Part shown: one piece after another, positions 1 to 64,000 of the stretch
How the letters are laid out: every line of letters starts with the position of its first letter
Position numbering within the stretch: position 1 is the first letter of the stretch
Source: Aureivirga marina
Lineage (GTDB): Bacteria; Bacteroidota; Bacteroidia; Flavobacteriales; Flavobacteriaceae
Length of the DNA stretch: 64,000 bases
Direction of reading: 5' to 3'
NCBI RefSeq assembly: GCF_015767265.1
Contig: NZ_JADPIB010000007.1
Coordinates: forward strand, 8,307-72,306
Made by a program: the position numbers and the translations under genes
Notes under the pieces: model-generated
What the model saw: the letters and a program-made list of their open reading frames with translations, nothing else
Database searches by the model: none
What the model was told of the DNA's origin: nothing

Positions 1-812
1 ATTTCGAATTAGGAAATAAAATCGCAGGAGCTGGATTTCCTGTATATAAAGGAAAAGGAGCTAGATTACAAAGAGCTTTAATTAATTATTTCTTAGATAA
101 AAATACTGCTGCTGGATATAAAGAAGTGCAAGTTCCTCATGTTGTGAATGAAGCTTCTGGATATGGAACAGGACAATTACCAGATAAAGAAGGACAAATG
201 TACCATATTCCTGCACAGGATTTATATTTAATTCCAACTGCTGAAGTTCCTGTAACAAATATTTTCAGAGATGTTTTATTAAAGGAAAAAGATTTTCCAA
301 TTACATATACAGGTTACACACCATGTTTCCGTGTAGAAGCTGGATCTTATGGAGCTCATGTTAGAGGATTAAATAGATTACACCAATTTGATAAAGTAGA
401 AATTGTAAGAGTTGAGCATCCAGATAATTCATACAAAGCTTTAGATGGAATGGTAGAACATGTAAAAGAAATTTTACAAGAATTAAAATTACCATATAGA
501 ATCTTAAAACTTTGTGGAGGTGATACTGGATTTACTTCTGCATTAACTTATGATTTTGAAGTGTTTTCTACAGCACAAAACAGATGGTTAGAAATTAGCT
601 CTGTTTCAAACTTCGAATCTTTTCAAGCAAATCGTTTAAAATTAAGATTTAAGGGGAAAGATGGTAAGAAACAATTAGCACATACTTTAAATGGAAGTTC
701 TTTAGCTTTACCTAGAGTTTTAGCTGGAATATTAGAAAATTACCAAACTCCGGAAGGAATTAAAGTACCTGAGGTATTAATTCCTTACACAGGGTTTGAC
801 ATAATCAACTAA
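1..812 (+). CDS. serS: Seryl-tRNA synthetase, C-terminal catalytic portion. The 5' end is truncated by the window edge; the reading frame is open from base 3.
   Basis: The frame translates to FELGNKIAGAGFPVYKGKGARLQRALINYFLD followed by TGYTPCFRVEAGSYG, which are class II aaRS motifs typical of SerRS. The ORF-track 126..812 sits in the same frame without an upstream stop. Confidence 0.9.
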   Translation, partial: FELGNKIAGAGFPVYKGKGARLQRALINYFLDKNTAAGYKEVQVPHVVNEASGYGTGQLPDKEGQMYHIPAQDLYLIPTAEVPVTNIFRDVLLKEKDFPITYTGYTPCFRVEAGSYGAHVRGLNRLHQFDKVEIVRVEHPDNSYKALDGMVEHVKEILQELKLPYRILKLCGGDTGFTSALTYDFEVFSTAQNRWLEISSVSNFESFQANRLKLRFKGKDGKKQLAHTLNGSSLALPRVLAGILENYQTPEGIKVPEVLIPYTGFDIIN

Positions 813-829
813 TAATAAACAAATCATGT

Positions 830-878
830 AAACCTAAACAATGTTTTCGAATTAATATTGTTTAGGTTTATTGTTTTA
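830..878 (+). terminator. Rho-independent terminator of serS
   Basis: A perfect 13-bp stem AAACCTAAACAAT/ATTGTTTAGGTTT with a 14-nt loop is followed by a T-rich tract. Confidence 0.6.
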
Positions 879-1239
879 GTAATATTTTAACATACTTCTT
901 TTTACTATTGCTAAAATAATTCTCTTCACTTAAGTTTATATGTAATTTTTACCAGAAGAATTTAAACTTCCTTATTGTTGCTGACTTTTTTAAGGTTTAC
1001 TTATTTTATTTAATAATATAATATTGTAATTAATTATATTAAATATAGTTTTTAACTGTAATTTAAAATTTGCTAATTATTATATTTAATTATTTTTAAG
1101 GTAATAAATGTAGTATTTTGTTATGATGATTTGTGTTTAATGTAAATTTAATGTTAAGAAATTGTTTACATAATATTTGGTTAATGTAAAAAAAGAGTTA
1201 TCTTTGTGTATATATCGTTAACCATAAAAATTATAGGTC

Positions 1240-1587
1240 ATGAAAAAAGTATTATTTACAATATCGGTTTTAATAGGATTAGGATTATCTGCTCAAACAA
1301 AAGAACCTACTTATGAGAAGAATGAGGATTTAGTAAAAGTTACTTATTATCATGATAATGGAGAAGTGAGAGAGCAAGGATTTTTTAAAGACAAGAGACT
1401 TCACGGAACTTGGGTTAAATATAATTCGAATGGAGAAAAAGTAACGTTAGGTAATTATTATAATGGAAAGAAAGTTGGAAAATGGCTTTTCTGGCAAGAT
1501 GATGTATTGAAAGAAGTAAATTATGATAATAATCAAGTTGCTAGCGTTAGTAAATGGAAAGAAGCTTCAAAAGTTGCCTATAAATAA
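1240..1587 (+). CDS. Small secreted repeat protein of the MORN-variant / YwqK-like type, with a signal peptide
   Basis: The N-terminus is hydrophobic (MKKVLFTISVLIGLGLSAQ). Repeated G-x-W/Y-x-Y-x-NG-x-K motifs follow (HGTWVKYNSNGEK, GNYYNGKKVGKW). A TAtcTTTG -7-like box lies about 35 bp upstream and a terminator lies downstream. Confidence 0.55.
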   Translation: MKKVLFTISVLIGLGLSAQTKEPTYEKNEDLVKVTYYHDNGEVREQGFFKDKRLHGTWVKYNSNGEKVTLGNYYNGKKVGKWLFWQDDVLKEVNYDNNQVASVSKWKEASKVAYK

Positions 1588-1624
1588 TTGATAACGATAT
1601 ATATCATTAGTTTGAATACAACAG

Positions 1625-1658
1625 AGCCACTTATTTAATAAGTGGCTTTTTTATTTTT
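1625..1658 (+). terminator. Rho-independent terminator
   Basis: AGCCACTTA and TAAGTGGCT form a perfect stem, followed by TTTTTTATTTTT. Confidence 0.65.
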
Positions 1659-2044
1659 AATGAATTCTTGTTAAAACTCTTCGAATTTTATGATTAAATA
1701 TGATATATGTTATAAAAAAAGAAAAAAAATAGCAGGAATTGTGTAAAAAAAAGGACATAATATCACTTGTTATTTCATAAGAAAAATTATTGTGTATATT
1801 TGTTTCCTATGAAAGAAGCTTGGGCAAACTTATTAATTTTACTAAAATTCTTAATCAAGAGAAATCCTGAATAAGCAATCTACTTTTATGTAAATTATTA
1901 AGATTATAAATTATCAACTTCTAGAAAATTACTCTAACTTTAATTGTTCTTAGAAGAAAGATATTTTTAACCAATATTTAGGGTTAAAATTTAGGATAAT
2001 TTCGAAATTGACTTTAAAATTATACCAATAAAAAGTTTTATAAA

Positions 2045-3202
2045 ATGCCAAGATACCACAAATTAGGTAGCATTCCTTCAAAGAGGCACATCACTTTTGA
2101 AAAGCCAGATGGAGGTTTATACCAAGAAGAACTTTTTGGTACAGCTGGATTCGCAGGGAATTCTTCATTATTGTACCATATTTATCCTCCTACAGTAGTA
2201 ACTGAAATTAAAAAGTTAGGAGATGTTTCTCCAAAAGTTGGAATTGAAAAAAACATGAAAGCTTTAAGCTTCAAAGGATTTTCTTTACCACAAGAACAAG
2301 ATTATTTAGAAAGTAGAAAAACTTTATTTGTAAATAATGATTTACACATTGGTTTAGCTGCTCCAAAAGAGTTTTCTAAAGATTATTTCTATAAAAATGC
2401 TGATGCTGACGAAATGTTATTTGTTCACATTGGTTCTGGAACTTTAAAAACTTCTTATGGAAGTATCCGTTTTGAATACGGTGATTATCTTGTGATTCCA
2501 AGAGGAACAATTTATCAAATCGATTTTGATACTGAAGATAATAGATTACTTTATATAGAATCATTTAGTCCAATCGTAACTCCTAAGCGTTACCGTAATA
2601 ACTTTGGACAATTATTAGAACATTCACCATTTTGTGAAAGAGACTTTAAACTTCCTGAAAATCTAGAAACACATGATGAAAAGGGGGAATTTAAAGTGAA
2701 AATCAAAAAACAAGGTGTAATGTGGGAGTATACTTATGGAAACCACCCATTTGATGTTGTAGGATGGGATGGATTTAATTATCCATTTGGATTCTCAATT
2801 CACGATTTTGAGCCATTAACAGGAAGAATTCACCAACCGCCACCAGTTCACCAACAATGGGAAGCTGCTGGATTTGTAGTGTGTTCTTTTGTGCCAAGAT
2901 TATATGATTATCATCCAAAAGCAATTCCTGCTCCTTACCACCATAGTAATATTGATTCGGAAGAATTATTATATTATGTTGATGGTGACTTTATGAGTAG
3001 AAATAATATTGAAAAAGGACAAATCACTTTACATCCAGGAGGAATTCCACATGGACCACACCCTGGAGCGATTGAAAGAAGTATTGGTAAAAAGGAAACA
3101 GAAGAATTAGCTGTGATGATTGATCCTTTTAATCCAATTATGATTACTGAAGAAGCATTGAAATTAGAAGTTGATGATTATTATAAATCATGGTCTGAAT
3201 AA
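2045..3202 (+). CDS. hmgA: Homogentisate 1,2-dioxygenase
   Basis: A 385-aa cupin-fold protein with conserved HGD segments (SLLYHIYPPT, HQQWEAAGF, GGIPHGPHPG). It sits directly upstream of hppD. Confidence 0.85.
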   Translation: MPRYHKLGSIPSKRHITFEKPDGGLYQEELFGTAGFAGNSSLLYHIYPPTVVTEIKKLGDVSPKVGIEKNMKALSFKGFSLPQEQDYLESRKTLFVNNDLHIGLAAPKEFSKDYFYKNADADEMLFVHIGSGTLKTSYGSIRFEYGDYLVIPRGTIYQIDFDTEDNRLLYIESFSPIVTPKRYRNNFGQLLEHSPFCERDFKLPENLETHDEKGEFKVKIKKQGVMWEYTYGNHPFDVVGWDGFNYPFGFSIHDFEPLTGRIHQPPPVHQQWEAAGFVVCSFVPRLYDYHPKAIPAPYHHSNIDSEELLYYVDGDFMSRNNIEKGQITLHPGGIPHGPHPGAIERSIGKKETEELAVMIDPFNPIMITEEALKLEVDDYYKSWSE

Positions 3203-3256
3203 TTCGATGCATGTAAAATGACTATTTTTTCTAAAAACTAAAACAACAAAACTAAA

Positions 3257-4408
3257 ATGAAAGACTTAAAAAATATAGAGAATGTTTCTTATGGATTAGA
3301 GAAAATTTTCCCAGAAGCTGAGGATTTTCTTCCATTAAATGGAACGGATTATGTAGAAATGATTGTGGGAAATGCAAAACAAGCTGCGCATTTTTATAAA
3401 ACTGCATTTGGATTTCAATCATTAGCATATTCAGGATTGGAAACAGGAAATAAAGAAAAAACTTCTTATGTTCTGGTTCAAGATAAAATCCGTTTAGTAT
3501 TAAGTACACCAACAAAATCTGGAGGAGAATTAAACGAGCATTTAGACAAGCATGGTGATGCTGTAAAAGTGGTTGCTCTTTGGGTTGATGATGCAAGAAA
3601 ATCTTGGGAAGAAACTACAAGTAGAGGAGCAAAATCTTACATGGAACCAACTGTAGAAACAGATGAGCATGGAGAAGTAGTTCGTTCAGGAATTCATACT
3701 TATGGTGATACAGTTCATATTTTCGTAGAAAGAAAAAACTATAAAGGAACTTTCTTACCAGGATTCAGAAAATGGGATTCTCACTATAATCCAACAGATT
3801 GTGGATTACGTTATATCGACCACATGGTAGGAAACGTAGATTGGAATGAAATGAACAAATGGGGAGATTTCTACAGAAATGTAATGGGATTTGCTCAGTT
3901 AGTATCATTTGATGATAAAGATATTTCTACAGAGTACACAGCTCTTATGTCAAAAGTAATGACAAACGGAAATGGACGTATCAAATTCCCAATTAACGAG
4001 CCAGCTGAAGGAAGAAAAAAATCTCAAATTGAAGAATATTTAGATTTCTATAATGGAGCAGGAGTTCAACACATTGCTGTTGCAACAAACAACATTATTG
4101 AAACAGTTACAGCTTTAAGAGATAGAGGAGTTGAATTTTTATATGTTCCTTCTACTTATTATGATGATGTATTAGAAAGAGTAGGAGAAATTGATGAAGA
4201 TTTAGAGCCATTAAAAGAATTAGGAATCTTAATTGACCGTGATGATGAAGGATATTTATTACAAATCTTCACGAAGCCAGTGATGGATAGACCAACTTTA
4301 TTCTTCGAAATTATTCAAAGAAAAGGCGCTACTTCTTTCGGAAAAGGAAACTTTAAAGCTTTATTCGAGTCAATCGAGCGTGAGCAAGAACAAAGAGGAA
4401 CTTTATAA
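3257..4408 (+). CDS. hppD: 4-hydroxyphenylpyruvate dioxygenase
   Basis: A 383-aa VOC-fold protein with the HPPD C-terminal signature (VQHIAVATNNI, LLQIFTKPVMDRPTLFFEIIQRKG, FGKGNFKALFESIE). Confidence 0.9.
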   Translation: MKDLKNIENVSYGLEKIFPEAEDFLPLNGTDYVEMIVGNAKQAAHFYKTAFGFQSLAYSGLETGNKEKTSYVLVQDKIRLVLSTPTKSGGELNEHLDKHGDAVKVVALWVDDARKSWEETTSRGAKSYMEPTVETDEHGEVVRSGIHTYGDTVHIFVERKNYKGTFLPGFRKWDSHYNPTDCGLRYIDHMVGNVDWNEMNKWGDFYRNVMGFAQLVSFDDKDISTEYTALMSKVMTNGNGRIKFPINEPAEGRKKSQIEEYLDFYNGAGVQHIAVATNNIIETVTALRDRGVEFLYVPSTYYDDVLERVGEIDEDLEPLKELGILIDRDDEGYLLQIFTKPVMDRPTLFFEIIQRKGATSFGKGNFKALFESIEREQEQRGTL

Positions 4409-4453
4409 TTGAAAAAGTAATAAAATATATAAACTCTTTACCTGAATGAATTT

Positions 4454-5428
4454 TTGGGTAAAGAGTTTTTTCATTTAATTATGGATAGAGAAACACTTTT
4501 AGCTAAACTTGACGAAAAATTTGCAGCAATGGGACAAGACACAAATGTCCATTTAGAAGGATTGCTGCATAATACACCAATTACTTATTGGGATTATATT
4601 CAAACGGATGCTTTATTAAATCTTCAAATTCAAAGGACCAATCTTCCTGATGAAATGGTATTTATCATGTATCATCAAGTAAACGAACTTTTATTTAAGA
4701 TGATTCTTTGGGAAATGGATCAGATTGCTGAGAAAGACGATTTAACTACAGAATTTTTTACAGAGCATTTAAGTAGAATTTCAAGATATTTTGATGTTTT
4801 GGCAAATTCATTCGAAATCATGGGAGATGGAATGGAAGTAGCACAATACATGAAATTCAGAAATACTTTAACTCCAGCAAGTGGATTCCAAAGTGCACAA
4901 TATCGTTTAATTGAATTTTCTTCAACAGAAATTATCAACTTAATCGATGCAAGATTTAAAAAGAATTTTGACATTGAAAATAAATCTTTTGAAGAAATTT
5001 TTGAAAATCTTTATTGGCAGGCAGCAGGAAAAGATTTTAAAACTGGAGAAAAATCTACTTTATTAAATTTATTTGAAAAAAGATATAAAGAGGAATTTTT
5101 AAGATATATTGAAGAATATCAAAAGAAAAATCTTTGGACTCGTTTTAAAGAATTACCTGAAGAAGCACAAAATAATATTGACTTAAGAAATGCAATGCGT
5201 CATTATGATCATACAGTAAATGTAAAATGGGTAATGGCACATTATAACGCAGCAGGAAAATATCTTTTAAGTGGAGAGGAAGATGTAGAAGCGACAGGAG
5301 GAAGTGATTGGAGAAAATATATGCATCCAAAATACCAAAGAAGAATTTTCTTCCCAACTTTATGGACAGAAGAAGAACATAAAAATTGGGGAATTACAAA
5401 TTTAGAATCATATGAGGTTTTAAAATAA
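4454..5428 (+). CDS. kynA: Tryptophan 2,3-dioxygenase (heme TDO family)
   Basis: YWDYIQTDALLNLQ...DEMVFIMYHQVNELLFKMILWEM matches the bacterial TDO core helix. The protein is 324 aa and the true start may be the internal Met at 4481. Confidence 0.75.
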   Translation: MGKEFFHLIMDRETLLAKLDEKFAAMGQDTNVHLEGLLHNTPITYWDYIQTDALLNLQIQRTNLPDEMVFIMYHQVNELLFKMILWEMDQIAEKDDLTTEFFTEHLSRISRYFDVLANSFEIMGDGMEVAQYMKFRNTLTPASGFQSAQYRLIEFSSTEIINLIDARFKKNFDIENKSFEEIFENLYWQAAGKDFKTGEKSTLLNLFEKRYKEEFLRYIEEYQKKNLWTRFKELPEEAQNNIDLRNAMRHYDHTVNVKWVMAHYNAAGKYLLSGEEDVEATGGSDWRKYMHPKYQRRIFFPTLWTEEEHKNWGITNLESYEVLK

Positions 5429-5461
5429 TATTTTTTATTAATAAATTTCATAAATTAATAA

Positions 5462-5494
5462 AAGCTTAGTATGATTTGCTAAGCTTTTTTTTAT
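5462..5494 (+). terminator. Rho-independent terminator that closes the hmgA-hppD-kynA unit
   Basis: AAGCTTAG and CTAAGCTT form a stem, followed by TTTTTTTTATTTTT. Confidence 0.65.
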
Positions 5495-5552
5495 TTTTAT
5501 TTGGCATTATTTATGTAATGTTGATAAAATGTAAAATATTTAACAAAATGAT

Positions 5553-6326
5553 ATGAAAAAACTATTTCTTTTACTGTTAATTTTAATAACAACAAGTTCA
5601 TTTGGACAATATCGTGGAGCATTTAAATCTGGAGAATGGTTTAAATTTCGAATGCATTATAGCAATTTAGTAAATGCAGGTTTTGCAACTCTGGAAATTA
5701 AAGAAACTTCACATCAAGGTAAGGAGGCATTTCATGTGGTAGGAAAAGGTTGGACAACTGGAGTAGTGAAGTTTTTTTTCAAAGTGAATGATGAGTACCA
5801 ATCTTATTTCTATAAAGATCCACTTTTACCTTACCATTTTGTTCGAAGAGTTGATGAAGGTGGACATATAATAAGTAGAGATATTTATTTTAATCAAGAA
5901 GAAGGAGAAGCTGAGGTAATTGATCATAAACATAATAAAGAAGAAACTATTTCAGCTACCAACGTTCAAGATATGATTTCTGCATTTTATTATTTAAGAA
6001 ATCAAGATTTTAAAGGAATGAAAGATGGAGACGAAATTCATATGAAACTTTTTTTCGATTATGAAACATTTGACTTCAAATTGCGTTTTCTAGGAAGAGA
6101 AGTTATCAAAACAAAATTCGGAAAAGTAAAATGTATTAAATTCAGACCTTTAGTACAAGCAGGAAGAGTTTTTAAAGAAGAAGAAAGTGTGACAATTTGG
6201 GTTTCGGATGATAAAAATAAAATTCCGTTACGAATTAAAGCATCTTTAGCAGTTGGGTCTTTACGTTCAGAATTGGAAGAGTTTAAAGGTTTAGCGCATC
6301 CTTTTAACATAATATTTGATAATTAA
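5553..6326 (+). CDS. DUF3108-like secreted protein
   Basis: Signal peptide MKKLFLLLLILITTSSFGQ. Size and composition are typical of the Bacteroidota DUF3108 family. No catalytic motif was recognised. Confidence 0.5.
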   Translation: MKKLFLLLLILITTSSFGQYRGAFKSGEWFKFRMHYSNLVNAGFATLEIKETSHQGKEAFHVVGKGWTTGVVKFFFKVNDEYQSYFYKDPLLPYHFVRRVDEGGHIISRDIYFNQEEGEAEVIDHKHNKEETISATNVQDMISAFYYLRNQDFKGMKDGDEIHMKLFFDYETFDFKLRFLGREVIKTKFGKVKCIKFRPLVQAGRVFKEEESVTIWVSDDKNKIPLRIKASLAVGSLRSELEEFKGLAHPFNIIFDN

Positions 6327-6376
6327 TTGTATTTTTGTAGTCTTGTGTTTTTTTAAAACCTAAAAAATTAATTCAG

Positions 6377-7636
6377 TTGAAAAAAATAGCATTAATATTA
6401 ATTACGGTATTTACGATTTTTTCATGTAATCAGAAAAGAGAGAAAGTTGAGGTTTTACCTGTTAAGAAAGAGGAAATAAAGCAACCAATAATTGAATTTG
6501 GTTATAATCTAGATAATTATCACATCGTTAAAGATACAGTAAGAAATGGAGATAGTTTTGGTGAAATTCTAGATGAAAATGGAGTAGAATATCCTATTAT
6601 TAATAGAATTGCTGAAAATATCAAAGATGTATTTGATGTTAGAAAATTAAGAGCTGGAAAAACATATACAATTTTAAAATCAAAAGATTCATTACAAACA
6701 GCATCTGTATTTATTTATCATCAAGATAAAATTAACCACAAGATTGTTCATTTTAAAGACACAATTAAAGCATCAGACTTTAAGAAAAAGATTAAAATTG
6801 TAGAGAAAGTTGCTTCAGGAAGAATTGAAAGTTCTTTATCAAAAGCTATTGAAGAACAAGGATTGAATTATATGGTTTCAAATGAATTATCAGAAATTTA
6901 TGCTTGGACAATTAATTTCTTTGCATTAAAAAAGAATGATAAATTTAAAATTGTTTATGAAGAAAAATTTATAAATGATACAATTTATGCTGGAATGGGA
7001 GAAATCAAAGCAGCATATTTTGAACATGGAGGAAAACCGTTTTATGCGTTTAGTTTTGTTCCAGATTCTACACAAAAATATCAAGAATATTTTGATGAAA
7101 ATGCTTCAAATTTGAGAAGAGCTTTTTTAAAAGCACCTTTAAAATTTAGCAGAATTTCGTCTAGATATAATTTAAAAAGAAGAATTGCATACTATGGAAA
7201 TAAAGTAAGACCTCATTACGGTACTGATTTTGCGGCTCCAGTAGGAACGCCAATTATGAGTACTGCAAATGGAGTTGTAGTTGCCTCTGCAAGAAGAGGA
7301 GGGAATGGTAATTATGTGAAAGTCAAACACAATGCTACTTACACAACACAATATTTACACATGAAAAGTAGAGCTGTAAAAGTTGGTGATGTTGTAAAGC
7401 AAGGAGATGTTATAGGATATGTTGGAATGACAGGGAACACTTCAGGGCCACATGTTTGTTATCGTTTTTGGAAAAACGGAAAACAAGTGGATCCTTTAAG
7501 AGAAAAACTTCCAGCAGCTGAACCATTGGTTGATAGTTTAAAACAACCTTATTTTGAATACATAAAACCTTTTAGAGCAAAATTAGATTCTATTACTTAC
7601 CCACAAGAAGAAATCGAATTTGCTACATTAAATTAG
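6377..7636 (+). CDS. M23 family metallopeptidase (peptidoglycan DD-endopeptidase-like), lipoprotein
   Basis: The C-terminal LytM/M23 motifs are present: HYGTDFAAPVGTPI and GNYVKVKHN...YLHM...GYVGMTGNTSGPHVCY. The N-terminus is a lipobox-like signal, FSC. Confidence 0.85.
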   Translation: MKKIALILITVFTIFSCNQKREKVEVLPVKKEEIKQPIIEFGYNLDNYHIVKDTVRNGDSFGEILDENGVEYPIINRIAENIKDVFDVRKLRAGKTYTILKSKDSLQTASVFIYHQDKINHKIVHFKDTIKASDFKKKIKIVEKVASGRIESSLSKAIEEQGLNYMVSNELSEIYAWTINFFALKKNDKFKIVYEEKFINDTIYAGMGEIKAAYFEHGGKPFYAFSFVPDSTQKYQEYFDENASNLRRAFLKAPLKFSRISSRYNLKRRIAYYGNKVRPHYGTDFAAPVGTPIMSTANGVVVASARRGGNGNYVKVKHNATYTTQYLHMKSRAVKVGDVVKQGDVIGYVGMTGNTSGPHVCYRFWKNGKQVDPLREKLPAAEPLVDSLKQPYFEYIKPFRAKLDSITYPQEEIEFATLN

Positions 7637-7644
7637 AATAGAAA

Positions 7645-9216
7645 ATGCCATTAAAAAAAATAAATCCTACCAAAACGGAAGCTTGGAAAACATTAAATAA
7701 GCATTATTCAAATTTAAAAAAGAAGCATTTACAGGAATTATTTATAGAAGACAAACAAAGAAAAGAAAACTTTACAGTTTCATTTGAAGACTTTGAAGTT
7801 GATTTTTCAAGAAATAGAATAAATAAACAAACAATTGAAAATCTGGTTTCATTAGCAAATGAAGTAGATTTAAGTGATGCAATTGAAAAGTTATTTAAAG
7901 GAGATGTTATTAATGAAACTGAAAATCGTGCAGTTTTACATACAATTTTAAGAACAAAAGAAGAAGCTGTATGTGAGGATAATCGAAAAAGGTTTTATAA
8001 AGTACAACATACTTTAAGTAAAATTGAACAATTCTCAAATAGTGTAATTAGAGGTGATTGGAAAGGATGTTCTGGTAAGAAAATTACTGATATTGTAAAT
8101 ATTGGAATTGGAGGTTCTGATTTAGGACCAAAAATGATTGTAGAAGCTTTATCAAATTACAAAACACATATAAATACACACTTCATTTCTAATATTGATA
8201 GTGATTATTTAGCTTCATTTTTAAAGGAAATAAATCCAGAAACCACATTATTTATTATTGTTTCTAAGTCTTTTTCTACATTAGAAACAAAATTAAATGC
8301 AGAATTTTTTAAGAATTGGTTTTTAGAGAATACAGGACATGATTGTTTAAAGCAAAATTTTGTTGCTGTAAGCACAAATGATAAAGCTTGTTTAGAATTT
8401 GGAATTCCCACAGAAAATATATTTCCAATGTGGAATTGGGTTGGAGGAAGATTTTCACTTTGGAGTGCTGTTGGTTTGAGTATTAGTTTAAGCCTTGGAT
8501 TTAACCATTTTAAAAGTATACTTGAAGGAGCAAATGCAATGGATGAACATTTTAAAGATGCTCCATTTGAAGAAAATTTACCTGTTCTTTTAGGATTAAT
8601 AGGAATTTGGTATAATAACTTTTTTAAAGTAGATTCTGAAGCTGTAATTCCTTATTCTCAATTTCTAAATAGTTTTGTCCCATACTTACAACAACTTTCT
8701 ATGGAAAGTAATGGGAAAAGTATTGATAGAAATGGTCAAAAAGTAGATTATCAAACAGGAACAATTGTATGGGGAAATATTGGAACGAATTCTCAGCATG
8801 CATTTATGCAATTAGTTCATCAAGGAACGAAATTAGTTCCAATTGATTTCATTGGTTTTAAAAAATCATTGAACGGAGATGTACATATGCATAAACAATT
8901 TCTTGCAAATATGTATGGTCAAGCGGATGCTTTATGTTATGGTAAATCTAAAAATAAAGTACATTTAGATTTAAAATATAATGAAAAGCAAGATGAGATA
9001 AATAAAGTTTTACCTTATAAAATATTTGAAGGAAATAAACCTTCGACAATTATTAGTATTGATAAATTAAATCCTGAAGCAGTTGGAAAGCTTGTTTCAC
9101 TTTATGAACACAAAGTTTTTGTACAAGGAATAATTTGGAATATTTTTAGTTTTGATCAGTTTGGTGTAGAACTTGGAAAAGAACATTCGAACAAAATGAT
9201 TATGAATTTGGTATAA
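7645..9216 (+). CDS. pgi: Glucose-6-phosphate isomerase
   Basis: 523 aa with PGI signatures: IGIGGSDLGP, SKSFSTLET, GGRFSLWSAVGLS and SNGKS. Confidence 0.9.
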   Translation: MPLKKINPTKTEAWKTLNKHYSNLKKKHLQELFIEDKQRKENFTVSFEDFEVDFSRNRINKQTIENLVSLANEVDLSDAIEKLFKGDVINETENRAVLHTILRTKEEAVCEDNRKRFYKVQHTLSKIEQFSNSVIRGDWKGCSGKKITDIVNIGIGGSDLGPKMIVEALSNYKTHINTHFISNIDSDYLASFLKEINPETTLFIIVSKSFSTLETKLNAEFFKNWFLENTGHDCLKQNFVAVSTNDKACLEFGIPTENIFPMWNWVGGRFSLWSAVGLSISLSLGFNHFKSILEGANAMDEHFKDAPFEENLPVLLGLIGIWYNNFFKVDSEAVIPYSQFLNSFVPYLQQLSMESNGKSIDRNGQKVDYQTGTIVWGNIGTNSQHAFMQLVHQGTKLVPIDFIGFKKSLNGDVHMHKQFLANMYGQADALCYGKSKNKVHLDLKYNEKQDEINKVLPYKIFEGNKPSTIISIDKLNPEAVGKLVSLYEHKVFVQGIIWNIFSFDQFGVELGKEHSNKMIMNLV

Positions 9217-9242
9217 TACCTATATATATAACAAAAAATAAA

Positions 9243-9277
9243 GCCATCAGTGAATGAAAACTGGTGGCTTTTTTTTG
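9243..9277 (+). terminator. Rho-independent terminator of pgi
   Basis: GCCATCAG and CTGGTGGC form a stem with one mismatch, followed by TTTTTTTTT. Confidence 0.55.
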
Positions 9278-9594
9278 GATTTCCTTTAATTTACAAAAAA
9301 TATTTGTTAAAAAAATCCATGAAAATTGCATTTAAACCATTGTTAACACAATAAAATTGATATTTATCATACAACTACTGTTGTTATAATTTAAAATAAA
9401 TGTTAAAAAAATGAATAATTGTAATATTTACACATATTATTTGTCGGATATTAAGAATTTATTAACATTTAGTTTAAGTATTAGTTATTAAGTGTTTATC
9501 TAGGTAAAATAGGCAATTCTTAACATTAACTTAAAATTAGATATTTTTTAAATATTCACTTTTGCATCGCATGTTAAAACGTAATTATTTAAAA

Positions 9595-12171
9595 ATGAAA
9601 AATTTTAAAAATTTATTGATTGCTATGTTGATGATTACTACATCAACAATTTTTGCTCAAGCAAAATTGACTGGTGTAGTTGCTGACGAGACTGGACCAT
9701 TACCAGGAGCAGATGTAATCGTGAAAGGAACTACTAAAGGAGCATCAACTGATTTTGATGGAATCTTTACATTAGATGTAGATTCTGGTAGCGGAACTGT
9801 AGAAATCTCTTTTATGGGATATACTACACAAACTATTTCTTACAACGTTTCAAATGGAGAAACAAAAGATTTAGGAACAATTGTTTTACAACCAAGTTCA
9901 GTTGGTTTAGATGAAATCAACATTGTAGCTTCTGTAGCGATTGGAAGAAAAACTCCAGTGGCTGTTTCTACAATTAAAGCTGCGGAAATTCAAGAAAAAT
10001 TAGGGAACCAAGAGTATCCTGAAATTTTAAAAACAACTCCAGGTGTTTACGCTACTAAACAAGGTGGTGGATATGGAGATTCAAGAATTAACTTACGTGG
10101 ATTTAACTCAGAAAACATTGCAGTATTAATCAACGGTATTCCAGTAAATGATATGGAAAACGGTAGAGTATACTGGTCAAACTGGGCAGGATTATCTGAT
10201 GTAACAAGTTCTATGCAGGTTCAAAGAGGTTTAGGAGCTTCTAAAGTTGCTGTACCTTCTATTGGAGGAACAATTAACATTGTAACAAAAACTACAGATG
10301 TAGAAAGAGGAGGAAAAGTAATGGCTTCTACTGGTAATGATGGTTACCAAAAATATGGATTCACATTATCAACTGGATTAATGGATAATGGATTAGCTGC
10401 TACAATTTCTGCTTCTAAAACAACTGGAAACGGATTTGTTGATGGAACTGCTTTCGAAGGATATTCTTACTTCGCAAACATTTCAAAGAAAATTAATGAT
10501 GCACACAAAATTTCATTCACACTTTTTGGTGCACCACAAGAACATGATCAAAGAACTACGAGAGTAAAAATCGAAGATTATAAAGAAAGTGATAGAGGAA
10601 TTCGTTTTAACCCTGATTTCGGTTACAAAAACGGAAAAGAATTTAACGTAAGAAGAAACTTCTACCACAAGCCACAAGCTTCTTTAAACCACTACTGGAA
10701 TATTACAGATGATATCTTATTATCTACTGTAGCATACGGATCTTTAGGTACAGGAGGTGGAACTGGATTATTAGCTAACGATAACGAAGGTAGAGCTATT
10801 ACTTCAGATATTTATGATTTCTCTAAAACAGACTATAGATTTGGATTATACCAACCAATTAACTTCGATAAAATCGTAGACAACAATATTTCAAGAGGAG
10901 ATTTAGGATCTAACGTTATTAGAAGAGCTTCAAGAAATGACCACAACTGGTATGGAGTTTTATCTAATTTAAACGCAAACTTAAATGACAACTGGGTAGT
11001 ATCTGGAGGTGTTGATTTCAGATATTATAAAGGAATTCACTTTAGAGAAGTAGAGGATTTATTAGGAGGTCAATATTATGTTGATGATTCAAATGTAAAC
11101 AATCCTTATAACAGAGCTAAAGTAGGAGATAAAATTGCTTATTTTAATGAAGGAGTTGTATTATGGGAAGGATTATTTGGTCAATTAGAGTATGATGATG
11201 AAGATTTATCAGCTTTTGTTTCTGGTGCAGTTTCTCAAACTCAATATAAGAGAATTGACTACTTTAACTACTTAGATTCTGATCCAGAACAAGAAACAGA
11301 TTTCCAAAACTTTATCGGATTTAGTATTAAAGGAGGAGCTAACTATAATATTGATGAGCACCACAACGTTTTTGTAAACGGAGGTTATTTCGAAAAAGCA
11401 CCAAACTTTGATGCTGTATTTAGAAACTTCAGAAACATTATTAACGAAGAAGCTGAAAACCAAAAAATCTTAAGTTTTGAGATTGGATACGGATTAAAAT
11501 TAGAGAAATTCAGAGCTAACGTTAACTTATACAACACAGAGTGGAAAGATAGAACTTTAGTAAAATCTATTCCAGAGCCAAACGGAGAGAATTCTTTTGC
11601 TAACTTAACAGGAGTAAATGCTGTTCACCAAGGAGTTGAGTTTGACTTTACTTATAACCCAACTGAAAAATTAGGATTCAAAGGGATGGTATCTGTTGGA
11701 AACTGGTACTGGAAAAATGACATTAGAGATGTACAATTATTTGATGGAAACCAAAATCCTGTAGGAGATCCAATTAACGTTTATATTAAAGACTTAAAAG
11801 TTGGTGATGCTGCACAAACTACTGCTTCTTTAGGAGTAAATTACGAAATCATTAAAGGAGTAAAAGTTTCTGCTGATTATACTTACTTTGATAAATTATA
11901 TGCTGACTTTGATCCAGAAGATAGAGATAAAGCTTCTGAATCAGGAGTTAACTCTTGGCAATTACCAAGTTTTGGATTAGTTGATTTAGGATTACGTTGG
12001 AAATTCAACATCAAGTCTTTAGATGCTACTTTAAATGCTAATGTAAACAACGTATTCGGAACAGAGTATGTATCAGATGCATTAGACGGATCAGGACACA
12101 ATGCTCAAACAGCTGGTGTATACTACGGAGCAGGAAGAACTTTCACTGTAGGAACAAAAATCAAATTTTAA
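9595..12171 (+). CDS. TonB-dependent outer-membrane receptor with an N-terminal CarbopepD_reg-like domain. The ORF-track start at 9562 is TTG; the ATG at 9595 gives a clean signal peptide.
   Basis: Signal peptide MKNFKNLLIAMLMITTSTIFAQA, then KLTGVVADETGPLPGADVIVKG (carboxypeptidase-regulatory-like), a plug region, and a long beta-barrel ending in an aromatic C-terminus (KIKF). Confidence 0.85.
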   Translation: MKNFKNLLIAMLMITTSTIFAQAKLTGVVADETGPLPGADVIVKGTTKGASTDFDGIFTLDVDSGSGTVEISFMGYTTQTISYNVSNGETKDLGTIVLQPSSVGLDEINIVASVAIGRKTPVAVSTIKAAEIQEKLGNQEYPEILKTTPGVYATKQGGGYGDSRINLRGFNSENIAVLINGIPVNDMENGRVYWSNWAGLSDVTSSMQVQRGLGASKVAVPSIGGTINIVTKTTDVERGGKVMASTGNDGYQKYGFTLSTGLMDNGLAATISASKTTGNGFVDGTAFEGYSYFANISKKINDAHKISFTLFGAPQEHDQRTTRVKIEDYKESDRGIRFNPDFGYKNGKEFNVRRNFYHKPQASLNHYWNITDDILLSTVAYGSLGTGGGTGLLANDNEGRAITSDIYDFSKTDYRFGLYQPINFDKIVDNNISRGDLGSNVIRRASRNDHNWYGVLSNLNANLNDNWVVSGGVDFRYYKGIHFREVEDLLGGQYYVDDSNVNNPYNRAKVGDKIAYFNEGVVLWEGLFGQLEYDDEDLSAFVSGAVSQTQYKRIDYFNYLDSDPEQETDFQNFIGFSIKGGANYNIDEHHNVFVNGGYFEKAPNFDAVFRNFRNIINEEAENQKILSFEIGYGLKLEKFRANVNLYNTEWKDRTLVKSIPEPNGENSFANLTGVNAVHQGVEFDFTYNPTEKLGFKGMVSVGNWYWKNDIRDVQLFDGNQNPVGDPINVYIKDLKVGDAAQTTASLGVNYEIIKGVKVSADYTYFDKLYADFDPEDRDKASESGVNSWQLPSFGLVDLGLRWKFNIKSLDATLNANVNNVFGTEYVSDALDGSGHNAQTAGVYYGAGRTFTVGTKIKF

Positions 12172-12192
12172 TCAAAAAAGAATTAGTTAAAA

Positions 12193-13278
12193 ATGAAAAA
12201 ATATATTTCAATCGCGTTCTTAGCTGTTGCTGCACTTTTCGTAGGGTGTAATCCAACAGAAGATATTTATGATGAGTTAGATGCAGCTCCTGAGCAATTA
12301 AATCCTTACACTTTAAGTGAAGATGATTATGATATGACAGGTGTTGATAATGTAGCAGATCAAAAGTTCTTTGATACTAGAGAGCAAGCTTTAGAATTAA
12401 TTCCTGCTATTTTAGATAACAATTTCAGTGAATATAACAATGGTTCTACAATCGTTGTTACTTTTGACAAATCAAATTCTTTTGATGTTACTGAAACTTT
12501 AGATGCTTATACAGTTACAGCTGAAGATTACGAAGATTTAGGATTTAATTACCCTAACTTTAGTAATGTTGATCAGATTTATGGATTTTTACAATCTAAA
12601 TATCCTTCTGCTTCAAGAGGAACTGTTATTGAGTTAACTTATGATATTTATACTGGAAGTGTAAATACTTTAACTGACACTTTTGTTTTATTAAACGAGT
12701 GGACAAAAGCTTTAACTTTCACAAATGAGCAATATAATGAGTTAGGTCAAACTTATTCTAACTTTGATAACCATGAAACTGCAACAAGAAACATCGGAAT
12801 CTACTTAGAATCTTTATATCCTTATGCTGAAGAAGGAGATGTTGTTGTACCAATTTATGTTTATACTTACAAAGATGAGAACGATGACAGACAATATGTT
12901 GATACTGTTGTTGAATATACTTTCAATGGAGATAAATGGATTCAATCTACTTCAGTTATCGAGGATAACTACTTATTCGTAAAGAATGACGAAGGAAAAT
13001 GGATTCCAGATCCAACAATCTATTACACATTAACTAATGATGATTATGCTTTAGTTGGTAATGGAAACTATAATAACTTCGATATCCGTACTGGAAAAGA
13101 CGAAGAAACTATTGAAGCTAGATTAGCTAAAATTGACACAATCTTAAAAAATAACTTCCCAAGCACTGCTGTAGGTCAAGAGTATGTTGTTGAATACAAA
13201 ATCTATGACGGACAAGCTGGTAAATTAACAATGAGAGTTATTTTAGATGCAAGTGGAGATTATTTAATCGTGGAATAA
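12193..13278 (+). CDS. Lipoprotein with four internal repeats, partner of the upstream TonB-dependent receptor
   Basis: Lipobox LFVGC. Four repeats of about 55-75 aa are each anchored by YTL(S/T)x(D/E)DYxx(L/M/V)G...NF...YP: TLSEDDYDMTG, TVTAEDYEDLG, TFTNEQYNELG and TLTNDDYALVG. Confidence 0.6.
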   Translation: MKKYISIAFLAVAALFVGCNPTEDIYDELDAAPEQLNPYTLSEDDYDMTGVDNVADQKFFDTREQALELIPAILDNNFSEYNNGSTIVVTFDKSNSFDVTETLDAYTVTAEDYEDLGFNYPNFSNVDQIYGFLQSKYPSASRGTVIELTYDIYTGSVNTLTDTFVLLNEWTKALTFTNEQYNELGQTYSNFDNHETATRNIGIYLESLYPYAEEGDVVVPIYVYTYKDENDDRQYVDTVVEYTFNGDKWIQSTSVIEDNYLFVKNDEGKWIPDPTIYYTLTNDDYALVGNGNYNNFDIRTGKDEETIEARLAKIDTILKNNFPSTAVGQEYVVEYKIYDGQAGKLTMRVILDASGDYLIVE

Positions 13279-13310
13279 TTAAATCAATTATTTTTAAATA
13301 TTTTTCAGAA

Positions 13311-13344
13311 AACCTGTTCTTTAATTAGAGCAGGTTTTTTCTTT
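13311..13344 (+). terminator. Rho-independent terminator
   Basis: AACCTGTTC and GAGCAGGTT form a stem with one mismatch, followed by TTTTTTCTTTT. Confidence 0.55.
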
Positions 13345-13404
13345 TATAGTTCGATTAATAAATGCTAAATGCTTATTTTTGTTCGAATCTATAAATAAAA
13401 TATC

Positions 13405-13836
13405 ATGTTACAAGTACATTCATATGTTGCCTACGCTGTATTATTACTAGTAATCATTTCTTTACTGAATAGTATTGTAGGTTTTTCTTCAAACAAAAAA
13501 TACTCAGACAAAAACAAAAAGATTTATTTATTTACATTAATTGCTTCTCATATTCAATTATTAGTTGGAATTATTTGGTATTTCATGTCTCCAAAATTAG
13601 AAGCTTTAAGAGCTGGAGGAATGGGAGCTGTAATGAAAAATTCAGAAGCTAGAAATGCTGTTGTAGAACACCCAATCACAATGTTAATTGCAATTGCATT
13701 AATTACGATTGGTTTTTCTAAACATAAAAAGAAAGCAGAGGATAAATCTAAATTTAAGACAATCATGATTTTTTACGGAATCGCATTATTATTGATTTTA
13801 GCTAAAATTCCATGGAAATTATGGTTTGCTTCTTAA
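13405..13836 (+). CDS. Small integral membrane protein of unknown function (4 TM helices)
   Basis: 143 aa with four hydrophobic segments, flanked by terminators on both sides. Confidence 0.45.
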   Translation: MLQVHSYVAYAVLLLVIISLLNSIVGFSSNKKYSDKNKKIYLFTLIASHIQLLVGIIWYFMSPKLEALRAGGMGAVMKNSEARNAVVEHPITMLIAIALITIGFSKHKKKAEDKSKFKTIMIFYGIALLLILAKIPWKLWFAS

Positions 13837-13864
13837 GAAAAACATAAATATTTAAATTATAGAA

Positions 13865-13897
13865 AATCCTAAGTCTTAGTACTTAGGATTTTTTTTG
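13865..13897 (+). terminator. Rho-independent terminator
   Basis: Perfect stem AATCCTAAGT/ACTTAGGATT followed by TTTTTTTTGTTT. Confidence 0.65.
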
Positions 13898-13929
13898 TTT
13901 CTTTGCCAAACTAAAATCTAAACCCAATC

Positions 13930-14664
13930 ATGAAAACTATATTATCGTATATATTAAGTGTTTTCTATTATATTGCCTTTGGTTTAACTCTTGTAATCTT
14001 TCATGTCATTCAGTGGGCAGGATTGAAATTAGGAGGTTATAATGGACATAAAAGGACTGTAGATGCTTTTAATTTTACTTTATTACAATGTTTAAAAATA
14101 TTAGGAACTAAAATTACGTTTAAAGCAGAAGGAGATTTTCCAGAAGATGCTCCAATGATTTTAGTTTCAAATCACCAAAGTATGTATGATATTTCTCCAA
14201 TTTCTTATTTTATGAGAAAATATCATCCAAAATTTGTTTCTAAAATAGAATTAGGAAAAGGAATTCCAAGTGTTTCTTTTAACTTACGCCATGGAGGTTC
14301 TGTATTAATTGATAGAAAAGATGCAAAACAATCTTTATTAGCAATTAGAAATTTTGGAAAATTTTTGCATAAAAATAATTACTCTGGCGTGATTTTTCCA
14401 GAAGGAACAAGAAGTAAGACAGGAAAACCAAAACGATTTTCTGAAAATGGAGTTAAAATGTTAGTAAAATTTGCACCTGGAGCTTATGTAGTTCCAGTAA
14501 CAATTAACAACTCTTGGAAACTTGTTGAAAAAGGTAGTTTTCCCCTAAATATCGGTGTGCATTTAGAAATTATTGCACATAAACCAATAAAAGCAGATTC
14601 AATGCCATTTGATGAGCTTTTTAAAGAAGTAGAACAAACAGTGAAAAGTGCTGTAACAGCATAA
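13930..14664 (+). CDS. 1-acyl-sn-glycerol-3-phosphate acyltransferase-like (lysophospholipid acyltransferase, PlsC family)
   Basis: N-terminal TM helix, an HX4D acyltransferase motif (VSNHQSMYD) and a FPEGTRS box. Confidence 0.75.
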   Translation: MKTILSYILSVFYYIAFGLTLVIFHVIQWAGLKLGGYNGHKRTVDAFNFTLLQCLKILGTKITFKAEGDFPEDAPMILVSNHQSMYDISPISYFMRKYHPKFVSKIELGKGIPSVSFNLRHGGSVLIDRKDAKQSLLAIRNFGKFLHKNNYSGVIFPEGTRSKTGKPKRFSENGVKMLVKFAPGAYVVPVTINNSWKLVEKGSFPLNIGVHLEIIAHKPIKADSMPFDELFKEVEQTVKSAVTA

Positions 14665-14684
14665 AACCCCTTAATATAGGCAAT

Positions 14685-15680
14685 ATGTCAGTAAAAAATA
14701 TTAGACTAGAAGTGATGCAAACTCTTGAGAAAAGTATCGGAGAGTTTGTAGACAAATATCTTATTCCAACAGAAAAAATATGGCAACCTTCTGATTTTTT
14801 GCCAGACTCTCAAAGTGAAAACTTTATTGAAGAGGTAAAAGAAATTAGAGAATTATCAAAAGATATGGATGATGATTTCTGGGTATGTCTTGTTGGAGAT
14901 ACAATTACAGAAGAAGCTTTACCAACTTATGAATCTTGGTTATTAGATTTAGAAGGTGTTCAGCAAGATCCACATGATAATTCATGGGCAAAATGGGTTA
15001 GAGCATGGACAGGTGAAGAAAATCGTCATGGAGATGTTTTAAATAAGTATTTATACCTTTCTGGAAGAGTAAATATGCGTGAAGTTGAAATCACGACACA
15101 ATATTTAATCAATGATGGTTTCGATATCGGAACTTCTACAGATCCGTATAAAAACTTTGTTTATACAAGTTTTCAAGAGTTAGCAACTTATATTTCACAT
15201 ATAAATGTTGCTAAAATCGCAAAGAAAAAAGGACATAAAGCTTTAGCTAAAATGTCGAAAATCATAGCTGGAGACGAGATGCGTCACCATTTAGCTTATA
15301 CAGATTTTATTCGTCACATTTTCCAATATGATCCAAGTGAAATGATGCTTGCTTTCCATCATATGATGAAACATAAAATTGTGATGCCTGCAATGAATTT
15401 ACGTGAATCTGGAGGAGATAAAGGAACATTATTTGACCAATTCTCAACTGTTGCACAAAGAGCAGGTGTTTATACAGCACAAGATTATATTGATATTTTA
15501 GAAAAACTTATCAAAGATTGGGATATTCAAAACATCAAAGGATTAACTGATGAAGCAGAAAGAGCAAGAGATTATCTAATGCGTCTTCCTTCAAGAATGC
15601 AGAGAATTACAGATAGAATTGTTGTTCCAGATACGAAATATGAATTCAAATGGTTAATGCAACCAGAATTAAAAATATAA
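14685..15680 (+). CDS. Soluble acyl-ACP desaturase (di-iron, ferritin-like fold)
   Basis: Two di-iron ligand motifs are present, EENRHGD and DEMRHH, with helical spacing as in stearoyl-ACP desaturase / DesA-type enzymes. Confidence 0.75.
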   Translation: MSVKNIRLEVMQTLEKSIGEFVDKYLIPTEKIWQPSDFLPDSQSENFIEEVKEIRELSKDMDDDFWVCLVGDTITEEALPTYESWLLDLEGVQQDPHDNSWAKWVRAWTGEENRHGDVLNKYLYLSGRVNMREVEITTQYLINDGFDIGTSTDPYKNFVYTSFQELATYISHINVAKIAKKKGHKALAKMSKIIAGDEMRHHLAYTDFIRHIFQYDPSEMMLAFHHMMKHKIVMPAMNLRESGGDKGTLFDQFSTVAQRAGVYTAQDYIDILEKLIKDWDIQNIKGLTDEAERARDYLMRLPSRMQRITDRIVVPDTKYEFKWLMQPELKI

Positions 15681-15685
15681 TTAGA

Positions 15686-15712
15686 AAAGAGGTTTTTAAA
15701 ACCTCTTTTTTT
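15686..15712 (+). terminator. Rho-independent terminator
   Basis: AAAGAGGTTT and AAACCTCTTT form a stem, followed by TTTTTTT. Confidence 0.6.
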
Positions 15713-15758
15713 ATGGATGTAATTTAATCCTTAATTTTGTCCTCTCAAAAATAAAAAA

Positions 15759-16217
15759 ATGGTAGATAATTTAGAGCAAGGATATTTTGGTATTGGAATT
15801 TATAATGGAAAAACTCCTGAAAACTTAGGTGTTCTTTGGCGTTCTGCTCAAAATATGGGTGCAAGTTTTATTTTTACAATCGGAAATAGATATGCAAAAC
15901 AAGCTTGTGATACACATAAAGCTGTAGGAGCAATGCCTTATTTTCATTATAAAGATTTTGACGATTTTTATGCACATCTTCCAAAAAGTGCAATGTTGGT
16001 TGGAGTAGAATTAGATGAAAAAGCAGTTCCTTTAGAAACTTTTGAACATCCACGTCGTTGTGTCTATCTTTTAGGAGCTGAAGATCATGGATTATCAAGA
16101 AAAGCAATTGAAAAATCGCATCATTTGATTAAATTCGATACACGTTTAAGTCTAAATGTTGCTGTCGCTGGAAGTATTGTGATGTATGATCGAAATATGA
16201 AAAAGAAGTTTAAATAA
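15759..16217 (+). CDS. SpoU/TrmH-family RNA 2'-O-methyltransferase (TrmL-size, SPOUT fold)
   Basis: 152 aa with GIGIYNGKTPENLGVLWRSAQNMGA and LLGAEDHGL, both characteristic of SPOUT methyltransferases. Confidence 0.7.
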   Translation: MVDNLEQGYFGIGIYNGKTPENLGVLWRSAQNMGASFIFTIGNRYAKQACDTHKAVGAMPYFHYKDFDDFYAHLPKSAMLVGVELDEKAVPLETFEHPRRCVYLLGAEDHGLSRKAIEKSHHLIKFDTRLSLNVAVAGSIVMYDRNMKKKFK

Positions 16218-16302
16218 TTTAAAAGATTACAAAATTTATTTTTTTTAAACTTTCGATTTAATTTTTGTATGTGAAAGTTTAAAAGAGTTTATAATAAAAA
16301 GA

Positions 16303-16353
16303 TAAATAAGATATTTTTGCAGAATTTTTAATTTTATAAAATATCTTATTTAT
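16303..16353. repeat. Perfect 16-bp inverted repeat with a 19-bp spacer, in the spacer after the SpoU gene
   Basis: ATAAATAAGATATTTT ... AAAATATCTTATTTAT. It could be an AT-rich terminator hairpin or an operator. Confidence 0.45.
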
Positions 16354-16560
16354 ATTTACAGACCTTAATGTATGAAAGAGATAAAAAATTAACAATTTAT
16401 TTAAAAGCTAGCTTAAATTAATTGTTTTTTAAAAACAGCTGTAATTATTATTTCAAAGTTGAAAAACTCAAAATCCACTTTAAAGAAAAAGAGAGAACGT
16501 TTTATACTTTGATGTTTTAATAAAAGTATATTAAATTGATGAAAAAATAAAAAAAATCTT

Positions 16561-16800
16561 TTGAGTTTAGTTGCTATTGCAACTATAACTACTGCATTAT
16601 TTGCAACAGAGATTAATTTAAAAAATAGTTCAGAATCTAATATTGAGACCGAGCCTGAATGTGTTGAAACTTGTTCTACATGGGATGGTGATATTCGTAT
16701 AGAAACATCTGCAGGAAATTGGTTTATGTCTTGTGAAAAAGCTAAACAAAGATGTTATGAAAAATTAGAAAGATTGACATCTGCACCTATTTCTGTATAA
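16561..16800 (+). CDS. Small Cys-containing secreted peptide (79 aa, TTG start). Hypothetical.
   Basis: GC is higher than in the flanking spacer. The N-terminus LSLVAIATITTALFA is hydrophobic, there are 4 Cys (CVETC ... C ... C), and a strong terminator follows immediately. No in-frame ATG is available. Confidence 0.4.
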   Translation: MSLVAIATITTALFATEINLKNSSESNIETEPECVETCSTWDGDIRIETSAGNWFMSCEKAKQRCYEKLERLTSAPISV

Positions 16801-16813
16801 CATAAGATAAATA

Positions 16814-16846
16814 AAACTGTATTGATTTTCAATACAGTTTTTTATT
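16814..16846 (+). terminator. Strong rho-independent terminator after the small peptide gene
   Basis: Perfect 12-bp stem AAACTGTATTGA/TCAATACAGTTT with a 3-nt loop, followed by TTTTTTATTG. Confidence 0.7.
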
Positions 16847-16884
16847 GTATTCTGAAAAAAATAATTAAAAATAAATTACATGTT

Positions 16885-17676
16885 ATGAAAAAACTAACCT
16901 TCTTATTCCTTTTTTTAGGAGTATTTATGAATGCACAAAATATTGAAATAACTTATTCAGTAGAAGAAAATTGTGATGAAGGGATTATGTCTACAAAAAT
17001 GGATTATGTATTAAAAATGACAGCAGAGAAATCGGTATTCTATAATTTAGATACAACTCATACTCAGTTTAAATATTCTGATTTTGTTGACGAAATTAAA
17101 CCTTATGGAGATTATGAAAGAGCTAAACTATCAGATAATCATTATAAACCAATTAAAAAAGATTTCTTTTATAAGAGTTTTATAGAGGATGTTATAGTTT
17201 TCAGAAAACAAGAAAGAGGTAGGTTTTTGATAATAAAAGAGAATTTAACTTCTCTGTTCAATTGGAATATTGATTCAAAAGAAACAAAAGAAATTATGGG
17301 TTTTACTTGTCAGAAAGCAACAGCAGAATTTAGAGGAAGAAAATATGAAGCTTATTTTACAAGTGAACTTGGAAATTATGGAGGTCCATGGAAATTTGAT
17401 GGATTACCTGGTGTTATTTTAGCAGTGAAAAGTGTAGATGATTATTTTGTATTACAAGCAAAAGAAATAAAAAAGAATAGAGTAGATTTTAAAATAGATA
17501 GTCGAAATATGGAAAATATAGAAACTATTTCTTGGGAAGAATTTGTAAGTATGAAAGAAGAATATTTGAAGAAAATGTTTAAAAAATTAAAATCTCTTTC
17601 TGCACCAGGAGAGACTGGAAAAATACAATTAAAAGATCAGTTAGAAGATTTAGGAATTAAAACAATGAGTTTTTAG
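16885..17676 (+). CDS. GLPGLI family protein (Bacteroidota-specific, unknown function)
   Basis: DGLPGVILAV matches the family's namesake motif, and the signal peptide is MKKLTFLFLFLGVFMNAQ. The ORF-track start at 16822 is rejected because it overlaps the terminator at 16814..16846. Confidence 0.7.
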   Translation: MKKLTFLFLFLGVFMNAQNIEITYSVEENCDEGIMSTKMDYVLKMTAEKSVFYNLDTTHTQFKYSDFVDEIKPYGDYERAKLSDNHYKPIKKDFFYKSFIEDVIVFRKQERGRFLIIKENLTSLFNWNIDSKETKEIMGFTCQKATAEFRGRKYEAYFTSELGNYGGPWKFDGLPGVILAVKSVDDYFVLQAKEIKKNRVDFKIDSRNMENIETISWEEFVSMKEEYLKKMFKKLKSLSAPGETGKIQLKDQLEDLGIKTMSF

Positions 17677-17677
17677 A

Positions 17678-20275
17678 ATGCTTAAAAAAATTGCAATTCT
17701 CTTTCTGTGTTTTTATTCTTCTTCTATGTTAGGGCAAAAAATAGAGGGAATTGTAAAAGATACAGAAGGAATTGATATTCCGTTTGCTACTGTATCGATT
17801 AAAACAGATTTAGATACAAAAAAAATTTCCGAATATGTTTTTGCAAGAAAAGGAAAGTTTTCGTTTCAATTAAAAAAAGAATATTCTAAAATTATTATAG
17901 AAGTAAAAGCAAATAAATATATTTTGGCTTATGAAATACTTGATAATTTAGAAAAAGATAAAACTTATTCTTTTGATTTTTACCTACAAAAAGAAGAAGT
18001 TAATGAATTAGAGGAAATAACTATAAAAGCAAACAAACGTTTTTTTGAAGAAAAGGGAGATACAGCTGTTTTTGATGCTAGCAAATATGTAAAAGAAGGT
18101 GATAAGAAGGTACAGGATTTACTGAAAAATATTCCTGGAATTGATGTTAATGAAAAAACTGGACGTATCAAATATAAAGGAAAATCTATTGAAACGATTA
18201 TGCTAGATGGAGATGACCTTTTCGGAAGTAATTATACGTTAGGTTCTAAAAATATAAATATAGGAATAGTTGAAAAAATAGAAGCAATTGAAAATTATTC
18301 TGAAAACCATCTTTTAAAAGGAATAGAACATAGTGAAAAAGTAGCTATCAATTTAAAATTGAAAGAAGGAAAAATAGATTTGTCAGGAAGTGCAGATTTT
18401 GGTGGAGGTATTGATGCTGATGGTAAAATTTTAAAAAATGTTTATGCGACGGTATTAGGAATTGCTAAAAAACATAAATCTTTTGGAGTTTTATCATATA
18501 ATAATATGGGAATTAATCATTCTCCATTTGATTTTTCTAGTTCTAACTTTAATATAGAAGCTAGCAAAGAAAATGAATTATATGCACCAAAATTACTTTC
18601 AGATAGAATTTTGGTTGATGATCGTTCCAATAATAATGATATGTATTTTGGAAATATAAGTAGCTTGTGGAAATTGAATTCTAAATGGAATATAAAATTA
18701 AATCTTTATTACATAAAAGATAAAATTAGAGCAAATAGTTTCTCTAAAATGGAAAATCAAATTGAAGAAACTTATTTTGTTACTTCAGATGCTGTTTCTG
18801 AGATTAACAAACCAACTTTATATCGAAGTGATTTAGAAATGAAATATCATACATCTAGTTCTTCATTGTTAGAATATAAAGGTAAAATATTTCAGAAAAA
18901 TAGAGATGCTTTACGTACTATTGTTACTAATTCTAGTACAAATTATCATAGTAATATTAATACAGAAGAAATCTTTTTTAAGCAAAATTTAATTTATACT
19001 CAAAAATTATCAAATAGTTCTGTTTTACAATTTATAGCAAATTATAGTAAAGACAATGCTCCACAAGAAATGAAGTTAGAAGAGATTAATTTATTTGAAT
19101 CTTATCTTAATCAAAAAAGTAATTTCGAAAAAGAAGTAGTTTCTATTGATATGAAATTATTTGGAAAAATAAATAAAACAAAATATTCTTTAAATGTGGG
19201 TTATAAAAACCTAGAATTACCTTTTATTTCTTCTAATAACGAATTTGATTATAATAATGATTTATATTTTCAGAAAATCATTTATCAAAATGGGTTTATA
19301 AAATATAGCTATAAATCATGGTCTTTTATTCCTTCGTATAAATTGAATATTTTACAACAAAAACTAAATGATTCTGTAGAAAATAATTGGATTTTAAATC
19401 CAAGTTTAACTATTCAATATCATTTTACAAAAAATTCAAAATTAATTGGGAATATAAATGAAAATAAAAGACCTATTTCAGAAGATTATATTTATAGAAA
19501 TTCTGTAATAACTAATAATCGAAACGAAATTCGTAATACTCCAAGTTTAAAATTGCAAAGAAATAGAAGTGCAAGTTTAGGATATATGTATTATAATCTT
19601 TTAAAAAATATTAAATTTAATTCAAGATTATCCTATAGAGAATCTAAAGGAAATTTCTTTTCTAGATATGAAATTACACCAACAGAGACTTGGATTCAAA
19701 ATTTCTTTTTAGGTGAAAATACAGAAGAATTTGGAATAAATCTTTTTGGTGAAAAATTATTTTATGATATTAGTTTAGTTATTAGTCTGAATTCCAATTA
19801 TACCAAATCTAATTATAAGAATATTGTAAATAATTCTGATTTGAGATTAAATATTTCTGATACATTTCAAAATACTGTAAAAATAAGTTCAGCTTATGAT
19901 TTTCCTATTAATTTTGAAACTGAATTTTCACATAATTATTCAAAAACTAAAACAGAAAATGGCGATAGGATTATTAATGAAAGATTTGAAAATAGTACCA
20001 ATTTAAAAATTAAAATATCAGAAACAATTTCATCTAATTTTATTACAACATATTTGTTGCCAAATTTAAATGATACATCACATGATTATATATTCTCTGA
20101 TTTTAATTTGAACTATAGACCTAAAAAAAGCAAGCTAGAATTAGGTGTTTATTTGAAAAATATTTTAAATGAAGATAAGTTTAGACAAATTACTGTAAAC
20201 GATTATTCAAAGTCTTCCTATGAATTAGATTTGCTACCAAGACGTTTTATAATAGGTTTGAGTTATACTTTTTAA
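17678..20275 (+). CDS. TonB-dependent-receptor-like outer-membrane beta-barrel with an N-terminal CarbopepD_reg-like domain
   Basis: Signal peptide, QKIEGIVKDTEGIDIPFATVSIK, a plug-like region (DLLKNIPGIDVNEKTGRIKYKGK) and a Tyr/Asn-rich barrel ending in GLSYTF. Confidence 0.7.
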   Translation: MLKKIAILFLCFYSSSMLGQKIEGIVKDTEGIDIPFATVSIKTDLDTKKISEYVFARKGKFSFQLKKEYSKIIIEVKANKYILAYEILDNLEKDKTYSFDFYLQKEEVNELEEITIKANKRFFEEKGDTAVFDASKYVKEGDKKVQDLLKNIPGIDVNEKTGRIKYKGKSIETIMLDGDDLFGSNYTLGSKNINIGIVEKIEAIENYSENHLLKGIEHSEKVAINLKLKEGKIDLSGSADFGGGIDADGKILKNVYATVLGIAKKHKSFGVLSYNNMGINHSPFDFSSSNFNIEASKENELYAPKLLSDRILVDDRSNNNDMYFGNISSLWKLNSKWNIKLNLYYIKDKIRANSFSKMENQIEETYFVTSDAVSEINKPTLYRSDLEMKYHTSSSSLLEYKGKIFQKNRDALRTIVTNSSTNYHSNINTEEIFFKQNLIYTQKLSNSSVLQFIANYSKDNAPQEMKLEEINLFESYLNQKSNFEKEVVSIDMKLFGKINKTKYSLNVGYKNLELPFISSNNEFDYNNDLYFQKIIYQNGFIKYSYKSWSFIPSYKLNILQQKLNDSVENNWILNPSLTIQYHFTKNSKLIGNINENKRPISEDYIYRNSVITNNRNEIRNTPSLKLQRNRSASLGYMYYNLLKNIKFNSRLSYRESKGNFFSRYEITPTETWIQNFFLGENTEEFGINLFGEKLFYDISLVISLNSNYTKSNYKNIVNNSDLRLNISDTFQNTVKISSAYDFPINFETEFSHNYSKTKTENGDRIINERFENSTNLKIKISETISSNFITTYLLPNLNDTSHDYIFSDFNLNYRPKKSKLELGVYLKNILNEDKFRQITVNDYSKSSYELDLLPRRFIIGLSYTF

Positions 20276-20366
20276 AAATAATCTTGATTTCAATTTAACT
20301 CTTTTTTTAATCAAAAACCTAAAAGCATTTTCCCTAACTTCGTAAGTTGATATTAAATTAAAGAAA

Positions 20367-20858
20367 ATGACTGCACAATATTTTATAGATAAATTTGAGA
20401 TGCTTCCACATCCAGAAGGTGGTTTTTATAAAGAAGTTTATAGAAGTGAAGGAACAATTCCAAAAGAAGTTCTAGGAGAAGAATTTAGTGGAGATAGAAA
20501 TTATGCAACAGGAATCTACTATTTGCTTAAATCTGAAAATTTTTCTGCTTTTCATAAAATAAATCAAGATGAAACTTGGCATTATTATGCTGGTTCACCT
20601 GTGATTGTTCATACAATTGATAAAGAAGGAAATTATTCGCAACAAGAAGTAGGATTAGAAGGTGATGGAATTCCACAATATGTTGTTCCTGCTGGCGTTT
20701 GGTTTGCAGCTACAGTGAAAAATAAAGAAGATTTTTCATTTGTTGGTTGTACTGTTGCTCCAGGTTTTGATTTTGATGATTTCCAATTAGCAGAGCGTGA
20801 AAAATTAATTTCAGAATATCCAAAATTGAATCAAATTATAACAAAGTTGACAAGATAA
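20367..20858 (+). CDS. Cupin-fold protein (DUF985 family)
   Basis: LPHPEGGFYKEVYRS ... FHKINQDETWHYYAG is the DUF985 cupin core. Confidence 0.65.
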   Translation: MTAQYFIDKFEMLPHPEGGFYKEVYRSEGTIPKEVLGEEFSGDRNYATGIYYLLKSENFSAFHKINQDETWHYYAGSPVIVHTIDKEGNYSQQEVGLEGDGIPQYVVPAGVWFAATVKNKEDFSFVGCTVAPGFDFDDFQLAEREKLISEYPKLNQIITKLTR

Positions 20859-20865
20859 ATTCCGA

Positions 20866-20898
20866 AAGCTGCATTTTTTATGTAGCTTTTTTGTTTTT
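20866..20898 (+). terminator. Rho-independent terminator
   Basis: AAAGCTGCA and TGTAGCTTT form a stem with one mismatch, followed by TTTTTGTTTTT. Confidence 0.5.
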
Positions 20899-21123
20899 AA
20901 ATGTTTAAAAATTAAGGTTTTACTTTTTTTGAAAGAAGATAATTTTATTTAATAAACAATATTTTTAGAATTGAATTGTTTAAAAATAAAAAACGTTTTA
21001 AAAAAACATCGAAATACAATCAAATTTTAAAAAATTGCTAACAGTCATTTGTTTTTAAGCAGAAAAAAAATTTAATAAAAAAAAATCCGTAATTTCGCAA
21101 ATCAATTGAATAGTAGCATAAAA

Positions 21124-24100
21124 ATGAGTGCAAAGTATAAAGAATATAAAGGACTAAACCTAGTACAAGCTGCTGAGGAAGTAGCAGATTTTTGGAAAAC
21201 TAATAATATTTTCGAAAAAAGTATTACGTCTCGTGAAGATAACGAACCATTTGTGTTTTTTGAAGGACCACCTTCAGCAAACGGTTTGCCTGGAATTCAC
21301 CACGTAATGGCACGTACGATTAAGGATATATTTTGCCGCTATAAAACATTGAAAGGATATCAAGTAAAGCGTAAAGCAGGTTGGGATACACATGGTCTTC
21401 CAGTTGAACTTGGTGTAGAGAAAGAATTACAGATTACAAAAGAAGATATCGGAACGAAGATTTCTGTAGAAGAATATAACGATGCTTGTAGAAAAGCAGT
21501 AATGCGTTATACAGATGTATGGAATAATCTTACGGAAAGAATTGGTTATTGGGTAGATATGGAAGATCCATATGTTACTTACAAACCAAAATATATGGAG
21601 ACAGTTTGGTGGCTTTTAGCACAATTGTATAAAAAAGATTTAATCTATAAAGGTTATACAATTCAACCATATTCTCCAAAAGCTGGAACAGGTTTAAGTT
21701 CTCATGAATTAAACCAACCAGGATGTTATAAAGATGTAACAGATACTACAATCGTAGCTCAGTTTAAAGCTGTAAAAGAAACATTACCTGAAATCTTTGC
21801 AGATATTGATGGTGATGTACATTTCTTAGCTTGGACGACAACTCCTTGGACACTTCCTTCAAATACTGCTTTAACAGTTGGGAAGAAAATTGATTATGTT
21901 TTAGTAAAATCATTTAACCAATATACAGGGAAAGAAATCAATGTAATTTTAGCTAAAAACTTAGTTGGAAAGCAATTTGGTAAGAAATTCTTCGTAGTGG
22001 AAGATGTTGCTGAATTAGCTAATTTTAATAAAGGAGATAATAAAATTCCTTATTTCATTGCAAAAGAATTCAAAGGAGCAGATGTTTTAGGTGTGAAATA
22101 TGAGCAATTATTACCTTATGCACAACCTTACGAAAATGCAGACAAAGCATTTGTTGTAATTCCTGGAGATTTCGTAACAACGGAAGATGGAACAGGAATT
22201 GTACATACAGCTCCAACTTTTGGACAAGATGATGCACAAGTAGCGAAAGATGCTGGAGTTCCTGCATTATTAGTTTTAGATGCACATGAAAATCCAGTTC
22301 CATTAGTAGATTTACAAGGAAGATTTACAGAGCACATGGGACCTTACGCTGGGAAGTATGTAAAGAATGAGTATTATAACACAAATGAAGTTCCTGAAAA
22401 ATCTGTAGATGTTGAAATTGCTATTCAATTAAAAGAAGAAAATAAAGCATTTCATGTTGAGAAATATAAACACAGTTACCCACATTGTTGGAGAACTGAT
22501 AAACCAGTTTTATATTATCCATTAGATTCTTGGTTCATTAAAGTAACAGAAACGAAAGATCGTATGTTTGATTTAAATGAAACAATTAACTGGAAACCAA
22601 AATCAACAGGAGAAGGACGTTTTGGAAACTGGTTAAAGAATGCAAACGACTGGAATTTATCACGTTCTCGTTATTGGGGAATTCCTCTTCCAATTTGGAG
22701 AACAGAAGATGGAGCAGAAGCAATAATTATTGAATCTGTTGCAGAATTAAAAGTAGAAATCGAAAAATCAGTTGCAGCTGGTTTTATGGATACAAATGTT
22801 TTCGCAGATTTTGAAATCGGAAACATGAGTGACGAAAACTATGCAAATGTTGATTTACATAAAAATATCGTAGACGAAATTATTTTAGTTTCTTCTTCAG
22901 GAAAACCAATGAAGAGAGAAGCAGACTTAATTGACGTTTGGTTTGATTCTGGATCTATGCCTTATGCACAATGGCATTATCCTTTTGAAAACAAAGAATT
23001 AATTGATAATAGAGAATCTTTCCCTGCTGATTTTATCGCAGAAGGAGTGGATCAAACAAGAGGTTGGTTTTATACGTTACATGCAATCGGAACAATGGTT
23101 TTTGATTCTGTAGCTTATAAAAATGTAGTCTCTAATGGTTTAGTTTTAGATAAAAGTGGTCAAAAGATGTCTAAGAGTAAAGGAAATGCTGTAGATGCTT
23201 TTGAAACTTTAGATAAATATGGACCAGATGCTACAAGATGGTATATGATTTCAAATGCAAATCCATGGGATAACTTAAAATTTGATGTAGATGGAATTGA
23301 TGAGGTTCGTCGTAAGTTCTTTGGAACTTTATACAACACGTATTCATTCTTTAGTTTATACGCAAATTTAGATGGATTTACTTATGCTGAGGATGATGTG
23401 CCAACAGCAGAAAGACCAGAAATTGATCGTTGGATTCTTTCTGAGTTGCATACATTAATTCAAGACGTGGATAAGTTCTACAAAGAATATGAGCCGACAA
23501 AAGCAACAAGAGCAATTCAAGATTTCGTAACAGAAAACTTAAGTAACTGGTTTGTACGTTTAAGTAGAAGAAGATTCTGGAAAGGTGAATATGGAACAGA
23601 TAAAATTTCAGCATACCAAACATTATATAAATGTATGGTAACTGTTGCTAAATTAGCTTCCCCAGTTTCTCCATTTTTTACAGATAGACTTTACAAAGAC
23701 TTAACAAGTGTAACAGGAAAAGATAACGTTGAATCTGTACATTTGGCTAAGTTCCCAGAGTTTGATGCATCTATGGTGGATAAAGCTTTAGAAAGAAAAA
23801 TGCAGAAAGCTCAGAAAATATCTTCTATGGTATTGTCGTTACGTAAAAAAGAAAACTTAAAAGTACGTCAGCCACTTCAAAAGATTATGATTCCAATTTT
23901 GGAAGCAAATGATAAAGAAGATATTTTGGCAATTCAAGATTTAGTTCTTTCCGAAGTTAATGTGAAAGAAATTGAACTTTTAGAAGATGCATCAGGAATC
24001 TTAGTGAAAAATATTAAACCAAATTTTAAAGTATTAGGACCTAAATTTGGGAAAAATATGAAGTTAATTTCTGCTGAAATTAATAAGCTTTCACAAGAGG

Positions 24101-24525
24101 ATATCGCTGAAATCGAGAAAAAAGGAAGTATTTCTATCAGTATTAACGAAGAATTAGTATCTTTAAGTAAGGATGATGTTGAAATTAGCTCTCAAGATAT
24201 TGAAGGTTGGCTAGTTGCAAGTCATAATAATATTACTGTTGCTTTAGATATTACGATTACAGAGACTCTGAAAAATGAAGGAATCGCAAGAGAGTTAGTA
24301 AATAGAATTCAGAATTTACGTAAGGATTCAGGTTTAGAAGTAACTGATAAAGTGGCATTAACGATTAAGGAAAACGAAATGTTAACACCAGCAATTTCTG
24401 AAAACGAAGAATATATCAAAACAGAAACGCAAACAGTTTCAATAAACTATAGTGGTGGAGTTGGAAATGGTATTGCTGTTGAATTTGATGAAATTCAGAC
24501 AGAAATCGCTATTCAAAAAATTTAA
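21124..24525 (+). CDS. ileS: Isoleucyl-tRNA synthetase, type 2 (eukaryote/Bacteroidota-like)
   Basis: HIGH motif (PPSANGLPGIHH), KMSKS motif (KMSKSKGN), and editing and anticodon-binding domains. About 1133 aa from the ATG at 21124; the TTG at 21106 is rejected. Confidence 0.95.
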   Translation: MSAKYKEYKGLNLVQAAEEVADFWKTNNIFEKSITSREDNEPFVFFEGPPSANGLPGIHHVMARTIKDIFCRYKTLKGYQVKRKAGWDTHGLPVELGVEKELQITKEDIGTKISVEEYNDACRKAVMRYTDVWNNLTERIGYWVDMEDPYVTYKPKYMETVWWLLAQLYKKDLIYKGYTIQPYSPKAGTGLSSHELNQPGCYKDVTDTTIVAQFKAVKETLPEIFADIDGDVHFLAWTTTPWTLPSNTALTVGKKIDYVLVKSFNQYTGKEINVILAKNLVGKQFGKKFFVVEDVAELANFNKGDNKIPYFIAKEFKGADVLGVKYEQLLPYAQPYENADKAFVVIPGDFVTTEDGTGIVHTAPTFGQDDAQVAKDAGVPALLVLDAHENPVPLVDLQGRFTEHMGPYAGKYVKNEYYNTNEVPEKSVDVEIAIQLKEENKAFHVEKYKHSYPHCWRTDKPVLYYPLDSWFIKVTETKDRMFDLNETINWKPKSTGEGRFGNWLKNANDWNLSRSRYWGIPLPIWRTEDGAEAIIIESVAELKVEIEKSVAAGFMDTNVFADFEIGNMSDENYANVDLHKNIVDEIILVSSSGKPMKREADLIDVWFDSGSMPYAQWHYPFENKELIDNRESFPADFIAEGVDQTRGWFYTLHAIGTMVFDSVAYKNVVSNGLVLDKSGQKMSKSKGNAVDAFETLDKYGPDATRWYMISNANPWDNLKFDVDGIDEVRRKFFGTLYNTYSFFSLYANLDGFTYAEDDVPTAERPEIDRWILSELHTLIQDVDKFYKEYEPTKATRAIQDFVTENLSNWFVRLSRRRFWKGEYGTDKISAYQTLYKCMVTVAKLASPVSPFFTDRLYKDLTSVTGKDNVESVHLAKFPEFDASMVDKALERKMQKAQKISSMVLSLRKKENLKVRQPLQKIMIPILEANDKEDILAIQDLVLSEVNVKEIELLEDASGILVKNIKPNFKVLGPKFGKNMKLISAEINKLSQEDIAEIEKKGSISISINEELVSLSKDDVEISSQDIEGWLVASHNNITVALDITITETLKNEGIARELVNRIQNLRKDSGLEVTDKVALTIKENEMLTPAISENEEYIKTETQTVSINYSGGVGNGIAVEFDEIQTEIAIQKI

Positions 24526-24529
24526 GGTT

Positions 24530-24916
24530 ATGATAAACGATGGAACAACAGAAAGATATTCTGATGAATCACTAGAAGAATTTAAAGAAATAATCCTAGA
24601 GAAGATTAAAAATGCTGAAGAGGATTTACGTCTGTTAGAGTCTGTTTTTAAAAATGGTACAAGTAATAAAACGGATGATACTTCTCCTCAGTTTAAAGCT
24701 TTCGAAGAAGGATCTGAAACAATGTCTAAAGAAGCGAATGTGCAATTAGCAATTCGTCAGCAGAAGTTCATCAGAGACTTAAAAAATGCTTTAATCCGTA
24801 TTGAAAATAAAACATACGGAATTTGTAGAGTGACAGGAAAATTAATCAATAAAGAAAGATTAAAATTAGTTCCACACGCTACTTTAAGTATCGAAGCTAA
24901 AAAAATGCAATATTAA
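24530..24916 (+). CDS. DksA/TraR-family regulator, a zinc-finger-less variant
   Basis: The conserved position is immediately after ileS. The C-terminus CRVTGKLINKERLKLVPHATLSIEAK keeps only 1 of the 4 Cys expected in the C4 finger. The ORF-track extension to 24452 overlaps ileS and is rejected. Confidence 0.65.
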   Translation: MINDGTTERYSDESLEEFKEIILEKIKNAEEDLRLLESVFKNGTSNKTDDTSPQFKAFEEGSETMSKEANVQLAIRQQKFIRDLKNALIRIENKTYGICRVTGKLINKERLKLVPHATLSIEAKKMQY

Positions 24917-24934
24917 TTTTTTTAAAATATAAAG

Positions 24935-24968
24935 AAAGAGCTTTCTTCATACAGAAAGCTCTTTTTTT
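24935..24968 (+). terminator. Rho-independent terminator
   Basis: Perfect stem AAAGAGCTTTCT/AGAAAGCTCTTT followed by TTTTTTAT. Confidence 0.7.
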
Positions 24969-25063
24969 ATGTGTATTCATATCATTATCTTTGTGAATAC
25001 AACTTAAAAAATATTTGAAAATAGGATAAATAAGATAAAATCCTATTTTTGTAAAAACTTAAA

Positions 25064-25666
25064 TTGAGACAATTGAAAAAAGCAGTATTTATAATTATTC
25101 TAGTTTTATTAATTGATCAGATTAGTAAAATTTGGATAAAGACACATTTTGTGTTAGGGCAAGAAATTAAAGTGTTTGATTGGTTCCGAATTCATTTTGT
25201 AGAAAATAATGGAATGGCTTGGGGAACTGAATTTGGTGGAAAAGGTGGAAAATTATTCTTGACATTGTTTCGATTAGTTGCAATAACAGGAATCGGATAT
25301 TGGCTTTATAATTCTATCAAAACAAAAGCAACCCCGTTATTAATTGTTGCTGTTTCTCTAATTTTTGCTGGAGCTTTAGGTAATATTATTGATTCTGTTT
25401 TTTATGGAATTATTTTCGATGATAGTTACGGTCATGTAGCAACATTATTTTCTGAAAAACCTTATGGTACTATATTTCATGGAAAAGTTGTAGATATGCT
25501 TTATTTTCCAATCTGGAAAGGAGATTTGCCAAGTTGGATTCCAGGTGTAGGAGGTAAGCCATTTACTTTTTTTAATGCAATTTTTAATGTCGCTGATACT
25601 GCAATTAGTATTGGTGTTGGAATTTTAATTGTTTTTAGTAAAAAAGTATTTCCAAAACATAAATAA
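25064..25666 (+). CDS. lspA: Lipoprotein signal peptidase (signal peptidase II)
   Basis: FVENNGMAWG and FNVADTAISIGV are LspA signature boxes, and the gene sits in the conserved ileS-traR-lspA synteny. Confidence 0.85.
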   Translation: MRQLKKAVFIIILVLLIDQISKIWIKTHFVLGQEIKVFDWFRIHFVENNGMAWGTEFGGKGGKLFLTLFRLVAITGIGYWLYNSIKTKATPLLIVAVSLIFAGALGNIIDSVFYGIIFDDSYGHVATLFSEKPYGTIFHGKVVDMLYFPIWKGDLPSWIPGVGGKPFTFFNAIFNVADTAISIGVGILIVFSKKVFPKHK

Positions 25667-25687
25667 GAATAAATTAATTTATAAATG

Positions 25688-25724
25688 AAAAGTCCTTTAA
25701 GTAAAACTTAAAGGACTTTTTTAT
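25688..25724. terminator. Bidirectional terminator between convergent lspA and the giant ATPase gene
   Basis: Perfect 13-bp stem AAAGTCCTTTAAG/CTTAAAGGACTTT with an A-run on one side and a T-run on the other. Confidence 0.7.
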
Positions 25725-25726
25725 TT

Positions 25727-28700
25727 TTAATTCAAAGAAATTCTATCCACTTGAGCCATTTTCTGTAAACTTTCTGAAATTGCTTCCATTTGTTCTAAAA
25801 TTTGTCCCATTTGATTTCCTCCAACTAAGTTTAATTTTTGTTTTTTCAAGAAAGTTTCTTTGATGGAATTCCATCTATCTTTTTCTTCTTCAGATAAAAG
25901 TCCAATCATTTCTCTAAATTTCAAAATGTTCGCTTCTGCTCCTGAAGTTAAAGTCTGAGATTCTCTCTCATAATGCGAAATAATTAATGTTTTAAGTTCT
26001 TTATCGTTCATTACAGGAACAATTTTCTCTGCCATTTTATTCATATCACGATACGAACCTTGCAATTTAAACATTGGCTCTGTTCTATATTCTTCCGAAA
26101 TTCCTGCTGATTGAATATAAGCTTGATTTACTTTTAAAACCACATCTCGAACTTCAATTAACTTTTTGAATACAGAAATATATTCTTTGATTTCTATTGC
26201 CGAATGATTTGCTTCAAACTCTACATTTTCTCTCTGATTTGTTTCTGCAATTTTTAAAATGGTCAGAATATCTTTTTGACTTTTATTCGCCAATTTTGAA
26301 AGCGTTGGATTCGAAGTAATACTATTTTCTATATAAGACAATTCAAATTCATAAGCCGAATCTCCAAGAATATCTCCAAGATTATAAATATCTGCACGGT
26401 TTGCAAGCATGTCTGGAATCTGGAATTTCTCTCCACTTTCTGTATATGGATTTCCTGCCATTATCACACAAACTTTCTTTCCTCGGAAATCATAGGTTTT
26501 AGGTTTTCCTTTATAAACTCCTTCAATTTTACGCTGTCCATCACAAAGCGAAATAAACTTTTGTAAAAACTCTGGATTACAATGCTGAATGTCGTCTAAA
26601 TAAATCATTACATTGTCCCCCATTTCAAAAGCCAAATTCAACTTTTCTAATTCTTGTTTTGCTCCAGCATTTGTTGCTTCAGACGGATCTACAGAAGTAA
26701 TATCATGTCCTAAAGCAGGCCCGTTTATTTTCATAAAAATCAAACCAAGTCTGTTTGCAACATATTCCATCAACGTTGTTTTTCCATATCCTGGAGGAGA
26801 AATTAATAATAAAAGTCCCATCAAATCGGTTCTTTTATTTTCTCCAGCAGTTCCGATTTGTTTCGCTAAGTTCGCTCCAATAATTTGCAGATAAACTTTA
26901 TCAATCAATTGATTTCTCACAAAAGAAGAAAGAACTCTCGGCTTAAACTCTCCAAGTCGCATCGTTTCTGAAGTTTCTTCTAATAATTCGTGTTTTAAAG
27001 AAGTAAATTTCTCATACGTTGGAACTACAGTTTCACTATATTTTTCCAATTTATTCTGGAAATCATGAATGTTTAATTGGTATTTTCCATCTTCAATAAT
27101 TTCATGTGTTCCAGTCAAATTTTCTAAAGTTTCTTCTGTAATTACTTTATGCACATTTTTCTTCACATCCGATTGTAAAATGATTAATAAAGCTGCTTCT
27201 TCTACATTTTTGATATATGAACTTTTCGAATTTTGCATAAACGCTTTTAACCAAGTCTGAATTGTCTGAAAACGAATGCTCATATCTTCGATTTCTTCCA
27301 TCGATTTTTCAAAAGCATTTTTCATCTTTTTTCCTCGTAATTCAATATCAAAAGAATGTACTAAATCCGCAGCGTTTGCATCAATCACAAAGTTTTCATT
27401 AAATGCTAATTCATCAAAAAGATAATCACAAGCTTGTTCTACAGAAGTATTCCAAGTGATGTTTTCAGATTCAAAGCAAATTTCTAAACGATTTTGCATT
27501 TGGTTTTTTATTGCTTCAAATTCTTTTGTATTTGGAAAAACTTTTAATAAAATTCCTGCTGCTTTTAGTTGTTGTTCTAAAATTTTCTTTGCTTCTTCCT
27601 TTTCCCAAATTTCCCAATAAAATCTAGCAAAAGCACGAGTTGTTGCATCATGTTTTAGCATTCCAACATGTGAATACATTTGAATTAAATTGTGTAAAAT
27701 CAACAAAGTATCTTGATCATGAACTCCTTTCACATAACCTTCAGAATATTTGGAAGCACTGAATTTTTGGATAACTTTCAATAAATCTTTCGAATCTAAA
27801 GTTGAAATATCATCCCAAGTGATAATTGCTTTTGTAGTATTATCAATTAATTCTTTTCTCTTTACAGCTTCTAAAATCTGATAAGCCAAATATTCCGAAC
27901 GATATACATTTCTATTTTCTGAAGGTAAAATCTGATTCCAAACTGGCCGATATTCATTAAAAGTTTTATCTACAACTTCTTCAAAATAATCAGTTCCTGT
28001 CAAATGATAATACATTTTATCATTTTTGAACACCATAGTTAAATCTAAATTCTGTGTGTTTACAGAGAATTTATAATTTCCAAACTGAATAATGTTTTTC
28101 CCATCAACAAAAAGTTCTGACTTATCTTTTAGCTGACGAATTGCTTCTTCTTTTAAAGATTTCAGCTTACTTTGAATATCATCAGCTTTTACAGAATCTC
28201 CAATATTTTCAAGTTCTTCAATCGTTTTTCGGATTTTCTCCACCATCAAATCGGAAGCAATATATCCGTTGATTTCCGAAACTTCTTTAAATCGAGATAA
28301 TCTACTTTTTACAGATTTTAAAATTCTTTCTGCAGTTTGTTGTAAAGTCGTTGCTCTTTTATTTCTAGCTTCTACTAAAGCAACTTTTTTCGATTCAAAA
28401 GCGTTGTATAATTCTTCTCTTTTTAAAGATATTTTTTCAACAAAAGAATCAAATTCAGAAAATTTCCCTTCCAATTCTTCTAGTTGTACCATCAATTTTG
28501 TAAGATATTCCTCACATTTTTCTGGTGTATCACATAAATCGATGTAGTTTACAACTCCTTGATCAACTAATTTGATTTGCGCATTAAATTCTGCTTTTCC
28601 TTCTTCTCCTAATAAACTTTTACGTTTTCTTTTTAAACTCGCTTTTATTTGGTTGAAAGAAGCATAAATCTCCGAAATATTATCAATAATTCTCGTTGTT

Positions 28701-30640
28701 TCTGTCGCATCTTCAATTTGCAGATTAGAAACAATTTCGATTAACATTTCTAATTCCGCAGCATTTTCTGTGATTTTTTCTTCTAAAGCATTTGCTTCAA
28801 CAACTTTCTTGATTTGCTCAATTTCTGCTGTTAATTCCGAAACTTTTTGCTGATATGGAGCTAAAGCTTCTTTTTTCAATAAGAATTGCACACAAGATTT
28901 AGAAGTTTCTTCCGTGAATTGCCCTAAAATTTCATCATAGTTTTCAACAGCTTCAATATCTACATAACGCAATTCTTTCAAAGAAATCACTTCTCCACGA
29001 ACTTTTCGAAGATTTGTCAATGACTGTACAAAATCATTAATATGATGTGGAATTTCTCTTTTGATTACACGAATTAACTCATCTGCTTCTGCTGTAACTT
29101 TTTCATATTCATTTTTAGTATTTTGCTGAATCTGACGAACTTTTTCATATTCTTCCACAGCTGCTGAAGCCGTTTCTTTTATAGCATGAAGCGGAACTGT
29201 AAGTTCAAAAGTTTCTTTTTTGTTTAACCAATGATACGTATCTAAAACATCTGTACTATATTTTATAATGTCTAAATATAAATCGTTGTAAACTTCTTCT
29301 TTATCTGTCAAAGTCATCAGCGAATGACATTCCGCCATCGCACGAACGATATCTTTATTTCCGATTTTGTATAAAAACGAATCTTTATTTCCATCAATTT
29401 GAAAATCTGCTCCAATAAAAGGTGTTTGCCAAATCTGAATTGCATGGTGTTTTTTCGCTTCTTCTTCTGCTTTAAACAAACACATTTCTCCATTATCAAA
29501 TAAAGAAAAACCATGACAAACAATCGGATTTTCTACTCTTTGCTCAATCAAATTATAAGGCAAAAGTAAATAAACTCCTTTGCTTTGATTGTAAAACACA
29601 TACAAGAAATCCTCTCCATTTGGCGAAGTAATACATCTTTCAAAAAGCATGTGTTCCAAATCTTGCTCAAAACGTTTGTATTCTCCAGATTGTAAATAAT
29701 AACCATCCGAGAAAAGTAAACCTTGACTTTCTGGAAGTAAAATACAAGCTTCTTCCATCGAATCTACACGTTTTACTTCTTGTAATTTGCTGTTATAAAC
29801 AAAATAACGAAACGCTTCTTGGTAAGGTTTAATTCTAAAAATCACTAAATGATCAATGATTGCATATTCTACTTCTGCATCATCCAATCGTTGTTCCTGA
29901 TGTTTTACAGGTTCATTGTAAATTCCTTTTCCATCCTTTGTATTGTCTTCTACTTTGATGGTTAAATCCCCACCAACTGTTTCTACAAAAACAATATCTT
30001 CTATCGAAATATGTGGATGTTCTCCCTCGCAAAAGTTCTCACGAGTCGTTTGTTTCCAACGAAATTCATGTTGATGTGGAAAACGAAATTCATGTTCACT
30101 TCGATTATCTACATATTGTAATGTTTCTTCTTTTATCAGCCATTTAAACGTTTTGATATCTTCCTCACGAGTTCCAAAACGGAAAACCATATGAAGATAC
30201 TGACCAATTTTTGCAAACTTTACAAACTGTGTATCTCTGTAATATTTATATAAATTCTGAAAATCTCTATGGAAATTTTCGTCGTCTAAAATTTCTAGAG
30301 TAGCTTGATGAAATTCATGATCTCGGAAACAATAAAAACTAAAAACATCTTCTAGTTTTATTTCCGTTTTCAAGCCCATGTGAATATTGTAACCAAAAAG
30401 AAAATGATTTCCCAAAGAAAACATATCCCAAGGCACACAATTATAATTTGTCGTTACTCTTTCTGTGGCTTGAAGTTGAAAATCAATCGCTCCAAAAACA
30501 TCTTTTCTAGCAACATTTAATTGATTTAATCTTTCTCTTAAATCTACATTGTCTTTACGCAATCTTTGCTTCAGAATCTCATACGTTCCTCCGTCTAATT
30601 GCATTTCTGTATTTTCTATATTTTCTTTTTGATCGTTCAT
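25727..30640 (-). CDS. Giant 1637-aa multidomain protein with one AAA_5 (dynein/midasin/MoxR-type) ATPase module and extensive coiled coils. Third gene of the NfeD-flotillin operon.
   Basis: Walker A ISPPGYGKTT. Walker B and AAA_5 box IYLDDIQHCNPEFLQKFISL. Sensor and Arg region VCVIMAGNPYTESGEKFQIPDMLANRADIYNL. The ATPase lies at about aa 1150-1350. The N-terminal roughly 450 aa form a Cys/His/Trp-rich domain, and aa 450-800 are E/K-rich coiled coil. Confidence 0.85.
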   Translation of the reverse strand: MNDQKENIENTEMQLDGGTYEILKQRLRKDNVDLRERLNQLNVARKDVFGAIDFQLQATERVTTNYNCVPWDMFSLGNHFLFGYNIHMGLKTEIKLEDVFSFYCFRDHEFHQATLEILDDENFHRDFQNLYKYYRDTQFVKFAKIGQYLHMVFRFGTREEDIKTFKWLIKEETLQYVDNRSEHEFRFPHQHEFRWKQTTRENFCEGEHPHISIEDIVFVETVGGDLTIKVEDNTKDGKGIYNEPVKHQEQRLDDAEVEYAIIDHLVIFRIKPYQEAFRYFVYNSKLQEVKRVDSMEEACILLPESQGLLFSDGYYLQSGEYKRFEQDLEHMLFERCITSPNGEDFLYVFYNQSKGVYLLLPYNLIEQRVENPIVCHGFSLFDNGEMCLFKAEEEAKKHHAIQIWQTPFIGADFQIDGNKDSFLYKIGNKDIVRAMAECHSLMTLTDKEEVYNDLYLDIIKYSTDVLDTYHWLNKKETFELTVPLHAIKETASAAVEEYEKVRQIQQNTKNEYEKVTAEADELIRVIKREIPHHINDFVQSLTNLRKVRGEVISLKELRYVDIEAVENYDEILGQFTEETSKSCVQFLLKKEALAPYQQKVSELTAEIEQIKKVVEANALEEKITENAAELEMLIEIVSNLQIEDATETTRIIDNISEIYASFNQIKASLKRKRKSLLGEEGKAEFNAQIKLVDQGVVNYIDLCDTPEKCEEYLTKLMVQLEELEGKFSEFDSFVEKISLKREELYNAFESKKVALVEARNKRATTLQQTAERILKSVKSRLSRFKEVSEINGYIASDLMVEKIRKTIEELENIGDSVKADDIQSKLKSLKEEAIRQLKDKSELFVDGKNIIQFGNYKFSVNTQNLDLTMVFKNDKMYYHLTGTDYFEEVVDKTFNEYRPVWNQILPSENRNVYRSEYLAYQILEAVKRKELIDNTTKAIITWDDISTLDSKDLLKVIQKFSASKYSEGYVKGVHDQDTLLILHNLIQMYSHVGMLKHDATTRAFARFYWEIWEKEEAKKILEQQLKAAGILLKVFPNTKEFEAIKNQMQNRLEICFESENITWNTSVEQACDYLFDELAFNENFVIDANAADLVHSFDIELRGKKMKNAFEKSMEEIEDMSIRFQTIQTWLKAFMQNSKSSYIKNVEEAALLIILQSDVKKNVHKVITEETLENLTGTHEIIEDGKYQLNIHDFQNKLEKYSETVVPTYEKFTSLKHELLEETSETMRLGEFKPRVLSSFVRNQLIDKVYLQIIGANLAKQIGTAGENKRTDLMGLLLLISPPGYGKTTLMEYVANRLGLIFMKINGPALGHDITSVDPSEATNAGAKQELEKLNLAFEMGDNVMIYLDDIQHCNPEFLQKFISLCDGQRKIEGVYKGKPKTYDFRGKKVCVIMAGNPYTESGEKFQIPDMLANRADIYNLGDILGDSAYEFELSYIENSITSNPTLSKLANKSQKDILTILKIAETNQRENVEFEANHSAIEIKEYISVFKKLIEVRDVVLKVNQAYIQSAGISEEYRTEPMFKLQGSYRDMNKMAEKIVPVMNDKELKTLIISHYERESQTLTSGAEANILKFREMIGLLSEEEKDRWNSIKETFLKKQKLNLVGGNQMGQILEQMEAISESLQKMAQVDRISLN

Positions 30641-30663
30641 TTTTTTTGGTTTAAGTTTACGTT

Positions 30664-30679
30664 TCTCTTTTTAAAGAGA
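30664..30679. promoter_or_regulatory. Perfect palindrome TCTCTTTTTAAAGAGA about 25-40 bp upstream of the giant gene's start codon. Candidate operator.
   Basis: 7-bp arms with a 2-bp centre, lying in the 258-bp intra-operon spacer. Confidence 0.3.
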
Positions 30680-30850
30680 TAAAAAAAGGGTGTGATTATT
30701 TTCTTTAAAATCAATTAATCTTATTTTTTAAAATGGAATAATTAATGAAATATGGACATTGATTTGAAAATATACACACCCTAGACTTTCCTTTTTCTAA
30801 TAGAATTTTTACCCTTTTAACTATTCTATTTTCTTTTAATCAAGAACATT

Positions 30851-30873
30851 TCATGGTGAAATGTTCCTGATAT
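30851..30873. promoter_or_regulatory. Perfect 10-bp inverted repeat GAACATTTCA-TGG-TGAAATGTTC, just 3' of the flotillin gene
   Basis: A hairpin without a strong U-tract. It could be an attenuator or processing site, or a regulator-binding site between the flotillin and ATPase genes. Confidence 0.35.
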
Positions 30874-30898
30874 TGTTTTTAAAACCCAAACAAATATT

Positions 30899-33103
30899 TT
30901 AGTTCAATCCGATGCTTGCTGGAGTTTTATCTGAAACACCTAACATTTTAGAAACCGATTGTAATTGGTTTAACACAGAAAGAGAATCTTCATCTTGTGT
31001 TTGTTGCATTAATTTGTAAAGTAATGCAGAAATTGTTAAGTTTTTCAAATCTTCAGAGTTTACTCCAAACTGATCGATAAACATTTTAAAATTTTCTTTA
31101 AAACCATTTCCATTTTCACCATTGAAGAAAGTTCCTTTTACTTCTTGTAATACTTCACTATTTCCAACAGCTTTGTCAATTGCTTTTCCAGTTGTTATTG
31201 CACTAGTCAATTTATCAAAGAACATAGATTCTCCACCGATAATGTCAATATTAGACGATTGTAGCGCCTCTGCTAATACACCAGCTTGTGAAGCAGCAAT
31301 ATCTTTGTTTGCATCAATTCTAGCCAATTCAATTTCTTTAGCTTGCTCTAAGCGTAAACGGAACTCTTCATGAGCAACGCTTGTAGGATCTAATATCTTC
31401 ATTGCATCTGCTTTCTTACGAATTCCTTCCGCTTCCACTTCCAGTTTCTCGTTTAAGATGCGAACATCAACCAATCCTTGTTTTTCATTAGCTTCCGCTT
31501 GAACTTGAATAACTTCAGCTTGAGCTAATCCTTTTTCTCTTTCTATTTGTGCAGCAACTTCCCCAATCTTTTTGTCCGCTTCCGCTTGAGCAATACCTTT
31601 AACTTCAATTCCTTTTGCTTCTGCATGTGCTGTAGCTTCAACAGCAGCAGCTTCTGCAGCAGCCTCTTTTTCGCGAGCTTCCGCTTTTGCTTCCATAACT
31701 TGTGCTTCCGACATTCCGATTGCAGCAGCTTCGGCAGCAGCAGCTTCCGCTAATATTTTAGTAGCTTCTGCATCATGAATTGCAGCAGTTTCTTTACTCT
31801 TCGCATCAATTAACATTTTCTCAGCATGTAATTTCGAAGCTTCTTTTGCAGCATCTGCTTCTTTGATTTTCTTCACTAATGCTGATTCTGCTTCTTGTTC
31901 TGCGTTTTTCAGTGCAACTACTTTATCTCTTTCCGCTTTTGCTAGTGCTTGTGTATCTTTAATTTTTTCTTGTTCTTCTACAACCGCTTTTTCTACAGAA
32001 ACTCTTTCACGAATTACATCTTGAATATTTTTCTGTTCGATTTCGATTGCTCTTTGTTTTTCAATTTGAGCTAACTCAACAATTCTTGTTTTTTCAGTTT
32101 CTTCTAAAAGTCTTGCTTGCTCTACACGTTCCGCTTCAATTGCTTCGATTTTTTCTTTATTTTTCTCTGCAACAATTACTTCACGCATTCTATTTTCTTC
32201 TGCAATTTGAATTTGCTCTTCTGTAGCAATTCTTGCTTTTTCAGCTTTTAAGCGCTCTTCTTCATTAATTCTATCAACTTCAGATTGCTCTCTAGCTTTA
32301 ATATTTTCGATTTCACGTTTTTGACGCTCTTCTGCTTCAACTTTTTGTTTTTCTAAGTTTAAGATTGTCTCTTGCGCTTCAACATCTTGTTGTTTGATTG
32401 TTTTTTCTTTATCTCTTTCAACTAAATTAGATTGTACTTTTTGTTCCGCAGTTAATTCAATAATTTTCTTGATACCTTCTGCATCTAAAATGTTACTTTC
32501 ATCTAATTCATTAATTGGAGTTTGTTCTAAAAAGTCAATCGCACAATCTTCTAATTTGTATCCATTTAAATCTGTACCAATAATATTTACAATTGCTTGG
32601 TTAAATTCTCTACGTGAAGTATATAATTCTACAAATTCAAATTGCTTACCAACTGTTTTTAATGCTTCTGCAAATTTTGGTTCGTATAATCCTCTTAACG
32701 TTTCTGGATCTGATGCTCTATCACAACCAATAGATTTAGCAACTTCTGCAACTTTATCAACATTCACACGAACGAAAAATGTTACTTTAATATCTGCTCT
32801 CATATTGTCTTTACAAATCAGACCTTCAGAACCAGTTCTTGAAATTGTAATCGTTTTTACACGAATATCCATTTTTTCAAGTCTATGTAATACCGGAATT
32901 GATATTAAACCAGATGAAGATACTTTTGGTTTTTTATCTACACCACCAAAACCTCCAGTTCTAACTAAAACTTCTCCCTGAGCAGCTTTGTTGTACATTT
33001 TAATAATAATGACTAAAAATACAATGATTGCAAAGGCTATAAGCCCAAGAGTAAAATACCCTGCATAAGCTCCTGTTCCTAATTCTTGTACTGTTTCTTC
33101 CAT
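30899..33103 (-). CDS. Flotillin / SPFH (band-7) family protein of the YqiK type, with a greatly expanded Glu/Ala/Lys coiled-coil region
   Basis: N-terminal TM helix, then an SPFH domain (VLVRTGGFGG...ISIPVLHRLEKMDIRVKTITI) and flotillin-type EA-repeat coiled coils. 734 aa, compared with about 550 aa for E. coli YqiK. Confidence 0.85.
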   Translation of the reverse strand: MEETVQELGTGAYAGYFTLGLIAFAIIVFLVIIIKMYNKAAQGEVLVRTGGFGGVDKKPKVSSSGLISIPVLHRLEKMDIRVKTITISRTGSEGLICKDNMRADIKVTFFVRVNVDKVAEVAKSIGCDRASDPETLRGLYEPKFAEALKTVGKQFEFVELYTSRREFNQAIVNIIGTDLNGYKLEDCAIDFLEQTPINELDESNILDAEGIKKIIELTAEQKVQSNLVERDKEKTIKQQDVEAQETILNLEKQKVEAEERQKREIENIKAREQSEVDRINEEERLKAEKARIATEEQIQIAEENRMREVIVAEKNKEKIEAIEAERVEQARLLEETEKTRIVELAQIEKQRAIEIEQKNIQDVIRERVSVEKAVVEEQEKIKDTQALAKAERDKVVALKNAEQEAESALVKKIKEADAAKEASKLHAEKMLIDAKSKETAAIHDAEATKILAEAAAAEAAAIGMSEAQVMEAKAEAREKEAAAEAAAVEATAHAEAKGIEVKGIAQAEADKKIGEVAAQIEREKGLAQAEVIQVQAEANEKQGLVDVRILNEKLEVEAEGIRKKADAMKILDPTSVAHEEFRLRLEQAKEIELARIDANKDIAASQAGVLAEALQSSNIDIIGGESMFFDKLTSAITTGKAIDKAVGNSEVLQEVKGTFFNGENGNGFKENFKMFIDQFGVNSEDLKNLTISALLYKLMQQTQDEDSLSVLNQLQSVSKMLGVSDKTPASIGLN

Positions 33104-33255
33104 AATTTAATTTTTGTTTTTAGATTAATTTATATTTACTATTTGTTTGTTTTCTTGATTAAAATTTGAATAAAATTTTCCTTTCCAGTTTGTTGTTTCC
33201 CTCCATTTTCAGAAGGGAAAAACTGGTTAATTCAAATATGTATAAAGTGTTGTTT

Positions 33256-33900
33256 TTAGATTTTTGCAACTAAGTAGTAATCTTCTTCTTCGTAATGTTC
33301 TACAATTACAACTTCGTCTCCTCTGTAAATTTTTCTTCCTTCAATAGATTTGATATTTAGACGAACTTTATCTCCACCAAATTCTAAATCAGCTTGACTT
33401 AATTTTTCATTTTCTGTGTCGTAAAGAACTGTACACATTTTGCCAACAAAATTAGTATCGATTGTTCCGTCTAATCCATCCCAAACTTTTACGAAAGGAA
33501 TACATGCATATTTTGCAAAAAGCAAGGATACAAATGTTATAGGAATTAAAAGTAGAAATCCTATTAAGAAAGAGTTATTTCCAATGATATGATTGATATA
33601 AATTGAAAGCCCCCACATTGGAATAGCAACAAAAAATAGGTAGATCATGATTGGAAGTTTTCCAATATTAAAAAAACTAAGGAACCCTGAAATTCCACCT
33701 CCAGTAGAAATATCAGCATCAGCATCTATGTCAGCATCTAAATCTACATCCATATCAACATCTGTATCTATATCAAAATCAATAGAATCGAATTCTACCA
33801 ATCCAATTATGGCGATTAAACCATAAATGATTAAAAATATTAGCAAAGCTGTCGGGATGATGTTTGCTCCTGTAATTGCTATTTTTAATAACTCTAACAT
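33256..33900 (-). CDS. NfeD-like / YqiJ-family membrane protein with a C-terminal OB-fold. Partner of flotillin and first gene of the operon.
   Basis: TM helices, an acidic DIDTDVDMDVDLDADIDADAD tract, and a C-terminal beta-rich domain (KMCTVLYDTENEKLSQADLEFGGDKVRLNIKSIEG) consistent with an NfeD OB-fold. Confidence 0.65.
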   Translation of the reverse strand: MLELLKIAITGANIIPTALLIFLIIYGLIAIIGLVEFDSIDFDIDTDVDMDVDLDADIDADADISTGGGISGFLSFFNIGKLPIMIYLFFVAIPMWGLSIYINHIIGNNSFLIGFLLLIPITFVSLLFAKYACIPFVKVWDGLDGTIDTNFVGKMCTVLYDTENEKLSQADLEFGGDKVRLNIKSIEGRKIYRGDEVVIVEHYEEEDYYLVAKI

Positions 33901-34271
33901 TTTGTGATTAATTTAAGTTTACGTTTACGATTTATAGATTATAAAAAATTGATTAAAAAGTAATTTATTTTAATTATTAACTACTGTTTTAATGTTTTTG
34001 ATAAAAATATGTTAAAAAAATAGAATTTTCAAGAGGTTCTATTATTATTATGAAAATCCAAAAAACAGCTAATAAAAATTTCATTAATGGTATTTTAAAG
34101 CTATTTAAATTAGCATCAAATTAAATTAACTATAAAAAATAGCATTAATTTTGGCTAAAAAAATTAGATTTTAAAAGATGAAATGTAACAAAAAAAGCCT
34201 TGAAACGTCGTATTTGGTTATGGTAGCTAAAAAAAATAGCAATTTTTAAAAATATTTATTAGCAATTAGCA

Positions 34272-34298
34272 TAAAAAAAGCAGCTCAAAAAGCTGCTC
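34272..34298 (-). terminator. Rho-independent terminator of truB (minus strand)
   Basis: AGCAGCT and AGCTGCT form a stem. The A-run on the + strand gives a U-tract on the minus strand. Confidence 0.6.
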
Positions 34299-34322
34299 AT
34301 AATTTATATAATGTTGTACAAT

Positions 34323-35012
34323 TTATAGACTATCTATAAATCCTTCTATTGTTTGTGCATTGTCTACTGAGAAATCACCAATTTTAGTTCTTCTAAGCAC
34401 TGTTAAATGCCCTCCTGAGTTTAATGCTTTTCCAAAATCGTATGCAAGAGAACGAATATAAGTTCCTTTTGAACATATAACTCTAAATTCTACATCAGGA
34501 AAGTTGATTTTCGTAATTTCGAATTCAGGAATAGAAATTTTTCTAGATTTCACTTCTACAGTTTCTCCAGCTCTAGCAATTTCATACAAACGTTTTCCAT
34601 CTTTACGTAAAGCAGAAAAAATAGGAGGAATCTGATCTATTTCTCCAAGAAATTGTTTTGTTGTTTCATGGATTAATTCTTCTGTAATATGATCTATAGG
34701 AAACGTTTCATTTATTTCAGTTTCTAAATCGTAACTTGGAGTTGTTGCTCCTAAACGAATTGTTCCTGTATATTCTTTAATTTGTCCTTGATAAGTTTCA
34801 ATTTTTTTTGTGAATTTACCAGTGCAAATTACCAAAAGTCCAGTTGCCAAAGGATCTAAAGTTCCAGCGTGTCCAACTTTAATTTTTTTAATATCGAATT
34901 TCTTACGAATATGCCATCTTAATTTATTTACAACTTGAAAAGATGTCCATTCTAAAGGTTTATCAATTAATAAGACTTGACCATTTTTAAAGTCTTCCAA
35001 TTCTAAGCTCAT
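34323..35012 (-). CDS. truB: tRNA pseudouridine(55) synthase
   Basis: HAGTLDPLATGLLVICTGKFTK is the TruB catalytic-Asp motif. Confidence 0.9.
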   Translation of the reverse strand: MSLELEDFKNGQVLLIDKPLEWTSFQVVNKLRWHIRKKFDIKKIKVGHAGTLDPLATGLLVICTGKFTKKIETYQGQIKEYTGTIRLGATTPSYDLETEINETFPIDHITEELIHETTKQFLGEIDQIPPIFSALRKDGKRLYEIARAGETVEVKSRKISIPEFEITKINFPDVEFRVICSKGTYIRSLAYDFGKALNSGGHLTVLRRTKIGDFSVDNAQTIEGFIDSL

Positions 35013-35021
35013 TCTATCCTT

Positions 35022-35813
35022 TTATATAATTGAATAAATAATTGCAATCACACCAACAATAGCGCAATAGATTGCAAAATAACTAAGTTTACTTTTCTTA
35101 ACCAAAGCAATCATCCATTGACAAGCTAAAAGTCCTGAAACGAATGCAGCGATAAATCCAGCACTAATCACACCAATCTGATCACTTTCAATAGAAATTC
35201 CACCACCTAAAATATCTTTTGCTACTTTTCCAAAAATTAATGGAACAACCATTAAGAAAGAAAATTTTGCAGCTTTAGTTCTATCAATTCCAAGAATTAC
35301 AGAAGTTGCAATTGTGGAACCAGAACGAGAAATTCCAGGTAACATTGCGATTGCTTGAGAAACTCCTACGATAAATGCATTTCCAAAACTTACATTTTTA
35401 GTGGTATTTTTTGCTTTATCTGCTAATAATAATAAAATAGCTGTTACAATTAACATTGCTCCAACTAAAATTATTTTCCCACTGAAAAAAGCTTCTAAAT
35501 GTTCTTCGAAAAGTAAACCAACAACAACTGCTGGAAGCATTGAAATGATAATTTTTACAGAAAACTGTGATTCTTCATTCCATTTAAATTGTAATAAGCC
35601 TTTGATAATTTCCATTATTTCTTTTCGAAAAATAACGATGGTACTTAAAGCTGTTGCGAAGTGTAATACAACTGTAAAGGTTAAACTTTCTTTTGGTAAA
35701 GCATCGTTTCCGAAAAGTGCTTTAGTTAATTCTAAATGACCGCTTGACGAAACAGGTAAAAATTCGGTCAAACCCTGTACAATTCCTAAGATAATTGCTT
35801 CTAAAAAATCCAT
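35022..35813 (-). CDS. uppP: Undecaprenyl-diphosphate phosphatase
   Basis: 263 aa with 8 TM helices and BacA/UppP motifs (GISRSGSTI and others). Confidence 0.9.
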   Translation of the reverse strand: MDFLEAIILGIVQGLTEFLPVSSSGHLELTKALFGNDALPKESLTFTVVLHFATALSTIVIFRKEIMEIIKGLLQFKWNEESQFSVKIIISMLPAVVVGLLFEEHLEAFFSGKIILVGAMLIVTAILLLLADKAKNTTKNVSFGNAFIVGVSQAIAMLPGISRSGSTIATSVILGIDRTKAAKFSFLMVVPLIFGKVAKDILGGGISIESDQIGVISAGFIAAFVSGLLACQWMIALVKKSKLSYFAIYCAIVGVIAIIYSII

Positions 35814-35937
35814 TTTATTCTTTGAGGTTTAGCAATTGCTAAAACAATATTTTATTTTAATCTTGTGTTATAAAACAAAAAACTCCCAACAAATTTTGAA
35901 GGGAATTTGATATTTTCATCGCTATAAAAGCTACTTT

Positions 35938-36189
35938 TTATTCTTCTGATTTCTTTTCTTTCTTTTTCGCTACAATTGCATAAACTTGAATAGCAAACCC
36001 AAGCAGAACAACTGTTGGAGCCAATCGAATTCTTCTAAAATCATAAATATCTGGACTAAAAACATTCGGATCATCTGAAGAACCACCAGACATCAGAATA
36101 AATCCGATTATAATAACGACAAGACCTACCAACATAATTTTATAATTATGTGAGTCGAATAAAAATTGTTTGTTCGGTTTTTCGTTCAT
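35938..36189 (-). CDS. DUF3098-like small membrane protein
   Basis: 83 aa with 2 TM helices, in the conserved position between ftsX and uppP. Confidence 0.5.
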   Translation of the reverse strand: MNEKPNKQFLFDSHNYKIMLVGLVVIIIGFILMSGGSSDDPNVFSPDIYDFRRIRLAPTVVLLGFAIQVYAIVAKKKEKKSEE

Positions 36190-36192
36190 ATT

Positions 36193-37071
36193 TTAATAAT
36201 AAAGTTCGTTAATTCTAAGGTTTAAGAAGCGTTGTGTTGCAAAAAATGTACTAATCCATGTGATGATTATTCCAAGCAATAAAATTCCAGAGAAAAGAAT
36301 TATTAGAAATTCTAAATTGTTTAGTAAACTAAACTGTGGAAAGTGAATATCACCATAATAAATAATTCCACCTAAACCAGTAATTGCAATTAAAGCTCCA
36401 ACAACACCAAGTTTTATACTTGTAAAAATAAATGGTTTTCTAATAAAGCTTTTTGTCGCTCCAACCATTTGCATTGTTTTAATTGTAAATCTTTTTGAAT
36501 AAACAGAAAGACGAATCGAACTGTTTATTAAAATGATTGCCACAAAGGTAAAAAAGATACTGAAACCTAGAATCCAAATACTTAAACGATTAATGTTTTT
36601 AGTTAAAATCGTAATTAAAGGTTTGTCATAAGAAACTTCATAAACAAATTTTTGACGTTTAATATCTTTTTCTATTTCCTCGATTTGATGAGGCGTAACA
36701 AAGTTTGCATTTAAATAAACATCAAAAGCATTTTTAAGTGGATTTTCTCCAATAAAGTTTACAAAATCCTCTCCGATATCTTTTTGAAAAGTTTCAGCAG
36801 CAGTTTTTTTATCTATAAAAACAACTTTTTTAGCATATTCCGCATTTTCTAGCGTAGATTTAAATTGCTCAGTTTGTGTTTTTGTAGCATTATCTTTTAA
36901 GAAAATAGTTAAAGCAACATTTTCCTTAACATGATCTGTGACATCTTTTGTTTTAAAAACAACAATTCCTAAAAGTCCAACAAGAAATAATACCAAGCCA
37001 ATACTTACTATTACTGAAAAATAAGAAGAACGCAAGCGTCTTTTTTGGTATCTATCGTGTTGTCTAGACAT
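36193..37071 (-). CDS. ftsX: Cell division protein FtsX-like permease
   Basis: 292 aa with a 4-TM FtsX topology and a large periplasmic loop. Confidence 0.75.
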   Translation of the reverse strand: MSRQHDRYQKRRLRSSYFSVIVSIGLVLFLVGLLGIVVFKTKDVTDHVKENVALTIFLKDNATKTQTEQFKSTLENAEYAKKVVFIDKKTAAETFQKDIGEDFVNFIGENPLKNAFDVYLNANFVTPHQIEEIEKDIKRQKFVYEVSYDKPLITILTKNINRLSIWILGFSIFFTFVAIILINSSIRLSVYSKRFTIKTMQMVGATKSFIRKPFIFTSIKLGVVGALIAITGLGGIIYYGDIHFPQFSLLNNLEFLIILFSGILLLGIIITWISTFFATQRFLNLRINELYY

Positions 37072-37094
37072 TTATTATAAGTTTTTTAGGATTA

Positions 37095-37499
37095 TTATTC
37101 TTCGATTTCTTGGCACAATTCCACAAGTACACCATTAGTGTCTTTCGGATGCAAAAATACAACTAATTTGTTATCTGCACCTTTTTTTGGTTTTTCATTT
37201 AAAACTTTAAAACCTTCTTCTTTTAAACGCTCCATTTCAGAATAAATATTATCCACAGCAAAAGCAATATGGTGAATTCCTTCTCCACGTTTTGCTATAA
37301 ATTTTGCAATTGGACTATCTTCTTTTGTTGCTTCTAAAAGTTCAATTTTATTTGGGCCATTTTCAAAGAAAGAAGTTCGTACGCCTTCACTTTCTACTTC
37401 TTCGATTTTATAAGCTTCTTTTCCAAAAAGCGCTGCATACACTTGGTTTGATTTTTCTAAATCTTTTACTGCAATACCAATGTGTTCAATTTTTTTCAT
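37095..37499 (-). CDS. Methylmalonyl-CoA epimerase (VOC/glyoxalase fold)
   Basis: 134 aa, IEHIGIAVKDLEKS ... GIHHIAFAV, showing the paired metal-binding His/Glu pattern. Confidence 0.7.
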   Translation of the reverse strand: MKKIEHIGIAVKDLEKSNQVYAALFGKEAYKIEEVESEGVRTSFFENGPNKIELLEATKEDSPIAKFIAKRGEGIHHIAFAVDNIYSEMERLKEEGFKVLNEKPKKGADNKLVVFLHPKDTNGVLVELCQEIEE

Positions 37500-37694
37500 T
37501 GATGATGTTTTAATTTGGTTGCTATTATTACAAAGTTTGCAAGATAAACGTTAGAATCAAAATATGAATTTACAATATCGAATCTTTTAGAAAATCTTTA
37601 ACAAAACGACTTTCTGATGTAAAATATTTTGTAATAATACTTAATAGTTAGTCTTAAAGTTTCAAAAATATCAAATAAAACGTATTTTTGCAAA

Positions 37695-38087
37695 ATGGAA
37701 ACAATGAGACAGAAGAAAATTGCAGGAGTTCTTCAAAAAGATTTAGTAGATATTTTACAATCAGCTGCAAAGGAAGGAATGAAAGGTGTGATTATTTCTG
37801 TTACAAGAGTAAAGGTAACAACAGATTTATCACAAGCAAAAGTATATTTGAGTGTTTTCCCATCGGAAAATAGAGATGAGTTGATTGAGGGAATTAAAAC
37901 AAATACGCATATAATTCGTCATGAATTAGCTTTGCGTACGAAAAATCAATTAAGAAGAATGCCTCATTTAGAATTTATCGGTGACGATTCTTTAGATTAT
38001 ATTGAAGATATCGACGATGCATTAAAAGGAAAAAAGGAAAATCCTATAAAAAATCCTGATATTTTACCAAGAAGACAAAAAAGATAG
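37695..38087 (+). CDS. rbfA: Ribosome-binding factor A
   Basis: 130 aa with the RbfA KH-like core (VTRVKVTTDLSQAKVYLSVF). Confidence 0.85.
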   Translation: METMRQKKIAGVLQKDLVDILQSAAKEGMKGVIISVTRVKVTTDLSQAKVYLSVFPSENRDELIEGIKTNTHIIRHELALRTKNQLRRMPHLEFIGDDSLDYIEDIDDALKGKKENPIKNPDILPRRQKR

Positions 38088-38088
38088 A

Positions 38089-39294
38089 TTGAATTTTTCT
38101 TTATACATAGCCAAAAGATATTTATTCTCTAAAAACAGCAATAATGCGATTAATATCATCACATTTATTGCTGTTTTTGCGGTTATGGTTGGAACTTTGG
38201 CACTTTTTGTTGTGCTTTCCGTTTTTTCTGGATTAAAAAATATGGGAGAAGAAAGTTTGAATTCTACAACTCCTTCCATTGAAATTTCTCCAAAAAAAGG
38301 AAAATCGTTTTTCTTTAATGATTCTATAAAATCAATTTTAGACACAGATTCTAATATTATTACTTATTCAAAAATCATTGAAGAAAAAGCTTTTTTAAAA
38401 AATAATGATAAAGAAGTCTTAGCTAACTTTAAAGCTGTTGACACAAATTTTTCGGAATTAACTTCTATTCGAAAAAATATATTTTCAGGAACTTGGTTTG
38501 ATAAACGTTATGAAAATAGCGCTGTAATAGGAATTGGAATTTCAAGTGAGCTTTCCATTTCTGCTTTTGAATATGGAAAAGTAATGCAAATTTTTGTTCC
38601 AAAAGCTGGAAAAGGTTCTGTGTCTAGTTATCAACAAGCAATCAGTGAAATTACTGCAAAAGTTACTGGAGTTTTTGCTGTTAATAATGAAGAATTAGAT
38701 TTTAATTATGTTTTTATTCCATTACATTCAGGTCAAAAATTATTGGGATATAAAACAAATCAAATTTCGGCAATTGAATTATTGGTGAAAAATCCTAATT
38801 TAATTAGTTCTGTAGCAGAAAATCTAGAAAATCAAATAGGAGAGAAGTTTGAAATTAGAACGAGAGATGAATTAAATGCGGATTATTATCGATTGATTAA
38901 TTCTGAAAGATTTATAACATATTTAATTTTCTGTTTAATTCTAATCATCGCTCTTTTCAATGTTGTTGGAGTAATTATTATGATGATTATTGATAAAAAA
39001 GATAATCAAAAAACCCTGTATAATATTGGAGCTTCACTAAAAGACATCAAAAAAATATTTATTTTACAAGGTTTCCTGTTATCTGTTTTAGGATTGGTTT
39101 TTGGTTTGTTTTTAGGAATTCTTTTTGTAATTCTACAACAGAAATTTGAATTTATCATGATTACGCAAAACCTTGCTTATCCTGTTGCACTTACTTTTAC
39201 AAATATTGCTGTCGTTTTTATAACGATTCTAGCTTTAGGCTATATTGCTTCACTTATTGCAAGTAGCAGAATTTCCAAACAACTTATTTCTTAA
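38089..39294 (+). CDS. FtsX-like ABC transporter permease (LolC/E-type)
   Basis: 401 aa with an N-terminal TM helix, a MacB-like periplasmic domain and 3 C-terminal TM helices. Confidence 0.8.
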   Translation: MNFSLYIAKRYLFSKNSNNAINIITFIAVFAVMVGTLALFVVLSVFSGLKNMGEESLNSTTPSIEISPKKGKSFFFNDSIKSILDTDSNIITYSKIIEEKAFLKNNDKEVLANFKAVDTNFSELTSIRKNIFSGTWFDKRYENSAVIGIGISSELSISAFEYGKVMQIFVPKAGKGSVSSYQQAISEITAKVTGVFAVNNEELDFNYVFIPLHSGQKLLGYKTNQISAIELLVKNPNLISSVAENLENQIGEKFEIRTRDELNADYYRLINSERFITYLIFCLILIIALFNVVGVIIMMIIDKKDNQKTLYNIGASLKDIKKIFILQGFLLSVLGLVFGLFLGILFVILQQKFEFIMITQNLAYPVALTFTNIAVVFITILALGYIASLIASSRISKQLIS

Positions 39295-39295
39295 T

Positions 39296-39835
39296 TTATT
39301 TTCTTCTACTACTATAACTTCTTGATCTTGAAGATGAAGAACTGCTTTTAAAACTACTACTTGAGAAACTTGAACTAGAACTAGAAGATGAAGAACTACT
39401 TTTAAAACTACTACTTGAATAATTTGAATTAGAACTTGTTTTTGGTTTTGTTGATGTATTAGAAGATGTTTTTGTTACAACATTTTTTGAAGCAGTACTT
39501 TTTGATGTAATTTTTGGTTGCTTAATTTTCTTTGATGGAATTGTAGTTGATTTCGTTACTTTTTTCTTAGAAATTTTTGTTCCATTAATTTTTTGTTTTG
39601 GCTTTTTTACAGGAACAATCGGCGTTTGTTTTTCTATAGATTTTTTTTCAATCTCATATTTTTCTTCGGAATAAGAAGTGGTTGAATAATTATTTCTTTT
39701 AGAAGTTTTTCGATATTTAGTTTCCTGTTTTTTATATACTCTTCTTTCTTCTTTTTTTCCGTTATTACAAGAAATAATTGTCAGAGCTAATGTGGCAGAA
39801 ATAAATAATGCAATTTTTGTCTTTTTGATTTTCAT
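39296..39835 (-). CDS. Ser/Lys/Thr-rich low-complexity lipoprotein
   Basis: Lipobox IISC. The C-terminal half is poly-Ser, and the DNA encoding it is a tandem duplication of about 60 bp. Confidence 0.5.
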   Translation of the reverse strand: MKIKKTKIALFISATLALTIISCNNGKKEERRVYKKQETKYRKTSKRNNYSTTSYSEEKYEIEKKSIEKQTPIVPVKKPKQKINGTKISKKKVTKSTTIPSKKIKQPKITSKSTASKNVVTKTSSNTSTKPKTSSNSNYSSSSFKSSSSSSSSSSSFSSSSFKSSSSSSRSRSYSSRRK

Positions 39836-39983
39836 TTAAATAAATTTTTCTTTGTTGATTTTTTCAATTCAAACTGAAATAAAATTGTAAAGAAAAGGAT
39901 AGCAATATTTTTAGCAATTTGAATTTTTCGAATACGAATGTAATCAAATTTTAAAAAAGAAAAATAAGTAAATGATTTTGAGT

Positions 39984-41336
39984 TTAAAATCCAAGAATCA
40001 ATTTTGCAATAACAAAGTAGATTAAAATTCCAAAAACATCGTTACTTGTCGTGATAAACGGACCTGTTGCTACAGCAGGATCAATTCCTCTTTTATGTAA
40101 AAACAAAGGAATAAAAGTTCCGATAATTGCAGCTAAAATAATCACTGTTGATAGAGCAAAACCAATTGTCAAAGCTATGGTTAAATCAATTTGAAAAAGT
40201 AAAAGACCAATAATTAAAAAGATAGTTGCAAGCGCAACACCATTTACTAAACCTAAAGTAAGTTCCTTTAAAAGTCGTTTTACAATTTCATTATTTAAAC
40301 TATTATTTGCAATTCCTTGTACCATAATCGCAGCCGATTGTACACCGACATTTCCAGCAGTTGCTTGAATTAATGGAATAAAAGTTACCAAAGCTAAATA
40401 TTGCTGTAATCCATCTTGAAAATGTGTGATAATTGTTGCTGCTCCTAATCCACCAAGCATTCCAATCAAAAGCCAAGGAAGACGTGCTTTTGTAAGTTTA
40501 AAAATAGTATCATCTGCTTCCACATCTTCAGAAATTCCGGCTGCCATTTGATAATCACGGTCTGCTTCTTCTTTAATTACATCCACAATATCATCAATGG
40601 TAATTTTTCCAACTAAATGACCAAGTTCATCCACAACAGGAACAACAATTAAGTCGTATTTCTGCATAATTTTCGCAACTTCTTCGTCTTTTTCATTTGT
40701 TTTTACAGAAATGATATTACTTCGATAAATTTCTTTTACAGGTGTTTTTGTAGAAGTAGTTAACATACTTTTTAAAGATAAAATTCCTTTTAAAACATTG
40801 TCTTTATCTACAACATAAACAGTATGTACAACATCGATTTCTTGCGCTTGTTCACGCATTTCTTTTACACAACGAAGCATTGACCAATCTTCATTCACTT
40901 TTACAAGCTCTTTTCCCATCAAACCTCCAGCTGTGTCTTCTGGATAACGTAAAAGGTCAACAATATCTTTGGCGTGTTCTGTGTCTTCAATTTGCGAAAT
41001 TACTTCTTCTTTTTTTTGATCTGTAAGTTCCGCAATAATATCCGCAGCATCATCTGTTTCTAAATCGTCAATTTCTTCTGCAATTTCCTTTGAAGAAAGA
41101 GCATTTAAAACTTTTTCTCTAGAATCATCATCTAATTCCGTAAGAACATCTGCTTTTTTTTCTTTATCAAGAATTTTGAAGATAAAAATAGCTTCTTCAA
41201 AATTTAATTCGTCCATGATGTCCGCAATATCCGCAGGGTGAATATCCTTGAGAGAATCTAATATTACTTTTTGTTGTTGATTTGCAATATTTTCTTTGAT
41301 TTCTCTGATTATTTCTTTCGTTAATTCAAACTGCAT
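39984..41336 (-). CDS. mgtE: Magnesium transporter MgtE
   Basis: 450 aa with an N-domain, tandem CBS domains and a 5-TM C-terminal pore. Confidence 0.9.
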   Translation of the reverse strand: MQFELTKEIIREIKENIANQQQKVILDSLKDIHPADIADIMDELNFEEAIFIFKILDKEKKADVLTELDDDSREKVLNALSSKEIAEEIDDLETDDAADIIAELTDQKKEEVISQIEDTEHAKDIVDLLRYPEDTAGGLMGKELVKVNEDWSMLRCVKEMREQAQEIDVVHTVYVVDKDNVLKGILSLKSMLTTSTKTPVKEIYRSNIISVKTNEKDEEVAKIMQKYDLIVVPVVDELGHLVGKITIDDIVDVIKEEADRDYQMAAGISEDVEADDTIFKLTKARLPWLLIGMLGGLGAATIITHFQDGLQQYLALVTFIPLIQATAGNVGVQSAAIMVQGIANNSLNNEIVKRLLKELTLGLVNGVALATIFLIIGLLLFQIDLTIALTIGFALSTVIILAAIIGTFIPLFLHKRGIDPAVATGPFITTSNDVFGILIYFVIAKLILGF

Positions 41337-41399
41337 GATATTCTTTTTTTTCTATCGACGAAATTTTAAAATTGTTAATAAATAAGCTATTTGGAAAAA

Positions 41400-42179
41400 T
41401 TATTTTGAAAGATCTTCTTCAATTTTTCTTGTTAATTCAATAAAATCTTGAACTGAAACTTGTTCTGGACGCTTTGCAAATATAGAATCTTCTCTTAAAC
41501 TATCACTTAAATTAAAGCTTTTTAAACTATTTCTTAACGTCTTTCTTCTTTGGTTAAATCCAGCTTTTACAACTCTAAAAAATAATTTTTCATCCACAGG
41601 AAGTGTATAATTTTCTTTTCTTTTTAGATGAATTACTCCAGATTTTACTTTTGGTGGAGGATTAAATACATTTTCATCTACAGTAAAAAGATATTTTGCA
41701 TCATAAAATGCTTGTGCTAAAACAGATAAAATTCCATATTTTTTGCTTCCTTCTTTTTCAGCAATTCGTTCTGCAACTTCTTTTTGAAACATTCCACTAA
41801 ATTCAGGAATTTGATCTCTATTTTCTAACACTTTAAAAACAATTTGTGTAGAAATATTATATGGAAAGTTTCCAATCACTGCAAAAGGTTTTTCACCAAA
41901 AAGTGATTTTACATCAACTCTTAAGAAATCTTTTTCATAAATTCTACTTGCCAAATTCATATAATGAACTTTCAGATATTCCACAGATTCTGTGTCAATT
42001 TCAATTACATGAGTTGTATATTTTTTATCTAAAAGATATTTTGTCAAAACTCCCATTCCAGGACCAATTTCTAATACATCTTCATAACCTTCTTCCGTAA
42101 GTGAATTTGCAATATCTCTTGCAATAGTTTCATCTTTTAAAAAGTGTTGTCCTAAATGTTTTTTTGCTTTTACACTCAT
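41400..42179 (-). CDS. rsmA: 16S rRNA (adenine1518/1519-N6)-dimethyltransferase
   Basis: HLGQHFL and [11 protein letters not shown] are the SAM-binding motifs of KsgA. Confidence 0.9.
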
Positions 42180-42383
42180 GATAATTGTTTTTAATTAAAA
42201 AAAGCAGTTAATTTTTGCCAGCTGCAAATTTAGATTTCTTTATTGAGAAGTTATTAATTTTTGGGAAGGATTCTGAGGATTTCTTTTATTTTAACAAATT
42301 TAGCAATTTTGAAAAGGATAGATATTTAAAAAAGAATTGTTTATAAAGAAAAAATCTTCTCAATTTGAGAAGATTTTTAGTTT

Positions 42384-42695
42384 TTAATGTTCAGAAACTA
42401 CTTTTAATTCCGTTCGAAAAGCAACAAACTTTCCTGCAAATAGTTTCATTCCTTCTTCTCGAAGCTTTTCAGCATCTTCTTGATAATATTTTTCTAATGT
42501 TTCTTTACTATCCGTTGTGTATTGAACAGAATATGTAATTCCACCCATTTCTTCTTCAACTAAAACCTGACACATTTTAGCTTTTGAGAATTTTCCAGTT
42601 CCCAACATATCAGGAATGTGTTTTTCCTTCATCCATTTTAACCATTCGTCATGACAACTTTCGTTGATGTTTATAGTTACATTGTAAATATACAT
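42384..42695 (-). CDS. DUF4286-like small protein
   Basis: 103 aa, MYIYNVTININESCHDEWLKWM, a Bacteroidota family of unknown function. Confidence 0.5.
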   Translation of the reverse strand: MYIYNVTININESCHDEWLKWMKEKHIPDMLGTGKFSKAKMCQVLVEEEMGGITYSVQYTTDSKETLEKYYQEDAEKLREEGMKLFAGKFVAFRTELKVVSEH

Positions 42696-42707
42696 TTCTA
42701 AATTATT

Positions 42708-44513
42708 TTAGTTAATTGCGTCTCCTCGTAAATTTCGATATCGTTTTCTCGCTTCTACCAAATAAATGCTAGAAGGGAAGTCAAAAATAATCTTTTGATA
42801 ATATTCTGAAGCTTTTTCAGGATTTTTTATTTTTTCTTCATAAAGTTTTCCTAAAGCAAAATAAGCATCATCAATTAAAATATCATTTTCTTTAATTTCT
42901 GTGATTTTCAAGTAATTTTCAGCAGCTTTTTCTAATTGATTTGTTTCTTCATAAAGTTTTGCTTGTTTTATCAAAGCTTCATCTTCAATCGCTCTTCCTT
43001 TAAATTTTTCTAATACAACATTTAAAGTATCAATTGCTGCTTGATTTTTATTTTGAAAACTTAAAAAATCTGCTTTTGCATATAATTCTAAACCTTTTTT
43101 CTCTTCTTCATCCACTGAATTATCTGAGATTAATAAATGAAGTTCCAAAGCATCGTTTGCAATCAATTGTGAGGTAGATTTCTTTAAAACATCTAATTGT
43201 GTTTTTGCCCAATCAAAATCTCCTTTAAAATAAGATGTTTTTGCAACTTTATATTTCGCCATTTGTGCTAAACGATGATTTTTTAAATCGGTTTGCACTT
43301 GTGAGTAATAAATTAATCCTTGATTAAATTTATTTGTAAAAACTAAAATATCCGCTAATTTTAATTTAATTTCTGCTTTTTCAAATTTATTTAAGTTTAA
43401 TTTTAAAAGCTCTTTTAAATCGGAAATTGCTTGTGAAGGATTATTATTTCTAAAAGCGATAAAATCCGCATGTAAAATTTGGAAATAAAGCGTGTAAATA
43501 TTTTTACCAAATTCTGTAAAAACAGCTTCAAAATTTTGCTCAATTTCATCATTTGGAGTTCCGTTATTCAATTGACTTTCTAAAATATAGTATTTAGATT
43601 CTAAAATTTCTTCTCCAATTGTAGAATTTTCCATCACATAAGAATATGCTTTAATTGCGCTATTATAATCTTTATTTAAAAAAGCATTTTCACCTAAATC
43701 TAAAATTCGCTGAAACGATTCTTGATTTCTTCGATATAATGCTTTTTCTTGAATTAATGCTTTATTATATTCTTTTTGCTGAATAAAAAGCCAACTCAAA
43801 ATTTGATTCCACGCATCTTTTGGGCCTTCTTGTAAACGTTGGAAAACTAAGTTTTTTAAGATTTTATTATTTTCATTTTCTGGATCTTCAGTAACATAAT
43901 TTCCGATATATCGTAAAACGATTTCAATGTAGTTTTCACGAATATCAATCATATCTAAATAGGTGGTGAACATTTCATCCATTTTTCCTAATTCCCCGTA
44001 AATGCTAGCAATCGTAGTTTTAGTTCCAATATTTCCAGAAGTTTTATCATCCATTTTTTCAAAAACTTGTAAAGCATAATCCAGCAAGAAATTTTCTTTA
44101 AAAGAGCGACCGACACTATTTCCTAATTTCGGATTTTTCTCAACAGCTTTTAAAGCTTTTTTATAATATTTATCTGCTTCTTTTTGATTGTATTGCAATT
44201 GAAAATTATATCCAAGATCGACATAAACATCTGCTTTATTTGGATATTTTTTTAAGTAATTTAATATAGTATTTTCTGCTTTGTCAAAATCTCCCATTTG
44301 TTGATAACAGCTTACCAATCTCTTAAAATAGAAACTGCTATAAGGTTTTTGAGTGTGTAGTTCAGAAAAAAGTTGTGCAGCTTTTTCATAAGAACCAGTT
44401 ACATAATATCTATTTGCAAGTTGTACACTTTGTGCAGAACTAACTTGAAAGATGAAAACAAAAATAAATACTAAGAAATATCGCATAAAGATTGAAAAAT
44501 TAGTAGTTATCAA
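42708..44513 (-). CDS. Tetratricopeptide-repeat protein, secreted
   Basis: 601 aa with a signal peptide and multiple TPR-like helical repeats. Confidence 0.7.
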   Translation of the reverse strand: MITTNFSIFMRYFLVFIFVFIFQVSSAQSVQLANRYYVTGSYEKAAQLFSELHTQKPYSSFYFKRLVSCYQQMGDFDKAENTILNYLKKYPNKADVYVDLGYNFQLQYNQKEADKYYKKALKAVEKNPKLGNSVGRSFKENFLLDYALQVFEKMDDKTSGNIGTKTTIASIYGELGKMDEMFTTYLDMIDIRENYIEIVLRYIGNYVTEDPENENNKILKNLVFQRLQEGPKDAWNQILSWLFIQQKEYNKALIQEKALYRRNQESFQRILDLGENAFLNKDYNSAIKAYSYVMENSTIGEEILESKYYILESQLNNGTPNDEIEQNFEAVFTEFGKNIYTLYFQILHADFIAFRNNNPSQAISDLKELLKLNLNKFEKAEIKLKLADILVFTNKFNQGLIYYSQVQTDLKNHRLAQMAKYKVAKTSYFKGDFDWAKTQLDVLKKSTSQLIANDALELHLLISDNSVDEEEKKGLELYAKADFLSFQNKNQAAIDTLNVVLEKFKGRAIEDEALIKQAKLYEETNQLEKAAENYLKITEIKENDILIDDAYFALGKLYEEKIKNPEKASEYYQKIIFDFPSSIYLVEARKRYRNLRGDAIN

Positions 44514-44552
44514 AAATAAGAAATACGGATAAATAAAAAGGAATTCTAAAGC

Positions 44553-44590
44553 ATAAAAAATCTGAAGCCTAATGAAAGACTTCAGATTTT
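44553..44590 (-). terminator. Rho-independent terminator after OmpA paralog 2
   Basis: Perfect 9-bp stem AATCTGAAG/CTTCAGATT flanked by A- and T-runs. Confidence 0.6.
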
Positions 44591-44617
44591 AGATTTCGAT
44601 TCAAAATATATAGAAAA

Positions 44618-46303
44618 TTATTCTTCAACTCTAAGGATGGTTCCTTCGATAATTGTATTATCGTTCAAGTTGTTCATTTCCTTCAGCTTCTCAACAGTTG
44701 TGCCATATTTTTTAGCTAGAGAATATAAAGTATCTCCGTCTTGTACAACTATTTCACCGTCACTTGGAATAGGTGTCGTTTTTACTTCTCCATTTTCATT
44801 AATGGTTTCGTCTTCAATTACATCATTTAAGTTATTTGTAACAACATCTGATTCTACTTTTGTAATTTCTACACGTCGATTTAATTGTCTTCCACCTTCT
44901 GTTTCATTAGAATATCTTGGTCGAGTTTCTCCATATCCATGTGTAATTAAGCGATTTTCATCAACACCTTTTTTCACAAGATATTTTTTTACAGATTTTG
45001 CTCTACGAATTGATAAGAATAAATTGTACTTGGCAGAAAGTTTATTGTCTGTATGTCCATCAATATTAAATTTCGTTGCAGGGAATTGCATCATTACATC
45101 TGCAATTTTATCTAAAACATTAAAAGAAGTTCCTTTAATTGTATGTCCATTTGGTTCAAAGAAAATATCTTTTGAAAGTGCATATAAAATCTGAGAAACA
45201 CTTTCTGTGTATTCTTTTTGAGGACAACCACCATTTTCTGGTAATCCAGCTACATCTGGACAGATATCTTTTTCATTGCTGATTCCATCTCCATCATCAT
45301 CTGCGATATCAGGACAACCATTATCATCTTTTTTACCAACTTTTAAAGGACATTCGTCTAAATAGTCAGGAACACCATCATTATCACTATCAATTGGCAA
45401 CCCATTACTGTATACTTTAACACCTTTTGGAGTATTATTATCTTTATCAAAACGATCGATAATTCCATCTCCATCGGTATCTTTTAAAGCTTCTTCGATG
45501 TCTTGTTCGATTTCGTCTTTGTTTTTCTTTTTATCTTTTTCTTGTTCCTCTTCTGATTTACCTGGAAGTTGATCATACCAAATAGCATATTTTTTCTTTT
45601 TTCCTAATTTGATATTCACACCAAGATGTGTTACTAAGAATATTTCTAAATTTTTTCTGTTACTGTAAGCAGCATCCAATTGATCTTCATTGTTTAAATT
45701 GATTGTTGGTCTAAATTCTAAATCAACTCTTCTACTTAATCTGTATTTAATTCCTAAACCAGCAGTGTAATAAAAAGAATTTTCTTTTGTAGATTTATTT
45801 TTAATGTTATTGTAGTCAATTAATAAATCGCCAGTTGATTGATCATAGAGTTTAGAATCGTATGTTTGAAAACCTAAACCAGCATAAATAGCTGCGTTCC
45901 ATTTTCTGTTTTTACTTGCGCTTGGATTTAAAGTATTTAAATTTAAAATAAGATTAAATTCACCACCCAAAGCTTTCCCTTCAAAGGTTGCTCCTCCTGT
46001 ATGATCTTCAGCGTATAAAAGATAAAAAGGAGAGAAGCTTCCTACGGCTCCAGACATATTTAAATAATGAGCTTTTAATTCAAATCCAAAAGCAGGATTT
46101 ATCATTTTGTCAACATAAGCATAGAAACCGTAATCAAATGAAGATTGGCCGCCTCCAAAAGAATTCAAATCACCATACATAATAAAATTACTTGCACCTG
46201 CTCCAACTGACCAGGTATTAAAATCTTTTTCTTGCGCATTAGTAGAAATGCCGAGTGCTAAAAAAATTATGAAGTAAAAAATAGATTTACTTTTTTTCAT
46301 CAT
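44618..46303 (-). CDS. OmpA-family outer-membrane protein with thrombospondin type-3 Ca-binding repeats and a C-terminal LysM domain (paralog 2)
   Basis: N-terminal beta-barrel, TSP3 repeats (DTDGDGIIDRFD, DSDNDGVPDYLDECP, DDDGDGISNEKD), an OmpA_C domain (FNIDGHTDN...LSIRRAKSV) and LysM (DGDTLYSLAKKYGTTVEKLKEMN). Confidence 0.85.
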   Translation of the reverse strand: MMKKSKSIFYFIIFLALGISTNAQEKDFNTWSVGAGASNFIMYGDLNSFGGGQSSFDYGFYAYVDKMINPAFGFELKAHYLNMSGAVGSFSPFYLLYAEDHTGGATFEGKALGGEFNLILNLNTLNPSASKNRKWNAAIYAGLGFQTYDSKLYDQSTGDLLIDYNNIKNKSTKENSFYYTAGLGIKYRLSRRVDLEFRPTINLNNEDQLDAAYSNRKNLEIFLVTHLGVNIKLGKKKKYAIWYDQLPGKSEEEQEKDKKKNKDEIEQDIEEALKDTDGDGIIDRFDKDNNTPKGVKVYSNGLPIDSDNDGVPDYLDECPLKVGKKDDNGCPDIADDDGDGISNEKDICPDVAGLPENGGCPQKEYTESVSQILYALSKDIFFEPNGHTIKGTSFNVLDKIADVMMQFPATKFNIDGHTDNKLSAKYNLFLSIRRAKSVKKYLVKKGVDENRLITHGYGETRPRYSNETEGGRQLNRRVEITKVESDVVTNNLNDVIEDETINENGEVKTTPIPSDGEIVVQDGDTLYSLAKKYGTTVEKLKEMNNLNDNTIIEGTILRVEE

Positions 46304-46418
46304 AACATTGATTGTTTAGAATTAATAATAGATTGAAATTGCAAAATTCTGTTATGGCAGAATAAGTTATTAAATAAGATAGAGGGGATGTAAGTTCTTA
46401 TTTTATAGTGTCAAGAAA

Positions 46419-46471
46419 AATATAATATCATACTTTGATTGGGGCAGTTTTTCAAAGTATGATATTATATT
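46419..46471 (-). terminator. Perfect 20-bp inverted repeat (hairpin terminator) between the OmpA paralogs
   Basis: AATATAATATCATACTTTGA, a 13-nt loop, then TCAAAGTATGATATTATATT. On the minus strand it is followed by TTTTCTTG. Confidence 0.6.
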
Positions 46472-46479
46472 GAAGTAAA

Positions 46480-48168
46480 TTATTTTAATCTTAATTTAGA
46501 ACCGATAACAATTTTTGTATCCGGTAAATCATTAAGTTCTTTTAGTCTTTCAACTGAAGTACCATATTTTTTGGCAAGAGAGAATAAGGTATCTCCATTA
46601 ATTACTGTATGATAATCTGGGATATCTCCGCTTGCATAATTATCATTTGATTCTTCATAAGTTTCATTAGAATCAGTAGCAACAGCATCATTTCCTTCTG
46701 AGTTAAAGTTCAAGTTTTCATTGATTTTATTGATTTCAACTCTTCTGTTTTTCTTTCTATTTTCAGCTGTATCATTTGGGAATTTAGGTCTTGATTCTCC
46801 ATATCCTTCAGCAAAAAGTCTTTCTGAAGCAACACCTTGTGAAACTAAATATTTTCTTACAGCTTTTGCTCTTCTTTTTGATAAGAACAAGTTGTAATTT
46901 TCAGCTCCCTGATTATCTGTATGACCTTCAATTTTAAATGTCGTTGCAGGATATTCTTTCATCATATCTGCAATTTTATTTAAAACATCATAAGATTCTT
47001 GTGTTAATTCATGGCTGTTTGATTTAAAAGAAATAGCACCAGAATAATTCTCAATTAAGTCTAAAGCATTTTGACTAATTCCTTCTTCTGGACAACCTTC
47101 ATTTTTCTCTAAACCTTTTTCATGAGGACAAGCATCATCTTCATCAAAAATTCCATCATTATCTGAATCTTTGAATTCAGGACAACCACCATTTTCTTCT
47201 AATCCTTGTTTAAACGGACAAGCATCTTGATAATCAGGAACACCATCGTTATCTGTATCAATAGCAACTCCCGAACCATAAACGCGTACACCAGGAGGTG
47301 TTCCAGGTTCTTTATCAAAACGATCCATTACACCATCACCGTCAGAATCTTTATAAGCATCTACGGTAATTTTATTTTTCTTATTCTTTCCTTTTGATGA
47401 ATTTCCTCCATATCCCGCAGATTTTGCATCATACCAAACAGCGCTTCTTTGTTTTTTTCCAAATTTATATACCAAACCTAAGTTTGCAACCATAAATGTT
47501 TCTAAAGCCTGTTTTGTACTAACGACACCATCTAAATTATCATTTAAATGTACATTAACTGTAGGGCGTAATTCGATATCTAGGCTTTTGTTTAAACGGT
47601 ATTTTAAACTTAAACCAGAAGTTACATATGCAGAAGTTACATTCTTAGCTTCCACATCTTCTTCTTCAGTTTTTCCGAAAGAATATTCTAATTCACCTGT
47701 TAAAGAGTTGTATACATCTGTTTCATATTTATGAAAACCTAAACCGAAATATAATGCAGCATTCCAGCGTCTAGGTTTTTTTGAAAATCTTGGGGAAATA
47801 TTACTTAAATTAAGAATTACATTAAATTCTCCACCCATTGATGTTGTTTTAAAACGAAGTCCTTGCGCTTCGTTTTCTGTGTATTTTACATCATGAATTC
47901 CATTAAATGAGTGAGATTCACCTCGGAAAGTCAAATAATTTCCTTTTAATTCAATTCCAAAAGTAGGAGAAAACATTTTGTCAACATATAGATAACCTCC
48001 ATATCCAAAATCAGAAAGCCCTTCTGTATTTAGAGCTTGTATATCACCAAAAATTGCGGTTCCACTTCCTCCAAAACCAACAGACCAAGAGTTATAATCA
48101 TTTTTTTGAGAGTAAGAAGAGATGGTAAACAATGTAGATAAAAATAAAGAGAGTAATAATTTATTCAT
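46480..48168 (-). CDS. OmpA-family outer-membrane protein with TSP3 repeats and a C-terminal LysM domain (paralog 1)
   Basis: Same architecture as 44618..46303: DSDGDGVMDRFD, DTDNDGVPDYQDACP, DSDNDGIFDEDDACP, then OmpA_C and LysM (NGDTLFSLAKKYGTSVERLKELN). Confidence 0.85.
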   Translation of the reverse strand: MNKLLLSLFLSTLFTISSYSQKNDYNSWSVGFGGSGTAIFGDIQALNTEGLSDFGYGGYLYVDKMFSPTFGIELKGNYLTFRGESHSFNGIHDVKYTENEAQGLRFKTTSMGGEFNVILNLSNISPRFSKKPRRWNAALYFGLGFHKYETDVYNSLTGELEYSFGKTEEEDVEAKNVTSAYVTSGLSLKYRLNKSLDIELRPTVNVHLNDNLDGVVSTKQALETFMVANLGLVYKFGKKQRSAVWYDAKSAGYGGNSSKGKNKKNKITVDAYKDSDGDGVMDRFDKEPGTPPGVRVYGSGVAIDTDNDGVPDYQDACPFKQGLEENGGCPEFKDSDNDGIFDEDDACPHEKGLEKNEGCPEEGISQNALDLIENYSGAISFKSNSHELTQESYDVLNKIADMMKEYPATTFKIEGHTDNQGAENYNLFLSKRRAKAVRKYLVSQGVASERLFAEGYGESRPKFPNDTAENRKKNRRVEINKINENLNFNSEGNDAVATDSNETYEESNDNYASGDIPDYHTVINGDTLFSLAKKYGTSVERLKELNDLPDTKIVIGSKLRLK

Positions 48169-48217
48169 AAAGTTTTTGTTTGATTTGAATTACACAAATA
48201 TAATCTTATTTTGGAAT

Positions 48218-49345
48218 CTACAATGAGGTTAATTTTTTTATAATCAAGCTGTAATCATCGGGGTTTGATACAAAATCTAATTCAGAAACATCAATGATAA
48301 TTGTATTCAAATCATTTTCTGTGTGAATGAAATTTGCATAGCCTTTATGAATTTTTTCTAAGTAGCCTGAAGCGATATTTTGCTCATAGTCTCTTCCACG
48401 TTTCTTAATATTTGCCAATAAACGTTCTGTGTTTTGATATAAATATACGTATAGGTCGGGTTTCGTGATTTCTTTATACATAATATCAAAAACTTTTCTA
48501 TATAAACGATATTCTTCTCTTTGTAGTGTAATCTGTGAGAAAATAAGTGATTTAAATATATAATAGTCTGATACTATGAAGTTTTTAAACATGTCAAATT
48601 GTGCCAAATCATCAGATAACTGTTGGTATCTATCCGTTAAGAAAGTCATCTCTGTTTGAAAAGCATATCTGTCTTTGTCTTCATAAAACTTTGGTAAAAA
48701 AGGATTGTCAGCAAATCGTTCTAAAACAATTTTAGCATTAAAATCCTCCGAAATCATTTTGGAAAGTGTTGTTTTTCCAGCCCCAATATTACCCTCAATA
48801 GCAATGTAATTGTATTTATCAGAAAGAGAAACAGGTTTTTCTAATGTAATATCTTCTAATTTTTTAATCTCTGAATTATCCGTACAAGCTAATACACATT
48901 CATTAATTTTTTGTTTTTTGATTGGATGAACAAAATTTGGAACAATTTCCGCCAAAGGAATCAAAACGAATTTTCGATCTAACATTTTTGGATGTGGAAC
49001 AATTAAATCTTTAGAAAAAATTACTTCATCATCAAAAAATAATACATCAATATCAATTGTACGATCTTCATAAGTATCCGAAATTTGATGTACTCTTCCT
49101 AGGTATTTTTCAACCATTTGTGTTTTTTCTAATAATTCTTCTGGATTTAAAGTTGTGTTTACTTTTATACAGATATTATAGAAATCTTCACTGTCAAAAC
49201 CCCATGAAGCTGTTTGGTAAATAGATGAAATAGCAGCGATTGTCCCAATTTTTTGAGAAATTAAATAAATTGCTTGTTGTAAATTTTCTTGTTTATTTCC
49301 TTTGTTTGACCCTAAGGAAAGATATGTTGTTCTCACTATTTTCAT
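48218..49345 (-). CDS. folK: Fusion protein: 6-hydroxymethyl-7,8-dihydropterin pyrophosphokinase (HPPK, N-terminal) plus deoxynucleoside kinase (C-terminal)
   Basis: The N-terminus has HPPK motifs (YLSLGSN, IDIDVLFFDD, IVPHPKMLDRKFVLIPL). From about aa 180 there is a dNK P-loop, IAIEGNIGAGKTT, and ERFADNPFLPKFY. It is a single uninterrupted frame. Confidence 0.75.
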   Translation of the reverse strand: MKIVRTTYLSLGSNKGNKQENLQQAIYLISQKIGTIAAISSIYQTASWGFDSEDFYNICIKVNTTLNPEELLEKTQMVEKYLGRVHQISDTYEDRTIDIDVLFFDDEVIFSKDLIVPHPKMLDRKFVLIPLAEIVPNFVHPIKKQKINECVLACTDNSEIKKLEDITLEKPVSLSDKYNYIAIEGNIGAGKTTLSKMISEDFNAKIVLERFADNPFLPKFYEDKDRYAFQTEMTFLTDRYQQLSDDLAQFDMFKNFIVSDYYIFKSLIFSQITLQREEYRLYRKVFDIMYKEITKPDLYVYLYQNTERLLANIKKRGRDYEQNIASGYLEKIHKGYANFIHTENDLNTIIIDVSELDFVSNPDDYSLIIKKLTSL

Positions 49346-49574
49346 CTTATTTATACTTTTCTTTTCTACTTCTATTCTAATTCAATTGAACTTATGTAAT
49401 TTGAATCAAAAAATCAATTAACTTTATAGTAATTTGTACTTGAAATTCGAACGTACAAAGAAAAGAAAACTTATTGTAAAAGTTTACAATTATCTGCTTA
49501 CTTTGTAACATTTAACTATTTTGACAGACTGATGTCTGTAATAAATGATTTATAAATCAAAAATTAATCTATAC

Positions 49575-51329
49575 ATGAAATTTTTAAGAAATTTAGTAGC
49601 TTCCATTTTAGGTTTTTTTATTGCTGCTGGAATTATTTTTATTTTATTTTTCGCTGTAATATTCTCACTTGATACAAAAGAAAAAGTTGTTGTGAAGACA
49701 AATTCAGTTTTAAAACTTGACTTGTCAAATGCAATCAAAGATTACGCTCCAAAAGAAGACAATCCATTTGAAGAAATTTTAGGTTTAACACCTGATAAAC
49801 TTTCTTTAAACGAAATATTAAACGCAATTGAAAACGCAAAAACAGATCCGAAAATTAAAGGAATTAGTATTGAAACTACTTCTGTAAGTGGAGGAGTTGC
49901 GCAAGTAGAAGCAATTCGTAAAAAATTGATTGAATTTAAAGAAACTGGAAAATTCATCAAAGCTTATTCGGATGTTTATGATCAAAAGAATTACTATTTA
50001 AGTTCTGTTGCCGATTCTGTTTTTGTAAATCCAGTAGGTGGAATGGAATTTATGGGACTTTCTTCTGAAGTTCTTTTCTATAAAGATTTTGAAGATAAAT
50101 ATGGAATTAAAATGGAAGTGATTCGCCATGGAAAATATAAAAGTGCTGTAGAGCCTTATATCGCAAATAAAATGAGTGATGCGAATCGTGAACAAATTAC
50201 TTCTTTCTTAAAAGCAATCTGGAAAGATATGTTAGAAGATATTTCTGAAAGTAGAAATATTTCGATGGATAAATTAAATGAAATTGCAGATAATTTATTA
50301 GCTAGAAATCCTGAATTAGCGAAGGAAAATAAATTAATTGATGGAATTATTTATAAAGATACTTATATCGATAATTTAAAAGTGGAAGTTGGAACAGATT
50401 CTACAGAGTCTTTAAACCAAATTTCTTTAGCGAAATATATTAAATCAGGAAAAGGAAAAATCGTTAAAACTGCAAAAGATAAAGTTGCTGTAATTTATGC
50501 ACAAGGTGAAATTATCTATGGAGAAGGAGACGAAAATAAAATTGGACAAGAATTAATCAATAAAGCTTTAAGAAAAGCTAGAAAAGATAAAAATGTAAAA
50601 GCAATTGTTTTACGTGTAAATTCTCCTGGAGGAAGTGCTTTGGCTTCAGATATTATGTGGAGAGAACTTGAATTGACGAAAAAAGAAAAGCCAGTTGTTG
50701 TTTCTATGGGGAATGTTGCTGCATCTGGAGGTTATTATATTTCTTGTAATGCAGATTATATTTTTGCAGAACCAACTACAATTACTGGATCTATTGGAGT
50801 TTTTGGAGCAGTTCCAAATGTTAGTGAATTTGCAAATAGAATCGGAATTAATGCCGAACAAGTTTCTACAAACAAAACAAAACCTTATAGTTTATTCGAA
50901 CCAATGTCAGAAGATTTCTACAATGTAACAAAAGAAGGAATCGAGACAATTTATAAAACATTTGTAAATAGAGTAGCAGAAGGAAGAAAAATGACTTTCG
51001 AGCAAGTTAATGAAATTGCACAAGGAAGAGTTTGGTCTGGATCAGAAGCAAAAGCAAATGGATTAGTTGATGAATTGGGAGGATTGGAAAAAGCAATTAA
51101 AAAAGCTGCGGAATTAGGAGAAGTTTCGGATTATAGAATTGCAAATTATCCAAAATATAAAATTGATTTTAAAAAATCATTACAATTAAATCCTTTTATG
51201 AGTTCTAAAGAATCTATCTTAAAAGAAGAACTAGGAGAAGCTAATTATACAATATATAAGAACATAAAAGAGCTATCTTCGATGAAAGGAATTCAAGCAA
51301 GATTACCTTTTTTAATGGAAATTAAATAA
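49575..51329 (+). CDS. sppA: Signal peptide peptidase SppA (protease IV, 67K type)
   Basis: N-terminal TM helix and two ClpP/crotonase-like halves. The catalytic region is VVVSMGNVAASGGYYIS. Confidence 0.85.
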   Translation: MKFLRNLVASILGFFIAAGIIFILFFAVIFSLDTKEKVVVKTNSVLKLDLSNAIKDYAPKEDNPFEEILGLTPDKLSLNEILNAIENAKTDPKIKGISIETTSVSGGVAQVEAIRKKLIEFKETGKFIKAYSDVYDQKNYYLSSVADSVFVNPVGGMEFMGLSSEVLFYKDFEDKYGIKMEVIRHGKYKSAVEPYIANKMSDANREQITSFLKAIWKDMLEDISESRNISMDKLNEIADNLLARNPELAKENKLIDGIIYKDTYIDNLKVEVGTDSTESLNQISLAKYIKSGKGKIVKTAKDKVAVIYAQGEIIYGEGDENKIGQELINKALRKARKDKNVKAIVLRVNSPGGSALASDIMWRELELTKKEKPVVVSMGNVAASGGYYISCNADYIFAEPTTITGSIGVFGAVPNVSEFANRIGINAEQVSTNKTKPYSLFEPMSEDFYNVTKEGIETIYKTFVNRVAEGRKMTFEQVNEIAQGRVWSGSEAKANGLVDELGGLEKAIKKAAELGEVSDYRIANYPKYKIDFKKSLQLNPFMSSKESILKEELGEANYTIYKNIKELSSMKGIQARLPFLMEIK

Positions 51330-51336
51330 GAAATAA

Positions 51337-51372
51337 AAAAGCTGTCAAATTTTACTATTGACAGCTTTTTTT
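51337..51372. terminator. Bidirectional terminator between convergent genes
   Basis: Perfect stem AAGCTGTCAA/TTGACAGCTT with an A-run and a T-run. Confidence 0.65.
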
Positions 51373-51418
51373 AGAACATTGAAATTTGAAAAATAACTGA
51401 TTAATGGAGAAGCAATGA

Positions 51419-51970
51419 TTAATTTGCCTCCGTCAATTGTAAGTCCTCCGCTACTGGGAAGTCAATTGCAAATCCAGTTAAATTGTGAATATAATTACTG
51501 ATAATTTTATCTCCTATGATAATGACAACATCAATCATATTTGCTTCTGTATAACCAGCGTTGAAAAATGCTTCTTTTTCTTCTTCAGATGCTCTTCCGC
51601 GATTAATTGCTACAGATTTAGTGAATTTTACCAAAGCATCAATTTTTGTGTCAAATGATGCATTTCCTGAACGTAATTCTAATACTTGTTCATCCGAAAA
51701 TCCGTTCATTTTCCCTAAAACCGTATGTGCTGATAAACAATATTTACAGTTGTTAACCTGACTTACAATCAAATTAACTACTTCTCTTTCTTTTGCTTTT
51801 AATGTTGATTTTCTGTTTTGAAGATTTAAATAATCTCCTAAAGCAGTGTCATTTTTTGCATAAAATGCATATAAATTTGGTACAAAACCTAATGCTTTTT
51901 CTAAGTTGTCAAAAATCGCTTGATTGTTTTCTGATACTTGATCTTTTGTTGGTATTGAAAATCTTTCCAT
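51419..51970 (-). CDS. Carboxymuconolactone decarboxylase / AhpD-like family protein
   Basis: NNCKYCLSAHT is the AhpD-type CxxC...H motif. Confidence 0.7.
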   Translation of the reverse strand: MERFSIPTKDQVSENNQAIFDNLEKALGFVPNLYAFYAKNDTALGDYLNLQNRKSTLKAKEREVVNLIVSQVNNCKYCLSAHTVLGKMNGFSDEQVLELRSGNASFDTKIDALVKFTKSVAINRGRASEEEKEAFFNAGYTEANMIDVVIIIGDKIISNYIHNLTGFAIDFPVAEDLQLTEAN

Positions 51971-52087
51971 AATTCGTTCTTTTGTTTATTACTTGTTTAA
52001 CATTACATTGCAAAGATGCGACAAGAACAAAAGGTGGAAATAGGCAAAAATTCCCTATGTGTTAACCGTTTTTCCTTTTAGGTATTT

Positions 52088-52924
52088 TTAAAGAGCAGAT
52101 TCATACTTTTCTTTATACTGAAGCGGTGAAATTCCTTCTTGTTTTTTGAAAAATCGACTAAATGATTGTACATCATTATAACCAATTTCATATGCGATTT
52201 CTTTTATTTGCATTGAAGTGTGAGATAAAAGACGTTTCGCTTCCAAAACTCTTCTTTCTTGAATAATTTGTAAAGGTTTTTTTACGCCAGATTTTAAAAA
52301 ATAATTGGTTAATGTTTTTGGCGATTTATGAAGCATTTTCGCATATTCGGATACAGAATGAATTTTTTTATAATTACTTTCGACTAAATAATTAAATTCT
52401 CGAACAATATCTAATTTAGAATTTTCAACTTGCTCCATTTGATTTGCTTCTTTATAAAAACGTGTACATAGAATCAAAGTTCTTTTTAACATCATTTGAA
52501 GCATTTCCATTTGAAGTTCATCTTTTGAAAACATTTCCATTTCAAACATTTTCATTAATGTTTCGAACTTTTCCAATTCTTCTGCTGGCAAATGCATAAT
52601 TGGAAGTCGAGAATTTCCATAAAACAAAATTCCTTTACAACCAACTGTAGAATCATGATCCACGATACAATAAAAATCACGATTAAAACGAATCATTTTT
52701 GCATGAGAAATTTGATGAATAATCACCTTATGATATTCCGTAAGAAAAACAATATCATTTTCTTGAAAAATATATTTTTGGTTATCTATCGAAATTTCTG
52801 ATTTTCCTTTTGTAAACCAAATAAGCGTTAATGAACTTTCAATATTTTCCTTGATGAAATGACAATTTTTTGAAGTAATATCTTCAATTCTTAAATATTC
52901 ATTTTTTTTACCTTGAAATAACAT
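52088..52924 (-). CDS. AraC-family transcriptional regulator
   Basis: C-terminal double HTH (YAKMLHKSPKTLTNYF, EIAYEIGYNDVQSFSRFFKK). The N-terminal 22 aa of the ORF-track are rejected and the start is placed at the Met that gives MLFQGKK. Confidence 0.7.
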   Translation of the reverse strand: MLFQGKKNEYLRIEDITSKNCHFIKENIESSLTLIWFTKGKSEISIDNQKYIFQENDIVFLTEYHKVIIHQISHAKMIRFNRDFYCIVDHDSTVGCKGILFYGNSRLPIMHLPAEELEKFETLMKMFEMEMFSKDELQMEMLQMMLKRTLILCTRFYKEANQMEQVENSKLDIVREFNYLVESNYKKIHSVSEYAKMLHKSPKTLTNYFLKSGVKKPLQIIQERRVLEAKRLLSHTSMQIKEIAYEIGYNDVQSFSRFFKKQEGISPLQYKEKYESAL

Positions 52925-53025
52925 AAAACTCGTTTTTATTAAAAGTAGATGATTTGTAGAATATCTTACAAAATAAGCATAAAAAAACATATTGATATTT
53001 TTCGATATGTTTTTATCTTTGCAAA

Positions 53026-53334
53026 ATGAAAATAGATATAATTGAAATAAACAAAGTACTTTCTAATGAGATTCGTTTGCGAATTTTACAAATGCTTAAA
53101 GAACCGGAAAAACATTTTCCACCACATGAAGATTTAGGTCATTTTGATGATGGTGTTTGTGTGCAATACATTCGAAAGAAAGTTGGTTTGTCACAATCTA
53201 CTATTTCTCATTATTTATCCATGATGCATAAAGTAGATTTGGTTGTTCCAACACGACATGGAAAATGGACATATTATAAGAGAAAAGAAGAAACAGTTCA
53301 AGAATATCTTCAAACAATTAAGTACGAATTATAA
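53026..53334 (+). CDS. ArsR/SmtB-like winged-helix transcriptional regulator
   Basis: 102 aa, SNEIRLRILQML ... VGLSQSTISHYLSMM, an HTH signature. Confidence 0.6.
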   Translation: MKIDIIEINKVLSNEIRLRILQMLKEPEKHFPPHEDLGHFDDGVCVQYIRKKVGLSQSTISHYLSMMHKVDLVVPTRHGKWTYYKRKEETVQEYLQTIKYEL

Positions 53335-53442
53335 AATATAAAAGCTATAAGATTATTTATGAAATAATTTAAATAGCTTCTTTTTTAAATAAACATATCT
53401 ATAATTTTCGATTTATAGATATGAAAAACAAATATAGATAAA

Positions 53443-54402
53443 ATGAAAGCATTGACATTTTCCAAATTTGGAAATCCAGAAGTTTTAAAATATAAAGAAA
53501 TAGCAAAACCTAATTTGATTGAAAATTCTGTTTTAGTAAAGACAAAAGCAATAGGATTAAATTATGCTGATATTTATAGGAGGAAAGGAAATTATCATTT
53601 AAAAGGAAATCCGCCATTTATTGTAGGATATGAAGGAGCAGGAATTATTGAAGAATCTAATTGTAATAAATACAAAATTGGAGATAGAATTGCTTTTGTT
53701 GATGTTCCTTTTTCGAATGCAGAATATGTTTTGGTTCCAGAAGAACATATTATTCCATTGCCAGATTATATTTCTTTTGAATTAGCTTCTTCTGTTTTAT
53801 TACAAGGTTTAACTGCTGATTATTTAGTAAATGATAGTTATAATGTTTCTGAAAATGATATTGTATTAATTCATGCAGCTTCTGGAGGTGTTGGACAATT
53901 TTTAACGCAATTGTGTAAAAACAAAAATGCAATTGTTTTTGGTTTAACTAGAAATGAAACAAAACTTAAAACAATTTTAGATTCAGGTGCAGACAAAGCG
54001 ATTCTTTTAAATGCACACTGGAAATCATCTGTTTTGGAATTAACAAAAGGAAACGGTGTATCTGTTGTTTATGATAGTGTTGGGAAAACACTTCAAGATA
54101 GTTTTGAAATAACACAGGAAAAAGGAACTGTAGTTTTTTACGGGATGAGTGGAGGTGATCCAGAATTTGTAAATCCGAGAATGTTAATGGATACAAGTAA
54201 AACTTTAGTTGGAGGAGATTTATGGAGTTATTTAAAAACAGGAGAAGAAAGAAGAAAAAGAGCAAACGAACTTTTTAAAATGTTGTATGAAAAAAAAGTG
54301 CAAATTAAAGAACCAACGAAATTTAAATTGAGTGAAGGAAAGTTAGCACATGAATATTTGGAAAGTGGAAAAAGTTCAAATAAGATTTTATTGATTCCAT
54401 AA
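53443..54402 (+). CDS. Zn-independent medium-chain dehydrogenase / NADPH:quinone oxidoreductase
   Basis: 319 aa with an MDR fold and a Rossmann motif AASGGVGQ. Confidence 0.8.
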   Translation: MKALTFSKFGNPEVLKYKEIAKPNLIENSVLVKTKAIGLNYADIYRRKGNYHLKGNPPFIVGYEGAGIIEESNCNKYKIGDRIAFVDVPFSNAEYVLVPEEHIIPLPDYISFELASSVLLQGLTADYLVNDSYNVSENDIVLIHAASGGVGQFLTQLCKNKNAIVFGLTRNETKLKTILDSGADKAILLNAHWKSSVLELTKGNGVSVVYDSVGKTLQDSFEITQEKGTVVFYGMSGGDPEFVNPRMLMDTSKTLVGGDLWSYLKTGEERRKRANELFKMLYEKKVQIKEPTKFKLSEGKLAHEYLESGKSSNKILLIP

Positions 54403-54438
54403 AAAAAAGAGGTAAAATTAATTACCTCTTTTTTTTAT
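54401..54438. terminator. Bidirectional terminator
   Basis: AGAGGTAA and TTACCTCT form a stem between an A8 run and a T9 run. Confidence 0.65.
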
Positions 54439-55145
54439 TTTTTCATTTTAGAATAATCAATTGCTTTATAAATTTCTTTTGCAATTGCTTCCATTCCTTC
54501 GTCAGACGGATGTCGAGCAACAAAGTAGTTTTCGAATTCATCGTATGCATAATTGATAGAGTCTTTAGCAATTGGATTTATATTCACAAAACTATGACCC
54601 CTATCTAAAGTTACTTTTTCCTGAATACTATCTTTGAATTCTGCAATCCAAAAATTATTTGTAATGACTAATTGATTTGGATTTTTATTTTCAAAATGTT
54701 GAATTAATTTTTCAAATTCTGCATAGTAATTTTCTGAATGACCTGCATTTTCACCTAATCTTAAAACAATTAAATCTGTATCAAAATTTTCAAACATAGT
54801 ATCTCTTTTACTTAAATCCCAATTAAAATTATGTTCCCAAGGAACAACATTATAAATTTTGAAATTTACATCAATTTGATCTTGTTTTAATTTGTTAACT
54901 AAAACATGAACGTAATCATTGTTGATATTTGTTGCTGCCATTCCATAATTTCCATTCCATCCAATATATGGTGCAGTTCCAGTTTTTGTTATAGAATTTC
55001 CAACGAACATAATGTTCATTTTTTGTGGTGGATTATTTTTAGAACCAATATAAGTTCCATTTTCATCATACTTTATTTGATTATCATCTTTTTTATCACA
55101 AGAAAATAAAAGTAAAATAAGAGATGTAAAAAATAATTTTTTCAT
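54435..55145 (-). CDS. SGNH/GDSL-family hydrolase lipoprotein
   Basis: Lipobox LFSC and a GDS-like block MFVGNSIT. Confidence 0.65.
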   Translation of the reverse strand: MKKLFFTSLILLLFSCDKKDDNQIKYDENGTYIGSKNNPPQKMNIMFVGNSITKTGTAPYIGWNGNYGMAATNINNDYVHVLVNKLKQDQIDVNFKIYNVVPWEHNFNWDLSKRDTMFENFDTDLIVLRLGENAGHSENYYAEFEKLIQHFENKNPNQLVITNNFWIAEFKDSIQEKVTLDRGHSFVNINPIAKDSINYAYDEFENYFVARHPSDEGMEAIAKEIYKAIDYSKMKK

Positions 55146-55239
55146 GTTTTAAAATTTTTTCAAAAATAGTAATATTTAACTATCCTTAAAGTAAATGTTT
55201 AGAATATTTAGTAAATTCAATAAAGAAAAAAAAGTAAAA

Positions 55240-55842
55240 ATGAAAATACTAATCATAGGAGGAACAGGGACAATCGGACGAAAAGTTTCTGCACATTTTA
55301 TAGCAACAGATGAGGTGATTGTAGTTGGAAGAACAACACCAACAATTTCTGTCGACATTACGAATATCAATTCTATTAAAGAAATGTTTAAAAAAATAGG
55401 AAAAATAGATGCTATTATATCTATCGTTGGAGAAGCAAAATGGGCTCCTTTGAATGATCTTACAGAAGAAGATTTCTATATTGGAATTAAAAGTAAATTG
55501 ATGGGACAAGTAAATATTGTCAGAATCGGAAAAGAATACTTAAATAAAAATGGATCTATTACTTTGACAACTGGAGTTTTAGCAGATGATCCTGTTTATA
55601 TGACAACTGCTGCTGCAATGGTAAATGGTGGAATTCATAGTTTTGTGTTGGCAACAGCTTTAGAATTGGAAAATGATTGTAGAATAAATGTTGTTTCGCC
55701 AGATTTTGTGGAAGATGCTTATGAAAAATACAAAGATTTCTTTCCAGGTCATAATTGCATTCCTATGCGAAAAGTGATCAATGCTTATGTAAGAAGTGTA
55801 AAAGGAAGAGTAAACGGTGAAATTATAAGAGTTTATGAATAA
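55240..55842 (+). CDS. NAD(P)-binding short-chain dehydrogenase/reductase-like protein
   Basis: MKILIIGGTGTIGRKV is a Rossmann fold motif. The ORF-track 5' extension from 55195 is rejected. Confidence 0.7.
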   Translation: MKILIIGGTGTIGRKVSAHFIATDEVIVVGRTTPTISVDITNINSIKEMFKKIGKIDAIISIVGEAKWAPLNDLTEEDFYIGIKSKLMGQVNIVRIGKEYLNKNGSITLTTGVLADDPVYMTTAAAMVNGGIHSFVLATALELENDCRINVVSPDFVEDAYEKYKDFFPGHNCIPMRKVINAYVRSVKGRVNGEIIRVYE

Positions 55843-55872
55843 AAAGGAAGATAAATATTTATCTTCCTTTTA
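55841..55872. terminator. Bidirectional terminator
   Basis: Perfect palindrome GGAAGATAAATATTTATCTTCC followed by TTTT. Confidence 0.6.
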
Positions 55873-55888
55873 TTTATTTCTTAAGATT

Positions 55889-56626
55889 TTATTTCATTAA
55901 TTGATATTCATATAAACGATTTTCTGCATCGCTTACAATATAAACAGTTCCTTTTTTTGAAATAACAATTCCTTCTGCTTGATGGATTTCAATAGGCAAT
56001 TCTTCTATTAATTCACCTTCTTTTGAAAGGTGAATAACAACATTTGATTCATCACTAACAATCCAAAAAGAATTATCTTTATCGCAGAAAATCCCAGAAA
56101 CATCTTTTGTAAAAGGTAATTTCATCGTATTTTCTACATTTCCTTTTGTAGAAACTTGTAAAAGCTGTTTCGGACTTTTTTCATTTAATATATAAAGAAA
56201 ATTATCATTTGGATTAAAACAAATTCCTTCTAAACCACTGTTTTTATGTTTTTGTTTTCCAGAAATTTTATGTTTTTCAACAATTTTTCCTTCCATATTT
56301 ACAGCATATAATTTTCTTTTATTTTCACTTATAATCCAAAAAAGATTTTCTTTAGAATCATATGTAATTCCTTCTAAATCGATAATATCCAATTCGATTG
56401 TTGAAAGAACATCACCAGCCAAAGTTGTTTCATAAATCGCTCCATCATTATCACTTACAATAAATAAGGTGTTTTCACTTTCTGAAATAGAAATTCCAGA
56501 AGGTTCTTTGATTTCTAAATCGTGAACTTCTATTAATTTCAATTTATTTTGGGCTGTTGAATTGCAAGAAATTGAAATAAAAGACAAAAAAAGAATACTG
56601 ATAAAAAAAGTATAAAATCGTTTCAT
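55889..56626 (-). CDS. SdiA-regulated-domain / YjiK-like beta-propeller lipoprotein
   Basis: Lipobox ISC and repeated blades (IVSDNDGAIYE, IISENKRKLY, IVSDESNVVIHL, IVSDAENRLYEY). Confidence 0.5.
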   Translation of the reverse strand: MKRFYTFFISILFLSFISISCNSTAQNKLKLIEVHDLEIKEPSGISISESENTLFIVSDNDGAIYETTLAGDVLSTIELDIIDLEGITYDSKENLFWIISENKRKLYAVNMEGKIVEKHKISGKQKHKNSGLEGICFNPNDNFLYILNEKSPKQLLQVSTKGNVENTMKLPFTKDVSGIFCDKDNSFWIVSDESNVVIHLSKEGELIEELPIEIHQAEGIVISKKGTVYIVSDAENRLYEYQLMK

Positions 56627-56689
56627 AAATTTGATTTCGTTTGTAAATACAAATTAATAAATATCTAGAAATGTTTTCAAAAAACTATA

Positions 56690-56716
56690 TAAAAAAAGCT
56701 ACCTTTTAGGTAGCTT
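56690..56716 (-). terminator. Rho-independent terminator of dusB (minus strand)
   Basis: AGCTACC and GGTAGCT form a stem, with an A-run on the + strand. Confidence 0.55.
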
Positions 56717-56727
56717 CCGAAATATTT

Positions 56728-57705
56728 TTATCCAAATTTTTGAAGAACTTCATCAAAAGTATTGAAAACTGTTTCAGGATCATCTGAAGTAACCATTTTC
56801 AATCTATATTCTTTGAAATGTGGAATTCCTTTAAAATAATTTGTATAATGTCTTCTTGTTTCTAAAACTCCAAGAGCCTGACCTTTCCAAGCAATTGCCA
56901 TTTCTAAATGACGACGAGCAACTTCAACACGTTCTGCAATTGTTGCAGGTTCATGATGTTCTCCAGTTTTAAAGAAATGTTTTACATCTCTAAAAAACCA
57001 AGGATTTCCAATAGTTGCACGACCAATCATCGCTCCATCTAATCCAAACTCATCACGCATTAAAACAGCTTTTTCAGGAGAATCTACATCACCATTTCCA
57101 AAAACAGGAATATGCATTCTTGGATTGTTTTTTACTTCAGCAATTGGCTTCCAATCTGCAAAACCTTTATACATTTGCGCTCTTGTTCTTCCATGAATAG
57201 AAATTGCTTTTGCTCCAGCATCTTGAATTCTTTCTGCAACTTCTACAATTTTAATAGAATCATGATCCCAACCTAAACGAGTTTTTACAGTAATTGGTAA
57301 ATGAGTTCTTTTTACCATTTCCGCAGTAAGTTTTTCCATCAAGTCGATATCTTTTAAAATACCTGCTCCAGCTCCTTTACTTACTACTTTTTTTACAGGA
57401 CAACCAAAATTGATGTCAATAATATCTGGATTTGATTTTTCAACGATTTCTACAGTTCGTAGCATCGAATCTAAATTTGCTCCAAAAATTTGAATTCCTA
57501 CAGGACGTTCTTTTTCGTAAATATCTAATTTCATCACACTTTTTGCAGCGTCACGAATTAAACCTTCTGAAGAAATAAATTCTGTATAAACAACATCTGC
57601 TCCTTGCTCTTTACATAATGCACGAAAAGGTGGATCACTAACATCCTCCATTGGTGCTAATAATAAAGGAAAATCTCCTAATTCTATGTCTCCTATTTTT
57701 ACCAA
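56728..57705 (-). CDS. dusB: tRNA-dihydrouridine synthase
   Basis: LAPMEDVSDPPFR ... INFGCPVKKV is a Dus FMN-binding TIM-barrel signature. Confidence 0.85.
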   Translation of the reverse strand: MVKIGDIELGDFPLLLAPMEDVSDPPFRALCKEQGADVVYTEFISSEGLIRDAAKSVMKLDIYEKERPVGIQIFGANLDSMLRTVEIVEKSNPDIIDINFGCPVKKVVSKGAGAGILKDIDLMEKLTAEMVKRTHLPITVKTRLGWDHDSIKIVEVAERIQDAGAKAISIHGRTRAQMYKGFADWKPIAEVKNNPRMHIPVFGNGDVDSPEKAVLMRDEFGLDGAMIGRATIGNPWFFRDVKHFFKTGEHHEPATIAERVEVARRHLEMAIAWKGQALGVLETRRHYTNYFKGIPHFKEYRLKMVTSDDPETVFNTFDEVLQKFG

Positions 57706-57770
57706 AGCCTTAATTTTAAGGCTGCAAAGATACTATTTAGAATAGAAACTAGAAAAATTTTTGTTTAATG

Positions 57771-58895
57771 TTAAGAATCTAGATTTTTTTTCTTCTTATT
57801 TCGAGTAAAAATTCGTCCAGCAAAAAAGCCTAAAGTAAAAGGAATAAAGAAAATAACAAAGAGAATTAAAACCACATAAAATAAAATATCTCGAATGATT
57901 TTATCTACATGAGATAATGCTTTATCTACAACAGTTTCGCTTAAACCATTGATATCATTCATAATAATTCGTCTTTCACGGCTAATGATACTATCTATTG
58001 CAATCCTTTCTTTTTCAATATCATCAAACACTGTTTCAATTTGTCGATTTATATTATCAAAAATAGGTTTAGTTTCTTGTTGGAAATTTTCAATAGCTTC
58101 TCCGAGAAGTTCTGGACTTTCTTCTGCGACAGCGATTAATTCCATCATTCGAAGATTTAAACTGTCTGCAACTCGATTAAAATTTAAAGTGTCTAAACCA
58201 TTTTCTTTTGCGAGAATTTGTGATTCCCAAAGAAATTGTTTTTTGGTATTATTTGTTGTAAATGCAACTGTTGTAGAAAAATCAGCAACAACTTCAGCCA
58301 AAGAACCAACAGATTGTACAGCTAAACTATCAGGTGTGTTTGTATAAGTTAAAAAAGATTCACGCACAGGTTCATGATTCATTTTTAAGCTTTTCATCGG
58401 AAAATTTTTAGCATGTTTTTTTACAAAATCTAAGTATTTTTGTTCTTTTCGTTTTGGAAGTTGTTTTAAAGCAATTTCTTCAATTCCTTTTCGATTTAAA
58501 ACAATGGCATCTTTTGCAACTTGATAATAATTCCCAAATAATTTTTTTCCATCAGAAGAATTGATCAAGTTTTCCATTTCAATAGCGTAAGCCCAAGTAT
58601 CTAAAAGTGCTAATTCTGGAGAAATCTGATAAGCAACTCTGGAAATTCCAATAGAAGCATTTAATTTCCATTGTAAAGCTTCTAATTCGGTCTTTCTATT
58701 TTCAGTTAATTTTATAATGGAATCAGAAGCATATTCAATGCGATCTAACATTAGATTTCCATATTCTTGTGTTGCAATTCGGATGTTTAAATATCTTTTA
58801 GGTAATGGTTTTGTTCCTGTATCAATTTTAAGTAAAGAACAAGAATAAATACAAAATCCAATAAAGATTAATGCAATGTATTTGACATATTTCAT
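57771..58895 (-). CDS. Hypothetical protein, membrane-anchored (N-terminal lipo/signal sequence plus a C-terminal TM helix)
   Basis: 374 aa and largely helical. No motif was recognised. Confidence 0.45.
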   Translation of the reverse strand: MKYVKYIALIFIGFCIYSCSLLKIDTGTKPLPKRYLNIRIATQEYGNLMLDRIEYASDSIIKLTENRKTELEALQWKLNASIGISRVAYQISPELALLDTWAYAIEMENLINSSDGKKLFGNYYQVAKDAIVLNRKGIEEIALKQLPKRKEQKYLDFVKKHAKNFPMKSLKMNHEPVRESFLTYTNTPDSLAVQSVGSLAEVVADFSTTVAFTTNNTKKQFLWESQILAKENGLDTLNFNRVADSLNLRMMELIAVAEESPELLGEAIENFQQETKPIFDNINRQIETVFDDIEKERIAIDSIISRERRIIMNDINGLSETVVDKALSHVDKIIRDILFYVVLILFVIFFIPFTLGFFAGRIFTRNKKKKNLDS

Positions 58896-59104
58896 CTACA
58901 TATTTATTTAAAAACACAATCTTTAAGTTAAATTTTAGTTTTTAAGAATTTTCTTTAAGAAATCATAATTAACGTTGGTTTAGCAATTTAGAAAAGTTTA
59001 GGAAAGAAGGTTTTTTGAAATTTAGAAAGAATTAGAAATCTGTTTTTATTTCCTAAATTTGCAGCCTTTTTCCATTAGAAGAAAGATTTTAGAATAGAAA
59101 GATT

Positions 59105-60031
59105 TTGAGTCAGAGAGAAACATATAGCCAATTAATTAAACAAGAAGCAGAACGATTAGGTTTTACAGCTTGTGGAATCGCGAAAGCAACTTTTTTAGAA
59201 GAAGAAGCAAAGAATTTGGAGACTTGGTTAAAGAATGGTTATCATGGAGAAATGAAATACATGGAAAATCATTTTGACAAAAGATTAGATCCAAGATTGT
59301 TGGTTGAAGGTTCAAAATCGGTAATTTCTTTAGCATATAATTATTTTCCTAAAGAACAACAAAATCCAGATTCCTATAAGATTGCAAAATATGCTTATGG
59401 TCAAGATTATCATCATGTGATAAAAGATAAATTGCGACAATTAATGCAGTTTATGAATGAAGAAATTGGCGAAATTAACGGAAGAGCATTTACAGATTCT
59501 GCTCCAGTTATGGAGAGAAGTTGGGCAAAAAAAGCAGGATTGGGTTGGACAGGGAAACACTCGCTTTTGATTCAAAAAAAAGCAGGTTCTTTTTTCTTTT
59601 TAGCAGAATTAATTGTAGATATTGAATTGGCATATGATCATCCGTTTGAAACGGATCATTGTGGTAAATGTACAAGATGTATTGATGCTTGTCCGACACA
59701 AGCAATTTTACCAAATAATACTATTGACGGAAGTAAATGTATTTCGTATTTTACGATTGAGTTAAAAGATAATTTACCAACGGAAATGAAAGGTAAATTT
59801 GACGATTGGATGTTTGGTTGTGATACTTGTCAAGATGTTTGTCCTTGGAATCGATTTTCGACTCCAATGAATGAACCTTTGTTTGAACCACATCCAGATT
59901 TACTAACGATGAAGTATCAAGATTGGGAAGAAATTACAGAAGAGGTTTTTAGAAAAGTTTTCAAAAAATCGGCTGTAAAAAGAACAAAATATACAGGATT
60001 GCAAAGAAATATTGATTTTCTTAAAAAATAA
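59105..60031 (+). CDS. queG: Epoxyqueuosine reductase
   Basis: A 4Fe-4S ferredoxin motif [13 protein letters not shown] and a second cluster [14 protein letters not shown] start. Confidence 0.85.
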
Positions 60032-60122
60032 TATAAGTCATGTTTTATGAAAATCCTTTCTAAAAATATTTTATCTAATAATGGAATAATTATATTTGTC
60101 TATCAAAAGTAAAATTAATTTT

Positions 60123-62402
60123 ATGAGTGATTCAAGAAAAAGACGTGAAGCACTTTTGTACCACGCAAAACCAAAACCAGGAAAAATAGAAGTAGTACCT
60201 ACGAAAAAATATGCTACACAAAGAGATTTAGCTTTAGCATATTCACCTGGAGTTGCAGAGCCTTGTTTAGAAATTGCCAAAGACAAAAAGAATATTTATA
60301 GATATACAGCTAAAGGAAATTTAGTGGCGGTAATTTCAAATGGTACAGCTGTTTTAGGATTAGGAGATATCGGAGCAGAAGCATCAAAGCCTGTGATGGA
60401 AGGAAAGGGATTACTTTTTAAAATATTCGCAGATATTGACGTTTTTGACATTGAAGTTGATGCAAAAGATGTTGATAAATTTGTTGAAACAGTAAAAGCA
60501 ATAGCGCCAACTTTTGGTGGAATTAACTTAGAAGATATTAAAGCTCCTGAGGCATTTGAAATCGAAAGAAGATTGAAAGAGGAATTAGATATTCCTGTAA
60601 TGCATGATGACCAACATGGAACTGCAATTATTTCAGCAGCAGCATTAAAAAATGCTTTGGAAATTGCTGGAAAAGATATTAAAGAAGTAAAAGTTGTTGT
60701 AAATGGAGCAGGAGCTGCGGCAGTTTCTTGTTCTCGTTTATATATTGCTCTTGGAGTTCGTCCTGAAAATATTATCATGTGTGATAGTAAAGGAGTAATT
60801 CGTAAAGACAGAGATAATTTAACTTCTCAAAAAGCAGAATTTGCTACAGATGTAGATGTACATACTTTAGAAGAAGCAATGAAAAATTCAGATGTTTTCA
60901 TTGGGTTATCTAAAGGAAATGTGGTTTCTCCAGAGATGATTTTATCAATGGCTGCAAATCCAATTGTATTTGCAATGGCAAATCCAACTCCAGAAATTGA
61001 CTATAATTTAGCAATTCAAACAAGAGATGATATCATTATGGCAACTGGTCGTTCAGATCATCCTAACCAAGTAAATAATGTATTAGGTTTCCCATTTATT
61101 TTTAGAGGAGCTTTAGATGTTAGAGCGACAAAAATTAATGAAGAAATGAAAATGGCTGCTGTTCATGCTTTAGCTAATTTGGCAAAAGAAACAGTGCCTG
61201 AGCAAGTAAATATTGCTTATAATGAAACAAATATTCAGTTTGGAAGAGATTATATTATTCCAAAACCATTTGATACAAGACTTATTGAAGAAATTCCTCC
61301 AGCAGTTGCAAAAGCAGCAATAGAATCTGGTGTGGCAACAGAGCCAATTACAAATTGGAATAGATATAAAGAAGAATTAGCTGAGCGTCTTGGAACAGGA
61401 AGCAAAATGATGCGTATGTTGACAAACAGAGCAAAAACAGATCCTAAACGAGTTGTTTTTGCAGAAGCAGATCAATTAGACGTATTAAAAGCTGCACAAA
61501 TTTCTCATGACGAAGGCGTTGCAATTCCAATTTTATTAGGAAATAAAAACATCATCAAAATCATGATGGAGCAAATAAATTTCGATGCAGATGTTGAAAT
61601 TATTGATCCAAAATGCGATACAGAAGATGAAAGAAGAGATGAGTTTGCAAAGCTTTATTGGGATAAGATGAAGCGTAAAGGAGTTACTTATTTAGAAGCG
61701 CAAAAATGGATGCGTGAACGTAATTACTTTGCTGCAATGATGGTAAATTGTGAACATGCAGATGCTTTAGTAACAGGATATTCTAGAAACTATCCTTCTG
61801 TTGCAAAACCGATGATTGAGTTAATTGGAAAAGCAAAAGGAGTAGAAAGAGTTGCTGCTACAAACTTAATGTTAACTTCTCAAGGTCCTTTATTCTTCTC
61901 AGATACAACGATGAATATTGATCCTTCTGCACATGATTTAGCAAAGATTGCACACATGACTTCGATGACGATGAAAATGTTTGGATTAGATCCGCATTTA
62001 GCAATGTTATCATTTTCAAATTTTGGTTCTTCAAGATCTGAATCTGCAAGAAAAGTTTCACATGCTGTAGAATTAATTCACAAATCACATCCAGAAGTTT
62101 CTATTGATGGAGAAGTACAGGCGGATTTTGCTGTAAATTCAGAAATGATGAAAGGAAAATTCCCATTCTCAAAATTAACAGATAGAAGAGTAAATGGATT
62201 GATTTTTCCAAATTTAGAGTCGGCAAATATCAGTTATAAATTGATGAAAGAATTAAACAAAATTGATTCAATTGGACCGATTGTAATGGGACTTGCTAAA
62301 CCTGCACATATCATTCAATTAGGTGCAAGTGTGGACGAAATTGTAAATATGGTATGTATAGCAGTAGTGGATGCTCAGGAAAAGATGAAAATTAAGCAAT
62401 AA
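60123..62402 (+). CDS. maeB: NADP-dependent malic enzyme (malic enzyme domain plus PTA-like domain)
   Basis: 760 aa from the ATG at 60123. The malic enzyme N-terminus carries a GAGAAAVS Rossmann motif, and the C-terminal half is phosphotransacetylase-like. Confidence 0.9.
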   Translation: MSDSRKRREALLYHAKPKPGKIEVVPTKKYATQRDLALAYSPGVAEPCLEIAKDKKNIYRYTAKGNLVAVISNGTAVLGLGDIGAEASKPVMEGKGLLFKIFADIDVFDIEVDAKDVDKFVETVKAIAPTFGGINLEDIKAPEAFEIERRLKEELDIPVMHDDQHGTAIISAAALKNALEIAGKDIKEVKVVVNGAGAAAVSCSRLYIALGVRPENIIMCDSKGVIRKDRDNLTSQKAEFATDVDVHTLEEAMKNSDVFIGLSKGNVVSPEMILSMAANPIVFAMANPTPEIDYNLAIQTRDDIIMATGRSDHPNQVNNVLGFPFIFRGALDVRATKINEEMKMAAVHALANLAKETVPEQVNIAYNETNIQFGRDYIIPKPFDTRLIEEIPPAVAKAAIESGVATEPITNWNRYKEELAERLGTGSKMMRMLTNRAKTDPKRVVFAEADQLDVLKAAQISHDEGVAIPILLGNKNIIKIMMEQINFDADVEIIDPKCDTEDERRDEFAKLYWDKMKRKGVTYLEAQKWMRERNYFAAMMVNCEHADALVTGYSRNYPSVAKPMIELIGKAKGVERVAATNLMLTSQGPLFFSDTTMNIDPSAHDLAKIAHMTSMTMKMFGLDPHLAMLSFSNFGSSRSESARKVSHAVELIHKSHPEVSIDGEVQADFAVNSEMMKGKFPFSKLTDRRVNGLIFPNLESANISYKLMKELNKIDSIGPIVMGLAKPAHIIQLGASVDEIVNMVCIAVVDAQEKMKIKQ

Positions 62403-62440
62403 TTTCTTACATTTGAGCTTTCAAACACTAACCAGCTGAA

Positions 62441-63022
62441 ATGATTACTCACATACGAGGAAAATTAATAGAAAAAAATCCAACCTATGCCATTGTGGAA
62501 TGCAATGGTATGGGTTATTTTTTGCATATATCATTGCAAACTTACTCAAAATTAGGTGATAACGAATCTGTGATGCTTTATACACACTTGTCTATAAAGG
62601 AAGATTCACACACTCTTTACGGTTTTCTGAATAAATTAGAAAGAGAGGTTTTCAGATTTCTTATTTCTGTCTCAGGTATTGGTCCAAATACTGCAAGAAC
62701 TATGTTGTCGTCTTTGACAACCAGAGAAATCCAAGAAGCAATTGCATCAGAAAATGTGGCTTTGATTAAATCTATTAAAGGAATTGGAATCAAAACAGCA
62801 CAGAGAGTGATTATTGAATTAAAGGATAAAATACTAAAAACTTACGATTTAGAAGAAGTTTCTTTAGTTCAAAACAATACAAACAAAGAAGAGGCGTTAT
62901 CTGCATTAGAAGTATTAGGATTTAATAAGAAGCAAGCGGAAAAAGTATTGGATAAAATACTTAAGGAAGATTCTAGTATGGATGTTGAGAACCTAATTAA
63001 AAAAGCATTAAAAAATTTATAG
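62441..63022 (+). CDS. ruvA: Holliday junction branch-migration protein RuvA
   Basis: IRGKL ... two helix-hairpin-helix motifs (ISVSGIGPNTAR, IKGIGIKTAQR). Confidence 0.9.
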   Translation: MITHIRGKLIEKNPTYAIVECNGMGYFLHISLQTYSKLGDNESVMLYTHLSIKEDSHTLYGFLNKLEREVFRFLISVSGIGPNTARTMLSSLTTREIQEAIASENVALIKSIKGIGIKTAQRVIIELKDKILKTYDLEEVSLVQNNTNKEEALSALEVLGFNKKQAEKVLDKILKEDSSMDVENLIKKALKNL

Positions 63023-63026
63023 CACG

Positions 63027-64000
63027 TTGGAAAAAAATACTTGGATACAGCAATTACTACTTGTTATATTTTTTAGTTTTTTACCTACTTCCCTGATTAT
63101 AGCTCAGGAAACTGGTAATGAAAATAATACTAAAAAAGATAGTTTAAAATACACTTTCAAGAATACTCAAGATGGAAGTTTGTTTTTAAATAATGGAGCT
63201 AATAAAGAAGTTATTTATGATCCTGATTTAAAACAATATGTCATTTTAGAGAAAATAGGAGATTACTACATTACACATCCTATTTACATGTCGGAAGAGC
63301 AATACAAGGAATATCGTTTGAAAAAAGACATGTTGGAATATTATAAATCTAAAATTTCAGCTTTAAATCCGAAGAAAGAAGGAAGTAAAGAGGCGCAAAA
63401 AGATTTATTACCAACGTATTATGTAAATAGTAAATTTTTCGAATCTATTTTTGGAGGAAATACTGTAGAAGTAAATCCACAAGCAACTATTTTAATAAAA
63501 ATGGGAGTTCTTTCTCAAAGAGTTGAAAATCCACAGCTTTCAGAAAGAAATAGAAGTAGTTTTACTTTCGATTTTGACCAACAAATTAGTGCAAGTTTAA
63601 TTGCAAAAGTAGGAACAAGATTACAAGCGACGATAAATTACGATACGCAATCGACGTTTAATTTCCAAAATATTTTAAAATTAGAATATACGCCAACAGA
63701 GGATGATATTCTACAAAAAATTGAAGTAGGTAACGTAAGTATGCCTATGAAAAATTCATTAATTGCTGGAGCTCAGAATTTATTTGGAGTTAAAACTCAA
63801 TTCCAATTTGGTCCAACAACAGTGACTGGAGTTTTTGCAAGACAAAGGTCTCAGTTAAAAACAGTTAATGCACAAGGTAGTTCAACAATTGAAGAATTTG
63901 AATTATTAAGTTCGGATTATGATGATAATAAACACTTTTTCTTAGCACAAGAATTTAGAGAAAATTATAATAATGCTTTAGCGAATTTACCTTTAATTTC
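63027..64000 (+). CDS. sprA: Gliding-motility / T9SS cell-surface protein SprA. Only the N-terminus is present; the 3' end is truncated by the window edge, and the gene probably starts at TTG.
   Basis: Signal peptide MEKNTWIQQLLLVIFFSFLPTSLIIAQE, then the conserved SprA N-terminal blocks (GGNTVEVNPQATILIKMGV, RSSFTFDFDQQISASL, KLEYTPTEDDILQKIEVGNVSM). Position downstream of ruvA follows flavobacterial synteny. Confidence 0.75.
   Translation, partial: MEKNTWIQQLLLVIFFSFLPTSLIIAQETGNENNTKKDSLKYTFKNTQDGSLFLNNGANKEVIYDPDLKQYVILEKIGDYYITHPIYMSEEQYKEYRLKKDMLEYYKSKISALNPKKEGSKEAQKDLLPTYYVNSKFFESIFGGNTVEVNPQATILIKMGVLSQRVENPQLSERNRSSFTFDFDQQISASLIAKVGTRLQATINYDTQSTFNFQNILKLEYTPTEDDILQKIEVGNVSMPMKNSLIAGAQNLFGVKTQFQFGPTTVTGVFARQRSQLKTVNAQGSSTIEEFELLSSDYDDNKHFFLAQEFRENYNNALANLPLI

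Follow-up and report, generated by a model that had tools for sequence, protein, structure and literature searches.

Flotillins are widespread in bacteria; to our knowledge, their mechanism is debated and no enzymatic partner has been established for the YqiK/FloT class. NfeD-like YuaF/YqiJ proteins share operons with SPFH2 flotillins (PMC2636767). The closest described system to the locus reported here is an operon encoding YqiJ, a flotillin and a propeller/AAA+ protein, which Ravi et al. identified by comparative genomics, with Dokdonia donghaensis ANH61663.1 (Flavobacteriaceae) as an example locus (mSystems 2024; bioRxiv 2020; PMC11237479). This operon is often extended by CesT/Tir-PspA, and abbreviated operons are reduced to the flotillin and YqiJ/YuaF, in some cases with the AAA+ ATPase (PMC11237479). 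Its description is computational only, leaves the AAA+ protein unassigned to a clade and makes no mention of a structured spacer. A cage of SPFH proteins that works with an AAA+ enzyme is known from HflK/C-FtsH (PMC12048511). The original prediction for the locus studied here, that NfeD-flotillin pairs have no established link to a giant ATPase, is contradicted by the published operon and by the HflK/C-FtsH precedent.

The locus lies in a 64-kb stretch of Aureivirga marina DNA (hereafter the window). An ORF search of the window found three co-directional minus-strand ORFs, arranged head to tail as predicted, whose products are, in order, a YqiJ-like protein, a YqiK-type flotillin and a giant ATPase. 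Because the DNA of the window is approximately 30% G+C, the 1637-codon ORF cannot be a chance product. The features of the locus are as follows (positions in the window; evidence in parentheses).

25687..25721, strand not assigned: 16-bp hairpin, 5 nt past the stop codon of the giant gene (terminator scan)
25727..30640, minus strand: giant ATPase gene, 1637 aa (ORF search; Pfam; AF2 models)
26435..26812, minus strand: core of the AAA+ module, aa 1277-1402 of the giant protein (Pfam AAA/AAA_5; motifs)
28616..28870, minus strand: DUF7902, aa 591-675, within the helical-bundle arm at aa 420-850 (Pfam)
29231..30544, minus strand: DUF3686 domain, aa 33-470 (Pfam, 6e-186; AF2; Foldseek)
30641..30898, minus strand: structured spacer between flotillin and giant genes, 258 nt (MFE -59.3 kcal/mol, z -5.45)
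30650..30664, minus strand: 15-mer AAACGTAAACTTAAA, copy 2, 9 nt upstream of the giant ATG
30899..33103, minus strand: YqiK-type flotillin gene, 734 aa (Band_7; BLASTP against YqiK; TM and composition)
33104..33255, minus strand: spacer between yqiJ-like and flotillin genes, 152 nt (stable hairpin, fold -22 kcal/mol, z -3.1)
33256..33900, minus strand: yqiJ-like gene, 214 aa (ORF search; Pfam; BLASTP; hydropathy)
33901..34322, minus strand: upstream spacer, 422 nt, containing the truB terminator (34298..34278, minus strand)
33912..33926, minus strand: 15-mer AAACGTAAACTTAAA, copy 1, 11 nt upstream of the yqiJ-like ATG

The module is flanked by ileS, a dksA-like gene and lspA on one side and by truB, uppP and ftsX on the other, a chromosomal setting of housekeeping genes. 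No tRNAs were found in the window, and an Rfam scan of the locus and window matched no family. The window and the operon of Ravi et al. have the same three architectures, with gene order and strand unchanged, and both examples come from Flavobacteriaceae. Unlike the full operon, the window has no CesT/Tir-PspA dyad, HTH-S24 regulator or PLD gene, and the genes upstream of the module are truB and uppP; tblastn searches of the 64-kb window with PspA, CesT, HTH-S24 and PLD queries returned no match. Since the CesT/Tir-PspA dyad is absent, the locus fits the published abbreviated form. It is thus a member of a known, computationally described system, and the gene association itself is no discovery.

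The first gene encodes a membrane protein of the YqiJ/NfeD type, in line with what had been predicted. Hydropathy analysis gave three TM or hydrophobic segments (aa 17-35, 84-102 and 111-129), the match to Pfam YqiJ_N is marginal (23.2 bits; cut-off 23), and BLASTP aligned the protein with E. coli YqiJ at 24% identity over 195 residues that include the C-terminal part (E 9e-8). Residues 38-65 form an acidic (D-x)n linker that is kept in 30 homologues. The C-terminus, approximately aa 150-212, is a putative NfeD/YuaF-type OB-like region; a profile of 30 YqiJ-like homologues searched against the PDB had the YuaF OB domain (2K14) as its sole match, albeit a weak one (E 0.15).

The flotillin has a TM segment close to its N-terminus (aa 16-34), followed by an SPFH/Band_7 domain (aa 41-185), a coiled coil rich in Ala and Glu that was assigned from composition (approximately aa 230-560) and a C-terminal flotillin-type region. 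Its N-terminal 239 aa match Pfam Band_7 at 2.4e-15, the Pfam Flot domain scores weakly (E 0.092), and BLASTP against E. coli YqiK gave 31% identity over 450 aa (E 2e-45). The protein therefore has the TM segment, Band_7 domain, Ala/Glu-rich region and YqiK homology of the flotillin in the published operon. The full-length sequence had zero matches in Pfam and the PDB, which we attribute to compositional bias or its filtering, since the isolated N-terminus does match Band_7. A flotillin some 180 aa longer than E. coli YqiK had been predicted, and the lengths agree (734 aa versus 553 aa). Flotillins of the triad measure 670-751 aa in 58 genome loci and 600-750 aa over all loci examined.

The giant protein matches Aureivirga marina protein P0001, which carries the NCBI name "DNA repair ATPase", at 100% identity. 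It has no TM segments by hydropathy and is soluble. From N- to C-terminus, its layout is a helix, a beta-propeller-like domain, spectrin-like helical bundles, a small beta domain, a helical domain, a MoxR-like AAA+ module and a helical C-terminus (AF2 models with pLDDT 83.4 and 82.4). The DUF3686 region is modeled as a helix (aa 17-49) followed by approximately 28 beta strands (aa 55-405), and Foldseek against the PDB returned beta-propeller proteins almost exclusively (E 2e-5 to 1e-3), with low TM scores of approximately 0.3. The model is consistent with a divergent seven-bladed beta-propeller, and the protein thus pairs a predicted propeller with an AAA+ module as in the operon of Ravi et al. 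To call the N-terminal domain Cys/His/Trp-rich, as was done initially, overstates its composition (H 4.0%, C 1.7%, W 1.0%), which is chiefly aromatic. A literature search for DUF3686 (PF12458) returned no papers, and no experiment on any member of the giant-ATPase family was found.

Pfam identifies a single AAA/AAA_5 module in the giant protein, as anticipated (core at aa 1277-1402), but the full module spans approximately aa 1264-1440, about 100-130 residues further C-terminal than the aa 1150-1350 first proposed. The Walker A motif reads SPPGYGKTT (K1287) and the Walker B motif IYLDDIQH (D1349-D1350), with D-D in place of D-E; sensor-1 is N1397 and R1415 is a candidate arginine finger. These ATPase motifs, including the Walker B D-D, are invariant throughout the giant-ATPase family. 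Because Walker B carries D-D rather than D-E, ATP hydrolysis may be slow or switch-like. The AAA_5 profile scores above threshold and the nearest structures are of the MoxR type (CbbQ, NorQ), and on this modeled structure we assign the giant ATPase to the MoxR/dynein structural neighborhood. MoxR-type ATPases such as these remodel folded clients rather than thread them. No gene for a VWA partner adjoins the giant gene in the window, and none is conserved at related loci.

The arrangement of the three genes is strongly conserved. Where 1 kb or more of upstream DNA is available, the flotillin gene is the immediate upstream neighbor of the giant gene, in the same orientation, in 67 of 74 genome loci, which span five phyla, and in 66 of 68 metagenome loci, whose giant ATPases are approximately 28-47% identical to a distant family representative. 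Together, 133/142 informative loci (approximately 94%) keep the arrangement, so that the proposed coupling stands; the opposite pattern, in which the giant gene usually occurs without a flotillin or NfeD gene beside it, was not seen. By tblastn, 58 of 61 loci have a YqiJ-like gene ahead of the flotillin, and the three misses have divergent YqiJ-like ORFs. In approximately 6% of loci (L029, L035, L068, L110, L134), the giant gene has no flotillin within 10 kb. Insertions between the flotillin and giant genes occur in some loci and are mutually unrelated (lipoproteins, an ABC transporter, a transposase-like gene). A fourth conserved gene was sought downstream of the giant gene in related loci and none was found. 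Across the module, giant proteins range from 1600 to 1900 aa. Gene order thus supports the view that the three genes form a conserved unit whose products would be functionally linked.

For genes upstream of the triad, counts come from those 59 genome loci in which 1.5 kb of DNA or more lies beyond the yqiJ-like gene. PspA_IM30 (3.9e-41) is present in 24 of these, CesT_Tir_1 (4.2e-54) in 22, and a divergent HTH_3+Peptidase_S24 gene in 22; most loci with PspA also have CesT/Tir. All three recur in the metagenome loci. The envelope-stress role that had been raised for the module is plausible in this light, as PspA is encoded just upstream in approximately 40% of genome loci and about a quarter of metagenome loci.

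The spacers of the module are a further recurrent feature. In the 258-nt spacer that separates the flotillin and giant genes, approximately 27 nt past the flotillin stop codon, a hairpin of 15 bp begins; approximately 45 nt upstream of the giant ATG, U7 follows a long stem (GGGUGUG...CACACCC). None of 200 shuffled sequences was equally stable, and an Rfam search of this spacer returned no family. Equivalent spacers in 30 loci have a median z of -3.3. We considered whether such structured spacers are canonical intrinsic terminators and rejected this reading, as only 4 of 35 combine a hairpin with a T-run; the 258-nt spacer may nonetheless end transcription before the giant gene. A terminator scan of the 152-nt spacer between the yqiJ-like and flotillin genes detected no terminator-like site. 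Ahead of the module, the upstream spacer of about 420 bp named in the original prediction is real (422 bp). It starts with the truB terminator and presumably houses the putative module promoter. At the other end, the 16-bp hairpin predicted to be a bidirectional terminator does lie between the convergent lspA (plus strand) and giant (minus strand) genes; its bidirectionality is borne out only in part, with a qualifying T-run on the plus strand only. The 15-mer occurs in two exact copies, one ahead of the yqiJ-like gene and one ahead of the giant gene, and this number of matches was reached in 0/100 shuffles. As a conserved regulatory motif the 15-mer was rejected: it is absent from other genomes and specific to that of Aureivirga marina.

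Taken together, we consider it probable that the locus is an abbreviated form of a conserved membrane-associated module in which a flotillin/NfeD-like scaffold and a MoxR-like remodeling ATPase serve envelope maintenance of the PspA type. We speculate that flotillin subunits form an oligomeric SPFH ring or cage at the inner membrane, on its cytoplasmic side, to which the YqiJ-like protein docks by its putative OB domain, and that the propeller and helical arm recruit the giant protein to this platform. There, the giant protein could act as a chaperone-like remodeler, spending ATP on the assembly, disassembly or loading of polymers or complexes bound to the membrane. Its clients might be the flotillin or else PspA, whether from a neighboring gene or from one at another site, and the outcome would be maintenance of the membrane or envelope under stress, comparable to client maturation by MoxR proteins or to FtsH within HflK/C. 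The structured spacer may lower expression of the ATPase relative to the scaffold.

More tentatively, the giant protein may be an ATP-driven factor dedicated to the assembly and disassembly of flotillin cages, PspA (ESCRT-III-like) polymers or both, that is, a functional analogue of Vps4 from the MoxR clade whose long helical arm and propeller read the state of the SPFH scaffold. We regard this as a possibility worth stating, though not the expected outcome. If it is true, the triad would contain the first bacterial flotillin with a defined enzyme as its partner and with a mechanism that can be tested, and the recurrent structured spacer would set the ratio of scaffold to enzyme.

Alternatively, the module could carry out membrane-protein quality control without a protease of its own: the flotillin cage would corral clients, the AAA+ protein would extract or unfold them, and other proteases would receive them, analogous to HflK/C-FtsH or prohibitin/m-AAA. 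The association with a CesT/Tir chaperone-like protein fits such a role, for which there is an SPFH-AAA+ precedent (PMC12048511). This explanation is nevertheless unlikely, given that the nearest structures are those of remodeling rather than threading enzymes, and that Pfam and hydropathy analysis of the giant protein revealed no M41 or other protease domain and no TM anchor.

The original prediction also allowed for an unrecognized defense function. As an anti-phage or abortive-infection system, the flotillin and YqiJ-like protein would sense perturbation of the membrane, and the giant ATPase would be sensor or effector, joined in some versions by a PLD effector. A patchy, accessory distribution (953 clusters when grouped at 50% identity; 569 or more hits in a set of 185,579 species), the PLD-family gene and LexA-like HTH-S24 regulator found at some loci, and the loose similarity of a large multi-domain ATPase to defense NTPases could be read this way. 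However, searches of PADLOC-DB 2.0 with whole proteins and sub-domains yielded only P-loop matches to mad8, TRIP13 and IetA at 14-18 bits, which is noise at that level, and the window locus sits among the housekeeping genes named above, with no defense island or mobile element. Moreover, giant proteins from different phyla retain 50-60% identity over 1600 aa, unlike fast-evolving defense genes, the three-gene core contains no recognizable toxic effector domain, and a literature search found no link between flotillins and phage defense. We therefore consider a defense role quite improbable.

That the giant protein is a DNA repair ATPase, and only a chance neighbor of an unrelated yqiJK-type pair, is very improbable: the idea draws on inherited names (Pfam DUF3686, "ATPase involved in DNA repair", and the NCBI name) and on sub-threshold RuvB_N/RuvB matches confined to the P-loop, but the scores to RuvB equivalogs, 18-22 bits, fall far short of the cut-offs (282-299), the Pfam scan shows no DNA-binding or nuclease domain and, consistent with the original prediction, neither SMC nor Rad50, no repair genes are conserved in the neighborhood, and flotillin adjacency across phyla is not explicable by chance. 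We found no basis for the "DNA repair ATPase" annotation, which stands on thousands of database entries and is probably misleading.

To the published observation, our analysis adds synteny of approximately 94% over 142 loci, down to approximately 28% ATPase identity, the MoxR/dynein placement of the ATPase, and the recurrent structured RNA spacer before its gene. The triad links a YqiK-type flotillin to a MoxR-like ATPase of very large size; many genomes add PspA to this association. It may thereby offer a handle on the assembly and recycling of SPFH scaffolds and of ESCRT-III-like membrane-repair polymers.

Set against other known systems, the window combines familiar parts. Its first two genes correspond to E. 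coli yqiJK and B. subtilis yuaFGI, a homologous pair in the same order, with a small membrane OB protein followed by a flotillin; in E. coli K-12, yqiK is followed by sibD/ibsD and hldE rather than by a giant ATPase gene, and its product is the shorter flotillin noted above. Proteins of the MoxR family (CbbQ, NorQ and RavA, with the related AAA_5 modules of midasin and dynein) are approximately 250-500 aa and usually have a VWA-domain partner, whereas the giant protein bears one module near the C-terminus of its 1637 aa, after a predicted propeller and approximately 800 aa of helical bundles, has no VWA gene next to its own and carries D-D in Walker B. With HflK/C-FtsH, and likewise with prohibitin/m-AAA and SLP2/YME1L, the likeness is an SPFH scaffold coupled to an AAA+ protein at the inner membrane. 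FtsH belongs to the classical AAA clade and is a protease anchored in the membrane, whereas the giant protein is soluble, MoxR-like and devoid of a protease domain; the SPFH partner in the window, unlike HflK/C, is a cytoplasm-facing flotillin with an NfeD-like companion. By this analogy, the resemblance to HflK/C-FtsH is one of mechanism only, not of membership.

All three minus-strand open reading frames (ORFs) of the module were found exactly where the original prediction had placed them:

33900..33256, minus strand, ORF of the yqiJ-like gene (214 aa)
33103..30899, minus strand, ORF of the flotillin gene (734 aa)
30640..25727, minus strand, ORF of the giant ATPase gene (1637 aa)

Spacers of 152 nt (yqiJ-like/flotillin) and 258 nt (flotillin/giant) separate the genes. 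The host is Aureivirga marina (Flavobacteriaceae), whose NCBI proteins include one that matches the giant product at 100% identity. Downstream of the module lie the convergent genes ileS, a dksA/traR-type gene and lspA; on the upstream side, and sharing the module's strand, come truB, uppP (BacA), DUF3098, ftsX and a glyoxalase gene. Neighbors such as ileS, lspA, truB and ftsX mark the setting as chromosomal and housekeeping, and the flanking genes show no sign of a mobile element or defense island. G+C is ~29-33% throughout; the lowest values in the window fall at 16001..20000 (0.23-0.25 vs ~0.29 elsewhere).

The giant-protein family comprises >4980 matches in a 90%-clustered database. Its N-terminal 720 aa yield 953 clusters at 50% identity, and full-length members measure 1550-1930 aa, with identity as low as 27%. 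With each species represented by a single genome, a scan found 80 loci spanning Bacteroidota, Planctomycetota, Desulfobacterota, Verrucomicrobiota and Calditrichota. A flotillin gene lies directly upstream of the giant gene on the same strand in 67 of the 74 genome loci with 1 kb or more of upstream sequence (the aligned segments are a median of 272 nt apart), and a YqiJ-like gene was found ahead of the flotillin in 58/61; the 3 loci missed in that search contain divergent YqiJ-like ORFs. Distant giant-protein representatives then served as seeds for a scan of metagenome contigs. The loci it covered share 28-47% identity with a representative whose own identity to the window's giant protein is 27%; here the arrangement was kept in 66 of 68 informative loci. 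Homologs of the giant gene are thus seldom without a flotillin neighbor, and the three genes therefore constitute a conserved unit, as had been proposed. Flotillins of this arrangement are long throughout (600-750 aa), inserts between flotillin and giant gene are occasional and mutually unrelated, and no conserved gene was found downstream of the giant gene in related loci. L003, L009, L014, L064 and L067 carry a block of up to 4 co-directional genes (~182, 242, 290 and 520 aa) downstream of the giant gene, the first two present in 5/5 loci and the last two in 4/5. An extra short SPFH-only paralog (189-197 aa) sits between the yqiJ-like and long flotillin genes at L024:6240-6809 and L063:2451-3044.

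Extended forms were counted in those genome loci whose sequence continues far enough upstream of the yqiJ-like gene, 59 in all. This upstream region encodes PspA_IM30 in 24/59, a CesT_Tir_1 protein in 22/59, a divergent HTH_3+Peptidase_S24 regulator in 22/59 and a PLD-family protein in 7/59. PspA, CesT and HTH-S24 appear again in the metagenome loci, where PLD often immediately follows the giant gene. None of these four genes occurs within the 64-kb window.

The giant protein is without a transmembrane (TM) segment and contains the following domains:

aa 33-470, DUF3686
aa 591-675, DUF7902
aa 1277-1402, AAA/AAA_5 module, one copy

The dynein/MoxR type assigned earlier to the ATPase module is supported; its placing is not, the true site lying ~100-130 residues closer to the C-terminus. 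AlphaFold2 modeling, with 37 sequences per model, reached pLDDT values of 83.4 for aa 1-720 and 82.4 for aa 840-1637. The modeled N-terminal part consists of a helix (aa 17-49), ~28 strands (aa 55-405) and helical bundles that begin at aa 420, and its Foldseek matches in the PDB are almost all beta-propeller proteins (WD40, EML, LGI1-EPTP, CyRPA and prolyl oligopeptidase; E 2e-5 to 1e-3, with low TM-scores). Walker A (SPPGYGKTT), sensor-1 N1397 and R1415 are invariant throughout the family. Walker B (YLDDIQH; aa 1345-1353, about 26582..26608, minus strand) carries D-D, not D-E, in every aligned member, including those at 27% identity, which suggests slow or switch-like hydrolysis. NCBI names the protein "DNA repair ATPase" and Pfam PF12458 (DUF3686) is titled "ATPase involved in DNA repair"; thousands of proteins carry such a name, among them the database homologs P0001-P0120.

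The YqiJ-like protein has three hydrophobic segments and a marginal YqiJ_N match, and its alignment with E. coli YqiJ spans 195 residues (E 9e-8). A profile from 30 homologs gave one weak PDB match, to the OB domain of YuaF (2K14; E 0.15). Behind the first TM segment the family shares an acidic alternating (D-x)n linker, which may serve to bind cations or act at the membrane surface. In the window protein it appears as the alternating Asp/hydrophobic run DSIDFDIDTDVDMDVDLDADIDADADI (aa 38-65; 33706..33789, minus strand); its character is kept, at varying length, in 30/30 aligned homologs (alignment A4), and the run is far less pronounced in E. coli YqiJ. The whole 734-aa flotillin found no match in Pfam or the PDB; its N-terminal 239 aa match Band_7 (2.4e-15), and the protein shares 31% identity with E. 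coli YqiK across 450 aa. As YqiK has 553 aa, the ~180 extra residues noted previously are correct.

A hairpin at 25687..25721 was confirmed, the truB terminator opens the spacer upstream of the yqiJ-like gene, and no canonical terminator was found inside the three-gene unit. The 258-nt spacer ahead of the giant gene (30641..30898, minus strand) is unusually strongly structured as RNA (-59.3 kcal/mol, z -5.45), with a long stem, then U7, ~45 nt before the ATG. Across flotillin-giant spacers of 30 loci from several phyla (e.g., L001, L011, L017, L040, L051 and L076), the median z is -3.3, with z below -2 in 80% vs 13% of coding controls. No Rfam family matches the spacer, whose structure may act as an attenuator or mRNA-stabilizing element setting the scaffold-to-enzyme ratio. 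Canonical terminators were considered and rejected for these spacers, a hairpin-plus-T-run being present in only 4/35. The exact 15-mer AAACGTAAACTTAAA occurs twice, at 33912..33926 and 30650..30664 (both minus strand), 11 nt before the yqiJ-like and 9 nt before the giant start codon; the observed match count was reached in 0/100 shuffles. In 58 other loci we found no comparable shared motif (longest shared word, at most 10 nt), so the 15-mer is specific to the A. marina genome.

The module is established by homology, by its domain architecture and by very strong synteny, which extends to a recurrent link with PspA. From these we infer a MoxR-like remodeling mechanism in which a cytoplasm-facing flotillin/NfeD scaffold would recruit the soluble giant ATPase, a putative chaperone-like remodeler of membrane-associated assemblies. 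Its targets might be flotillin itself or PspA, and remodeling would serve envelope maintenance. Membrane-protein quality control modeled on FtsH/HflKC is a possible, weaker alternative. Also weaker is a defense system, raised in the original prediction: PLD and LexA-like genes do occur occasionally in the loci, but there are no PADLOC matches, the genomic context is housekeeping, conservation between phyla is high and a literature link was not found. A DNA repair ATPase, a weaker reading that derives from the name alone, finds no support in the family's domain content or gene context, and its RuvB matches are limited to the P-loop, far under threshold.

We found no experimental work on the giant-ATPase family in the literature. 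The operon itself was reported in a comparative study (Ravi et al., mSystems 2024, PMC11237479; also a 2020 bioRxiv preprint), the pairing of NfeD-like YuaF/YqiJ with SPFH2 flotillin is older knowledge (PMC2636767), and HflK/C-FtsH offers a structural precedent for an SPFH cage working with an AAA+ enzyme (PMC12048511). The earlier statement that no link is known between flotillin/NfeD and the giant ATPase is therefore outdated; the original observation stands, and its interpretation does so in part. In the published operon, CesT/Tir-PspA is combined with a 3TM protein typified by YqiJ/YuaF, joined in some Proteobacteria by a PLD hydrolase, and the tabulated example is Dokdonia donghaensis, also of the Flavobacteriaceae. 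"Related abbreviated operons" of wider distribution might, according to the same study, work with PspA encoded elsewhere. Having no PspA, CesT, HTH-S24 or PLD gene, the window locus corresponds to the abbreviated form and is a further member of this known, computationally described system.

Follow-up and report, generated by a model that had tools for sequence, protein, structure and literature searches.

The window, a stretch of 64,000 nucleotides from the genome of Aureivirga marina (contig NZ_JADPIB010000007.1, positions 8,307 to 72,306), contains three adjacent genes on the minus strand that encode, in the order of transcription, a YqiJ-like membrane protein, a flotillin, and a giant AAA+ protein. 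The features of this locus, in window coordinates, are as follows.

34278..34298, minus strand: terminator-like hairpin after truB and upstream of yqiJ (terminator scan)
33256..33900, minus strand: first gene of the unit, encoding a 214-aa YqiJ/YuaF (NfeD-like) membrane protein (Pfam YqiJ_N, BLASTP)
30899..33103, minus strand: upstream partner of the ATPase gene, encoding a 734-aa YqiK-type flotillin (hhalign against E. coli YqiK)
25727..30640, minus strand: giant AAA+ gene, DUF3686-DUF7902-AAA+, NCBI name "DNA repair ATPase" (ORF, Pfam, NCBI identity)
29231..30544, minus strand: DUF3686 domain, aa 33-470 (Pfam PF12458, AF2 model)
28106..29203, minus strand: helical arm, aa 480-845 (composition, crude heptad scan, conserved family motifs)
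28616..28870, minus strand: DUF7902, aa 591-675, within the helical arm (Pfam PF25472)
26855..28093, minus strand: middle domain, aa 850-1262 (AF2 model, invariant residues)
26366..26812, minus strand: AAA+ alpha/beta core, aa 1277-1425 (Pfam, motifs, AF2 model)
25730..26365, minus strand: helical lid and C-terminal extension, aa 1426-1637 (AF2 model, invariant columns)
25687..25721, no strand assigned: 16-bp hairpin in the space where lspA and the AAA+ gene converge, with a T-run on either side (terminator scan)

The giant gene is a single unbroken ORF with an ATG start. Its intact translation of 1637 aa matches an NCBI entry, "DNA repair ATPase [Aureivirga marina]", with 100% identity. An open frame of 4.9 kb in a genome of 30% G+C, which is conserved end to end with 45-69% identity in hundreds of genomes, is far beyond chance. 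Because of this full-length conservation in relatives, an artefactual fusion of two genes, which had been considered as a caveat, is ruled out. At least 4980 homologs were scored at NCBI, and the 120 listed ones are 55-69% identical and cover at least 95% of the query (98-100% with a single exception). Pfam recognizes DUF3686 over the complete profile (PF12458, E 6e-186, positions 1-448 of 448), DUF7902 (PF25472, E 1.2e-30), and both AAA (32.8 bits) and AAA_5 (27.0 bits) at aa 1277-1402, the latter two over their curated cut-offs. A weak NCBIfam match to 3-succinylated cholic acid synthase (22 bits, cut-off 800) was regarded as noise. A search of representatives at 50% identity yielded 714 clusters with the N-terminal domain, and in the full-length members, which have 1600-1930 aa, this domain is always located at the N-terminus. 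A scan of one genome per species, in which the QGSYR pattern described below retrieved the family, confirmed at least 588 DUF3686 AAA+ loci in Bacteroidota, Planctomycetota, Verrucomicrobiota, Desulfobacterota, Clostridia, and Lentisphaeria; the family has a member in Vibrio, too. In an alignment with 26 diverse relatives, DUF7902 and the single C-terminal AAA module are collinear over the full length. The 1637-aa protein is a full-length member of this DUF3686-DUF7902-AAA+ family, which is found in many bacterial phyla. The original prediction did not recognize the arrangement, but it is already catalogued in Pfam (PF12458, PF25472) and has been published: Table S3 of Ravi et al., 2024 (PMC11237479) lists a "Betapropeller+Coiled-coil+AAA-ATPase" from the flavobacterium Dokdonia donghaensis. 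The family described there has the same domain order, length, invariant motifs, and upstream YqiJ and flotillin genes as the locus in A. marina. Thus, architecture, family, and operon are not new. The literature found on the DUF3686 AAA+ family is a description by comparative genomics, with no experimental work, and no literature was found under the names "DUF3686", "PF12458", or "DNA repair ATPase" combined with flotillin.

The N-terminal head was modelled with AF2 (aa 1-480, 40-sequence alignment; pLDDT 84.6, pTM 0.85). The model comprises a disordered tip, a helix at aa 17-49, approximately 27 beta strands at aa 55-405, and further helices at aa 422-478. Its top matches in a Foldseek search of the PDB were all beta-propellers (Elp1, DCAF1, Fbw7, CyRPA, Vps11, and prolyl oligopeptidase; E 1e-7 to 1e-5), but the TM-scores did not exceed 0.27. 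The head is therefore best described, on the basis of the model, as an all-beta domain with propeller-type blades and without a close solved relative. The strings rich in His, Cys, and Trp that had been noted in this region are present (NYNCVPWDMF...HMG at aa 65-89, FCEGEHPH at aa 203-210). A metal site in the His- and Cys-rich N-terminus was considered and rejected, because these residues vary across the family: H399 and W471 are the only invariant His, Cys, or Trp residues of the head among the 26 diverse relatives. The following arm (aa 480-845) contains strongly conserved family motifs besides DUF7902. At least 350 aa of coiled coil had been claimed for this part of the protein. The region as such stands, but a crude heptad scan found five separate heptad-like stretches (484-529, 585-619, 643-681, 707-793, and 815-847) and no continuous coil.

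A second AF2 model, of aa 840-1637 (40-sequence alignment; pLDDT 82.9, pTM 0.66), covers the middle domain and the ATPase. The predicted middle domain starts with a small beta unit (850-888), which is followed by a helical domain (approximately 915-1155), a beta-hairpin, and a long helix that leads into the ATPase. This whole domain (aa 850-1262), the small beta unit as well as the approximately 350 mostly helical aa after it, had been overlooked in the original prediction. Neither a Pfam match nor anything significant in a PDB profile search was obtained for this domain. Its helical part harbours the motif EGYxKGVHDxDA, or KGVHDxDA in its shorter form, which is invariant in the family (G972, H974, D977). 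A G-x-H near aa 1177-1179 of the middle domain is conserved, too.

All quoted ATPase motifs were found in the protein: ISPPGYGKTT at aa 1280-1289, IYLDDIQHCNPEFLQKFISL at 1346-1365, VIMAGNPYTESG at 1392-1403, and ANRADIYNL at 1413-1421. The ATPase is located towards the C-terminus as claimed, but the core (aa 1277-1425) occupies the last quarter of the protein instead of its C-terminal third. Approximately 1275 aa, not 1100, precede the core, and approximately 215 aa, not 300, remain after R1415. The nucleotide-binding elements are a Walker A motif GYGKTT (K1287), a Walker B motif LDD (D1349, D1350), sensor 1 (N1397), a candidate arginine finger (R1415), and the sequence QGSYR (1527-1531), a candidate sensor 2. 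Invariant in relatives down to 29% identity are SPPGYGKTT, D1349-D1350, Q1352-H1353, N1397, R1415, and QGSYR, which argues for a working nucleotide site. In the AF2 model, K1287, D1349/D1350, N1397, and R1415 are placed on the expected strands and helices and in the order typical of AAA+ proteins. The Walker B motif has DD instead of DE. The same DDIQ box occurs in DnaA, which is a slow and regulated ATPase.

Several features bear on the AAA+ clade. The model predicts a pre-sensor-1 beta-hairpin (strands 1371-1376 and 1379-1384) between the Walker B helix (1356-1366) and the sensor-1 strand (1390-1396). Approximately 105 aa of helices between beta5 and QGSYR in the AF2 model would be compatible with a pre-sensor-II insert. 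With regard to a helix-2 insert, the model shows a loop and no hairpin in the beta2-alpha2 segment (1308-1324), and inspection by eye of these residues revealed no aromatic pore-loop motif. The sequences LDDIQHCNPEFLQKFISL and AGNPYTESGEKFQIPDMLANR fit the AAA_5 consensus ("lDEinranpevlnsLlslL" and "atmNP...G...lp.al.sRf"). The closest fold relatives of the ATPase module are the MoxR-class proteins CbbQ and NorQ. Sequence-based PDB searches, run with the full protein and with a profile of the ATPase domain, were discarded as a guide to the clade; only the Walker A segment matched, and it did so to classical AAA proteins and midasin alike. The pre-sensor-1 hairpin, the AAA_5 match, and the fold relatives support the proposed assignment to the dynein/midasin/MoxR class, and the clade can be firmly narrowed to the MoxR/AAA_5 class without a VWA partner. 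The domain search returned a contiguous AAA+ module with AAA and AAA_5 over cut-off, not another P-loop class such as ABC or SMC. Consistent with the claim of a single ATPase module, Pfam found one AAA stretch (aa 1277-1402), and the reported absence of vWA/MIDAS was borne out by the lack of VWA matches in the protein and in ten neighbouring ORFs. Thus, the original prediction was correct in the ATPase class, the single module, and the missing VWA domain, and it failed in regarding the arrangement as unrecognized. CbbQ and NorQ have only approximately 260 aa each and a separate VWA/MIDAS partner (CbbO and NorD, respectively). In the A. marina protein, by contrast, the ATPase is preceded within the same chain by the propeller, the arm, and the helical domain (together approximately 1275 aa), a VWA partner is missing, and Walker B has DD. 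Midasin and the dynein heavy chain contain six concatenated AAA modules per chain, whereas one module is present here, and any ring must therefore be a homo-oligomer.

The flotillin encoded upstream consists of an N-terminal membrane segment, an SPFH domain, a long E/A-rich coiled coil, and a conserved C-terminal part. Its family aligns with E. coli YqiK over 400 columns that include the membrane segment, the SPFH domain, and the coiled coil (hhalign; probability 100%, E 6e-42). With 734 versus 553 aa, the flotillin is longer than YqiK. Its last approximately 145 aa are conserved within the subfamily and have no BLASTP match to YqiK (C-terminal 274 aa compared, weak signal); they may be a family-specific extension. 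Despite the hhalign probability of 100%, no Pfam or NCBIfam match was found for the 734-aa protein, which exposes an annotation gap for this subfamily. Band_7 was matched in just two of 20 relatives, and a PDB profile search retrieved QmcA only (E 0.0025). The product of the first gene matches Pfam YqiJ_N (E 8e-5) and is collinear with E. coli YqiJ over 195 aa (BLASTP, E 9e-8). Homologs of these two genes occur in the same order as yqiJ-yqiK in E. coli and yuaF-floT in B. subtilis. In E. coli K-12, yqiK is not followed by a further protein-coding gene in its own orientation, and the sibD/ibsD and sibE/ibsE toxin-sRNA loci are annotated next, whereas the third gene in A. marina codes for the giant ATPase.

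The hairpin downstream of truB probably marks the start of a separate transcription unit yqiJ-flotillin-AAA+, and the 16-bp hairpin behind the ATPase gene is likely a bidirectional terminator that closes it. Between the genes of the unit, the terminator scan predicted no minus-strand terminators. A sigma-70 promoter scan, whose model is not made for Bacteroidota promoters, gave no signal above shuffle level. The 258-bp gap between the flotillin and ATPase genes contains a perfect 9-bp hairpin, GAACATTTC-accat-GAAATGTTC (30844-30866, minus strand), which lies 33 nt past the flotillin stop codon and is not followed by a T-run; attenuation or RNA processing may be its role. The unit is surrounded in the window by the housekeeping genes ileS, lspA, truB, uppP, and ftsX. 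An ORF for a DksA/TraR zinc-finger protein (24452-24916, plus strand), listed with a GTG start, shares 74 nt with the 3' end of ileS, and its true start is probably further downstream.

The linkage of these genes was quantified in related loci that have enough upstream sequence. In 64 of 66 loci, the ATPase gene is directly preceded by a flotillin gene of the same orientation, with a median gap of approximately 170 bp, and a yqiJ-like gene is found in 56 of 63. Less frequent are pspA (23 of 62) and a gene for a YbjN/CesT-like chaperone (22 of 62), which in many Bacteroidota form one cluster with the ATPase gene; the loci with pspA all look like Bacteroidota, judged by record titles and not by a formal taxonomic tally. 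The exceptions without a flotillin neighbour are a Desulfobacteraceae MAG (1865-aa ORF) and a Bacteroidia MAG. In Nibribacter, three small membrane-protein ORFs are inserted between the flotillin and ATPase genes (locus positions 7592-9953). Downstream of the ATPase gene in Aureibacter tunicatorum, and in the same orientation, lie a 124-aa ORF, a gene for a protein with an FHA domain, and one for a Ser/Thr protein kinase (locus positions 11942-14282).

No match to PspA or YbjN/CesT was found within the window. The CesT/Tir-PspA pair belongs to the full form of the operon, and an "abbreviated" form without the pair has also been described (Ravi et al., PMC11237479); the Aureivirga locus represents the latter. 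Aureibacter, the nearest relative, has the same three-gene form, Hymenobacter has a five-gene form, and the flanks of the operon differ among these three genera. The Aureivirga protein is 69% identical to that of Aureibacter and 66% to that of Fulvitalea (Cytophagales) versus approximately 50% to the homologs of Flavobacteriaceae. The cesT/ybjN-pspA pair is absent in Aureivirga, Aureibacter, and Pontibacter, and it is present in the named flavobacterial loci whose upstream sequence is long enough (Tenacibaculum, Aquimarina, Leeuwenhoekiella, Flavobacterium, Maribacter, and others). The Cytophagales-like protein together with the absence of this pair suggests that Aureivirga acquired the three-gene form laterally.

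Gene context is the most informative evidence on function. As the gene nearly always adjoins a flotillin gene, the protein probably acts on membrane scaffolds rather than DNA. With moderate confidence, we regard it as the ATPase component of a conserved membrane module with three genes, for a YqiJ/NfeD-like protein, a YqiK-type flotillin, and the DUF3686 AAA+ protein, that would remodel such scaffolds. The parts of this explanation that concern architecture and gene linkage are close to certain, and the remodelling step is put forward tentatively. By likeness to CbbQ and NorQ, the C-terminal module would form a hexameric ring, from which the helical arms would project six propeller heads. These heads might dock on the cytoplasmic flotillin assembly or, where co-encoded, on PspA polymers, and the propeller would serve as the adaptor, as the VWA protein does for ordinary MoxR ATPases. 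ATP hydrolysis could then serve the assembly, remodelling, or dismantling of oligomeric membrane scaffolds during envelope stress. The idea behind this mechanism comes from Vps4 and ESCRT-III, which offer a functional analogy only: an ATPase is genetically coupled to polymer-forming membrane-remodelling proteins, and PspA is a relative of ESCRT-III.

Alternatively, the protein might be a MoxR-type maturation chaperone for another membrane complex or enzyme, with the flotillin merely as a platform that concentrates the client and not as the substrate. [quoted passage not shown] However, no conserved candidate client gene is situated beside the operon, as the different flanks in Aureivirga, Aureibacter, and Hymenobacter illustrate. 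A VWA adaptor is lacking, and the sole invariant neighbours are flotillin and YqiJ. We consider a maturation chaperone rather unlikely. The probability is far lower that the genes constitute an anti-phage or conflict system, in which flotillin and YqiJ would be a membrane sensor that triggers the large ATPase as an effector. In favour of such a system, the NTPase is large, has several domains including a propeller head, and is encoded in a small operon together with membrane proteins; envelope stress genes of the PspA type are, moreover, responsive to phage secretins. Yet the P-loop matches in PADLOC are insignificant (mad8, E 0.0018; TRIP13, E 0.0078) and none was obtained for flotillin or YqiJ, Pfam found no nuclease, protease, TIR, or other effector domain, and the operon resides among the housekeeping genes named above. 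The uniform protein length and operon order across phyla are also unlike typical defence islands.

A DNA repair ATPase of the SMC/Rad50/SbcC kind is implied by the NCBI name and by the Pfam description of PF12458 ("ATPase involved in DNA repair"), and the long helical region is suggestive of SMC-like proteins. Weak matches to RuvB (Pfam RuvB_N, E 1.7e-4; NCBIfam RuvB equivalogs, E 5.7e-5 and 9.2e-4) point in the same direction, but all of them are limited to the Walker A region and fall far short of the cut-off. The AAA+ module of the ATPase, of the MoxR class, is contiguous, unlike an ABC-type head that a coiled coil interrupts, and the hallmarks of SMC, Rad50, and SbcC (split ABC-type head, antiparallel coiled coil, signature motif, and hinge or zinc hook) were not found in the protein. 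DNA-binding and nuclease domains are lacking as well, no repair genes are nearby, and the conserved partners are membrane proteins. A role in DNA repair fails because the ATPase is not ABC- or SMC-like and its partners are membrane proteins, and it is hardly credible for this protein. The name "DNA repair ATPase" is without support from these analyses, the weak RuvB-family match at Walker A being the sole hint.

Returning to the remodelling of membrane scaffolds, bacteria appear to be without a Vps4-like ATPase for PspA (2025 review, PMC7619361). It is conceivable, albeit doubtful, that the DUF3686 AAA+ family is this missing ATP-driven remodeller, a MoxR-type hexamer whose six propeller-tipped arms would grip the flotillin dome, and PspA/ESCRT-III polymers where co-encoded, and dismantle or recycle them. 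If true, the family would be a functional counterpart of Vps4 that relies on a different AAA+ clade and a non-threading mechanism.

The value of this analysis is not a new discovery but a cleaned-up domain map, the assignment to the MoxR class without a VWA partner, and the quantified gene linkage, which together make a direct experiment in a tractable Bacteroidota or Clostridia host easy to design. The misleading name "DNA repair ATPase" hides the family from membrane biologists. The family is a good experimental target. Flotillins and PspA, which form large assemblies, have a central part in how bacterial membranes are organised and repaired. A widespread giant ATPase that is linked to flotillin in approximately 97% of the examined loci is an obvious candidate for this turnover of scaffolds.
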